DNA of 61,170 nt, the filler included, from Sphacelaria rigidula (lineage: Eukaryota), in the NCBI GenBank assembly GCA_964200075.2. It is 8 parts of 8 records of this genome, joined end to end, with 100 filler letters (N's around TTAATTAATTAA, not from the genome) between each part and the next. Parts side by side here need not be neighbours in the genome. Positions count along the whole stretch, not along the records: positions 1 to 7,560 come from CAXNAA020014335.1; 7 more parts are not named here. One strand, written 5' to 3'. The notes below the pieces were generated by a model that ran no database searches, was not told where the DNA came from, and saw only the letters and a program-made list of their open reading frames with translations. The position numbers and the translations under genes are program-made. This document shows, piece after piece, positions 1 to 61,170 of the stretch (position 1 is its first letter; every line of letters begins with the position of its first letter).

Positions 1-1272
1 CAAAGTGTGCGTTGGCAGCCTTCGAATCGTCGCGGCAGGTTCAGATTTCTACAGAAACACGTTCTAGACGAGCTGTGTCCACTGCTCCCCGGCCCCAGAC
101 CATATTTTTTTTCGAAACTTTATCAACTCTCAGATCGAGTAGTCATCCCCTGTCAACCATTGTGTACGAACATTCCATCAGGTCTACAGCTCTACGGGTC
201 AATGGGCCTCTTATTATGCTAGAAGTCAACGTGTGGTGTAACCATTTCAAAGATGAATGCCACGCCGGTGGAGAGCAAATGTCACTCTCAATCCCATATT
301 CAACTGTCAATTTCACGAAAAAATTGTTAACCGTCGGTTAACATTTCGCATAAATGCAAGTGATACAATTTTGAACCGGTGGTTTCCTCCCGCTCATTGG
401 TGCCGCGATTGCTAAGTACAGCGGTACAAGGGCTCACCATCCCCAGCTATTGGATCACATTCCCACGGAGAGCAATGGGCATAGAATAGTGGAGTGACTC
501 ATTATCAATATCACAATGTCGATTTACGCTTCTCCGATTGCAGGTGTGAACGGATGCTCAGCGCTCTGCTGTCTTCACTTTATATTCGTCGGCGTGGAGT
601 GCGGAGTAATGACGCATTCTTGCGGCACAGGGATTTCGACCGCAAACAGTCACAATGTTGCGCGGATTGGCGTGTCTGACACCGGCTTCGAAACGGCAGC
701 AGGTGTGACGGGTCTTGAGCAGTGAAATGTATACATGTCAGCAAAAACATGACGCGTGCAGTAGGCACTGCTGTACAATATGTACAGTTCAGCGAATCGT
801 AACCCTTGAGCACGCGCATTTCTCCGCCGATACAATGTCGTCCCTCACTGCCAATTATGGGCGACTGGCGTACCAACGCACATACAATATCCGGTGCCAT
901 TCAACATCGCGAAGTGAACGTTCAGGGTTTCTTTCACTGCCTTCGGGTAAAGCCACAGTTTAAGTAGTGCGAATATCTGGTGTCTCCATGGGCAAGTCGG
1001 TGAAATCCGCCGATGATCGGACATGATGACCTCTCCGCGATTCCCGTGGAGATTGGACAAGGCTGACAAATAAGTGCCTGCAATGTTCGATAGCGTGAAA
1101 TTTCTGTTTTCATATGCTGTAGTCTGATTCCTTCGTCATTCCTTGAAGATGTGTACCGACCCAGCTTGCGTCGTCAACTCGCGACGGGTTTCACGTCGCT
1201 GCTTAATGATCCCAGACAAGCTAAACCGCACAGCGCTCGTTCCATGTTTGTGACACAGGCAGCAAACTTTGT

Positions 1273-3138
1273 GTGGACGCCTTCACTACCGCCCTCAGCG
1301 AGGCTTCCTCAGGGGGAAGGTCGTATTTGCCGACAAAACAACTACAGCTGGCCTCACTTCAGCTCTGCATCGCCTGCCGCGGCGTAAGCACGCTATTGGT
1401 GAAAATTGATAGATCTACACCGCGCAGGCTATGGGCCGATCCCGCCCAGAAATCTCCGACTCTGATAGCTGGAAGGATGGGTCGCAATGATGAACTTCGA
1501 GTGCCCTCATTACGGGCACACAGTATTGTATGGATGTTGGGTGCTGACGCGGCAATCATGTCATGCAACACCAATAGTTTGGCCCAAGTGCGAAACTGGC
1601 ACTTTGGCTGTATGTTTGACCATAGTCTGGACTATATTATCTGGCCCCCGCAAGTGAGGAAAATAATGTTCCGGAGCGATGGTAGTTCAATGCCAGCAGG
1701 CTTCAATCAACCCATCACGGAAGTGATCTGGCCTTCTTCGCTGCAGCAGCTGACGTTCGGGACAAATTTCAACCAGCCTATCGAGGGTGTGGAGTGGCCT
1801 GCATCGCTGCAGCAACTGAAGTTTGGAGCTGGCTTCAACCAGCCGATCGAGGATGTAGCGTGGCCTACGTCGCTGCAGCAGCTGACGTTCGATTTTGCTT
1901 TCAACCAGCCTATCGAGGGTGTGGTGTGGCCTGCGTCGCTGCAGCAGCTAATCTTGGAGTATACCTTCAACCAGCCGATCGAGTGTGTGGCGTGGCCTGC
2001 GTCACTGCAACATCTGAGGTTCGGAATGAGGTTTGACCAGCCGATCGAGAGTGTGACGTGGCCTGTGTCGCTACAGAAGCTGACGTTCGGAGGTGCTTTT
2101 AACCAGCTTATCGAACGTGTGGCGTGGCCTGCGTCGCTACAGCAGCTGACGTTCGGAGCTGGCTTCAATCAGCCGGTCGAGGGTGTGACGTGGCCTACGT
2201 CGCTGCAGCAGCTGACGTTCGGGCTGGGGTTTAACCAGCCGATCGAGGGTGTGGCGTGGCCTGCGTCGCTACAGCAGCTGACGCTCGAAAGTGTCTTTAA
2301 CCAGCCGATCGAGGGTGTGGCATGGCCTGCGTCGCTGCAGCATTTGGCGCTTGATTTATTTTTTAACCAGCCGATCGAGGATGTGACGTGGCCTGCGTCA
2401 CTGCAGCAGCTGAGGTTCGGAATTCACTTCAACCAGCCGATCGAGGGTGTGGCGTGGCCTACGTCGCTGCAGCAGCTGATGTTTAGTTCTGCGTTCAACC
2501 AGCCGATGGTGTGTGTGGAGTGGCCTGCATCGCTGCAGCAGCTGGCGTTCGGAGTAATGTTCAACCAGCCTATCGAGGGTGTGGCGTGGCCTGCGTCGCT
2601 GCAGCAGCTAGCGTTTGGATGTTATTTTAACCAGCCTATCGAGGGTGTAGTTTGGCCTGCGTCGCTGCAGCAGCTGACGTTCGGAGCTGACTTCAGCCAG
2701 CCCATCGAGGGTGTGGCGTGGCCTGCGTCGCTACAGCAGCTGACTTTCGGTGATGACTTTAACCAGCCGATCAGGGTTGTGGCGTGGCCCGCGTCGCTGC
2801 AGCAGCTGACGTTCGGGCATCATTTCGACCAGACGATCGAGGGTGTGGCGTGGCCCGCGTCGCTGCGGCAGCTGACGTTCGGAAGTGACTTCAACCAGCC
2901 TGTCGAAGGCATGACGTGGCCTGCGTCGCTACAGCAGCTGACTTTCGGAGATGATTTCAACCAGCCGATCAGGGATGTAGCGTGGCCCGCGTCGCTGCAG
3001 CAGCTGACGTTCGGGCATCACTTCAACCAGCCAATCCAGGATATGTGGTGGCCTCTGTCGCTGCAGCAGCTGACAATTGGATACGAAACAACAAGCCCAT
3101 CAAAGGCGTCGGGTGACCTGTGTCGTTCAAACGGCTGA
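1273..3138 (+). CDS. FNIP-repeat (LRR-like, 22-aa unit) protein, intronless; possibly pseudogenised at both ends
   Basis: The 621-codon ORF contains 21 tandem FNQPIEGVAWPASLQQLTFGxx units. The track start is GTG and the first in-frame ATG is at 1477. An upstream ATG at 1244 is 2 nt out of frame. The stop is reached through a frameshift just after unit 21. Confidence 0.85.
   Translation: MDAFTTALSEASSGGRSYLPTKQLQLASLQLCIACRGVSTLLVKIDRSTPRRLWADPAQKSPTLIAGRMGRNDELRVPSLRAHSIVWMLGADAAIMSCNTNSLAQVRNWHFGCMFDHSLDYIIWPPQVRKIMFRSDGSSMPAGFNQPITEVIWPSSLQQLTFGTNFNQPIEGVEWPASLQQLKFGAGFNQPIEDVAWPTSLQQLTFDFAFNQPIEGVVWPASLQQLILEYTFNQPIECVAWPASLQHLRFGMRFDQPIESVTWPVSLQKLTFGGAFNQLIERVAWPASLQQLTFGAGFNQPVEGVTWPTSLQQLTFGLGFNQPIEGVAWPASLQQLTLESVFNQPIEGVAWPASLQHLALDLFFNQPIEDVTWPASLQQLRFGIHFNQPIEGVAWPTSLQQLMFSSAFNQPMVCVEWPASLQQLAFGVMFNQPIEGVAWPASLQQLAFGCYFNQPIEGVVWPASLQQLTFGADFSQPIEGVAWPASLQQLTFGDDFNQPIRVVAWPASLQQLTFGHHFDQTIEGVAWPASLRQLTFGSDFNQPVEGMTWPASLQQLTFGDDFNQPIRDVAWPASLQQLTFGHHFNQPIQDMWWPLSLQQLTIGYETTSPSKASGDLCRSNG
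1702..3087 (+). repeat. Coding tandem repeat, 21 x 66 nt
   Basis: Unit n starts at 1702+66(n-1). The core 'aaccagccgatcgagggtgtggcgtggcctgcgtcgctgcagcagctgacgttcgg' recurs. Confidence 0.97.
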
Positions 3139-3950
3139 CGTTTGGAAATTGGTTCAACCAGCCCATCGAGGGTTAGCGTGGCCAGCGTCGCTGCAGCAGC
3201 TGACGTTTGGGCAAAAATGAACAAGCGCATCAAAGACGTTGCATCAACACGGGATCTTACAAATTAAGGATGGATCTTTTATTGGGCATGAGAAACCCGG
3301 ATAATTCAAATCTTCGTATCCGCACCAAATCTTCGACATAAAGTTCTATTTCTTCACCTACTCATAGCTTTTGACAACTGCTACACGCCACAGAAACTTG
3401 GATTTCGATCACCGGAATGTTGGGATCATAGGTGAAAAACAATTTTTGCGGAATTCCGGGTGTCCGAACGTACGCCAAAATGGTTTCGAATTATTTTTTC
3501 AACTAGATTCCCAACATTTCGGTGATCGAAATCTAAATTTCTATGGTTTGTAGCAGTTGTCAATAGCTGTCAGTCGGTAAAAAAATGGAAGCATATTTCA
3601 AAGGTATGGTGTGGATATGAAGATTTTTATTCTCCGGGTTTCTCATCCCCAATGAAAGATTCTTTCTCAATTTGTAACATCCCGTGTTCATAGCGTTCAT
3701 CACTGCAGGGGCTCATGTTTGGAAATGGTTCAACACGCTGGTTGAGGGTTTCTCGTGCTCGCACAGCCGCAGCAGTTGCCTCGGGGACATTGATGCAAAC
3801 AGCCGATTGAGGGCATCATGTGGCTTGCCATCTTACATTCTGGGGCTCCTGCTCTGAAAAGCCGATCGAGAGGATGGCGTGGCCCGCATCGCTGCAGGAG
3901 CCGACATTCGGAACGGTTGGAGAAGGCTTCAAGCAGTCGATCGAGGTTTT
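3088..3950 (+). pseudogene. Decayed continuation of the FNIP array (several further units), split by a MITE
   Basis: Out-of-frame units read NKPIKGVG*PVSFKRLTFGNW, FNQPIEG-AWPASLQQLTFGQK, ..KDVA[MITE]*RSSLQGLMFGN and KPIERMAWPASLQEPTFG, with stops and indels. Confidence 0.85.
3246..3688. mobile_element. Fold-back MITE family A (AACACGGGA...TCCCGTGTT), copy 1
   Basis: Inverted arms are ~200 nt. Flanks are catc/cata (4-bp TSD, 1 mismatch). Homologous to 46862-47305 in the opposite orientation. Confidence 0.9.
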
Positions 3951-5633
3951 TCAATGTGTATGGTTGTATACAAATTACATTGCCACGGTTTGTACAACAG
4001 TAGTCGCTGCTTGTGTTGAGTTCTTCAATCGACGGGTCTTGGAATGTTTTGTACATGGGTGCAAAGCAGTGGTTGTTACATATCATGATGTTGTAGTGAC
4101 ATTGAGAGGGCGGATAGGATCGGGAATGAGAACCATTCAATTTATGTATGAAATAGTTCCAGCCCCTCCGGCTCTTTTACGAGGCCCGCCACGCTTTCTG
4201 TAGCAGCTTGCCAGTGAAGCCTTTGACATTGCCGGGTATGATATGGACATGGAGCTGTGATCACACGCCAGTGTCACAGGCAAAGAAAAACACACATAAA
4301 ATGAAGCAATTGCAACTCAGAGAGACTGACTCCCAACCTCACGAAAACATTGATATGGGTGAGTGGTTGATGTATATATGATGGTTCACTTCATGCGTAT
4401 CTACAAGTCAAGAGATTGCAACCGAGATTGTCGTCGAAGCTGCGCTTCCTCGTGCGCCGAGCGGACAAGGCCATTTCGCTTGTAACCTGCGGTGTGCCCA
4501 ATATTAGCAGGCGGGATACTCTTGATCACTAGCGTCCTTCAGTCGTTCCGATTCTGAATATGCACTACGGCCGTGAAAGAGTAAGCGCGTCAGCCGAAAC
4601 CCAACCCGAATACGGTGAAGAAGCTCACGGTGATTGATTGGAACGATTCATTTGGTCAAATATGCTGTAGAATCACCACGCAACCGGACTTCCCGGCGGT
4701 AGCCAATGGTACTACTCGAGGCACTGCGAGATTGCCTGGCGCTGAAGGCGTGGGTGTATGGGTGCGGTTGAAGATACAGCGGAGTGTCTGAGGCGGCTGT
4801 AACGGAGAACTGCAACTGGTACGATTCAACAACGATTGCGGATTGGCAGGACAAGATCAAGTCTCATACCAGTAGAGGCGAGCTGAACTGCTTTAGGAGA
4901 GGTGCGGATTATTACGACTCTAGCGCACTTGGGAGTGCATGCCACGTGTCTGTTGCGCGATTTGGGTATGAGTTACATGACATAACGTCATGGAATATTC
5001 CACGGAGTCTGACCATGACTGCTTGACGCGTGATATGTATGCAAGAGGGTACGTGGTTACTTCCGATCACGAAGGCTGTATGTTTGTGGATAGCATCTGT
5101 CTTGAAGTGTCCAAGCCCCGATGAGGAAGCTCTTGGAGCAGTTCTCTGACCTTGCTCTGAGTCCAGGAGGGTCTATAGAGGGGAGTGGGTCGACGCGCGA
5201 AGCTTGGTGACAAGTGAGGAGAAAAATGTGGCATTTATTGTTGCAGGAGTGTAAGAGTTGGCTAAGGCATAAACGGTAGCGCCAGCAGAAAGGAAGGAAA
5301 AACAGTGATGAAGGCCATCTGGTCGGCTTCTGTGGGTCGTGTTTTGAGTCTCCGGCGTAGGCAGCAGAAAATGGAAGGAGCACCAGGCTTGCGAGGAGTC
5401 ACGGCGTTATGATATTGCTTGCAAAACTGTACCACGCGGAGTGTGACGGAACGCTGTGCGAGCAAGTGCCATTTCTTCGGGAAGTTTGGGTTGTTTCCAA
5501 AAGTTGGCCAATGTCTTCTTCGGAAGCTACGTTTGATCCATGTTTGGAGGTGATGCGTTCCGGGTGACGCGCTTGTTGGCAGAGAAATTTACTGCAAGTT
5601 GTGTGTCATATGGCTATGGGAGCTCGCCCACAT

Positions 5634-6045
5634 AACACGGGATTTTGCGAGTTGGGGATTTTTTGTGATGGTGAGAAATCCGGAAAATAAAAATATTCGT
5701 ATCCACACCAAATCTTTGGAGTATGGCTCTTTTTCTTCACTTGTTAGTAGCTTTTGACAACTACTACACGCCACAAATATTTGGAATTCGATAACCGAAA
5801 TGTTAGGCAATTTTTGCGATCTGAAGGGGTCATCTCAATTCCCCATAATGTTTTCTTTGCCTAGGACCCCAACCTGCCGGTTAGGAGGATCCAAATTTGT
5901 ATGGCGTATAGTAGTTGCTAATAGCTACCAGTAGGTTCAATAGTGGAAATATTATTCGAAGACTTGGTGTGGATACGAAGGTTTGAAGTCCCCCGGTTCG
6001 CACGCTCAATAAAAAATCCAACCCCAATTTGTAAAATATCGTGTT
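5634..6045. mobile_element. Fold-back MITE family A, copy 2 (more diverged)
   Basis: Starts aacacgggatttt and ends atatcgtgtt. Shares 'tcgtatccacaccaaatctt' and 'ttttgacaactactacacgccac' with copy 1. Confidence 0.85.
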
Positions 6046-7500
6046 ATACCTGGGTTGAGGATTTTGAATGACCCGTTGAGGTGCAAGTTACCTCGGATGA
6101 GTACAGTAAAGGAGATACAGACACACCATTGCAAGAGTATGGGGACTTGGCCTGGGGCGCACGGGGGTGCGTGATCTGTTATCTAGTCAGGGCTGCAATG
6201 AAACTATCGCGATGTGTCGAAGATGGGACTTTTCTGAAGTCCTTGGTTTACGATATGCTATTGTTCCCATAAGTCCATGTTCCAAAAATTGGGGAGTACA
6301 CAAATGGTCGTCAGACGCAAGGAACATTCAGAATCCCACTGAGACATTTTAAGCGAAGATACATTTCACCCTCATCAAGGTGAGATGCGATGCCGTCAGT
6401 GAAGACGTAGCCGAGCAAAACCCACGCTCGAATTGGAGGATAATAAGGTGTTTAAACTATCACTCGAGGGGAGGTCGATCAGGGTAGTGCTCGTGGAAGT
6501 TTCGGCCACGATATAATTTTCAAAAGGGTTATTCTGGTCGATGAAACATCCACTCTTCAGTTTGCTGTTAAAGTGTACACCGCGCCGTGAGTGAGTTGGA
6601 AAGTATGAAGCCCTCGGCACAACGAGGCCCAATTTCCAGGTAGAACCTAGTTAAATGTGATGCTGCACTGTCACTTCCAGAGGGTGGTCAAGCAAAGGCC
6701 AGGGCGTTCGCGTCGAGCGTGAAGTCCAATGAGAAATTTTCGTTTTCAGGCATTGGGTGTGGTCATGTTGCATCACCGATGGACACTGATAATCGGTATA
6801 TCTGACGCAACTACGAAAAGAAAGGACGTTTTTTGGTCTTACTGGGTCTTACTGCAGATGGTCAGGCGAATGCGTATGAACTGAAGTCGATGGTCGAACA
6901 AGTCGTATATGCATAGTTTGTTGACTGGTGATATATGGCAGGAAGAATATGTTGGGACAGGATCATCATCATATCCTCCCCATGGTGACCTTTGTCTAGG
7001 CTGTAAACATGGCATTTTGCAAGTTGGGGATGAAACTTTAATTAGGAACGGGCGAGGTCAAACGTTGGACCGAAAAATACGAAGAGTATTTCTTAAAAAA
7101 ATATTCTTTTATCACTTGTCTAATAGTCGCGCGAGGTCTCGGAGGGTATTCAGCGAAGGTGCGTATTTGACTACTGCCGAGTTTTTATTGTTATGCACCT
7201 CTAGTAATACAATGCTGCAGTACTCTATGCACGTGTTGTATAGTTTCTGAACATGGCATCGTCCCGCGGATATCGCCCTGCTGCATTCACTGCGACATGC
7301 AGATGTCCCAGGCCGGCGTTTTTGAACATGCCGCCCCTACTACCAACAGTGTCAGCTACCTCTTATTATTGGTGACACCGCGTTTCAATAACACGAAGCT
7401 GAGATTTGTTGTAATAACCAAGGGTAGGCAACAAAAAAAAACCTCGACCCCCACTCCATTTTCCTCAGTAGTGGGCCGACCGAGGGGTGGAGGGAGGGAA

Positions 7501-7560
7501 GGGTGTACTCATGATCATGCATGCCATAGCCATAAGATCATTGACCTCGCATCCCTACAA
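7501..7560 (+). repeat. Interspersed repeat family G end (GGGTGTACTCATGATCATGCATGCC...ATTGACCTCGCATCCCTACAA)
   Basis: The same sequence occurs at ~29410-29520 and ~39763-39870. A related variant occurs at ~11225-11300 (+), ~30715-30785 (-) and ~45998-46065 (-). Confidence 0.7.
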
Positions 7561-7660
7561 NNNNNNNNNNNNNNNNNNNNNNNNNNNNNNNNNNNNNNNN
7601 NNNNTTAATTAATTAANNNNNNNNNNNNNNNNNNNNNNNNNNNNNNNNNNNNNNNNNNNN
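7561..7660. other. Artificial contig linker N44-TTAATTAATTAA-N44
   Basis: The identical 100-nt linker also occurs at 15220-15319, 22879-22978, 30538-30637, 38197-38296, 45856-45955 and 53514-53613. Confidence 0.98.
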
Positions 7661-7890
7661 ATCGCCGAGCGAGGACACACAAACGACACGGGCGAGGAGC
7701 TTTCTCTCTGCCGTTGCTCCTTTCTCTGGTGATATCGTCATCGACACGCGTGTACACTGCATTCGTTGGGTGCACCTAGCCCGAACTGCCCAACTCTTCC
7801 TGCGGAGTTTTGGGGGGAAATACTTGTCTTCTGTGTTACCGTTTGGTATTTTCCCAACGAAAGCGGGGTGCGGGTTGAACCTCATCTTTT
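7661..7890 (+). repeat. Interspersed repeat family H, copy 1
   Basis: Aligns by eye with 15453-15682 ('tctctggtgatatcgtcatcgacacgcgtgtacac'). A diverged inverted copy lies at ~21735-21850. Confidence 0.8.
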
Positions 7891-9661
7891 AGTTCAACCC
7901 CAAAAATTAGGATCCGCTCTTCTCTGCTGTTCGAAATAAATCCTTTTGGCCTGATTCCAATAATTTGAAATCAGGACTTTTGAAAACTCCAGATGTTCAT
8001 AGCACTTGTGCCTCCAAAAGAAATCCAGGGGATTTTCATATCGACACAGACCTTCGAAGGCCCCAACATTAAAAATCCTCTAGAGGATTACGAATACCCA
8101 AGATCTTCTGGGGGGGATTTTAAAACGGACGGAACCGAGGATGGCGTTTGACAACTCCTCTACGAGGTAGCCGAATGGCCGCGTGTGTAACCCTCAGACC
8201 GCGGTGAGGGTAGTCCATCTGAATCACGCATACTTTTTTGAAGTGAAAATTGATGCCGATTCAGCAGGTGACCCACCCTCGCGTGCCGTGGTATTGGGCA
8301 GCAGAGCAAGCCACACCCCAAGGTGGATGAGATTATGGCAAGCCCGTCCTGTGATCAACTCGTTTTATCAAACTGTGGGTTCTTTCTCTTGTAAATCAAC
8401 TGGCTGTGTGGGGAATCACACAGCCCAAGGCCAGGAAACAAGTAACAATTGAGGGTGAGGGTAAAAGTACAGCACAACAAGAGACTCACGTCAGTGCTGT
8501 GGCTCGCGACACTGTAGGCAGGGAGACCGGTGGTTGCTGGTGATCGTAAAGAGCTCTTCTCATACCCAATAGATGCCTGCAGACTGCGGTCCGTGTGTCG
8601 AGTGACCTCGGTAGGCGAGGTACAACAGCTGGGGAAAGCTATTCTGTCAGTACGTCCTCCTGCCCCGCTTTCAACCTTATCATAATACAAAATCACCGTG
8701 ACGCGCCGTGCCTTTAGCCAATCAAAGCTGTAGTAGCAGCAGGTACACGCGGCTAATCGGGTACAATCTTGTACCCCGCTTCAAGCAGCTGCGTCAATGA
8801 ATACAAACAATCCAAATCCTGCCTTACACAACACACATTCGACTAGAGTCTTTCCATACCCGCCGGTCGTTTCTGGAGACCATCTGCGAACCCCAAAGAA
8901 CTAGTTTAATTCAGGCACTCAGTCATTTACCACCACATTAGCCCACCCTAGATCGTTCAAGTGCAGTTCCTTTTCAGAAGGAACTAACTTGCATCGAGCC
9001 ACACCTCTCCCACACCACAGAAAATTGAAAATTATTTTGAAGATCGAGTCTTCGTTGGTACGGGGAACGGGAAGGGGCGATCAACACAAAAAAATCAATG
9101 AAATACAAACACAAGCACAACGCAAAGAGAAGAAAATCGAACCGATAGAATGATTTAGTGTCCTCATGTTCCGTGAGCATTGCAGACGGAGTCATAGGAA
9201 ACCCAAAAAAACACATCCAAAATCAACAATCAAAACCATATACCACAAAATGCAGTGTCTTCAGAATGCCGTGGGCATTTCCGGAATAGCCACAGGAAAT
9301 CAGAGAACTATCATTGAAACTATTATCCTACCCCGCCATAACTATATCATGAATATAAGAGTTTACTCTTTTCCGGATGTTCGATTTGTTTTATGTCATT
9401 GGTAAAAAAAACAAGCAAGCCCGCCGAGGCATTTTATCACTCCGATAACCAAGTTCATGCTAATCACTCGTCCCAGTCAATCGGCAAAAGCCAGCAACGT
9501 ACAGCCGATTTCGTCGCGAAAAAGGTGGTTTCCGGCGAAAATCATACGTTGGGAGAAAAAAAAAAAAACGAATGGAATGATACGGACAAATCAACCCGTT
9601 TGACGTGAGTTAATTATCGGTACATGTTTGTAAGAGCAACGACTTGCTTGGGACGTCTAGT

Positions 9662-10310
9662 TGATGATCCAGCCGTACAGCATTCTTTTTTTCTCACACG
9701 ACGATGCGAAAACAACCGACCGGTTTGTGAGGTCAGGTGTCCGTACACGTCAAAACAAACGTAGTGAACGATACACAACCTTCGGTCCTACTACGTCTAC
9801 TACGTAGCTCCGAGGCGGATCGCTCAGCACATTTCTGAACCACGACAAATACACGGGACAGAGAGGACCAACGCAGCCCATTCCTCAAGGTATTTGCCCG
9901 TTCGGACTAAAGCGAGACTGGCCCAAACACAAACTGGAGTAAGAACCACAGCCGGTCGTACCGTCACGTTACTTCGTCCAAAAACCCTTGATCGAAACAA
10001 ACCACCACCGACCGATTTCAGGGGCGGGTAGTTGTAAGCAAAAAGCTGGTAAAAGTGACAGAAAAAATAGCGAGTGGCGGACTCTGAGCCTGTAGGCTGT
10101 ACCAAGGGTCGAAGATCGACATGGCGGAACGGATAGTTCCGGAAGAGCAATCTGCCTCATCATGATACGTAATGGTCCTGTATGAGGAGACGTTTGCAAC
10201 CGATTATACCGCGACTCCCTGATAAACGTAACACCGCCATGTACGACGTGGTCAGTGGTGATCTCGTTGTAACTTACCAATCACCAAGTATAAATCATCG
10301 CGTCGCATCA
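9662..10310 (-). repeat. Putative 3' LTR of the Gypsy element (low-coordinate boundary uncertain)
   Basis: The minus strand reads purine tract AAAGGAGGGTCACGGG then TGATGC at 10310. A candidate matching end tgatga is at 9662. No second LTR is available for comparison. Confidence 0.45.
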
Positions 10311-10326
10311 CCCGTGACCCTCCTTT
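10311..10326 (-). other. Putative polypurine tract (PPT)
   Basis: Minus-strand AAAGGAGGGTCACGGG directly precedes TG, downstream of pol. Confidence 0.5.
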
Positions 10327-12402
10327 AAACGAGGTTGGTCACACGCGGCAGGATTCGCAGGAAAAAAAGGCCAAGTGTTCTAGACTCGGGGGGCAGGAAC
10401 GTTGGAGCCCTCATGGCAAATTCCCGACATAGACGCAGAAACGAAGACCAAAATAAATACAAAACCAGGGGCACGCTGGGCAACAGCGAAAATGAAATAT
10501 CCGCAACATAAAGCAGAGAAACAACACGTGGCAACCGTCCTTGTAAAAGGGAGCGATTATCGTGTGTATGAAGCAAGCAGGGTCAAACGTTTCAGCCAAG
10601 AAGGCGAAACATTCCAGGCAAACATGTCTTAATATAAAACTCAACGTGGTACGCACACAAAAAAGGGGACACGTCATTACCGATCCTGAAGGGGGAGGCA
10701 GTATGCGTGTACGGAGCGGTTGGGCAAGAGCGCAATTATTCAAGACGGGGAGGCGAGGTATATCTAGCGCTCGCTCCTAAAACTCTCGACCGAAAAGACA
10801 GAAAAAAAATACATATTACACAAACGACAAAAGGTGCGTACAACGAAAAAAAAGATGAAGAATTAATAGCTTGGGGCAGCTGTTCCAGTAGGCGAAATTG
10901 TTGTGGATGTACGGCGCGGAGGACGGAAGTTCAAGGTTCCAGACTCAGGGTCAGGAATGGAACGGTCGTCACTTGTACTTTGCCAGGACACTTTCTACGA
11001 TAGCCCCCCCCCAAAAAGTGCATGGTTTTGGGCAAAATATTCACGTAAATCGAAATGGGAAAAGTCGAGCACAATGAGAAGCTGGGAATTCCCACNNNNN
11101 NNNNNTCCACGCCAGGGTTCGTTCTAGCCAATGTCGCCAATATGAGGCGCTTCATGCAGCCTGAACCCGAACACCAGGCGCTGTATGATTATTTTTTCGT
11201 GACACTTTTAACTGGTTTTTTGTGGGGGGGAGGGGGCGTACTCATTTGTTGCTTTCCTTAGTCGTTTGACCATGGACCACGCATCCCTTTCGAAACGGAG
11301 CATGCTGGTTTTTTGGGGGGGCTTTCGTAGAAAGTGTCCCAGATGAACCCAGAATTACCCAAGAAAAGTACCCATTGAACACAAAAAATCGAACACAAAG
11401 CACGAGGTGAAAAGATAAGAAAAGAAGAGAGGAAAAACAAAAAAAACAAAGACAAAAACGAGTAAAACAAATTGACGCAAAGGCAATGAAAACCGAAACA
11501 AAAAATCAGGTCCAGAGCAACAAAAAATAAAACACCAGATTCCAAATACAAAGCACAACATCAAACGCTAAAAGTACGGGACTAATCAGTACGAAAAAGA
11601 AATGGAGGGCGGGAGGGGGGGGGGACACATGGTTGTCCAACGACGCTACGGTGCAAGACAAGTGACTCTAACGCGGTACACTACGCAAGATGACTGAGGA
11701 AGCAGACTCGGATGCATCATGAGCCATCTGCATCCCAAGCGGTGTTCGTGTTCCGTAGAACGGCTGTTTCGAGTTCGCCATGGTCGTGTCGTTGGAGGCA
11801 CCAGGATCCCCTCCCAGCGGTCGGCTCCTCGGTGTAGTAAACATCATCCAAGCGAATCTTAAGGTGGCTCGGGTCATCAAGGAAACAGATAAAGTAGGAG
11901 TGGTCAGACGCAGGATCGACCAAGTGAATTTTACCCATCCACCACAGTGAATCCAAGGCCTTATACCAAAATTACGCCCCTTTCGGCAATCGTTTTCCGT
12001 GAAAACACTGCATGTAATGTGAACGCGAAAGAAGGCTATATAGCCTGTCACAACAAACCGCGCTGAGTGTTCACGTGCCAGTTCCCGAGCGGCAGCTCCC
12101 TTGCGCATCGACCGATATCTCTTATTCAACAGGCGGTGTTGGACGGTATCTCCTACCCAGTGCAGCAATATTTCCCGACGAAAATGACGAAAACCAACTT
12201 CACGCTCCCATGTGTCACGCATGATACCCTTCCAATGTGTTTTGATACATTACCGCTATCCTATGTCCACGACCGCGAACCAGTTGATGGCCCGAAATCC
12301 TATCTACCTCGACGCGTTCCAGGGGTGCGTCCGCATCCTCGACCGTCATTTGATACGGCGGAGTTTCGATCGAATACTTGGTCAACACATTCTGGCTAAG
12401 CC

Positions 12403-13926
12403 CTAGCGGCAGTTGTTTGGGCATGTCGGAGGAGTCGTGAGGGGGATACAAGGTTTGCATCGTAGCATCGAGACACGATTTTTCGGTTTCGAACCAGGTT
12501 CATCCATGGGAAAATCTAAATACAAAAGTTTCGCTCCCACCGGACTCTTGTCGGGTGCGGTAGCGCTTGGACCAACAGCTAAAATTTCCCAAGGACCAGT
12601 CCAATGCAAGGATAGTTTCGCCTTCAACACTTTGTCCAAAGATGATGATTTCGAGCTAGCCCCTTGATTGATGGTCTTCACATCGTTATACACCCATGCC
12701 CATTGATCTACCTTCCACACTGGGCGGTTATGTACCACATCCTCCAACATCGCGTTCGCCCTTGCCACCTTGGCCAAATTGATATGGTTCTGTTCTCGTA
12801 CCACTTCATATGCAAGACGAAGACGATTGCTAACCGACAAATGATACTCTGCAACATCACGATCCAGACTCTGATGTCCACCTGTATTTTTGCGTTCGAA
12901 TACCGTTAAAGGTAACCTAGGCATGCGTCCAATATGAATTTCATTCGGCGACAATCCCGTAGCGGCATTGACTGAATTGTTGTAGTTCATCTGGACAAGG
13001 GGCAGGTGCAGATCCCAGTCCATCTGTCTCTCATTTGCTACAGCAGCAAGCATCAGTGCCATCGTATGGTTCACTCGTTCTGTTCCACCATTGGTGGAAG
13101 GGTGATGTGAACTAGTAAACATACGATGGGCACCCAAAAGGTCAGTGACGGCGGCTGAACGTTTGCCTGAAAAATGCGGGCCGTTGTCAGACAGTAAGCG
13201 TTTGGGCACACCCCACAGTGGGATGTACATGTAGACAAGAATGTTGGCGGTACCTTCCGCGGTATAACTACTGGGGGGGACGGCGTGCATCACCGCATGT
13301 TGACTAAATCTATCCGTAAACAACAAAATATACTTATTTCCACTATCCGTCAGGGGCAGAGGATCAAAATAGTCTCACGAAACTACTTCACCAGGTTCGT
13401 TTGGGAGTGGCATGGAAACAATCGGCCAACGAACTGTTTGACGAGAAGGTTTTCGCGCCTGACACAAAAGACAACGCCTCACCCACCAAAGACAACACTG
13501 ATCCATACAAATCCACCAATTAAAACGTTCCAACATCTGGGAGGTCCTAATGGCGCCTAAATGAGTCGATGCCTGTGAATAGCATTCGTGTAGAACCCAT
13601 GGGCGCAGGAAAATCGGGACGTCGATGCGGATGGGTTCATCACCTAGCAAGTGGGCATGTCGACCTGCAGGCTTCCTCCGGGAGAGGTCTGCTGTGGGCC
13701 GGTGAACTAACAGAACTGTACCATCGTCATCCGTATGTAGAGCAACGTTTCTTGAAAGTTCAGTAACTTCATCCTGTGTGGGCGCTTTGACATTCCCGAC
13801 TGGCAAAAGGAATTCGGTTTCGGAGAATGGACATGGGCAACCTTTAGATAGATAATGGATAGCTGATTTACAAGCAGGTTCTGCCTGTTGTTCCCGGATC
13901 CAATCGGCGTGGGAGAAGAGAGTCAA
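12403..13926 (-). pseudogene. Gypsy integrase (zinc finger plus DDE core)
   Basis: ORFs 13375-13926 and 12403-13326 share a frame, broken by one TGA. Motifs include SDNG, HPSTNGGTER and YNNSVNAATGLSP. Confidence 0.93.
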
Positions 13927-14442
13927 ACGTTCCTTGAATACACCATCTGTTGAAGCGTCTACTTCGTGTTGGGCCGGTTCGGGGCGGGGTTGGCACGAGG
14001 CGGTGATTTCGGAATCAAGGGTGAGCCTACTAGTTGGTATACTCTCAGACGGAACGTTAACGTCTACTCCTGCGTCGATCAGCGGGATCCTCTGGGGGCC
14101 TTGCGTCGCGGAGGCTGCGGGGGCGCACGGAAACTATCGGGGACCGGGGTGGGGGCAGGGAGGGGAAGGTCAGGACCAGAAACGGCTATTTTGGTGGCCG
14201 TTTCGGCGGTTCGCCGTCCACGAGTCCTACTCAGAATCAAGTCTCGAACTTGAACTGGTAAGACGGAGTCAGCAAAGGACGGTTCTACACCTGCTGCGAA
14301 AACCATGCGCTGGCCAGTTGCACGAAAATGATCATAGCCAACAGTTTTCGTAGGCAGTCCATTCCAAACTGAGTTACAATGATTGAGGTTGCAAGCTGCC
14401 TAGAAGTGATGCGTGGGCTGTGGTCGTCAGCCCATCCATGCC

Positions 14443-15170
14443 TCAAGTCGGCGTTTCTCTCAGTGAAAGTGGTGTGTAGAGACCTCTATGTCCATTCCTG
14501 CATATGAAATATACAATGTCTTCGGAGGGATCGGTGATACGTCCTATGGAGGGTCCATAGATAGGTCGAGCTGGTGTGGGCAAGCGTGACAGAAAGTCGG
14601 CGTTTGCATTCTGGGAACCTGTGCGGTACTTCAGTTGGAAGTTGTAGGACGACAGGATTTCGAACCAGCGTTGGACCCTAGCGTTGTGTTCCGCCATTTT
14701 GGCAAGGCTTTCCAAAGGCTCATGGTCGGTAAAAATTACAAACGGGATGTCATACAAATACTGACGCAGACGTCGCACGCCCCAAACAACTGCGCCGGCC
14801 TCTTGTTCCATGACAGACCAATTCTGTTCATTCAGAAAAGTGGTGCGACTCAGATAGACAATGGGACGAACAGTAGAATCGACTTGATCCTGTTCTAATG
14901 TGCAGCCAAACCCAATTTTGGAATAATCTGTGTGGAGCCGGAAAGCGCGGGAACCCTGCTACGCGGTCGACCAGTCGGGGAAGACGAGAATCGGCTGGCG
15001 CGAAAGGGCGTCAAGAAGACGGCGGACAATTTTTTCCATTTCCAATGTGAACACAAATTTTACCCCTTTTTTGAGGAGGGTGGTGAGGGGTTTTAGCGTT
15101 TGGGCAAGGTTTGGCAAGTACTGTCTGTAATAGCTTAGACCTCCCAACAAGGAACGCAATTGAGAAATAA
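14443..15170 (-). pseudogene. Gypsy reverse transcriptase C-terminus and RNase H
   Basis: ORFs 14959-15159 and 14443-14811 share a frame, broken by one TAG at 14959-14961. Confidence 0.92.
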
Positions 15171-15452
15171 CAGCAAATTGTGCGTATTGAGGTTTAACTC
15201 TGAATTGAGGCTCAAGTGGNNNNNNNNNNNNNNNNNNNNNNNNNNNNNNNNNNNNNNNNNNNNTTAATTAATTAANNNNNNNNNNNNNNNNNNNNNNNNN
15301 NNNNNNNNNNNNNNNNNNNGGTTGATCGTAGAGCACTCTCGTATCTCCTCCCGAGTTGTGATAACCCATGACCTCCTGACATCGGGACATGGAAAATTGA
15401 GCACATGCTGGTATAATAACATCGATGATGCCAGTTTCTCGAGCGATTGGTA

Positions 15453-15682
15453 ATCGCCGAGCGGGGACACACAAAAGATTGGGGCGAGAAGCTTCCTCTC
15501 TGTCGTTGCTTCTCTCTCTGGTGATATCGTCATCGACACGCGTGTACACCGCATTCGTTAGGCGCACGTAGCCACAGCTGTTTAACTGCTGCGGACATTC
15601 GGGGGGAAATATGGCTTCGCTCGGTCGTAAGTGTTTCGCGTCACCCCTGCCAAAAAGAAATTCCACTTGAACCTCATTTTTG
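15453..15682 (+). repeat. Interspersed repeat family H, copy 2
   Basis: Homologous to 7661-7890. Confidence 0.8.
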
Positions 15683-15866
15683 AGATGGACCCCATTTTCC
15701 AGGATCCACTGTTATATGGTGTTTCGTAGGATGGTTCGGCAAGAGGCCATCAACACCCAGCCTCACTCGGCTTTTCATTGCTGATCTGGGGCCCAGTATT
15801 ATTACGGTAAAGACTAATTGAACACATCTTCGAGGTCTAACACATCCTGTGTACATCCAGCCGCTA

Positions 15867-16640
15867 CGAGCTGGGGCAGCCTAGAAACATATTTAAGCTC
15901 TCCAGACAATATCTCATCGACACAGACGAGTGGGCCGTGATTCGCATATCGTATTGATAGTCTAATCAAGGGGAAGGTGCCCATCTGCTCAAAAGTCTGA
16001 ACCAATATTTTCTCGTCGAATAAACCCCATGTCTAGTAATTCCTATACCGTACGGAGATCATACGCTGGACAGTAGATTCTATTGTAAAAACATGTACTG
16101 CGTTCAGTATGGAATCTATGTCTATTGCAATAGACGCAATAGTCGATACTGTACGCAGTACACTTCTTGATTGTGTATTCTATTGTCCAGGGTATGACGG
16201 AGATATCGTCCATACAAATATATATATGAACTCCCGAACGATACATTCAGTGGATGACGACGACTTTTGGCGTGGACCTTCCCTGAAGCACGTGGAGACG
16301 ATAAATACCCTCACCTTCCCCTGATTCGTAATCTATTTCGAGATATGGCGTGCATAAGTCTACATACTAAAATAAGTATATTGCGAGTAGAGGCACTAGA
16401 TGCCCGAAATCATATCGCGTCTCAGTTTTCGAGAGTTGTGCTATGAAATTTCGTATGGAGAACCGCCAGTGCATAACACAACGAAAAGAAAACAGCTGTT
16501 TGTCATTTTCTTCGCTTTTTTATTTTTGTTTTTAGTTGAGTTTTGAGGAGGGATGAATACTGCTCTTAGACCCACTTTCATGCCAACGAATCTCGATGTT
16601 TTCGGGAGCCCGGTTTTGAAAAAAATCGGGGGGACTCAAA
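15867..16640. mobile_element. Partial copy of TA-flanked TIR element family B (inverted relative to 59115-60277)
   Basis: Starts ta|cgagctggggcagcctag. The body is the reverse complement of ~59800-60277. The right boundary is approximate. Confidence 0.8.
16060..16196. mobile_element. 137-bp hAT-like MITE (family C) nested in family B
   Basis: TIRs catacgctggacagtaga / tctattgtccagggtatg. Perfect 8-bp TSD acggagat at 16052-16059 and 16197-16204. Confidence 0.9.
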
Positions 16641-17664
16641 TTCGTGGACTCAAAATCGAGGTGACCGTTTCATGGTACAGACAGTACAGTATCACAAATT
16701 TGTGAAACGGTTCTGTACACAGACAATCATTTCTGCATGAATTTAGTGCTGCGTACTCGTGCATGAAGCCGAAGAGCAGGCAGGCGGTAAACAATTCTTC
16801 GAGTGCAATGTCGTACCTTGGTACCCTAGGGTAGTACAGTGCAGGGCACTGCATTAGTACAGTACATGATAATACCGTGTGGTCGTACATCATGGCACAG
16901 CCGGTTTTGCTTGAACAGAGAACAAACAGTGCGCGAGCAGAGTTGAGTTGAGCTTGGAGCGTAAACACAGCTCCGTGGCTCCCAAGGTACACAGACAGTT
17001 CAACAAAATCTCCTACAGCAGCCTAGCCGATACCCGAGGAACTTTCCTCGAGGTTAGAAGTTCCCTATGGACAGGACCCGTGGATTTTGTTCTCGGAAGA
17101 ACGATAAGCACAGTCGGGTTCGCATAAGTGAGACCCACATTCCACAGGTATGACGGTGTCAGAGGCTTCACGTCAAAACTAAGGAATAAGGGATCTCACA
17201 TCATTCGAGTAGTGTTTGCTGCTGATCAAGGCCAAGGCAATGTTCAATTGTTTTCAACTGCTTTGCTCTCATGTTTTCGTGACATTCGCTGCATAACCGC
17301 TGCCTTCGTGCTCCCAAACCAACGAGAAGCCGACGAAGAAAAGCACGGTGTAAAAATACGCCGCTAAAAGTCATCCTGTTCGAACGATGATCTTCAACAG
17401 GCTTTTGTGGTTCGAGTTCTTGTTTCAAATTTTCGACACCCTGCGAAAAAGAGCCAGTTTGAGTGACTTTCGGTGGCCAGAACACGCGCCACAGGTGTCA
17501 GATGACACCCAAACCTGAACGGTAATGCACCGCTGCGCCTTCTTCGTGTGCCGCAAAAGAAAGCGCGGGATAAAACGCCTTGTCGCCAGAGAAAACTCGG
17601 CAACAGTGTTGAAAAACAATGTGAAATGATACATGTACATATCCTGAGTGTGCAGATTCTTATA

Positions 17665-17861
17665 GCATACGGCCATTTCTTTTCCTGTGCTATGCTTTTC
17701 TCGACTTATTTTTCTGTTCGACTTTTTTCTGTTCCTTGTTTTTCTTGCAGCGAGTGTTTCAGTTTTGTTTTGTCTTGGGTACGTCTATCATGTGACCACG
17801 GCTGAGTTCCTGGGGGGTCAGTTGAAGTGCAACAGTCAATCAATCGATCAATCAATCGATC
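17665..17861 (+). mobile_element. Retroposon (LINE/SINE) 3'-end family D with (CAAT)n tail
   Basis: Reads 'gggtacgtctatcatgtgaccacggctg...gggtcagttgaagtgcaac' plus an aatc tail. Other copies are at 30061-30377 (+), 36980-37110 (+, partial), 38370-38570 (-), 43180-43370 (+), 43447-43520 (+) and 57290-57630 (-). Confidence 0.8.
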
Positions 17862-20111
17862 TAGAGGGTACATATTCCTCTCGAGGGAATCAAGATGTTC
17901 AGAGGATTTCAGAGGGCTGCAAATACTCTCGAGTAAGCAACATCGACCAAACCAGAGTATTATAAAACACTCTAACGGTCGCAAAAATATTCCTCTGGAT
18001 GAGAGCCGATTGGCCACATGTGAACCGTTGTGCCCTTGTAACGAAGGCTCGATCTCTCGGGGATTGACGAATGTACGATTATCAACCAATCGGTGAAAAC
18101 CAATCAATCAGCCAATCAATCAATCCGATGGCTCGATTCTTCAGACTCGTGATTACAGGCACACGAAGAGACGTAGGTACCGCAAGCATTGGCTAAGAAA
18201 TGTATCATTATCAACGAGCTGACCGATTTCATCCGTGTCTGATGTCACCCATCCACCCACCCACCCTCCGCCCAAATTGCAAAACCATGGACACCAACCG
18301 AAACGAACTACAAATGACCGTGAAAACCATATATGTCCATCAACGATGTCGACCTCGGCATGCAGACATCAGTTGTACGAAACACCGAATCCAAGGACAA
18401 GAACCTACGATGAGAAAAAAAAAAAAATCTTGAAATAATAGTAAATCGAGAACAAGCTCGAAACGAGACCGTGCGCACATCTTTCTTTTCGTCACACTTT
18501 CACTCCCTCCCCTTCCTTGAGACGAGTCGGGGTTCTCGAAAAATCAACCCGTCTCTCCCTCAGTGCAAGGCGTCACACTTTGGTGTCGCGGATCGGATCA
18601 GCACTCCTGCACTGCGTCGACTCTCGTCTAAGTAACTCAGCCACACAAACTAATTTTCTACTCACGTCCCCACCCTTTCAACGACGGAAATACATATATA
18701 TATATATATATATATATGCAAATATTAAATAATGTTTTGTGTAATTTTGGCGGTGAAAATGCAGCAGAAACGTGGCACATATACTTCGCGCGTCGCAAAA
18801 TACGCCAATAAATAAACAAATAAATAAACAACCCGGAACTACTTTTATACAAGTGCTACTACCCCTGTTTCGTGCCGTAGCAGAAACATACCCCAAATAC
18901 AATGCATCTACCATATATGTTCATCCCTACTACAGCAGCAGCGACCTACCTAGTCTCCGAAGATACGAATAGATGCCATCAACATTGATTGATTAGTGAG
19001 TTGAACTGTCCGGGTGCGTCCATTTCCGTTGTCTCCTCCCCCCCTCTAACCCAATAGAACTGAGCTGAATGATTTGCCTGTCTCTGTCCAGGTACCCATC
19101 TCTGTCTGTTTTCACCCACGCATCCGGTAAAACAAACACAATACACTATACCGTACACGAACCGTGTGTTTTTGTCGCTGCTTTTGTCGTGTACATACGT
19201 GCGATCACGACAGTATATATTTTTTATACGAGGGAAGAACGTGTTTTCGCGTGCTCAGAGACCACACACGAGTCCGTGTTTCTCCATTTTTTCCGAACAA
19301 CTGGGTGGGCCGACTCAACCACGTCGATCGCCCGAGCACATAAAGCTCTCTACCATGGGTGGGGTGCCCGACGCGTCGATTTACAGCTGCATTACATAGG
19401 GCGTGCGTTCAGTGATCCCACAACAACAGCCGCGGTAGCTGCAACAACAACAACGGCAGCGCTTTTTCTGCCAATTCATTGATTACCCTGCTCGCTGGAC
19501 GCTCCCCCCCCTCCCGAAAACACGACCCGACAGTTCCGTAAATTGATGCACGAGTCAACCAAAGTTTCCGCTTGGGGCGGTGAGCGAGAGCTTCCACTCG
19601 AGCCACCCCACGCGATCTACCCTAGGTAAACTCGATGTTCTAAATGCGTCAACGTGAATCCAGGCCGCCTTGCTTCCGAAACAACAGTTGGTCTCGTCTC
19701 TCGCGAATGTTTCGTTGCATGTCTACAGGGATGGAACGCCGATGCACGCCATATATATATTCCGCGTAGTGAGTTTTTCTGAGTCACACTTCCCAGCACC
19801 CAACGTTGTCGTCATCACGGATTGTCAATACCGTGCGTGCGACAACAGGGTGGCGTGAACCAGATTGTAGCTACGGTCCTACCAACACACACACTACGAA
19901 TACGATCGATCGCAGAGTTTGGGCTTTATGCATGTTACTTTCAACCAATCTGCAGATCAACAGCAGCCCTGAATCGACTTCCTCCCTGCTCTTTTGTTCT
20001 CTCCTGCGGACGTCACATACATATAAATTATGATGCTTCGGCAGCTGCGCAATATAATAACTGTCACAGGGTACCATACCCTCGATGTGATTCGCTTCAA
20101 GTACCCTCCCC

Positions 20112-20144
20112 CGTGCGTGTGTGTGTGTGTGCGTGCGTGTGTGC

Positions 20145-20191
<47 letters not shown>

Positions 20192-20276
20192 CGTGTGTGT
20201 GTGCGTGCGTGTGTGTGTGCGTGTGCGTGTGTGAGTGTGCGTGCGTGCGTGCGTGCGTGCGTATGTATGTGTGTGT
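20112..20276. repeat. Compound (GT)n/(GTGC)n microsatellite
   Basis: Directly visible. Confidence 0.97.
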
Positions 20277-20324
20277 AAGAGAGAGATTAAGAGAGATTGC
20301 CATGCACTAATTCATGTATTCCCG

Positions 20325-20642
20325 TCAGATGAGCATGCGGGCCTGAGTGTCGGCCGGGCAGAGGTTGATGATGTAGCTCATGCTGTTTTTTCCTTCGTGC
20401 GTGTTGTTGTCGTCCTCGTTGAGGCACACGAACGTCGAAGAGTGATCGTCGTACGGATAGCAGTCTGAGCAATGATCGCAGTAGTCATGATCCAAGTCAT
20501 CACCGGCGGCAGCGAGGTTGGGACAAGGGAAGGGAAGAAGGGGAGGAGGAGGGGCAGTTGGCTGTTTGTCCGTCGCATCTAGCTGATCGGTGAATGTCGA
20601 CGAATCAACAAATAAATCGCTCAACCAATCCAATTTCATAAC
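20325..20642 (-). CDS. Possible terminal coding exon, unknown product
   Basis: A minus-strand acceptor-like tttgtattttag precedes an open frame VMKLDWLSDLFVDSSTF... that runs to a stop. No family recognised. Confidence 0.25.
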   Translation of the reverse strand, partial: VMKLDWLSDLFVDSSTFTDQLDATDKQPTAPPPPLLPFPCPNLAAAGDDLDHDYCDHCSDCYPYDDHSSTFVCLNEDDNNTHEGKNSMSYIINLCPADTQARMLI

Positions 20643-20817
20643 CTAAAATACAAAGCACAAACGCCATGCTACTCTTTGGCCCCAACAAGCGCCGAAGTAG
20701 GTAATCCAACAATCATCATACTTTGCGAAAACAACCGCTCTGTGGTGAACGGTAGCTGACGGTAGCACCAGTTATACGACGAGTGACCAAAGAGTGGGAG
20801 CGCATTCCTAGGGGGTG

Positions 20818-21179
20818 CACACGCGGCCACTTGGCTACCCCCCAGAATGCTTCCGGAGGGATGCGCGGCCCTCCAGAGGTGAAACAAGCCTCCGGAGGCC
20901 TTCAATCCCTCTGGAGGAAAAACCAAACACTACTATCGCCCTGGAGGGCCGCGCACCCCTCGGGAGGAATTTCATAGATGGAAAAATGCCTCCGGAGGGA
21001 TGCGCGGCCCTTCGCAGGCAAAAACAAGCCGTCGGAGAGGCGTTTGATCCCTCTGGAGGAAACCAAAAAATTCTTTTCTGGAGGGCCGCGCACCCCTCCT
21101 GGACCGTTTAATTTCTCTGGAGGCTCGAAAGGTTGACCGTCCTGGAGGGAGTTTGGGGGTTGCCAAACGGCCGCGTGTG
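20818..21179. mobile_element. TIR element with subterminal repeats (CACTA/CMC-like MITE)
   Basis: TIRs cacacgcggccacttggctacccccca / gggggttgccaaacggccgcgtgtg. Internal direct and inverted copies of ggagggccgcgcacccctc. Flanks tg/tg. Confidence 0.75.
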
Positions 21180-24100
21180 TGAAGCGATCCATTTTGAGAT
21201 GCAACACATACCCTCTATCCTTGCACGGCTCAACACGAACACGTGAGTATGTATATACGGTCAACTTGAATGATGTCATAGAAGTTAGTTAGTGATATTT
21301 ATAGTTTTGTGGTATCTTTATATGTATTTCAATATATAGGGGTATTATACTACGACCACAGGCCCGAAGATATGGCAGCAACGAAGGCAAGCTATGACTC
21401 ATGTTTTTCACTAGCCCACATACCGCCAAAGGTAACGGTAATGTGCTATTCAGCAGTTGACGTTTTGCACTGATAATACTGTGTGCCACAAACCCCTTGT
21501 TCTCTATATAGCTGCTACGTTAATGGGGCTTGCCACGCCTGCAATATTCGCACTGTGCCGACCGTAGTAGTCCATCAACGATACAAGACGGTCTTCTCGA
21601 AAATGAGGTTCAACACTGCGCTGAGGTCGAACCTGCGCTTACACTTCCGCCATTCCCACAAGTAACTTGGGTTAGGAAAGCACTTTCGGCTAGTTAGTGT
21701 ATTTGTGTTGAATGTCAAGCAGGTGTGGCCGGGTGATCTCAATTCCGTGTGCAAGGGTGGCAACTACGATGCCAGCGGAGGAGCAATGGCGGAGAGGAAG
21801 CTCCACGCCCGGGTCCTTTACGTATCTTCGTTCTTCAGCGATTCCCAATCGGTCAGGAGATCGATATCAGGTCACCACCACACACACCGCATTTTTCCAG
21901 CCCTTCCGTCGGCACAACAAGAACGGCAGGCGGTTAGTTGTACAGCCCAAAAAACAAGATGCGGCTTGGCTTGCCGTAATTTGGCTGATGTATCCGTGTC
22001 TTGTCTGTCGCACTGACCAGTGCGAAGATCGATTCCTTTCTGCCTCTCTTCCTGAGCAAGACGTGTCTCTGTGCGTCACAGAGCACGTGCGAGCAATGAC
22101 GGTTGCGACAAGACTCAATGGGTGTTATCATAATAGGTAGCATGTATCACTTGCTGCAAGGGTAACAGTAGAGGTTGAGTTTGGGACCGTGTAGTGTAGA
22201 ACCCACCGCCATAGAGACTTTCTTGGCCTGCCTAGTGAAACAAGATACCTCTGGCGGCGGCCGAGCTGCTGCTGGCGTGGCCCACATGGGGGCTGGCATA
22301 CTGTGAGCTGTGAGCTACGGGGCGCTTCTCTTGGCGTATAGTCAATGCGCACTGTAGGCAAGGGGGTGTTGTCTTCAATATTTTTCATCGTCCTTTACTC
22401 TGCCGAGGCCACCACACAGCTTTTGCCTGAGGTGAGATATGGCTCCACCACGAGCAAGGACATGCTCGTAACATATGGACTACTCGCATTTTCATTTGTG
22501 TCCCATGCCCTCGAGTGCTGACCAAACAAGTCCTGCCTGAGATAGCTTGTGTTTGGTTCCGAGGAACCAAGCTGCAGTCAGCCGAGATGGGTGGCCATAT
22601 TGGTATCTATTATCGTTCTTCTGTTAGTCAGCGTCACACAAGCCAGGGGAAGGACGTGGGGGTACGTCACACGTGCCGAAAAGACACGACTCTGCTGACA
22701 ACAAAAACTACTGCCGGACAAGTATCGTGACATACATGTGTGTGATGTTTAGATGGCCGTGTTGTCGCGACAGGTTCGTTCGTCGATGGTTCCGTCCTGC
22801 GCTCTCCAACAGGGTTTCATGTCCAGAGCAGTAGTCCATTTTCCCCCTTAGGGTGCATGTTGTTGTTTCCCTCTCTGCNNNNNNNNNNNNNNNNNNNNNN
22901 NNNNNNNNNNNNNNNNNNNNNNTTAATTAATTAANNNNNNNNNNNNNNNNNNNNNNNNNNNNNNNNNNNNNNNNNNNNAACACACCCCCAGCCCCCACAG
23001 CAACACCGGAAAAAGAAGAGGGGGCAGGGGGGGGGGGGGGGGGGCGTATGATGTGAAACCACGGGAAGCTTATTTGCCCCCTACATCACGCGCCCTCCCG
23101 TCATCTCTTAAATAAACACTACAAGCAACAACACAATCTACCAATCCATCACGGAGGTCTTCGGCTAGTCTATATCCAAACCTTGCAGCAAGCGACAATC
23201 GCTCCCATGAATAAACCCCACGACCTACTCCTCCAATTTTGAGCCTCTGGAGACGGCAAAATGACAGAGTCAAGAGACGTGGGGGGGGGGGGGGGACATC
23301 CGTTGTGGCGGGAGTACCCGAGCACTACTTTGCGACACACATCACCCGTACTGTAAAGCTCACGGAGATCTCGCTTTGCGGCAAACAAACTCCACCGTTG
23401 GTATGTGCCACCACTGCACGCCTTTTTGCGACACAGATACAACGATGTTGCGGGCCAGCGAAGCGAGGGGCGGGGGCCGGGGGGCGTGGGGGGAAGAGGT
23501 GCCTTTTTGACCACTTTGCAACCCACCCCCAACCTTGTCGGGCACCCTAACGTACTCTATTTCAAACATCAAGCAAGAAAAACATGGCGCCGGTGTGCCC
23601 CTCATGAGCACACTTAAAGCAAAAACGCGAAAAAAAAAATAGGGTTCTACTTCGAAATCCCGCAGTAGCTCCCCTCCACCCTGACGTACTCTATTCCCAA
23701 CCCCCGGCAAGAGAAACAGAGCGCCCATGTGTGCCCGTTATGGGCACACTTGACAGAGCAAAAACGCAAGTCAAGAAAAAAAGGCATATTCCGAAACCGC
23801 GATAGCTCTCGCTCTAGGTGAAAGGGAAATGAAGTGCACACAACCGCATTCCTCCCGTATTTCGATTGCGGTCTCCGTGCCTCCTCCAATAAAACACCTT
23901 CCTCTTGAAATCTGATCGCAGCAGAATCGAATGATTCCTGCATCCCCTTCCCACCCGTGGCGGGAACAATCAAGATGCTTGAATGATTCAACACTGCTCG
24001 CACATCCAAGAACGACACGAGCCACAAAAAAGCGCCCTATCTGTTTTTTCTTGCATGGTTTACACGATTTTTTCCCCCAACCGAAACGATCGTTGGAGAT

Positions 24101-26268
24101 TTGAATGTTCCGCGGGGGGTAACATCCAACGACCACAGTTGTAACACTCATTAGTTTTTCATCGAAACATGAAAACTACCAACACCGCGTCGTCGACGCA
24201 CAAGAATTTATCCACGAACGCACTGCAAATCCTGATGACCAAAGTCTGGCGGCTAGCTCCACCAATTCAATCATCACGCATCTTTCATATGCGCGCGCCA
24301 GGGGAGGGAAGCGGGGAGGGGGTTTTAAGGGGGTAAATAACTCCAGGAAGCACAAACACGAACATCATCCACATCACTATCACGGCGTACAAGCGATAAT
24401 AAGACACTGTGGCGTCGCGACGTGTCCTGGACCACCGTTTCTTCCGCTTGTTTGTCCATAGAGAAAAAAAACTGAGTTTAAACGAAAATGCCACAGCGAG
24501 CATGCTACGGTCACACGCGCTGTGACGTACAGTCAACCTCAAAACTCATTAGTTCACTAAGCTGGTGCTTTGAATACACCAATGCCGCCAACAGACTGGA
24601 AAGGCGCCACACACATGAACTACACATGGGAAATGTTACTGCGTACATGTACGTTGCAGAAACAAAAAAAATGATATACTCATCGTAGTCCGCGAAACCG
24701 TACTGTTACTTTGTTTCGAAACAGGCCCAGTAGATTCGTAGCCAAAGACGCGAGGTGAACCAAATTTCGTCGCAAGATACGGGAGAGGGCACAAAAGCTG
24801 CAAAATCAGCCAAAAGCTAGGAGCCATCGACGCCCGCAAAGACAAGACCTCGGGCTGTGCGCCAGAGCCATTCAGTGATCGGTGCCTATTGGAACTATTT
24901 CAACTGTATGCTGCACAGACAGTAACGTTTCTTTAGCGACCAAGAAACGCATAGGTACGGTACACTACGCGGGCAGTAAATCTAAATCGCACTAAGTAGG
25001 GCACTACTGTAAGTACCCACTATGCCGAACACACGAACATCTATCTGCCTGAATCTAGTCATTCGGTATTTGGGGGACTGCAGAATCTATCATTCGAAAA
25101 AGTTCACATACGCTGACGTATCGAACAATAGTGATGTAAAAATCATGTCATGAAAGTATATTACTCTTTACTGTCTTGTAAGCCATCATGCCTGCACACT
25201 TTTTCAGCCTAACAATCATGGGCATAGAGAGTGCAACAGCCCCTTGCCAGCCTGCCGTCTACACTGCAGTCAACTGAAAAAGCGCGCCGTCGTGCTAACT
25301 CGTCCTGTGCAGAATTTCGGTGACATTAAAATTCACAGTTAAAAGGGACCGATCGATGTTCACCGTGCGTTTTGCGGGGTTTTTAGGGTTCAGGCACGAT
25401 TTCATCTCCACCACGGGAAACACAGAGCGCAGATCAGAGATCTCAAAATTGAACGCACGCAAACGCATACACCAGCACTTCTTGAGGAGAGCATTGAAAC
25501 CATGGGGGAAGGACACGAAACATTCACTAGTGCCCATGATGCACGGAAAGGATGCCCCCAGTGAACACAGGTACCACGTTCGCTCACTCATGTCTCCGAG
25601 TAGAAAAAAAGACATGAAACACCAACCAGCGGCGGGCTGGTGATGGAAGATCGCTGCAAGCAAGGGAAACAAAACACAAACAACAGCCGGTTGAAGCGGG
25701 CCCATTCGTCCCTACATTCAAAACGGAATTGAAACTGTACGCACACACATCGATGTAGAGCGCATACTCAAGAACAGACGAGAAACTACTAGGAGAGCAG
25801 CAGCGCGTTGATCTTCGCCACGGCACAGAACACTAGAGCTTTCATCCGCCAGAAGCCTATTACGGGGGTACATCAACAGCTGATGGCGTTGCATAGCCCA
25901 GGCAGCGAGCGTACTGTGATCGGAGCGTAAGTCGGCAAAGGAAAGCTGAGCCGCTGTACAAAACAAACATATGAAAAGAGAACCAACCAACCAGACGGAT
26001 CGACGTACGTGTCGCGCTCATTATTTCACTTTTGTTTCATGTGTGAAACTCAGCCACGGCGACAACAGCAGGAAGGCAACCAACCCCTCTAATCACTGCT
26101 GTCGTTCACCTTTCTCGTATCAGAGAAAACGCTACAGCTTTCAGCCGTGCTCGCGTGCACCATCCCACAGCTTCATATTGCACAGTCGCGGCACGTATCC
26201 GTTTCCAAGAGCCCTCTCCAAGCCTTTGCCCCCTGCGATCCATCTTCATAACAAGGTTAATGAACACC

Positions 26269-26610
26269 CTATTGACCCCACCCCGCGATCCATTCATCGA
26301 TGAGCATCGATCTCGCGAACTCGCGTAGCTCCGCTGGGGACCAGCATAGCAACGCCCGCCTATCCTCATCTGTCAAGTTATCGTCATCGTTCTCGTAGTA
26401 GTCCGATGGAAGATGGTGTATCACCGTGCTAGACTCGGAAAAGCTGACACGCTTTTGCGGTTTGGGCCTCGTTGGTCTCCGTCGTCGGGCAGTCTGTCGC
26501 TGTCGGTTGCATAGATTCAGTAAGGATGATGTCGCCACGGCGTGTCGCCATGCCACCACCCCGGCTACCGTAGTTGCTATCATAGTCACCACCAACGCTG
26601 CTTCCTTCAT
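26269..26610 (-). CDS. Small protein with an N-terminal hydrophobic segment and a KRVSF (RVxF-type) motif
   Basis: ATG at 26610, then hydrophobic ALVVTMIATTVAGVVAW, a basic stretch, KRVSF, an acidic patch and LCWSPAELREF. Confidence 0.5.
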   Translation of the reverse strand: MKEAALVVTMIATTVAGVVAWRHAVATSSLLNLCNRQRQTARRRRPTRPKPQKRVSFSESSTVIHHLPSDYYENDDDNLTDEDRRALLCWSPAELREFARSMLIDEWIAGWGQ

Positions 26611-26994
26611 GGTAGGATGAAGAATGCGCACCCCTGGCTCAGGGCGTGTCGCTGTGTCAGGCAGCAGGTTTTGATTTGGGCGAAGCTGAGAACGTGCCAG
26701 GTGTCAACCCTCAACACGACGTGTGATTTTGTTCTTCTATTTACTACATTTGGTTTGATCTCGATAGTTCCCGTTGTCATTTGGAAATTCAAACTTGCAA
26801 ACTTGCAAACTTGTTGAAAACTTGCTCTCGGGATCCTGTGTCGCATCTAGGTCGTCCATTTTTCAATCTCGTCTCTTGAAATATAGTTCATTTTACACAC
26901 CAATTCAAATTCGCCTGGCGCAAATAACAAGGCGGAGCCATCAGCGACGCCCGCCGGAGTCCCGGTCAGTGTAGTTGTCGTGAAGTAGATCATC

Positions 26995-27540
26995 ATGGCA
27001 GAAGTGCCACAACAGATACAAACAAAGATGGTACAGCCAGAGAGCGTTGAAAAACCAGTTCCATCACCAGACGATATGTCTCTCTCTTCTCCGACTGCTG
27101 ATGCTGGTTCCCAATCGACCAACAATCCCCAACAACCCAGAGGTCCCGAGCAACAAGGAGGACAAGAGGTAGACACCCAAGGCATCACCACCATCACTAC
27201 CACCGCCACCGTCACCACCGCCGTCACCACCATCGATAAGAACTTAGAAACTGCACTACAGCAAGCCCTTGACTCCCAAGACCTAGGTAAACTATGCAAA
27301 ATTCTGGGCGACAACTACTGCTTGCCAAGTCGCGCACCAACTAGCGTAATACCCGCAGTGGACGATGCCGCCTCAGATACCACTCCCCCAGCCATTGGCG
27401 ACTCCGCAACAGGCAGCGGAGTCGGAGCTAGCGCGGACGATTTTGGCCCAAGCTCGGATGTAGAAAGATTTAGAGGTCATGGCGCTACTGATGCTGCTGT
27501 TTTAGGGAGTAACGTCAAGGAGTTGGCTGAGGCAGTTGGG
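26995..27540 (+). CDS. First coding exon of an unknown protein (low-complexity N-terminus)
   Basis: atcatcATGG start, 182 open codons, then a donor ggg|GTGAGT at 27541. Confidence 0.6.
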
Positions 27541-30060
27541 GTGAGTTCTCGCTACATTCGATCAGCAGTACATGTGTAGAGTTGATGCGTGATTTGGCGC
27601 GAACTATGTTTTCAAATCCCTCCCTGCGCGGTGCTTTCCTCAAGTCGCCTTGTGTCCGATGCGCACCATGTCAGCCGGGCGGCCACGTTGGGGGGAATAG
27701 GTGTTCAGCACACCCACACCCCGTGCGCTCTTGTTTCCATTGGTGGTTCGCGCCGGCAGGTGGTATAATACACTTGCTAGGTGGTGCAGTCACACTTTCA
27801 CCTTTTCCGTTTTCTTCTACTGGACTGTACGTGTACGGGACCTGCTTCGGTCCCACGTCGCAAATCTTGTGACCACTACGTGTACAACTTTTTATTCAAC
27901 CGCAAAGGCTCTCCGGACCACGGCGACTGTATAGTGTTGACCAAATGACTGCACTTGTACTGGCTATTCCGTGTACGGTGCGGTAGACTTCGGCGCCGTA
28001 ATTCGGCATGCAAGGTCAGACCCCTCCATGAGTAGCAGTGCGGATAGTTGTAATGGTTGCAAAGCCTCTGCTTATTTGTGTGGTGACCAATTCCGCTCCC
28101 CCGCCGCCTGCCATGGTCTCGCGGGAATAGAGGACCAATAACGAGCACACCTGAGGGCGATGTCACAAACACGGGAAATGTTCCGAAAAAGATGCCACAG
28201 TACCCTCCGAAACCTGAGTGCTGCTCTCGCGCGTTTGGTTCCATGAGCGATTACACTGGGAAACGCCCGTCACGAAGCGTCTGTCGGCGAGATCAACCTC
28301 CGTGAGTCCCGAGGATTTGTAGGACAGGGTTTGCTCGATCGTGCGTTGTGTCCCGTACACAGCATGACGGACAGCTGACGAAACCGCTGCAACGACCATG
28401 GGCTCACCTGTCCGTTGCGGCGTAGGTCATTGCTCTCTTTCTTTTTTGGTTGGAGACAACGACAACTACCGGTACATCCGCCGACTTAGTGCGGCTGCCA
28501 AGGATATACTTCATGCATTGACAAAAAAGTGTCGATACACCCGAGAGTGTAGATGATTAGTAGTGCCATGTGGACCAGTGACCCCTCTCGATTTCCGAGT
28601 TTCTTCCTGTAGAGAAACGACAACATCCACACGCCGTACAGCTCATGACCTACCTGAAAAAACTATAATAATCGAAGAGGATTCTCAGATCCGTTTTTCC
28701 GAAAACACAAAATACGTGACAGCGGGTCCGAGAAGCCAAAGCGCTAGCTTCGCGGCACTCCGCGTGCTCGACAACCAGCGCCGTTGGGAGCAAATGTGGA
28801 AGAACAGAAAAAAAAAGGCATCAAATGAACTCGCTCGTGATCTGGATCAGTACACTGATAAGGAGTAATATGGAGGTGGCTCTTGAGGTGTCCGTCGCGG
28901 TAAAACTTGGACAATTCATTTCGTACTATCTTGATTTTCTTCCACAGAGCACAAGGGAAGACGTGATGGCATTGCTGAAGAACTCATACCCTCACATGTC
29001 TGGCGCGTTCTACATTGACGCTCCACGTCGTTGGAAACAGTCCGATGCCCTGATTGGACAGTGAGATCTTCAGGACACCAAACGTTCGTTTCCGCAACGA
29101 CTTGTAACCGTAGCGGCGGAATACTGCACAGACTCAATGGATAGGTAGTTTAGCAAATCGTTGTGGGGGGGTGGGGTCGTGGTGCGCGAGGGAGTTCAAA
29201 TTCGATGGGGTGTATCATGAAGCGTACCCCAAGGACCGTTTCACTGGTCTCCGACGGTACGACCACTCGCTTGGAATCAAGAATCAATTGTGGGCGGTTT
29301 GCGTACATTTCCGTAGAATGTAGGATACGGTGTATACGAACCCCGGATGTGATGACTCTCTGCCACCCTCAAATTCATCACTCGGGGGTGATGCCCAGGG
29401 GCGGGTGGGGAAAGGTACTCGTAATCTTGATCGCGCATGCCATAGTCATGAGAACATTGACCTCGCATCCCTACAAAGCCGGGACCGACCACGCCGAGAA
29501 TTCGCCGGACCAGGCTCGCAATCACCAAGCGCAAAATGCCGTGATGTGTGTGTGGGGGGGGGAGGGGGGGTATTATATAGTATGTACTATTGTGTACTGT
29601 AGTACGACAGGTACCAACACAGTGTCAAAAATAGACGAGAACGTATCGCAGGTGGGTGTTATTCAGCGGTTGGTATACTACGTGCGGATCTGCTACACCG
29701 CAGTCTACGATACAACATACAACCTTTTGTGCAACATAGATGAAAACTACTCCGAGCTCTACTAGCACAGAGATGTGATGTCGGTGTCCACTGCCCACCG
29801 CCGCGGGCTGCAAAAGAATCAAGTATTGCTGAAATATTGCTACTCAAGGAGAACGGCATGCACAAGATCCAGGGTGTCCTTCCCACAGCACAGATTCAGT
29901 CCATTACAGTTGGAGGTACGCCGTTTTCAACAACGAGCCCTTAACTAACGTCTGTACGGAATGGACGCCGCGAAATACTGTGCACACGCCCCGCGGTTGA
30001 CGTATTGCAAGATAGACAGAGACCCATCTGTAAAAGAGAACCATGAAAGAAGCAATTCAC

Positions 30061-30377
30061 AGTGTAGCTATTACCTTTCCGCGGCGGTTTGTTTTTTATG
30101 AGTGAGAATGAGAGTGGTTCTGCTCAAGATCTTGTACGTCGAAGCCATGTGGCAGAAACCGGCCATTTATTTCTTTGCTTTTTTTTTGTTGTTGAATTTA
30201 TCTTCCTTTTTCACTTCTTGGTCTACTACGTTGTTCTGCTCTACTTTTTCTGTTTCTTCTCTTTCTTCAGCGAATGTTTCAGTCTTGTTTTGCCTCGGTT
30301 ACGTCCATCATGATACCACGGCTGGATCCCTGGGAGGTCAGTTCAAGTGCGACAATCAAATCATTCAGAAATCAATC
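30061..30377 (+). mobile_element. Retroposon 3'-end family D copy
   Basis: Contains 'accacggctggatccctgggaggtcagttcaagtgcgacaatc'. Confidence 0.8.
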
Positions 30378-33300
30378 AGTACAGACCGAACGATCTGGTC
30401 TCTTATATTTCCATATTTCACACACTCTAGCGTGTTGTCTCCCCCCCCCCCCCCCCCCCCCCTTTCTTCCCTTCGTCCCCCCCCCCTCCCTTCCCCCCCC
30501 CCCTACCACCGCCCCCCCCCCCCCCCCCCCCCCCCCCNNNNNNNNNNNNNNNNNNNNNNNNNNNNNNNNNNNNNNNNNNNNTTAATTAATTAANNNNNNN
30601 NNNNNNNNNNNNNNNNNNNNNNNNNNNNNNNNNNNNNTGTGTGATGTATGGAAGAAATGTTTTGAGCGCCGAAATGTTGGAGGTATCTCTATTAGGAGTA
30701 GGAATGGTGCTCCGTCTCGAAAGGGATGCGTGGTCAATGGTCAAACGGCCAAGGCAAGCAAGAAACAAGTACTCCCTCCCCGCCCCTCCCCCTTCCCCCG
30801 CACTCTGATTTTCGACCTGGAATGATTGATGGCTACAGGCGTGGTGCCATACCCTGTGGGATCGACGAGAAACGACACCCATTATCAAGTGCAGACGAGT
30901 CTGGACCACGATCAATACTCGAGCGTGGCGGCGGAGGGTGTTCATGAAACGACGAGAGCAGGCGTGGCGAAGGGGGGTGCCGAGGGGGACCGTGGCGGGT
31001 ACTGTCAGGTATAGGAATGCTCCGAAGGCATCAACAAGGTTGTGCAGTGGTACCGATATTATCGACACATCCAGCCGGTACAGCGTGGTATACACTATTT
31101 TCTCGTACCGGTAATTTTCCACCTATATCGCCGTTCTACCGTTACTGGCTATGAAGGACCAATGCTGCCCCTGGTGAAGAGTTTGGAGTCAGGTTTTCAG
31201 CACCCTCAGTAGACTCGATAAAACATTGAACGAGAAATACACCGATCTTCAACTGTCGGCCATGACCATAGCTACCGCTGCAAGAACTGTGGCTCGATTT
31301 TACGCCCGTCGCAGCGCACCACCTGACGATCGACATGTTTTTTTCAACCGCTGGCAAAACAGATGCTGAAATCCCACAAACGTGATCGTCATTTTCCGTC
31401 ATTGAATCCAAAACGCGATCGCACGAAACTCACGCCGTACCGCGCGACATATGCGACCACTTTTCACTCGAGTAGGGTATTCAAGCAGCTATCGTTCAAG
31501 GCTACGTTCGTGCTCTTACCCTCGCAGAATGATGTGAGTTTTGCAGCTTGGAGTTTATGTATGATGTTGAAACTCGATGCGCCGGTGCGCATGCTTATTA
31601 ACAACGGCTTACCGCACAAGTTGAGTCATCTCATTACGTGTATGAGGAGATGTGATGAAGTCCGTACCGGGTGTTTGAGTGTAGAAAATGAGCCTAAAAC
31701 GTTTACATAGAGTAACATTATAACCACAGCGGTTTCGCTGTACATGACTTTTCCTGGCGAGTCCAAGCTCCCTGGTTCTCATACTACACCTTCCGTGAAC
31801 ATTTATCGAACTTTACCCATGATGTTTACTTGACGGTAAAAATAACTATATCCGCCAAATCTTTCGCAATTGAACGCCGGTGATTCTATGCCTATATTTG
31901 CTGACTTTGTGAGGTAGGAAGTGATATAGCACGAAAGTAGCAGTCTTCTGCAACATTGCGGATGTGTTCCGCGCAAGGGGGGTATCGGCACCAAAGCAGC
32001 GACAAATTCCGCCCTCCCTCGTCCCTCGCATAGTACATTTCAATGCTTTTTACAACCGATTATACTGATTGCGTGCTGTAGTTTGCTCTGAAAAAGTGAG
32101 AGTCACCTATGCACCGTAGAGCTCGAAAACCCGCGATATCCGTCATTATCTACGCGATAAGCATTAAAAGCGTAACCAAAGATACGTAAACGACCAGCGC
32201 AACGCTGGTACAATCCATATACCGAACAAAGATCGGGCTTTCGCCCACGCTTGGCACCCAAGGGTGCAACCACAGGTATTTCCGCGATTTATCAGCTGCC
32301 CCCATTTACCGACATGTTCTATTTTATGGGTAGATCTTTCTGATCCAGAACCATGTACACCAATCAATGGAAGTTGATATACCTCTCTATTGGAGAAGTG
32401 TGGGCTTGAGAAGCCGCTCCATTTTCTCGCAAGGCCGGAGCGTTCTTGGTTCGAAAATTGTGAGGGAAGCGTATCTTGCAAGAAAAGCGGGGGTAAGATT
32501 GCTGCTTTGACCTTCCGTCTGAACGACTGAGCGCGTACCCCTTTTGTTTTGTATCGTTGGGCCTTGGACGGTGACGTCCTCCTGAACCTCCACACTCTGC
32601 AATGTTTCGTACTCCGCACACTACCTCGCCTACCTCGCGCAAGTCGGAGTCGGAGAAAGCGTCGATGCAGCCACTTTGTGAATATGTGTGTATCCAGGGC
32701 AAAAACGCGATGGGGGAATCGGCTGGCTGGTCCTGTTTTACAAGCAAAGTTTTGAGTTGTGAGTATTCTTGTGTCGGCCGATCCTTCACATGTTGGAGTC
32801 ACACACATAGTACATCCCAACATCCATACATGATACCAACACGGAACGAGTCACAGCAGACCAGTGTTCGTTGCCAATTTCATAGGTTTCTAGTATTCGG
32901 TGCTTGATGCCTATCGGTGGTTTGTAGCGACACTGCAGTAGATATCTACTTTGTGACTCCGGCCGGGTTCGTGATGGATTAAAATATATGCAACAGGCGA
33001 TGAGCCGACTGATGAACCAACCAATCAGGGATTATTCAACGTCATGCCGATCGCATCTCGACGCTCGCTGTGCACCCCTACCTACCGCTGGGTGAATGCC
33101 GATATTAAGATGGGGCGATTTCACAAGTGTATGCAGTATGTCGTACGATATATTCACGGGCTGTCTTTCTGGCAGGTTTTTTTATTACCGCGGGTTAATG
33201 TTTACTTCGCGTATTTTGCCGCTGAGGAATACCTATTGTATCGATTTCCTCTTTGCCCTCATTCAATGTGCTCGAAATTTGCTCAGCGAGGGGTTTCCGT

Positions 33301-36300
33301 CCACTCCTCTTTGAGTTAGATACTACGTAGTACATACGGCTGTTCCCTGTCTCTTGTCTCTTATGATGGCGGGCGGATGAGATGAAAGCGGCACCATCCT
33401 GGCACTGCCGTTGCCGCCGGGTCGTGACGGTCGAATTCCTGCTATTTATAATAACCACATACATCAAACCCCCCGTCCTTTGCGGGGGTTCCATGTGTTC
33501 GAATCCTGTCGGTAAGTGTATTTTGTTTTTTTCATGCTCTTGAGTTGTACTTCCTCTGGTCCACTATGTGAGCCCGAATGGAAAAGTTCATTGTATAAGC
33601 TCGTGTTGAAAACGCATGTTTGGACGGGTGTTTTCGACGATGAGACCAACGCTGTGTGTTCCGCACGCGGTTGGTATCATGTACGCCAAAGAAAAATCAT
33701 ATTGGACCCGGGGGTAACAAGATATCGTCCCCGGGGGTGGCAAATCCCGAACCGGGCTTATACAGCGTATTTTTTGCTAGTAGAGCAAGAAATAGCGCCG
33801 ACAGCACTAGGACCAACGCCAACAGCAGCAGAACCAGCACCGACACCGCTACCAGCGGTCTGCCTCGCCGACATCGTCAGAGGATGAACTGGAGGCGGTC
33901 CGTAGAGTATATCCCCTTCGTCACCGCGGCTGGCGCTAGGTCCGCTAGCTATTGTGGGCGCATATAGTGTTGTGTTGATCGGCTCAGCGGAAACGCTGGT
34001 TTTGGGGGGTTCTCCAAAGCGCTCCGATAACCACGAAAAACACCAGTGAAAAAAATCGATGGGAAGGCGATCAACCGGTGGATTCGTGTCCTTCGCGGCG
34101 CCCACCGTCCGCTTACCGTAGGTGTTCGTGGGTCTATTTTGAGGGTGCTGCAAAGACATCGGTTTTGGGCTCTGCTCCAGGAGATCACGAAAGCGATGAA
34201 AGAAGCTTCAGAGAAAGTCGCGGAAGAGCACATGATATTCCACTTTCCCTCGAATCGGGTGTATACAGTGGACCAGAGCAAGCATGCTGCACTTCGAAAA
34301 CGGGAGGGAGGGAGAGTAAGAACGAGGTTTGATTTGGCAACATCATCAATTACGTCATGAGAGAACATCGACGGAGTTCGCGAGCTGGTCAAATGCTCGA
34401 TACTGGAAAGTCCCAACCCGCCCCCCCCACACGTACACACGTACACTATGAGGCCGTTTCAATACGATTGTATACTTCCACTGGCACGGCTATTGGCGGC
34501 GTAGTTCCCCCAGTTGTTCGGGCAAATTCAGGGTTAGATGCATGAACACCCCGAGAGTTCGGTTGTGGGGCATGGGATCAGCAGTGCCGCAGACCGTCGA
34601 CTGCCATTCACATATATCTATGTACATACATTTTGTGGAAATGTTAGCTCTATGTACTGTATCTTAGTTTTCCTCGTTTTCATTTTCGTGTACTGCCTCT
34701 GGTGTAGAAGGTAAGAATGATGAAGAGCAGCGTTACTCGTACAGCTCACGTTTAAGCCAAAGGTGGGAGTATTGATAATCTAGCCCCATGTGTCATAGTA
34801 GCAGCGGCAAACTGACCCCGAGGTGAAATAATTCCAGCTGAGCCCTCGGAACATCCCCTTTTGCAATGTCTCGGATAGGAGATGGTGCCAGCTAAGAAAC
34901 CACAAAGGAGTTAAACGGTTGTTGTTTCTCCACAAATGTAGTTACAACGGGGCCCTCTGAAAAGGGGTACTGATGTTCTCGTCGACGGGAAAAACCTGCT
35001 TGGTGTCAAAAATAGCTTGATACGACGTTCCCGCCTACTCGCGTGTTACAAAATCACCCCCCAACTTGCCGCACGAGTATACCGTGCTTACAGTGCGTTT
35101 TCTGCCTGCTGTCTCCGTATGACCCTTATATTATGGACCAGAAGAACTATGATTCACCCTGTATTGCAATGTATTTTTCAAGCTACAGTGAGCGTAAGTG
35201 TTTGCTTGCTATCTCTTAAATCATGTATCGAAATAGACATAAATGCATTGTTTTTGGTTTCTCGTCAAAATGACCCGATCAAACGAAACAAAACAGGGAA
35301 AGAAGAACGAGACTGGCTGAAGAGGTGCGTGCGCGAGAAACCGCGCGGAAGTCACAGCCACCGCGACGAGGCTGCAGGCTCGGGGGAGCGGAATGGGGAC
35401 TCGGACGGCGTTGGCTACCGCGTTGTCGGTGAGGTGTCCTCCCTCTTCAAGGGGTAGGAGGCGTGTGCGTGAGATGAGTACATCTCGTTATGTTCACCAT
35501 AAGTTTCAGGATTATTCATGTTCATCGTAGAGTCTTGGAGACTTCTTGTTATTGCCGGTACCATTGTTACCATTCCAAGGTGACTGCGTCAGATATGCCT
35601 ATGATACGAGGCAGGCGGAAGTTGACAAACTACAGAACTAAATGGAGATCCACGGGCTGCGGGGGTACTGATCCAATGCTAGATAGATGATGGTCAAGCG
35701 GGTACAGGGGAAAGAATTATTGATTGGTCGCTTGATGCGCCGGACTGATCCCGACAAGGACAGAGAAGAGGGCCAGGGTTGAAAGTAAGGCGTGGAAAAC
35801 GAAATAATACCCCCCCTCCGAAAAAAACGTTCACATACACGACCGACTTCTGCCTTTTTCTCCGGTATTTCCTTCCCAGCGTTTTTATTCTTCATTTTGT
35901 TTATCTCTGTTGGCATTTCCAATAATAGCACGTTGTCGTCATTTTCCATTTGGTGAACGTTTCGGCGTCCCATGTTCTCTTGAACTTTTTTATTTTTTTA
36001 TTTTTTTGAATACATCCTGTGCGTGTGTTTCTATTTGTTTGATGCATGGCGTTTGTTTTATTGATGCTTACTTTGCTTCTTCTCGTTTCGCTCGTTTCGC
36101 CTGCATGCATTGCGTGTCATGTGTCTATGTGTGTCTTATTCAGAATGCTCGACAACCGCAGCTACCGTCCCTAAGCTGCCAACCTCACCAGATGGATCAT
36201 CATCAACAGATGGGGAAAGTCCTGTTGCCTTCGGTAGTCACTTCTCTCATGTCAACATTGACGTTACGGGAAACAGCCGATTATTCCCCGGAGTGTGTCG

Positions 36301-37128
36301 GGACGGGGTGTTGTCTCGCTCCGGACTCGGAGAGCGGGGCTGGCGTTGGAAGCATTGGCGAGGGTAACGGATGGTCTCATTTACATAGCAAGGTATGCCA
36401 CGGAGTATCAGTCACGACGTCGATCTGTTTCGTTTTAGTGCATGACGGTATCTCACATCACGACACGTAAAAATTCGTTGTTGGGAAAAGTAAGAGTCCT
36501 TGATGCGTGCGTGGTTGCATTTCAGAGTGTCATTCATCGACGAATAAATGAATATACAGTTTTGACGGGTGGTCTCTGGTAGCAAGTCAGTTCAAACCAA
36601 GGAACGTCGTTCACACCGTCCACCTGGTACGATACTCTGCGTCGCGTTACGTTACGTTACGTTACGTTGCGTGGGCAGTTGTTGCTTGGAGAAGTACCAA
36701 GTGTTGCGCTCTTCGTTGGATGTTTCGTGGATGGATGGTTTAATCGCTTGATGACTGTGTCCTTGGTCGGTGGCTTTACGGTGCCCCCTGGTGTGTCTGT
36801 ATCTGCTCTGCTTCCAAGAATTCTTTGGGCTTCACCACTTCTGTAGTCTCCTTGTTTGTTCTCCCTATTACGCATCTCTCTATACATGTGTTATTTCCTG
36901 CCGGTGTATGCCAGAGCAGTGTGGTGCCTCGCTTCATTGTGTTTGTTCATGGATGAGAGGGCCAATACCCTAAATACGCGGTTGTAGTAGATGAGCTGAA
37001 ATATTTTCCTTTCCACGGCCCTTTTATTCTCACGACTGGGTATGAGTGTGGTTCTGCGCAAGACCTTTCCCGCCGAACCCGTATGGCACAGACCGGCCAT
37101 TTTTTTTTTCGTCTTAAAACAAGTCTAA

Positions 37129-37337
37129 TTGGAGCCGTTCAAAATTCTTCTTCAAAACTGCCTTGTTGGCCCTTCTCCATCGTTTTACGTCTGAAAAGAG
37201 GGCTGGGCGGATATTGACGCCTTGGAATGACTTGCTCTACTCGTTGAGACCGTTCCAGGGAAATTTTGCATTCCCCGCTGGCTGCGGTTTTATTGTTGGC
37301 CAAACAAGGACTTTCAATAAAAAACGGGGGAAGTTTT
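37129..37337. mobile_element. Left arm of PIF/Harbinger-like MITE family E
   Basis: Starts taa|ttggagccgttcaaaattc. Homologous to 60377-61158 and 55336-55735. Confidence 0.8.
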
Positions 37338-37758
37338 CAGGGATATACACGTTAAAAGTGACGTTTTACGTGACATATTCGAAAAAACGTGAATTTGGGT
37401 CATTTAACGCTACGTAAGGTTTGATTTTTTGGATGAGACAAATGTAACGTAGCGTGATGTAACGTGTGGTCCTTCGCATGAACCCTAACATCGCGTTTTA
37501 CTTTCCAAATGTGACGAAAACTCTGCTTGTTTTCATGAATATGTCACGTAAAACGTCACGTAACAAATTCACAAAAAACAGCCTTTTTTTACATCTGGAA
37601 AATCCCAAGAGACACTGCTTCAAGGTCAACACGTTACACTACGTTACGTTACATTCATCTCATCCAAAAAATCAAACCTCACGTAGCGTTAAATGACCTA
37701 AATTTACGTTTTTTCGAATATGTCACGTAAAACGTTACGTGTAACGTGTATATCCCTG
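37338..37758. mobile_element. 421-bp hAT-like fold-back MITE nested in family E
   Basis: ~135-nt inverted arms (cagggatatacacgtta / taacgtgtatatccctg). 8-bp TSD gaagtttt / gaaatttt. Confidence 0.9.
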
Positions 37759-37834
37759 GAAATTTTGATCATCTAACCGTTTTTTAAGCACAACGCCCAT
37801 ACATGAGGATATATGTTTTTAGTAAAAGGTGAAA

Positions 37835-38196
37835 ATCAACCAATCAGAGGCCCTTCAGCGAGGAATCGGCGGAATCTAGGGCCAATGAAATGCGATGTTC
37901 GTGGTTAATTATGTAGTGAAATATGCTTGTGATTGGCTCGCAGACTCGAGTCACGCCTGAAGTGTACGCCGGGACGGATAAAACAGCAGCAGCGAAACAA
38001 AGCTGCAAGCAGACAAGCGGGCAGCGAGTGGTACATTACTGTCACAGTGAGTCATTGCGATGCTCGTGTATCGATATAATCCAATCTTAGTACGGGGTAT
38101 GGCTGGTTGTGTTTTCCGTGACGGTGAGCGCCGGCGCCGATGTCAGCGGTAGCAGCCGCCATGCTGACGGGTGCAAGCAGTACCCTGGCGGTGCAG
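37835..38196 (+). promoter_or_regulatory. Putative promoter with three CCAAT boxes and a Kozak-context ATG at the contig end
   Basis: CCAAT at 37840 and 37882, ATTGG at 37932. gccgccATG at 38161 opens MLTGASSTLAVQ up to the gap. Confidence 0.35.
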
Positions 38197-38369
38197 NNNN
38201 NNNNNNNNNNNNNNNNNNNNNNNNNNNNNNNNNNNNNNNNTTAATTAATTAANNNNNNNNNNNNNNNNNNNNNNNNNNNNNNNNNNNNNNNNNNNNTGGG
38301 CAATCAGGCCGAAGAAATCGTGGATTTGGTGATTTGTAGTCGTGATGATTCGTCCTAACCGTGATTTAA

Positions 38370-38570
38370 TTTGATTCGATTCGATTCGATTCGATTCGAT
38401 TCGATCGATTGTTGCACTTAGACTGACCCCGCCGGGACCCAACCGTGGTCACATGATGGACGTACCCAAGACAAAACAAAACCGAAACACTCGCTGAAGA
38501 AAAAAAAAGAGCAGAAAAAAAGTCGAGCAGAACGACATGGTAGACTAAACGACGTGAAAAAAAAAAAAAT
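38370..38570 (-). mobile_element. Retroposon 3'-end family D copy with (TCGAA)n tail
   Basis: Reverse complement of the family D end. The plus strand shows a (ttcga)n run at ~38373-38405. Confidence 0.8.
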
Positions 38571-39302
38571 CAGTGCACTGATAACAAGTGATAATCGGGT
38601 AGCTCATGAACTGTCCGGCGTGAGCAATTTTTCTGTACCCGGTGCAGGTCGACTCCAACAGGCGATCGCCCAGGTCATGACCAATCCTTGCCTATATATG
38701 GAGTTCCTAACCGCGTAACTGACACGTGCGTACATAGGTAAGCGGGCGGTACTACAACGGTACCGTTGTAAGATTCAAATAATAGTACAGACAAACTACG
38801 ACGACGACGGTATTTGCAAGGTGATATATAAAATATATGTATGCATGTAAAAAAATAAAAATACTACAAAAAATATGTAATAATAATAACAGCAAATTTT
38901 TGGATTTTGGTTGTTTGGTTTATCAAGGAGAGAAATACGCCTCGCTTCGAAGATCCTTCGGAAACACCTACCCTCGGCAACATTTCACCACCGTAGGAGC
39001 GAAGTAGTGTTTCACATCCAACTAATTATGATTACGGCAGCAAAGCAGTCGACTTTTGAGCATTGGGGAGGAAAATATATATATGTATCCTACTGTACCC
39101 GAGTGGGAGGTTGAGGAAAACAACAACAACGAAAAAGCGGGACAACAAAATGAAGTCCAACTCATGAAACACTATTATGGCGAAGAAATTTAATCAAATG
39201 TGGAGCTTTGGGAGCCGGAAAAAAAAGAAGGAAATTAATGTGCTTCGTTTTCGCGCAGGAGGTACGAGTACTGCAATGATGAATTGATTTGCCTCATCAT
39301 AC

Positions 39303-39383
39303 CTTCGGAGGCAGCGATTTCTCCACGTCTTCCTTGACCCTTCGCAGAAGGTAGGGCCGAAGCATTTCGTGAAGCTTTGCCAC
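39303..39383 (-). CDS. CHD: CHD-family SNF2 ATPase, internal exon
   Basis: tag|VAKLHEMLRPYLLRRVKEDVEKSLPPK|gtatga, 81 nt. The LRRxKxDVEKxLPPK motif is typical of CHD proteins. Confidence 0.93.
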
Positions 39384-40280
39384 CTATCCCATGGAGAAGG
39401 ACAAAAAAGGTGAATACACATGTGCAGTAGCGGCGACGGAAGGCGATAGGAGTGAGGGGGGAGACGGCGTACGAAGGGGAAAGGGATGGCATGGGATGGC
39501 ATGGGGGGGGGGGCATTTCCACTCTACACAAGGGCACGTCATCTTCTCACCCAAGTCATTCACTTTACAGACCCTTCCCTCAGAATACTAATTATTTTAA
39601 CCATGGTTCGCAGCACTACTTTCACTAATCTCGTACAGTACCAAACCCTCGAGCTGTGAGGGGGGGGGGGGCATGGTGGCATAATAATGACCTTAATTCC
39701 GGCGGGTTACGGTATATATCACCCTTCAAAAACACATTTTACGGTTCCGAAAACGCATCACGAGGGGTGTAATCATGATCATGCATGCCATACGACGTAG
39801 TCATCAGGCCATTGACCTCGCATCCCTACAAAGCCGGGACGGACCACGCCGGGTTTTCGCCGGACCAGGCGACGCATCCCAAGGGGGTGATATTGGGGGA
39901 ATAATTTCTTACGTACCGGTACAACACTGGCGGTGCCGGTATAATTCGCAAAATGGTCGAGAATTCATGAGCCGGGGTGTTATTCAGCGCGAGCGTGGGG
40001 GCGTACTCATTTTTGTTTTGCCCCAGTCATTTCAACCATCGATCATGAGCGTGCGCGAGCGGTAATGTAATATATGTTACACCGGTGACAGACGCCATCG
40101 CACCCCGACTACGACGGGTATACAGTAGCAACAAAGCAAAGCAACAACTTTAACCTCGAAAATGACGAAAATATCGATTTTCCGAAACCACCTCACGAGA
40201 TAACCTGTATCGTACAGTCTGAAAACTGTTCTGAAATATACGCACAAATTCAAGTGCATTTATACATATATATGCATCAC

Positions 40281-40373
40281 CTGAGTGGAAACCTTAAGGT
40301 CTCCGAACTGCTCCTTAAAGCCCTGTTGATCGCCGAACACCTTACCGTCTGCGAAGTTTAGCAACGCCCAAAG
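40281..40373 (-). CDS. CHD: CHD-family SNF2 ATPase, internal exon
   Basis: cag|LWALLNFADGKVFGDQQGFKEQFGDLKVSTQ|gtgatg, 93 nt. Not in the ORF track. Confidence 0.92.
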
Positions 40374-41364
40374 CTGGAAAATGGTCCAAGCAGCGAAAAA
40401 AGAAACGGCATGATTCATTCCAGATCAGACGGTCATTTTCTGGGAAAAAAGGCACGCAAAATGATATCGGGTGCCTTGCAAGACACCGCAGCGGAAAAAC
40501 GCCGACGGTGATATATTTCCCAAGAGCAGAAAAAAAATGGAATTTATGCTCTTGAGTTATAACCTATACCGTATGCCATGCATTGAAACATGTATACTAT
40601 GTCGAGAACATCGGGGCCATTCGGTGTATTTCGGGTGAACAATGTGATCATATGCCGCCACGAGTGTATCGTTGAAAACAGACTCCGAGTCGCATCACGT
40701 TATTTCAATCATGCCTACATAATCAAAACAGCTTCCGCTGATTCGATTCTGAGGTCTACTTTTGACGAAAGACAAAATGATGAAAAGACAGTGAAGGTGA
40801 GAATGGGGACGTGTCTTCGCACATAATTTTTCGATCGAAAACGTGCGGTGGAAAAGGAAAACTCCGATCTGATAAAACACAGATTCAACCCATCGTCGTT
40901 TATTTTTAAGATGGTTGAAATCACGACCGATCAGATCGGAATTTTCGCTCTCTACTGCCCTTTTCTCGATCGAAAAATTATGTGCTAAGACATAGCCGGA
41001 GATTGTGACAATGCGAATAAGGTTGTGGAAGAGAATGAGAACGACGAATAGCCCACGCGTGGCATCCATTTTACATACCCTCACGCATTTTCGTCGGATT
41101 GCTCCTCCCTTCAAACGAAGAAAAATGATTCTTGATGAAACGGAGGAGCAAACCGAGGAGAATGCGGACGGGAACGCATGAATAGTTGCGCCTCAAGTGG
41201 GCTGTTCGTCATAACCATCATCATTTCTCATCATCACGATCACAGTCTCGTTCCCATTCTCCTTGCCTCGATAAGACGGGACCTGATACAAAAGTTGGCG
41301 AATTCTCAAAAGAAAAAATAAATCAAGTTCCTCCGATAGCGGGTATTGCAGCTGCACAACTCGC

Positions 41365-41526
41365 CTCTTCAGTCTTGTTCTGGAGGGGTGTTCCTGTCAA
41401 CAGCAGGGAATGGTCGCGCGGGAGCGATCCTAGCTCCTGGAACAGCTTGGAGTCAGAGTTCTTTAGTCGATGCGCCTCATCCACCACGAGGACTTTCCAG
41501 TGGATGCGGGACAGCTCTCGTACATC
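41365..41526 (-). CDS. CHD: CHD-family SNF2 ATPase, internal exon (DEAH and motif III)
   Basis: aag|[23 protein letters not shown]...[14 protein letters not shown]|gcgagt, 162 nt, GC donor. Confidence 0.95.
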
Positions 41527-41557
41527 CTTGAAAATTCCGGCAAACAGAGAGTGCGCG

Positions 41558-41590
<33 letters not shown>

Positions 41591-42484
41591 GTACCCACAG
41601 AAATGGAAATGGAAAAGAAAAAAAAACGGACGTCATAAACATTGTAAAAAAAAACCTTAAACATGGATGAAAATTGAAGTAGAAAGGCGAGCACCAGCAG
41701 AACCTCGTATACGTACATTCAAACCGAGATATATAAAAATAAAAAATAAAACGTTGAAAAATCAAAGACAAGATTCGAAACTTCTCTGGCATGCCCAAAC
41801 ATTGTCGAAAAAAAAGAAGGAACAAAACACACAAAAAAACATACGATTCAAATCGAGAGGCAAAATACCAGAATTTCGTTTGGCACGTGGGACAACGAAA
41901 CTCAACCATGTAAAGAGCCATATCTTCCTACTCTTCCCGGAAAACATCGGAATTTCAATTTTCGCTTCAAATAGTACACATAAACAGAGACCGCCGACAC
42001 GCAGCACCACCCAACCAGAACGGGCGATCATCATCGGTGGAACCGAATACGTGCCGGCGAAAGCCATACATACCATACAGGCGAAAAATGAACACGCACG
42101 CACACACACACGCACACACACACATCAAGGTGCACGCTGCCGCTCCCTTTGTCGAACCGACACCACCATTCACGCCAAAAAATCACCCCAGATATTCTTC
42201 TTCTAGAAAATATGAATATTGCATGATGAGCTTTTTTTCATGCCAGGGAACTGATATTGAAAAATGGAGGGGGGGGGGGAGGGGGGGGTGACAAGCAGGG
42301 CAATGGACTAGAAAAAAAATAAAGAGCATAAATAAGAGAGGGGGGGAGGAGGGGGAATCGAGGGAAAAAAAATCAAAGGAATAAGCGACCAAAAGCAGTA
42401 CATAACGACACACAAACACATATCGAGGAGGGAAACGGAGCCGACCAAAAATATCAGAAAAAAAGAAGAAAATAATAGAATCAC

Positions 42485-42673
42485 CTTCAGCGCAACCTCG
42501 TATGTCGTAATGAGGATGTGAAACTTTACGCGGCCCGTCGCCTTGAGCTTCTTAGCTTCATCTTTGGACACGAACGGCTCGGTGTGCCAGAACTCCTTGT
42601 CCCTCAAGATGCTCCTGGACACCCCATTGCCATGATAAACGACCACGTTCATGTCCGGGCTCCACGTCGCAAT
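42485..42673 (-). CDS. CHD: CHD-family SNF2 ATPase, internal exon
   Basis: cag|IATWSPDMNVVVYHG...KFHILITTYEVALK|gtgatt, 189 nt. Confidence 0.95.
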
Positions 42674-43179
42674 CTGCAGCGTTCAGGGTACATCACGCGG
42701 GTAAGATCGTTACATCACATACTGTTGTAGTTGACAGTGAAGTTTACCGTCGTTGGGCTACAAGTGACCATGGTTTATATTACTTGATTTGAATGTGAAC
42801 TATGAGAATCGGATGTTTAGCGGGGCTGACAGTCCCGTGTGCTCCTCGCGTGCGCAGAACGCGTTTTCGTTGAAATCGGCGCCTATGGCGCCGATTTGGG
42901 GTATACCAAGGCCGCATTTGGCGTAGGGACCGCATATACCGCCCTTGCCCAAGGGTCCTCGGTATATATTGGGTTGGGGTAAAGGTTTTTAGGGGTAGTG
43001 AGACTTGTAAAATTTTGGCAACCATGATATAAGTAGCCCAACGCCGGTAAGCTAGCCTCGTAGTTGACGTGCGACAATCAATGAACCAATCAGGCAATCA
43101 GTTCATTGATCTGTGAATCAACGCATGAATAGATCAAAGACCCAATACATCAATCACTAAATGAAAAAAAATATATGGT

Positions 43180-43370
43180 ACTGTTTTTTTCTCCAGCGAG
43201 CGGTTCAGTTTCGTTTGGTCTCGGGTACGTTGATCATGTGACTACGGCTGGATCCTTGAGGGATCAGTTCAAATGCGACAATTAATTAAATCAATCAAAA
43301 TGAATCAAAAGATGAATATCAATGGATTCTAGACGAATCAATCAACCAATGAACCAATGGATCAGTAGAT
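43180..43370 (+). mobile_element. Retroposon 3'-end family D copy in a CHD intron
   Basis: 'gggtacgttgatcatgtgactacggctggatccttgagggatcagttcaaatgcgac' plus an aatc-rich tail. Confidence 0.75.
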
Positions 43371-43582
43371 CATACCCTCAACAATACATTACATTGTCGA
43401 AAAGTGTACTGCGTACAGTATCGACTATTGCATCCATTGTAATAGTCTATCATCAGACCACGGCTGGACTCTTGGGGGGTCACTTAAAGTGCGACAATCA
43501 TTCAATCAAAAATCAATCGACAATAGATTCCATACTGTATGCAGTACACTTTTCGACAATTTGTTATTTTTTCCAGGTTGTG
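43371..43582. mobile_element. Family C MITE copy carrying a family D insertion at its centre
   Basis: cataccctc...tgtactgcgtacagtat [family D 43447-43520] atactgtatgcagtaca...tccaggttgtg. Homologous to 16060-16196. Confidence 0.75.
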
Positions 43583-44374
43583 AAATAATTCAACACATCA
43601 ATAAGGAGTCAATAGACCAATAATGCCGCCCACACCCAATGGTCTGTCCAATTGGTACAACAACAGACATCAACTAGGTCAGAAGCGAACTGACGTTCCA
43701 ATCCCGCCAGGTACAAAATGTTACCTTCTTTTCTCCACAGGAGACAGGCCGTCATCCTTGCCTTGTACTTCGCCATTCTAATTCCGTACAGCGCTTTCAA
43801 CTGCGCTCCACTTCCCCCTCGCCCCTCCGACAGTGGCCTTCAATTCAAGCCTACGAATCATTATCCCTCTTACCCCCGGGGTTAACTTTTCAAGTAGATA
43901 TGACGCCGATTCAACAGCTCACCTACCCTGGCGGTCAAAGGATTAGGGTTAAGTCGGCCGGGTGTAGGAAGCAAGCCAGGGTGGACTCTCCCCTGCCCAG
44001 GAAAGCATGTGATCTCCGTCGTGGGAAACATGAGGACGTACGTACAGTACGTACCGAAGAAAGTTCATCTGACTAGAATCGACGCTGTGCGGTGCGGGAG
44101 TGTTGGTCATAATCCAACCCACGATACCAAAAGGGGAGCCCGTTACAGTGCTGGGGGGAGCCATAGATTAATCCCCTCGGACCATAGACTCGTCCCGAAG
44201 CATGGGAGGAAGACAAATTCTGCCTACCGTGATTTGACCAAACCCCTCCTTCACGACACAGTAATTTAATTTGAAACCGGGTTCGTTTCAGCTCTCCCAC
44301 GCCCAAGCTACAAAAATCATTATCCTGAGAGGGGTTTGAAAGTGTGCAAAAACAGGAGAGGGAAAGACTCTCAC

Positions 44375-44449
44375 CTCACTCTGCCACTGAGCCACAAGGG
44401 ACAGCGGCGCCACGATGCAGAACGGTCCTCGGATCTTGGTAAGAGGGTG
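44375..44449 (-). CDS. CHD: CHD-family SNF2 chromatin-remodelling ATPase, internal exon (motif Ia)
   Basis: cag|HPLTKIRGPFCIVAPLSLVAQWQSE|gtgaga, 75 nt, phase 0. Confidence 0.9.
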
Positions 44450-45783
44450 CTGCAAATCATCATCAAACCGAGGAAAAAATAAATAAAAAATGAGACAAAA
44501 TTAGGGCAATATAAAAGACAGGATGTAAGGCCGTTTCTTCCGGGTCGTTTTTTCCGCTCGTATTTGCAAAGAAAGAGGAAGATATACAAGATGCCTACTT
44601 ACGGTTCGATTCTTCACGGGATTACCGGGGAAAAAATACAAGGCGGGGAAAATTTTACGAGATGGGCCCTCTTGGCTTGTTTTTTTTTTTTAACAAGACG
44701 AGATCGACTTGTACGTTTCTCGTGTATTTTTTATGTGAGACGTGGCGAGACTAGCATCACCCGCCAGCCCTGAAGATGTTTGTCCCCTTCGTCATCTGCG
44801 GGGCTCTGCTGACAGCAATGTCGACCATCCCCAGCACCGTTTACACACTAGAACTAGACCAAACTTTGCTTCGCCATCCCGGCGTACGCCAGATGTCGTC
44901 AGGGTTTGATGATCTATTGGCATCGACCGTGCTCTCGAAAACCTGCAGCACGGGCAGTACCCGGCGCAGATATTACAGGATACTGTCTGTGCTGTCTCAT
45001 GCAGTGAGTTGTAGGTGCACACAACAGTATAGTAGTACGCACGGCTGTAGCAAAAATAGTGCGTACAATGTCATACATGTGGACAACTTGCAATACAGGC
45101 AACACTAGGCGGTACTGTACTGCACTGCCTGCACTGCCGCATTGAACAGTAGGATGTAAATGCCATGCTGCGCCCAACGGCTGCCGAAAATTATCTGGAC
45201 AACGTACAGTGCACACAGTACAAGGCCGGTACTACCGCATTCAACAGTACAGCACAGTACGGACAAATTTAAGCAGTACAGTACTGTCTATACTGCCACA
45301 TACGGCCGTACACACGCGCACATGTCAAATTGCAGACGGTAATATACAACGGCTGAACTAAAATTGATGTGGAGGAGTGCGGTACAGACAGTGCTACTAG
45401 ACAATACTACAGTCTGTACTGCCGCATACGGTATACGACAGTATAGGATGAAGATGTCAGTTTGGACACAGTACGAGCTGGGCCAGCAGCGATTGGGGGA
45501 GGTCTGTGTTTCACGTCTTCTTACACTAACTCAAAAAGCTTGGCATGACGAAGCCTTCAGGTCTTTGTACCTTGCCTTGGCGTGCACACCCCTTTTAATT
45601 CCGCTGACCGTACTTTTGGTACCTCTCTGCTCTTTTGGTACCCCACCCCCCTCGAACATATATCTGGAACCGTAAGGTGGGGTCAACATTTCTCACTGTA
45701 TTTTCCTAGCGTTATTTTCTTCTCATAAATCGTTGCAAAATACGAGCCGGAAGAAACGGTCCAAGATATAAGACAAACGACTA

Positions 45784-45855
45784 CGAGCTGGGCCAGCCTA
45801 GAGGCGGATTTGAAGTTTGCAGGCCCATGCTCTTTTATACATTTAGAGTTGGGCC
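45784..45855. mobile_element. Terminus of family B element at the contig end
   Basis: ta|cgagctgggccagcctagaggcggattt. A second terminus fragment starts at 45474. Confidence 0.7.
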
Positions 45856-46861
45856 NNNNNNNNNNNNNNNNNNNNNNNNNNNNNNNNNNNNNNNNNNNNT
45901 TAATTAATTAANNNNNNNNNNNNNNNNNNNNNNNNNNNNNNNNNNNNNNNNNNNNGGAGTGCCGCGCGGGGGTCTCCCGCCCCCCCCCCCCCCCCCCGTC
46001 TCGAAAGGGATGCGTGGTCAATGATCAAACGGCTCAAGCAAGCAACAAATGAGTACGCCCCCCCCTCCCTTCCCAATCCGCGAGAACGGGATATGCAGGA
46101 TAAGGTGTAACGTGTGTCGGCTCTTAAGTGCTACTCACGTCGCGTTGTAACCCTAGTAGCTGTACACAGTGTACAGAACTTTGTACAGTACATGAATGTG
46201 GGAATGTGAGGAAGATTGTGGCGTGTCTGGTCTATTATCCCTGTATGTGGTTGTGATGGCTGCCTCCTTGTGCTTGGTTTCGAAAATAGGGTGGCGCGGT
46301 GAAGTTTCGAACTGGGCGATAAAGTAGCTGAATGCGTGGGCTATCAGCAGGGTGCGTGTGGCTTCAACACGATTTGGCGGCATTTTGTTGGATAGGCGGA
46401 GGTGATTTGAGAGCTAAATATTTGGAGGGTTAGGTCTTGCATGTGCCAAGTGCACATGCTTCATGATGATTTTTTCGTTCGTTCTTTCTACAACATGTTT
46501 TTCGGTTGATATAATGGTGAACTTTGTTGTTGCGGTAGCGTGCGTAAGCCATCGCACTACAGATTCAGTAATCGCCGGATGTCGCTCGTGAGTGAATCAG
46601 CTTTGTGACTGGCGCGCATCCACACCTGTCTCACCCGATCGACTACAGTGTTTTTGTAGTTCAAAATGTTGCATGTGGGATATATACTGTAGTGCCTCCA
46701 TCACTTGTGTACACCGTTGACGTTTTTTCGGGGGGAGGTTGTCTGGCATATTCGCCGCTATGGTGGTTTATTTCTGTTCTCGTGTGGTTTGGGCTGATGT
46801 GAGCATCGCAACTCTACATACTGTGATCACGGGTCTGGGTGCGTAGATTAATGACGATTGA

Positions 46862-47305
46862 AACACGGGATCTTACACATTGGGCATGGATCTTTTATTG
46901 AGGATAAGAAACCCGAAGGATTAAAATCTTCAAATCCAGACCAAATCTTCGAAATATGGTTCCATTTCTTCACCTACTGATAACTGTTGACAACTGCTAC
47001 ACGCCATAGAAATTTGGACTTCGATCACCGAAATGTTGGGGTCCTAGGTGAAGAACCAATTTCGCAACAATTTTGGCGTCCGTTCGGACACCCGGAATTC
47101 CCCTAAATTGTTTTTCCACCTAGGACCCCAACATTTCCGTGATCGAAATCCAAATTTCCATGGCGTGTAGCAGTTGTCAATAGCCATCAGTAGGTGAAGA
47201 AATGGAACCATATTTCGAAGATTTGGTGTGGATACGAAGATTTTAATCCTTCGGCTTTCTCATCCCCAATAAAAGATCCATCCTCAATTCGTAAAATCCC
47301 GTGTT
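46862..47305. mobile_element. Fold-back MITE family A, copy 3 (best preserved)
   Basis: ~200-nt near-identical inverted arms. Perfect 4-bp TSD ttga at 46858-46861 and 47306-47309. Confidence 0.93.
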
Positions 47306-49108
47306 TTGAGGAATGAAGCACCTGTGCGCTCTCTGCTGTTGTTGCATGCAAGAGTGGAGAGCGTTCAAAGTAAACGATTCATACTGCATTTGCAAGTTCA
47401 TTGCTGTGTACGGTGCGGCACCACGACCACTACGACTACTTTTGTGGCGATGAATCAGGGCGACACAGGGGAAAGCGGAAGACTGACTTATCTGAGAGTT
47501 GTGCCAGGAATTTGTTATCTTCCCGTGTGTAATCGACGCCGGTCACCAGCACCAGAGGAAAACGTTGATAAAAGGTGCTTCCAGTTTTCTCGCGTTGCCC
47601 TTCCCGGTCTGTGAACAGAGACTACATGTATGTATACCACGGAAACCATCCGTGCAATACAAGTACCGGTTTTCGGCCAAAGAAGACCCTCTTTGTGATA
47701 CATTTCTGATAATGGGAGAACTAATGTCGCCTCCTTTTCTGTGCAGCTGTATTCATCCGCGGGCCACTACGATCATCACGCTACACCGCGGATTTCACCT
47801 CACTCTGAACTTGTCATTTTCACTCGGCACTCAATCGAACAACTTGCAAGTTCAAGTTACAGTGATGGCATTCCAAACTGTGGTGAAATGAATGACTCGT
47901 GGATACACTTCGTCCCCAGCATGGTCATATGACAGAGATGAAAGAAGTCTGAACTCCCGCTTCGTTCATGCTCTTTACGTCACAACTACTCTCTCAACCG
48001 GTGGCACACAGATGGCCCGTGTCGGGGAAAAAACGTCGACCACACCTAAGGAAACTCAGAAATTCGCGCCCCCACGTGCCTTAAATGTCCTCAAATTTGA
48101 CGCGGTCAAAGCAATCATTTCATTGTCGTCGCGCGATCACGTGTGCCGAGCCGAGCAGAGTGCACCCATGATCGCTCTGTGTTCATTGGATATGTGTAGC
48201 TCATTGGTTCTACTGTGGTAGATTGCCCTGTGTCCAGGGTGCTTCCAATTTCAATTTATTTCGGTGTTTGTGACGTTGCGGTCTCGGATTTCGGCGGTGA
48301 AACCGGCGTGGTCTCGGCTGGGCCCTTCTACTCTAAGATGAAGGTCTGCCGCACGCACCCGGGGTATGGTGATGTGTCGTTGCACGGAAGCGTAAAGTTG
48401 TATCGAAGCATAAATCCTGTTCGTGTTATCGCCGTCGCCATACATCCGCGAGGGCCCGCAGCAAGCCGGCGCTGAGACGCGAGCCGTTTCCCCGGCGAAT
48501 TCCCGCTAGGTCGTCCCACACCAGTCCCGGTCACGACCATTCCTGTTTTCAAGTACACGTACACGACTTGCTTCTCGGTATGCCATAGACTAAAAGTTGC
48601 AAACTGCTGTTTCTCGGGCAGACAGGAGACAACAGTGCGATGTCTCTCTCTTGGTATTATGTTGAGTTATTTTGCATTGTTTCGGAGTCTCAAAAGAAGC
48701 AATGAGCACTCTATTTCATATAAGTAATAGTAGGAGCGGTACTAGAACGTTGAGCCCACGAATGCGTGCACAGACTCCTGAGATCGGACCAATGTGCGAA
48801 AATAATAGTAAGCACAGGAACGATTACGAGCGTAGCGAACGCACACACGTCAGGTCGACGATCCAATCTCCAAGGGAGCAGAAACGAGGAGGGTGCCTCG
48901 AGAATCATACGCACGCGTTCCGTCCGCGGGCTCGAACGGCAAGGCTTCCGAGACGCACCTTCGTCCTAACTGCACTAGTGTGGGTGCGCGATAGTATATC
49001 TGACTCCAGTACCCCGGTCCAGAAAATATTTGTACGCCCCTAACGACAGCACGACTCGAATGCTCCCCTGAAGGGACGGACTCGTCTCGAGGAAAGAGAG
49101 GAATTGAA

Positions 49109-49184
49109 GGTGTGTGTGTTGTGTGTTGTCGCCCCTTCAATTCTGGGCGCCGGTCTACATCTTTCGGTATATGTGGGCGCACCA
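49109..49184 (-). mobile_element. 5'-truncated SINE family F fragment
   Basis: 'attctgggcgccggtctacatctttcggtatatgtgggcgcacca' matches 54833-54880. Confidence 0.7.
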
Positions 49185-50373
49185 TATGTGGCGGAAAAAA
49201 AGAGGGGGTTGCTCCCCGTACGGCTGTACCGGGCATGCCACACCGCGAGTGACGCGCTTAGATATGGGGAAGGTCCTGTGAATATGGAGGTGAGTCGCGG
49301 TACGAAAAGTAAGATGACTGACGATCCACATCGAGGGTCACAATTCCTTGCACCGCGCTATCCGACCAGCTGTGACAAGCGGCACGCAAGTCCTGGTACC
49401 GCTCTACTGAATGGAGCCACTGGCATCAGCGGGCAGCACAAACCAGCTTTTTCAGGCCGCTTCGGGTCCTATCGACTGGAGTTAGCGTCTGTCATCTCCT
49501 CTTCGTGTTTGTGTCCGTCGTCATACTTTGTCGTCCTCCGTCGTCTGAAGTCGCTAGTTTCTTAATTCACACTGAAACCGAGTATTTCGTTGAGCTTATA
49601 ATGAGACGAAGTCGCTTGTAACACGAGTCATGCTCTTTCAACAAGAAATATTGCCTGCTCCTGGGGATCACCTCAACGACAAGACCTTCATCAACACCAC
49701 ACCGAGACTTCCATGCCCGCTGCGCGCATTGTCCAACCTATCCTGCCTGCAGTGTCTACCAGGTCAAACGAGCAATGAAACCCAGAAGCCCGGAAACAAG
49801 CTTACGCCCCAATGCCTTCGTTACTGCAAATACAGTGGCCCACCACGCACGACCCATATGAAGCTAAGATATCGGTACCGTAGCACATGGAAGAAAAAAG
49901 TGTGCCCGGATATCTGTTGTGCCCCACTCTTGGGTAACCCGACCACCAAACGGAGGAGGAAGTACAGTAGCAGGGCGACGAGCTATAACAGCGACTTCAC
50001 AGTTACCGAGCGAAGAGGAAGTCGCACTTTTTCTCCTCGCTCGGTAATCGGTGCAATGTTTATTTTTGGTAGCTAAAGGGTTATTATCCTCAAGACCAAG
50101 CTGCGACTCAACAGTCAACGCTCTGCGCTGACGATGCTCGCTTCCCGCCCAAGGAATACTCACCCCGCACAGTGCTGAAGAAAAGTCGCAAAAAATACGG
50201 GAAAACCCACCAATTGTTACGTCCAACCCTCGGACGCAAGTGGAACACAAACAGCCTTCTCAACCACTAGTGCTGCTGAGCAGTACCTTCGGCAACACTT
50301 CGTCAAGAAGGGACCATCAAAATACTCCCCGCATCCCGGCACCGCACCCGCCCCTCCTCTCTCTCCCTGCCCC

Positions 50374-51084
50374 TCACGACTGTACGCACTCAGGAGGTGT
50401 CTCTTCATCCCCACCGGCCACCTCATCCTGCCCACCCTGCGACGATGACACGACCCCCAACTTCGTCGAACCGCTGCCCTTGTCGCCCTTCATAATCATC
50501 TTTGGCGCTGTCACTTCCACCGACCCGCACACATTCTCCAAACCGCGTAGCGTTCTGACGCCCTTGACGTTGCCGTCGTTGCTGCAGCCACCGCCAGCGG
50601 AAACAGTACCGCGCGAGGGTGACAACGCGGGGTCAACATTAGCAGCGCCGCTCTTTTTTCGCCCCGTTCGACGCGTCGTCAATCGGCTGCTAGCGGCGCC
50701 TACGGCGTCTGCTGCGGCAGCGGCCGGGGAACGTGATCGAGATCGCCCCCCCTCACCGCCCACCACTACCCGCTTCTCAACAGGCCTCCCAATCGCTTCG
50801 TCGTCGTTGTTGTTGTCAGAAAAAGACGTATCGCCTTGCGCGTGACGACCCTTGTCGGACCTGCTGCTGGACCTTGAACTGGTAGACCTGGTAGGTCGAC
50901 CGGTGTTTTTCGCTCCGTTCGCGGATGAAGACGCTCGCGGGGCGGCGGCAGCGGCCGCGGTGGCCCTAGTCTTGCGTTTGGTATCACCTCGCTCGTGCTG
51001 CGCTTGCTGTGCTTGGGGAACGTGGTTCTCCTTTCCTGACGAAGATGAGGCGGCCAACTTCTTCTCCTGCCGCTCACACAAGAG
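50374..51084 (-). CDS. Last exon of a coiled-coil protein: disordered tail with a KEN box, ending in CaaX (CVQS)
   Basis: Pyrimidine tract plus gaccag| acceptor gives the in-frame join TKLQ|LLCERQEKKL. GKENH at ~51025-51033. Ends PPECVQS*. Confidence 0.75.
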   Translation of the reverse strand, partial: LLCERQEKKLAASSSSGKENHVPQAQQAQHERGDTKRKTRATAAAAAAPRASSSANGAKNTGRPTRSTSSRSSSRSDKGRHAQGDTSFSDNNNDDEAIGRPVEKRVVVGGEGGRSRSRSPAAAAADAVGAASSRLTTRRTGRKKSGAANVDPALSPSRGTVSAGGGCSNDGNVKGVRTLRGLENVCGSVEVTAPKMIMKGDKGSGSTKLGVVSSSQGGQDEVAGGDEETPPECVQS

Positions 51085-51838
51085 CTGGTCACCATGCCGC
51101 GGAAGGATAGACGAGGGGACGAGGAGGGTTGAAGCGAGCGAGCCGGGGGCGGGGGAGGACGTCGGGGGTGAGGGTACTTGATAAAGATGGAGGGGGCGGG
51201 GCACTTGAGGTGATTAACAAGCCGCTCCTGCAGGGTCATCTCCTGCCTATGCGAGCGGGAAAACGATAGCTGGGACTTTCCTTGGCGTGAGTGTCCAGCG
51301 GTAGTTTTACCGGAATGCTCACGCCTTTCCAGTTTTGTTGATGCTTTAGAGCATTGTCATCACCCAGTTTCTCCTCCGCTCTGGCGCATTCCCTGTTGAA
51401 CAACTACAGATCGAGCTTGCGAAAAAGATTTCACGCGCCGAGAAACTGACTGAAACACGAACGACAAGATAGGTACCACAAAGGCAAAACATACGCAATG
51501 CTACCAATACACGAATGAAAAGGCAGCTCCATCCTCGCACGAAAGTCACTTCACGCAAAAATCATGCTCAACCCTGCCCCCGAGCGGTCGGCAATTGTGC
51601 TATAATACATGCATTCTCGAAACGCCGTCACGATGAAAAACACGTCCAGGTATCAACAGCGATCGTTTCGGAACAGTTCCAACGCGAGCGAAAGCGAAAT
51701 CTCATTTCACCATACGCTCGATTCACCGAGATTTTCGGAGTAGTTTCAGTGCAAGCGGAAACCAGCAGCGTGTTTAATTCAAAAGTCCGTCACAACTGAC
51801 AGTGGGCGAGTAATGAAAAAGTATATCCATTGCCTTAC

Positions 51839-52090
51839 CTGGAGTTTCGTCAGCTGTTCCTCTAGTCTCCGCGTCCCTTCGCCAAGCTCCGCGCACCGTT
51901 GTTCTTGCTCCCGCACCTTAGCCGCGGTGGCATGGTACTTCATGGTCATGTCTTGCTTCTCCGCTTTCAGAGCATTCACCTCGGACTCGTGCATGGCCCG
52001 CATGGCCGCGACACCACTTCCGCCGTGCCGAGTAGTCATGCCCCCTCCACCCCTCGCACTGGAGCCGGTGGCCCCGTCAGCATCAGTCCC
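51839..52090 (-). CDS. Penultimate exon of the coiled-coil protein
   Basis: tacag|GTDADG...HESEVNALKAEKQDMTMKYH...LEEQLTKLQ|gtaagg, 252 nt, with a heptad-like pattern. Confidence 0.8.
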
Positions 52091-53159
52091 CTGTATTTCG
52101 GTTTAGATGAGGGGGCGCATGTGTGCGTTTGTGTTGTGTTTGTGTGCGTGGCAGACTGGATGAGGTATACCGTGCGTGACAGACTGAATAAGGTATATCG
52201 CATCATGAACAAGGGGGTGGCGCAGACAAGATAGAAGGGGGTGGCCCCGACATGAAGTTTGGTGTAGTTTTCCTTCGGATGTTGAGCGCGCTATACTGAG
52301 GGACGGACGATCTTCGATCTCTGGATCATGACCGAAAATACCAAAATCTATGTAAAGAGACGGGCGGTGGAAGGGATGGTGATGGGGTAAAAAAGATGAC
52401 CATGATAGAAGCATATGTTTGTCAAGGATAGAGATCGGAGGATGTGCTAGCTGAAAATATCTTTAAAAGGAGAGAGGGGGGGACTGCACAGTGTATGGCG
52501 TGTTGTGTAGGTGGGCACAGAAGATTCAAAACAGGAATCCACTTCCGAGTGAGATATCTCACGGCGCACGTTCTCTCCTGTACTTTTACGCGAGACATTC
52601 GCAGTACTGTCACGTCAGATGTAGAACGTGCTGTGCTACTCACCAGCAATGGTAACCGGGGACATCATACTGCAAAAAACAGAGTGGCGAGTTTAGGGTA
52701 TAGGACCGCTGTGCTGAACTACCCCAAGCTGTGCTCAGCACTATTTCGCATGTAACCCGAAGTTCAATCGTTTCCCATCGTGAGTCTCGCAGCATGCGAT
52801 GTACGGCACCGAGCATGTCTCGCATACAAGCAGCCTGAAATTAACCCGAAGACTAATCCACCACCCCCCTCAAACTCCTTGGATCCTTTGACCGCGAAAC
52901 AGTGTTTGGTCAAAACACACAGACAAAATAACGTACTTATACACTTCAGAAAAAAAAATGAGGCCTACTCGATGCGAAAATATCTGACTTCTGTCAAAAT
53001 CATAACGCCTCATACTTTCAACCACTTGCGCGCCAAGGTGCGTATGCTCATCACCTGGATCGGCATCATGCTTGCTCACGTGATGAACAACTTGTCAGAC
53101 CAAGCCACCCACCTACGAGCGATCCGAGATGTAGTAGGTTACTCTTTGGGTATATACCA

Positions 53160-53513
53160 CAGGCACCGTAGGTAAGGTACCGTACCGAGCGTACCCCCGG
53201 TATTTACCGGGGTATACCATACCGTGGTATGCGTAGGTATCGTAGGTATGACATTTTAAAATACCGGATTGGGCCGGTACGGTAGGTATTGAAATCTCGA
53301 AATACCGTGGTATCGTAGGTATCGTAGGTATGAGTTTTGAAAATACCGGATTGAGCGGGTACGGTAGGTATTGAAATCTCGAAATACCGTGGTATCGTAG
53401 GTATCGTAAGTATGAGTTTTGAAAATACCGGATTGAGCCGGTACGGTAGGTATTGAAATCTCGAAATACCGTGGTATCGTAGGTGTTGTGGGTATGACGT
53501 TGGAAAATACTGG
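53160..53513. repeat. 82-bp tandem repeat (at least 3.5 units), probably the subterminal array of a TIR element; cut by the contig end
   Basis: The anchor accggatt/actgg recurs at 53263, 53345, 53427 and 53509. Rich in GGTA/TACC. Confidence 0.85.
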
Positions 53514-54771
53514 NNNNNNNNNNNNNNNNNNNNNNNNNNNNNNNNNNNNNNNNNNNNTTAATTAATTAANNNNNNNNNNNNNNNNNNNNNNNNNNNNNNN
53601 NNNNNNNNNNNNNTGACGGCTTGCCTTACCCCTATTCTCAATCGTATCGAAGATTCTCAATCTCACGAAAACATTGTTATTAACACTAGCATATTGTGGC
53701 TAACGACTCCAGATTTGAAAGGGTTTCGCAACGTCACTCGTGGTAACAGCATCATTGACATGTGCCATTCCAACAGGTCAGTGGTCCATTCATTACCGAA
53801 ATACACAAAAAATAGCGCCTTCCGATGTAGAGCCCACAGTCAACCAAATACTAGATACCAGTACTTTTTCTTGGCACTCAATTTGGCGAAAATGTTGTTG
53901 GAATCAAAAGCGCCACACAACATCCTCAACCGAAGCATATTATTTCGACGTCCGTTTTTGAAAAACGATGAGCAGGAAATGATCCTCTATACATCAGAAT
54001 TGTCGTCGGAGTCCAGTAGAATATTATCTTGACTTTTCACAGCGTAGTATTCCACGGACTCTGGAGCCCTGGCAGTACATTTGTGTTCCCCTCCAAGCCC
54101 CCCGTTCGTCCCGATAATTTGCGGCGTTAAGCGCTCACCAAGCACATACCTCATCGCACTACCATCCCAAATATTTTTCAGTGGTGTGCTGGAGTTCCCA
54201 TGAATATAAGCGCGTGTCTGTCTGACGCCCATTCTGCGGTCGTCAGGCCTGACCCTTGCCAACTTTCCATTTTTTCGGATCGTTTCATCCCTGGTGTTTG
54301 ACCCCCGCGCGGTAACAACACGGAACCCCGTCACGCAAACGCTCGGTCTGGGCTAATCCCCACCTTGTGGGGATATTGTCTAAAGAACGCACGTCTCACC
54401 CACCTTCAGCATACACGGACTACCGACTACGCGATGGATATACATTACAGCTTTTAGGGTTGTGATAGGTTACTGCAGTAAGCATCGTGTGCCTCTCCAG
54501 ATTCGAATTTGTCATTTTCATTTCGATCGATTTTCTGTTCTGGTTGTGTGCAAGTGTGCTGTATGCAGGAGCACACTCGCAAATTATGTGCCTCTTGAAA
54601 TATATCCATGCAAGCATGACGAATGAGGGTGCGTGAGAATTTGTTGTCGAGTCCGCTTTAACACCCATCCATCATTTGGGTCCTTATCTAGCCAATTTGA
54701 ATGAGTCTCTTGATCGTCCATGTGACTTCAAATCCGCGAATGACGCAGTCACGGTTAATGGTGTGTTATTC

Positions 54772-54814
<43 letters not shown>

Positions 54815-55151
54815 GTGTGTTGTCCTCCCATCTATTCTGGGCGCCGGTCTTCACCTTTCGGTATGTGTGGGCGCAACAGCCGGGGTCACACAGGAGTTTT
54901 TTCTTTTCATTTATTTCTTAGTACCCCACCTTCCTTCTGCGGTGCTTGCCTTTTATTTTTATCGCGAGAGGGGTTCAGCAGTCCCTTCACCTCGTCGACC
55001 GTTGAGTTGAATTTTGTGTACCCACTACATAGCCGCTCTCCACTGTTGGGCATGGTGTGAGAAAAAATCCCAGATTGCTCTGAGAATTGAACCCACGACC
55101 CAACCGTCAGGAGATTTCGAGGTTACCAACTGAGCCACCGGGGCGACCGGT
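54772..55151 (-). mobile_element. tRNA-derived SINE family F, full length, (CAA)n tail
   Basis: Minus-strand head accggtcgccccggTGGCTCAGTTGG...GGTTCAATTC (Pol III A and B boxes). Body shared with 60495-60822. Confidence 0.88.
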
Positions 55152-55335
55152 TATGGAACATGAAAAATACATTTAGAGATCATAAGAACAGCACGCCAAT
55201 ATCGTTCATTGGCGCTGCAGTACAGCATCTTGAATTATATTTATTTGTATATGTGCTGAGCGATCAGTTACGTTTGCGCTGAAATCGCAGCATCACGTTT
55301 TTGGAGCTCAGGTCATTTCTCATGGGTTGGGAAAA

Positions 55336-55735
55336 CCTTGTTGAAAACTACCTCTTGGGCCCTTCTCCGTCGTTTTACGCCCGAAAAGAGGGCTAGGCGG
55401 ATGATAACACCTTGGAATGACTTGCTCTACTCGTCGGGAACGTTCCAGAGCGACTTCGCATTTGCCGCTGGTCGTAGTTTTATCTTTGGCCAAACATATA
55501 TTTTCGATAACAAACGGTCGAGTGATAAACTACTGACTAGATTTTCATCACTCAGCCATTTGTCATCGAAAATACAACTTTGTTTAAATGTAAAACTGCG
55601 GCGAGCGGGAAACGCAAGGTTGTCCTGAAACGGCCTCAACGAGAGTAGCAAGGTATTCTATGGTGTGAACATCCGCCTAGCCCTTTTTTTGGGCGTAAAA
55701 CGACGGTTAAGGGCCCAAAAATGTTCCAACAGGAT
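55336..55735. mobile_element. MITE family E copy (termini eroded)
   Basis: Inverted arms 'gggcccttctccgtcgttttacgcccgaaaagagggctaggcggat' / 'atccgcctagccc..gggcgtaaaacgacgg'. Confidence 0.82.
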
Positions 55736-57289
55736 CTGTTCCAAACCCAAAAACAATTGGTCTCAGAGTTCAGTGTGAACTTCTTCCCGTCCTCGGCGGC
55801 TTGTTTGCCGTCTCGGGCGTAACAACACACATTGGAATCTTTTTCTACATTGAGCTACTTTCGAGGCCGGGGTAGATCACCGACCTGCTGAATTGGAATC
55901 ATCTTCACTCGAAGAATGAGCAAGGGACCAATCACCCACCGTGGCAGTCAAAGGGCTACCGACAATCCGAGCACAGTACCGCCCTCCACTGCGGTATACC
56001 ACGGGCATTCTCGTGTGTATTAAGTGCTTAGTTCGGTGAACATGCAACAAGCAGAAGGGGCCTCCATAACACGGGAAGTTGGGGTTCCATTTTTTGTCAT
56101 GTTACCGGGATTGGACGAGGAGCGGTCTACTCTCGTGTGTTCATTGTTATATCAAGTATGTTGAAATCGATCTACTGAGCGTGGCGGCGGAAGATGCCGA
56201 AACCTTGACGCTTTCATGACCAGAGTCCTGACATCTCTTGCATCCGCCGGGCTTCTCTCAGGCCCCGAGTACAAACGATAATATTTATTGAAACAAAAAC
56301 GACACAAGGAAGCCAAAATGGGATTACGGTAAAGTAGCGTGCATATATGTACCGCTTCGATGTGCACGCGCCTCAAACAGTCGTATGTATAAGCAGAATC
56401 TCTTCTCTCCCGGGGACTAGCGCCCGGACTTTGCTACGCTTGAGGGATTCTGCAGTTTAATAGCACTAAGAACTGCCTCCGGATCAAGCGACTCCAATAT
56501 CCCCCCTGGAAACATCTCGTCGATGGCCAAGCATGCCTTGCTGTAGGTGCTGCCGGCGCTATTGGAGTTTGCCATCAAAGCCTGCCCAATTACGGTTGGC
56601 AGTATGGGGATGCAATAACGCAATGGAGACAGAAACTGACAACGAGCGGAGGGGATACGTGTAAGCATTCAATTTGGGATTTCAAGCATCGTTGGTTGTT
56701 GGTGACTCAAATCGTACACAGCCTGTGCCACTGCACTTCACACTCTCCTGCAAGCTACCTCAACACAGGAGTACACAGCAAAAACGGCCACCACAGATTT
56801 GAAGAAAGTTAGCCATAGCAATGGCTACACATGCAGCTTTTTCGTTTTACATTACTTTCAAAAGCATCGTCATCGGCTTGAGCTCTGTAAGGCCAACGAC
56901 GTGACACGCTAAAAACCAAGCTGTCAACACTAAAGAGAGAGAGATTCTTGCCCAAAATGGCCACGAAAGTATACAGGAGCTTCCGTGTGGATCATCGTGT
57001 GAGGGCAACCCTACGAGGCCCTGCATTTTTAGAGAAGATCACGACCGAACATCAGCTCAGCATGTTCTTCACCATATTCTATACGGGACGCTTCCGTCAT
57101 CTTCGATACATACAGTACAACGATATGTGCGTCCTCCTGGTTTGATGCTCACGTCTCAACACTAGAAGAGGGGAGGCAAAGCCGTGGCTACAGCTTCGGT
57201 TCAGCTAAGCTCAGGAGCTCAAGGTTTGACATGGGCACTACTAGGAATAGGAGCGACGACATTTCCCCCCTCACAACTGAGATATTGGG

Positions 57290-57630
57290 TGATTGATTGA
57301 TTGATTGTCGCACATTAACTGACGCCTCAGGCATGTCTTGATGCCGTGGTCACAACATACACGTCGCCGAGATGAATAGAACGGGAACACTCGCTCAAGA
57401 AACATTGAGAAAATAAACTAGTAGGAACGACTGAAGACTGAAAAAACAAATGGGGAATAAGCTCGAACATACAAACAAAACAGCACACAAGACAAAATCT
57501 CTGCTAGAAATGGACGGCCTCTGCAACATGACTTCGGGCGGGAAAGGTCTTCCGCAAAAGCACATGCATTGACATCCATACGAAAAAGTCGTGGGAACAG
57601 ATTGCTGCTCATGTAATAGTGTTCGGCCAC
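57290..57630 (-). mobile_element. Retroposon 3'-end family D copy (diverged)
   Basis: Plus strand reads (gatt)n-gtcgcacattaactgac...gccgtggtcaca. Confidence 0.7.
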
Positions 57631-57729
57631 ACTCTTTTGGGCATGTGCTGGCTACTTATGTGGCGCTTCCATTGCGTTTCACGAACATATACCAATAGTG
57701 ACAAAGGTTGAACATCCAAAATCTCTCAC

Positions 57730-57897
57730 CGCCTCAGAAGCAGCTCGCTGCCCTTTGCCGCTTTGCCTGCATAGATTGCTGATGACCGTAGCAAGCGAAC
57801 TGAACATGTCGCACAGAGTCAACTCGTCATATTCTCTGGAGCCGCACAAGAACATAAGCAAGCCGTCCACGGCTCCAAACACGACGATCAGGCCTCC
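57730..57897 (-). CDS. Exon with an armadillo-repeat-like sequence (gene possibly decayed)
   Basis: tag|GGLIVVFGAVDGLLMFL...LATVISNLCRQSGKGQRAASEA|gtgaga, 168 nt, phase 0. Confidence 0.4.
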
Positions 57898-58654
57898 CTA
57901 GTGTAACAACCACCATGGCAACCGCGAACAATTTGATACAAGAAACGGACCATTTTAGCTATTTTATACATCTCACGTATTTCTTTTAGCGAGAACTTGG
58001 CCAAGGGTACCGTTTGAGTGCTTGAACAACTGCTCCAGGGGTGTCATCCATGTGACGTATAAAGGGCACGGAATCAAAGGCAGAGTAGCCCAAGGGAGGA
58101 ACGTAGAGTGTGTCATTTCTTTCACATACAACCTAGCTACAGTGTACGACCGTACAATTCTAGGCGCGTGGGGACGTCACCTTATCGTTGCCATGTAGTA
58201 GCGCTGAGTGACCCCTTGTGTACAATACTCCTCTTGCCGCCGCCTGTACGTTGATGATGTCTTCTTGAAAATGTTATACTCGGAGATACAGCTACGCTGC
58301 AGGGCACCACTACCCCCAGGTGCCGAGCACCCTACAGCACAACGCATTTGGGCATGGCATGTCCGTACGGGTTTGGTTTGAAGGTAACAAGAGTCTGGTC
58401 CTCAAGAGTGAATAATGTAGTACTGTATCTTACAAAACACGAGGGACAGGCGATCGTCATGCAGTACCGACGATGGAGCGCCTCGCGACTGCCCTTGTAA
58501 CCATTTATGCTACAGTAGTGCGTCCCGTTGACAGCAAGCTTGCTCAGCATGCGTGGCTCAAATCGGTGTCTGCCAATGCACGCCTTGCCTAGGACACTGA
58601 ATGAATCCCCTTCACTTGAGGCTTCTTGATCTGCCTTGGGGTTGGGGTTACGGC

Positions 58655-58745
58655 CAGGTATCCTGGAACGGTCTCGAAAAGTAGAGCAAGTCATTCCAGG
58701 ATGTTAATATCCGCCTAGCCCTCTTTTCGAGTGTAAAATGACGCA
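58655..58745. mobile_element. Fragment of the MITE family E right arm
   Basis: 'gtagagcaagtcattccagg...atccgcctagccctcttttcg' matches ~61047-61100. Confidence 0.7.
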
Positions 58746-59114
58746 CTCTTCGACAAAATGTTTTCCCCAACACACAGCAAGTTGCCTACATTCGTTTCTT
58801 TTTGACGGCTTCCGTCATCATGTTTGAGGCGAAACCACACGACTGTCTTTTTCTTTCTCTCTCAAAATTGCACAAGCTTGCCTTCTACAGCTGCGCCCGA
58901 AGTAGAGTCTAGCAGAGCTCGGACACAACAACGTCCGGTTAGAGGCCTTTCCACCTTCTGATAAACATGTAATTGCCACCCTTGAGGAGCTCCTCATTCA
59001 AAGTGCGTCTCTCATCTTTTAGATTTCCTCCAGATACCTTGTCAGCAGCGCCTCCAACAATGGACATGTTGATCACAAATTGGGAAGGCCTCTAACCGGA
59101 GGTTGGTGTGTATA

Positions 59115-60277
59115 CGAGCTGGGCCGACCTAGAAGCGGATTTTCGGTTGGTAGACCCCGTCGACTCCCAGTTCTAAGAGTTAGACTTTCAAATTTGGTAC
59201 GGAGAAAACATAGGGCACGCTGAAAAAGTAATAAGCAGAGCGTTGAGTTTTTTTTTCTTCGTGAGTTAGTGGCAATAATCAATACCCAGTTATCAGGAAA
59301 ACTCACGGAAAAAAATAAACTCGATGTGCTGCTTCACAATTTTTTTGCATGCGCTATTTTTTCTCCGTACCGAATTTGAAAGTCTAACTCCTAACATCGA
59401 GTGTCGGCGGGACGATTTGGAAACCGGGCCGGGCGAAATTCGGAACAACATTTTCCAGGCCATTTACCGGTCCAGGTTTGGTGCTTGTGTTTTGAATCTT
59501 TTTATGGGATCTCGCTAGGCCATTTCCAAACAAAAAAAGTGGGAAAGGTCGAAATACACATCTATATTTTCACTTGCTTAGGACGCTTTAGTATAGTGAA
59601 GACCATACTTTCACGAGAAGGCCCGTACCTCTCTAAAAAAAAAGGGCCTATTTTGTTTTCTCCGGCATGCCTTTGCAATTCTCCATGATAATTTTCAAAT
59701 CTCAATTCATAAAATTGAGATGAAAAACTGAGATAATAATGTCCGAGAGCATTGCCTATTTCCCCTAAGCAAAAAAAAAACACACGAAAAACGACGACCT
59801 TTTCTTTCATTATGCACTAGCGAGTCTCCGAACGAAATTTCAAAGCACAACACTCAAAAACTGAGACGCAAGATCCAGATTTAGTGCATCAAATGCCTCT
59901 GCTCGAAATATATTGATTTTAGGATGGAAACTTATGTGCACCACATCTCGAGACAGGTAACGAATTAGGCAAAAATGGAGCTATCGATGGTTTTTTCGTG
60001 CTCCAGGGAATGTCCACACCGAAACTCATCATCGCCCGCTGTATATATCGTTCGGGGTTTCATATAGACTTTAGTATGGACGCCATCTCCTCATGGTATA
60101 GAAATTCTTAGACATGACATTTAATCAACGAGAAAAAATTGGTCCAGACTGCTGAGCACATGGACACCCTCCCCATGGTCAGACGATTAAACGATATGCA
60201 GATCACGGCTCAACTTGTCTGTGCCGATGAGATATTGCTTTGAGAGCTTAAATCCGCATCCAGGCCGGCCCCGCTCG
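59115..60277. mobile_element. 1163-bp non-autonomous TIR element family B (Tc1/mariner-like, TA-flanked)
   Basis: TIRs cgagctgggccgacctagaagcggattt / aaatccgcatccaggccggccccgctcg, with TA on both sides. No transposase seen. Confidence 0.85.
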
Positions 60278-60376
60278 TACCGATTGTGCGTGTACCGTGG
60301 TTTCGTGCGTGGTGTGTTGCGCGTCTATACTCCAACACTAATTTGGCCAGAAATGCGGGAGTAAGACCGGCTCTAA

Positions 60377-61158
60377 CAGCAGCCGTTCAAAATTCCTGTT
60401 TATAACTGCCCTTCTGGCCCTTCTCCGTCGTTTCACGCCTGAAAAGAGGGCTAGGCAAATGTTGACGCATTGGCATGACTCGCTGTACTCATGTGCCGGT
60501 TGCCCCGGTGGCTCAGTTGGTTACCTCGAAACCTTATGACGGTTGGGTTGTGGGTTCAATTCTCGGACTATGCCGTGGGTACACAAAAGTCGACCGTTAG
60601 GTCGACGAGGGAAAGGAACTGCTGAACCCCTCTCGCGATAAAAAATAAAGGCAAGCACCGTAGAAGGAAGGTGGGGTACAAATATATATATATATATATA
60701 AAATAAAAGCTCCTGTGTTGACCTTCCACCTGTGTGACCCCGGCTGATGCGCCAACATATACCGAAAGGTGTAGATCGGCGTCCAGAACAGATGGGATGA
60801 CAACACACACACACACACACACTCATTGAGGCCGTTCCAGGGCAACTTTGCATTCCCCGCTGGCCGCATTTTCATTTTTGACCAGACACGGATTTTCAAC
60901 AAAAAACGGTCAAGCGATAAAAAAACAGGGGGAGCTATTCGTCACCTGACCGTTTTTTACTGAAAATCCGTGTTTGGCCTCATTTGGCCAAAAATAAAAG
61001 TGTGGCCAGCGGGAAGTGTAAAGTTGCCCTAGAACGGTCTCAACGAGTAGAGCAAGTCATTCCAAGGCGTCAGCATCCGCCCAACTCTCTTTTCGGGCGT
61101 AAAGTGACGGAGAAGGTCCCAAAAGGCCGTTTTCGACAGGAATTTTGAACGGCTCCCT
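60377..61158. mobile_element. PIF/Harbinger-like MITE family E containing a SINE
   Basis: agccgttcaaaattcctg / caggaattttgaacggct, with taa on both sides and long inverted arms. Confidence 0.85.
60495..60822 (+). mobile_element. tRNA-derived SINE family F, (CA)n tail, inserted in family E
   Basis: A box TGGCTCAGTTGG and B box GGTTCAATTC. 'actcat' is duplicated on both sides. The host MITE reads uninterrupted in the 37129 copy. Confidence 0.9.
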
Positions 61159-61170
61159 TAAGAGCAAAAA

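Follow-up and report, generated by a model that had tools for sequence, protein, structure and literature searches.

Does a tandem array in which each repeat carries its own pair of residues encode a recognition receptor, and if so, is that receptor reprogrammed by shuffling of its repeats? The question is raised by a gene in a window of 61,170 nt from Sphacelaria rigidula (the whole stretch of DNA that was analysed). Our analysis indicates that the region is probably the main exon of a brown-algal nuclear gene of the FNIP/FGxxFN LRR family, belonging to the Crov539-like "WP" subclass and encoding a ring-solenoid binder truncated at its 3' end. The variable FGxxFN dipeptide is real and is already a published hallmark of the family: the variable rim, as well as its comparison with VLRs, is in print (PMC9525666).

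Gene model and expression

The gene consists of an upstream exon, an intron, and a long exon at 1259-3138 (Table 1), and neither stops nor frameshifts interrupt its coding sequence of about 1.97 kb (609-702 plus 1259-3138). The whole 21-unit array is within one exon. The closest named relatives of the gene are S. rigidula proteins, and the N-terminus of one homologue, P0182, aligns by eye with the translation of the upstream exon. Contigs from sequencing runs were compared with the window over positions 1-1767, that is, the upstream part and the start of the array; three of the runs (X2, X4 and X6) are presumed to be RNA, their kind being guessed. Contigs of these runs cover positions 542-678 with 0 other letters, and exact contigs cover parts of both exons. 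One X4 contig (depth 48.6) links position 699 to 1256 with GT..AG ends, 35 letters lying on the shorter side; this spliced contig matches the letters of the window at 1266 and 1273. The reading frame is open over the join between 702 and 1259. The gene is apparently expressed. Positions 709-1239 are without cover in X2 and X6, which was not counted alone as evidence of an intron.

Table 1. Features of the FNIP gene and its decayed tail (positions in the window)
Feature	Position	Strand	Remarks
Upstream coding exon	543..702	+	Frame open throughout; likely start ATG 609-611
Intron, 556 nt, GT..AG	703..1258	+	GT at 703-704, AG at 1257-1258
Family-specific N-terminal domain	1259..1701	+	Helical hairpin with invariant C..CxxCR, then irregular cap repeats
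21 intact 66-nt (22-residue) FGxxFN/FNIP repeats	1702..3087	+	Dipeptide = last two codons of each unit
Decayed units 22-24	3088..3242	+	Frameshifts; TGA in place of the Trp codon of the unit; ORF stop 3136-3138
449-bp foldback (MITE-like) element	3243..3691	.	Inserted within a decayed unit
More decayed FNIP units	3692..3950	+	Unit-like fragments across three frames

A repeat array with two hypervariable positions

Pfam assigns the array to FNIP (PF05725) in 12 stretches, at E 2.8e-95 and 312.7 bits where the gathering cut-off is 21; the only other match in the ORF is LRR_5, below threshold. Tandem Repeats Finder reports a single array at 1729-3211, with a period of 66, 22.5 copies, 76% matches and a score of 1427. 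A degenerate unit pattern has 23 matches in the window where 0.05 are expected; 21 fall in the array and the others at 3179 and 3880. Slicing the DNA from 1702 to 3087 reproduced exactly the 21 in-frame units and the dipeptides that the earlier note had listed: TN, AG, FA, YT, MR, GA, AG, LG, SV, LF, IH, SA, VM, CY, AD, DD, HH, SD, DD, HH and YE. We number the units from the F of FN, so that codons 21 and 22 are the xx of FGxxFN and correspond to published positions 8-9. The motif residues are largely constant (F1 in 21/21 units, N2 in 18/21, F19 in 17/21 and G20 in 16/21). W10 and P11 are present in all 21 units and P4 in 19, which is the Crov539 consensus, with Pro at position 13 and Trp-Pro at 19-20.

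Against this scaffold, codons 21 and 22 show 13 and 12 residue types, whereas every other codon has at most 7, and their entropy reaches 3.56 and 3.33 bits compared to at most 2.1 elsewhere in the array. Small, hydrophobic or aromatic residues make up the dipeptides of the first 14 units, and acidic residues or His those of the last 7. The secondary variation described earlier at the x of LxF (T/K/I/R/A/M) was also recovered, as T13/A3/R2/K1/I1/M1 over the 21 units. There is further variation, absent from that description, at codons 7, 9 and 12, with 7, 6 and 5 residue types respectively. Eighteen of the 21 dipeptides are distinct, a count that we do not take as evidence by itself: by our own reckoning, six neutral nucleotides at the silent divergence of the scaffold would rarely be identical either.

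Dipeptides diverged faster than silent sites

The scaffolds of the units differ at about 10 of 60 nucleotides (~17% diverged), with an omega of 0.32. The earlier note held that a dipeptide dN/dS of 1 or less would speak against its reading; measured against scaffold dS, the ratio within the array is about 4 in pairs and 2.6-3.0 by counting on a tree. In the pairwise comparison, dipeptide pN is 0.685 (near saturation) against a scaffold pS of 0.339, and the resulting dN(dipeptide)/dS(scaffold) of 4.1 compares repeats of one gene, in which gene conversion could lower scaffold dS. The tree counts, 22.8 and 21 non-synonymous changes at the two dipeptide codons against 7.7 and 8.1 expected, were made on a tree built from the scaffold itself, which biases their ratio upward. 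The pS of the dipeptide codons themselves is also near saturation (0.66), so that a ratio formed within these codons is no more than about 1.15. Codons 7 and 9 give ratios of 1.2-1.6.

A comparison of site classes points the same way. The fourfold scaffold sites (n=11) have a mean diversity of 0.31, below saturation, while the non-degenerate dipeptide sites range from 0.64 to 0.78; all four of the latter exceed all 11 of the former (exact Mann-Whitney p 0.0007), and none of 5000 neutral star-tree simulations reached the observed value. In codon 21 the third base is T in 15/21 units and bases 1-2 are saturated. Third-position composition is even in the N-terminal part, which rules out strong codon bias as the cause. 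The rim dipeptides thus outpaced silent sites during array formation, and therefore selection favoured dipeptides that differ. We found no positive-selection analysis of FNIP repeats in the literature searched, and one may exist outside it. The earlier statement that the units are highly similar even at synonymous sites was overstated, pS and fourfold diversity both being far from TALE-like near-identity.

A decayed 3' end among transposable elements

It had been noted that the array ends at 3087. The intact units do end there, but decayed units continue beyond, with the unit pattern still recognisable at 3179-3207 and again, with 2 mismatches, at 3880-3908. The foldback element that interrupts them has arms at 3243-3439 and 3495-3691 (197 nt, 81% complementary), and further copies are found in the window at 46862-47305 (85%) and 5634-6045 (about 69%). 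A tblastn search with the C-termini of 10 homologues found nothing past about 3093 that could represent a C-terminal cap. The ancestral array would have been longer, its 3' units having since been broken by frameshifts, stops and the foldback transposon, so that the present product would lack a C-terminal cap. With such an end the product may be unstable or non-functional.

A decaying pseudogene, in which the dipeptides are no more than a relic of family history and the ORF no longer does anything, would account for the frameshifts and stops from unit 22 on, for the element within the array tail and for the missing cap. The surroundings fit it as well: among the 39 of 48 ORFs of at least 130 aa that were scanned with Pfam, the only notable matches are retroelement pieces, namely RT_RNaseH, Integrase_H2C2 and a sub-threshold rve. 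However, the coding sequence is open over its whole length, whereas the roughly 130 nt directly downstream contain several stops and frameshifts. Its scaffold omega is low, the contig from which the intron has been removed carries the letters of this very copy, and two homologues (P0079 and P0030) likewise end soon after their last repeat, without a long cap. We consider a pseudogene unlikely, and favour a truncated but apparently expressed gene.

Predicted fold and binding surface

The best sequence matches to solved proteins are two proteins of Cafeteria roenbergensis virus (CroV), Crov588 (6nyr_A; E 2.5e-115) and Crov539 (7zal; E 4e-67). An AF2 model of 625 residues (pLDDT 86.9, pTM 0.81) places a strand every 22 residues, at Q16-F19 of each unit, and the best Foldseek match of this model is again 6nyr_A (E 2.7e-30, TMq 0.67, 574 columns, 39% identity). 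The protein is thus predicted to form a nearly closed, ring-shaped LRR solenoid like that of Crov588. In the structures of Crov588 and Crov539, repeat position 5 is on the concave face and positions 8-9 are at its edge; variability is highest at the two residues that separate FG from FN, and a comparison with VLRs has been made (Huyton et al. 2022, PMC9525666).

The proposal of an LRR-type solenoid with variable residues on the ligand face agrees with these structures, since codon 18 and the dipeptide match the concave face and its edge. That all variable residues lie on one face holds for these positions but not for codons 7 and 9, which are away from the concave strand. Judged from the model, the two variable residues of each repeat most likely line the rim of a binding surface in the shape of a ring. 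The concave face would be built from short Q-L-T-F strands, one per repeat, and the two residues after FG would stand on its rim. Reading the protein as a candidate binder is reasonable. We infer that it is an intracellular protein that binds a partner through a constant Gln/Thr-lined concave surface and a unit-specific rim; no hydrophobic N-terminal stretch is visible in the translation.

Host or viral origin

That its nearest relatives of solved structure come from CroV could suggest that the gene lies within a recently integrated segment of a giant virus (NCLDV or phaeovirus-like) and is not a host gene. Three sources lean in that direction: two link brown-algal FNIP genes to giant viruses (PMC4421812, PMC2373305), and a third calls FNIP a putative virus-derived domain (bioRxiv 10.64898/2026.04.27.720984). 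Nevertheless, the gene has a spliceosomal GT..AG intron, it has an element of Ty3/gypsy type and MITE copies for neighbours, and the 39 ORFs scanned contain no viral hallmark domain. Moreover, 275 of the 365 contigs placed from run X1 are 90-95% alike, indicating a dispersed family of host paralogues. A viral segment is extremely improbable, and we treat the locus as a host nuclear gene.

An N-terminal domain shared across the family

In tblastn searches, the N-termini of 10 homologues gave matches starting at 1249-1273. An alignment of 14 sequences of the N-terminal domain has invariant C4, L28, S32, C36, C39, R40, R80 and P82. The motif is present in 59 of the 120 listed homologues, and a phmmer search with the domain retrieved 291 representative clusters at E<=0.001.

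For the F-box plus FNIP proteins of giant viruses, a role in SCF ubiquitin ligases as F-box-type substrate receptors has been proposed. The gene here has the same architecture, an N-terminal module followed by an FNIP array, and on this reading its N-terminal domain would dock to Skp1. One homologue, from a dinoflagellate, carries the source name "F-box and FNIP repeat-containing protein", F-box fusions have been noted in Megavirus baoshan (PMC9525666), and the domain here opens with two predicted helices. Its sequence does not bear this out: in 18 sequences scanned no relevant Pfam family, F-box included, was found at E<=5, the 14-sequence profile matched nothing in PDB at E<=10, and an atlas search brought no usable match. 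The AF2 model of the domain is of low confidence (pLDDT 63.4) and in a structural search resembled only generic helical hairpins (Z <=6.8), a match that speaks neither for nor against an F-box. We rate an F-box receptor as very unlikely, and describe the domain simply as family-specific.

Conservation of the dipeptides and absence of shuffling

The two dipeptide positions are also the most variable ones (4.0 bits) across 1,214 units (566 + 648) from 120 listed homologues. Among the relatives that are named, the genera represented are Ectocarpus, Scytosiphon, Pylaiella, Ascophyllum, Hapterophycus, Laminaria and Sphacelaria. P0121, which at 81% identity is the closest relative, retains 5/6 dipeptide residues, and about 71% of dipeptide residues are unchanged over the 103 aligned units of 15 independent pairs of close homologues, conservation that rests on six residues in the former case and on protein-only pairs with possible register shifts in the latter. 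In the 15 pairs the dipeptides changed at 0.286 and other surface positions at 0.257 (Fisher p 0.41). These limited data suggest that the dipeptides were mostly retained since the array was formed, and would therefore make up a fixed, unit-specific surface rather than a continually rewritten code. We also considered that P0121 might lack the counterpart of unit 4, and rejected this since the gapless BLAST alignment shows P0121 itself to end inside its fourth unit.

The mean scaffold distance between units is flat with their spacing (10.2-11.0 differences at lags 1 to 10). Two HH units, 17 and 20, are separated by 3/60 scaffold differences, while all other pairs differ at 6 or more sites; therefore at least one unit was recently duplicated. 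A block duplication DD-HH-x-DD-HH was rejected, because only the HH pair is close and the DD pair (units 16 and 19) is not distinctive at 8/60. Searching the 61-kb window with the unit pattern revealed no flanking cassette arrays, the extra matches being the decayed tail only.

These results bear on the proposal of the earlier note that the gene is reprogrammed by repeat shuffling in the manner of TALE or VLR modules. What stands of the likeness is one variable dipeptide per unit on a scaffold; as a mechanism it is unsupported, there being no sign of shuffling. A receptor that shuffles its repeats, be it in germline or soma, and whose dipeptides act as a code could draw on that pattern and on the fairly uniform scaffold, on a dipeptide dN above dS within the array, and on the recent duplication behind units 17 and 20. 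It could also draw on virophages, in which the FNIP gene is what distinguishes genomes that are nearly identical elsewhere (PMC10945749). We regard it as highly improbable, given the flat distances with a single near-duplicate pair, units too diverged to be called near-identical, and a window without cassettes. In addition, P0121 has kept most of its dipeptide residues, the dipeptides change no faster than other surface positions in close homologues, and repeat length and predicted fold are those of an LRR and not of a TALE. The preferred reading remains that of a fixed ring-solenoid binder.

Relation to known systems

The nearest counterparts are Crov539 and Crov588 (7ZAL, 6NYR; PMC9525666), which share the 22-residue repeat, with consensus LxxLxFGxxFNQPIExVxWPxx in the Crov539 class. 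As in both proteins, variability peaks at positions 8-9, followed by position 5, and acidic runs occur at positions 8-9 over part of the array; the predicted near-closed ring is like that of Crov588. Unlike them, the gene described here belongs to the host nucleus and has an intron; it also carries an N-terminal domain of roughly 145 residues that is not described for the viral proteins, and is truncated at its 3' end without a C-terminal cap. Positions 2-3 form a Gln-Gln ladder here, in contrast to His/Tyr or Thr in Crov588 and Crov539.

Brown algae themselves have large FNIP families, with 104 hits in Ectocarpus (PMC9525666) and 121 proteins in Saccharina japonica (PMC4421812). Our gene belongs to the same family and has the same N-terminal domain. 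Its scaffold is more uniform than most (12th of 109 proteins ranked), and its 21 regular units outnumber those of the listed brown-algal proteins inspected; it lacks the C-terminal cap carried by many of them.

Three other systems are alike in part. TAL effector repeats also combine one hypervariable dipeptide per tandem repeat with a conserved scaffold, but they are two-helix repeats of 33-35 residues that bind DNA, with the RVD at positions 12-13; the repeat here is a 22-residue LRR strand and loop, and its units are diverged at the DNA level. VLR-type receptors arise by somatic assembly, in which the germline gene is incomplete and has donor LRR cassettes on its flanks. Lamprey VLRs likewise concentrate variation at or close to the concave face of an LRR scaffold, a comparison already drawn in PMC9525666; unlike them, the array is continuous in one exon, and the window holds no incomplete germline gene with cassette arrays. 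Finally, the ORF contains only FNIP and the sub-threshold LRR_5 and encodes its repeats in one exon. The LRR-ROCO and exon-per-repeat immune candidates of brown algae differ in that they combine a ROC-COR GTPase domain with a separate exon for each LRR.

Brown algae, dictyostelids, dinoflagellates and giant viruses all have very large FNIP/FGxxFN families. It is conceivable, though unlikely on present data, that FNIP genes with the C..CxxCR domain form a repertoire of intracellular receptors, in which rim dipeptides would be the letters of a linear recognition surface and new specificities would be born in bursts of diversifying selection during array expansion and then frozen. If true, this repertoire would be the brown-algal counterpart of NLR/LRR immune receptors, possibly directed against giant viruses that carry the same repeat.

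To the published family the locus adds a rim dipeptide that diverged about 3-4 times faster than silent scaffold sites and yet appears to be mostly kept in close homologues, a conserved N-terminal domain without a Pfam match that is common to at least 291 protein clusters, and a copy that, truncated to 21 units, has survived and is apparently expressed. The published view, in which a constant LRR ring bears a variable binding rim, stands unaltered, and there is now a concrete brown-algal gene on which to examine it.

A truncated member of the FGxxFN/FNIP family

Slicing the sequence from 1702 yielded 21 in-frame units of 66 nt (22 residues, counted from the F of FN), the last ending at 3087, and the open reading frame (ORF) containing them matched Pfam FNIP with an E-value of 2.8e-95. 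A degenerate pattern of the unit had 23 matches in the window versus 0.05 expected: 21 in the array, one at 3179 and one at 3880. Among 8000 candidates scored in a protein search, 457 proteins of similar length matched at E<=0.001, the named sources being brown algae, Symbiodiniaceae and one dictyostelid; the closest of the shorter proteins, P0121 from the same species (Sphacelaria rigidula), was 81% identical over 223 residues. The whole protein also matched two solved proteins of Cafeteria roenbergensis virus (CroV), Crov588 (6nyr_A, E 2.5e-115) and Crov539 (7zal, E 4e-67), and its unit conforms to the Crov539 consensus, LxxLxFGxxFNQPIExVxWPxx. The AF2 model (pLDDT 86.9, pTM 0.81) places a strand each 22 residues, on Q16-F19 of every unit, and its top Foldseek match was the circular Crov588 (E 2.7e-30, TMq 0.67, 574 columns).

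The N-terminal motif was common to 59 of 120 homologues among the matches listed, and the domain was found in 291 representative clusters (phmmer, E<=0.001). It had no match in Pfam and no sequence relative in PDB; a structural search with a low-confidence model as query returned generic helical hairpins only. C4, L28, S32, C36, C39, R40, R80 and P82 were invariant in a 14-sequence alignment, and the invariant Cys residues hint at a metal or redox site.

The repeats go on past unit 21, but they are broken: a frameshift falls where unit 22 begins, TGA replaces the Trp codon of the unit, other frameshifts follow, the ORF stops at 3136-3138, and remnants reach to about 3950. A foldback (MITE-like) element lies within this decayed tail, and the window holds two further copies (see table). 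No C-terminal cap, as present in many homologues, was found downstream of the array. Given the broken repeats and the missing cap, what is now seen is a gene whose originally longer array has been cut down to 21 units. Two homologues, P0079 and P0030, likewise terminate shortly after their last repeat.

Features of the window in, around and beyond the FNIP gene
Feature	Position	Strand	Remarks
Upstream segment	1-354		summed X1 contig depths ~1,000-22,000, few hundred further along; probably part of a high-copy repeat immediately upstream of the FNIP gene
N-terminal domain	1261-1560	+	three invariant Cys in the protein: one near domain start, CxxC then Arg at second helix end
Antisense ORF, 153 aa	1707-2168	-	crosses array with same 22-codon period; most likely incidental to the repeat
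Period-66 tandem array	1729-3211		22.5 copies; 76% matches; single such array in window
Foldback element, 449 bp	3243-3691		within decayed unit of array tail; arms 197 nt, 81% complementary
Foldback element, second copy	46862-47305		85% identical to 3243-3691 copy
Foldback element, third copy	5634-6045		about 69% identical to 3243-3691 copy
Ty3/gypsy-type retroelement pieces	11668-15711	-	RT_RNaseH E 3.8e-31; Integrase_H2C2 E 3e-09; rve (integrase core) sub-threshold; several frames
(GT)n microsatellite, ~160 nt	20113-20276
C-rich run, 97 nt	30441-30537		adjoins N block
82-nt tandem repeat	53219-53510		3.5 copies; 92% matches

Gene structure, transcription and surroundings

The stop-to-stop frame (1225-3138) has no in-frame ATG upstream of the conserved N-terminal domain. 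Coded public sequencing runs (X1, DNA-like; X2, X4 and X6, taken as RNA by guess only) were mapped onto positions 1-1767. One X4 contig connects 699 to 1256 with GT..AG ends, and difference-free contigs from X2, X4 and X6 cover 542-678, 1466-1580 and 1635-1756. After splicing 702 to 1259, the frame stays open through the upstream exon, which has an ATG at 609; the N-terminus of P0182, a 60% identical protein of S. rigidula, aligns by eye with the translation of this exon. The contigs show a loose end ahead of 542, suggesting an additional 5' exon outside the window. Since the run type is a guess, the spliced contig supports transcription but does not prove it.

In place of the window's A and G at 1266 and 1273, the run contigs read C. 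The entire X1 depth reads C at both sites; at 1273, X2 and X6 have only C and X4 contains both forms. C at 1273 converts CVDAF into the family consensus, CLDAF. An allele or, alternatively, a close paralogue would account for these variants.

A domain scan covered 39 of the 48 window ORFs of at least 130 aa. Besides the FNIP ORF, the only clear matches were Ty3/gypsy-type pieces at 12.4-15.0 kb, with one weak sub-threshold match to HHH_3. No viral hallmark gene was seen among the scanned ORFs, which, together with the spliced intron, argues against a recent viral insert. Paired 44-N runs, 12 bases apart, recur every 7,659 bases (7561-7660, 15220-15319, 22879-22978, 30538-30637, 38197-38296, 45856-45955 and 53514-53613; also 11096-11105), and look like masking or scaffolding marks, not biology.

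Divergence of the dipeptide within the array

An earlier note had listed the dipeptides between FG and FN (codons 21-22), and our list was identical, with 18 of 21 pairs distinct. Codons 21 and 22 had 13 and 12 residue types across the units; behind them came codon 7 with 7 types, codons 9 and 18 with 6 apiece, and codon 12 with 5. The same note overstated the similarity of the units at synonymous sites: about 10 of the 60 nucleotides in the other 20 codons (the scaffold) differ between units, with pS 0.34.

By pairwise counting, the scaffold had pS 0.339 (dS 0.45) and omega 0.32, and the dipeptide pN 0.685 (dN 1.83), about four times the scaffold dS, the dipeptide's own pS (0.66) being likewise near saturation. 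Diversity was 0.18-0.61 (mean 0.31) at 11 fourfold scaffold sites versus 0.64-0.78 at the four non-degenerate dipeptide sites (exact Mann-Whitney p 0.0007), and none of 5000 neutral star-tree simulations attained the observed mean. The even third-position composition of the N-terminal part makes it unlikely that strong codon bias causes this contrast; 15 of the 21 units have T as the third base of codon 21, although its first two bases are saturated. In a parsimony count on a tree, non-synonymous changes at the dipeptide numbered 22.8 and 21 versus 7.7 and 8.1 expected (ratios 2.95 and 2.6), with the caveat that this tree was built from the scaffold itself. Codons 7, 9 and 18 had ratios of 1.05-1.6 over the pairwise and tree counts. 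Since the dipeptide counts lie above the scaffold silent sites, dN/dS is not 1 or less, the value that the note had held would undo its proposed recognition receptor. Inside this array, the dipeptide outpaced silent sites in divergence.

Stability of the dipeptides between homologues

The note had further likened the pattern to TALE or VLR modules and proposed a binder reprogrammed by repeat shuffling; the evidence points the other way, leaving that reading without support at this locus. Mean scaffold distance between units does not change with spacing over lags 1 to 10, and the sole near-duplicates are units 17 and 20 (both HH, 3 differences). At 81% overall identity, P0121 preserves 5 of 6 dipeptide residues: TN and FA are intact, and AG is matched by AD. 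Across 15 independent homologue pairs (75-95% identical, 103 aligned units), mismatch was 0.286 at the dipeptide versus 0.257 at other variable positions (Fisher p 0.41), 0.148 in the scaffold and 0.171 outside units; individual pairs span 0 to 1.0, the upper values being possibly inflated by register shifts. The simplest reading would be a burst of diversification at array formation, or selection keeping dipeptides apart against homogenisation, after which a fixed, unit-specific rim would be maintained.

A variable dipeptide across the family

Large FNIP families have been described in brown algae: 104 FGxxFN sequences, mostly with WP, in Ectocarpus (printed "Endocarpus"; PMC9525666), 121 FNIP proteins in Saccharina (Ye et al. 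2015; PMC4421812), and a place among the largest brown-algal orthogroups in a 2026 preprint (10.64898/2026.04.27.720984). In 120 homologues among the matches listed, which together contributed 1,214 units, entropy was 4.0 bits at positions 21-22 and 3.0-3.5 bits at positions 6, 7, 9, 12, 16 and 18. The window protein ranked 12th of 109 in scaffold uniformity, and every protein with a more uniform scaffold also has highly diverse dipeptides. As judged from these sequences, the variable dipeptide is a hallmark of the FNIP family, not peculiar to this locus.

In their account of the FGxxFN repeat, Huyton et al. (2022; PMC9525666) give residue 5 as its sole variable concave position, and raise the possibility that its members recognise many ligands, comparing them explicitly with lamprey VLRs. 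The locus genuinely belongs to the brown-algal FGxxFN/FNIP LRR family, is truncated at its 3' end and appears to be expressed; it is reasonable, in agreement with this structural literature, to regard its product as a putative binder.
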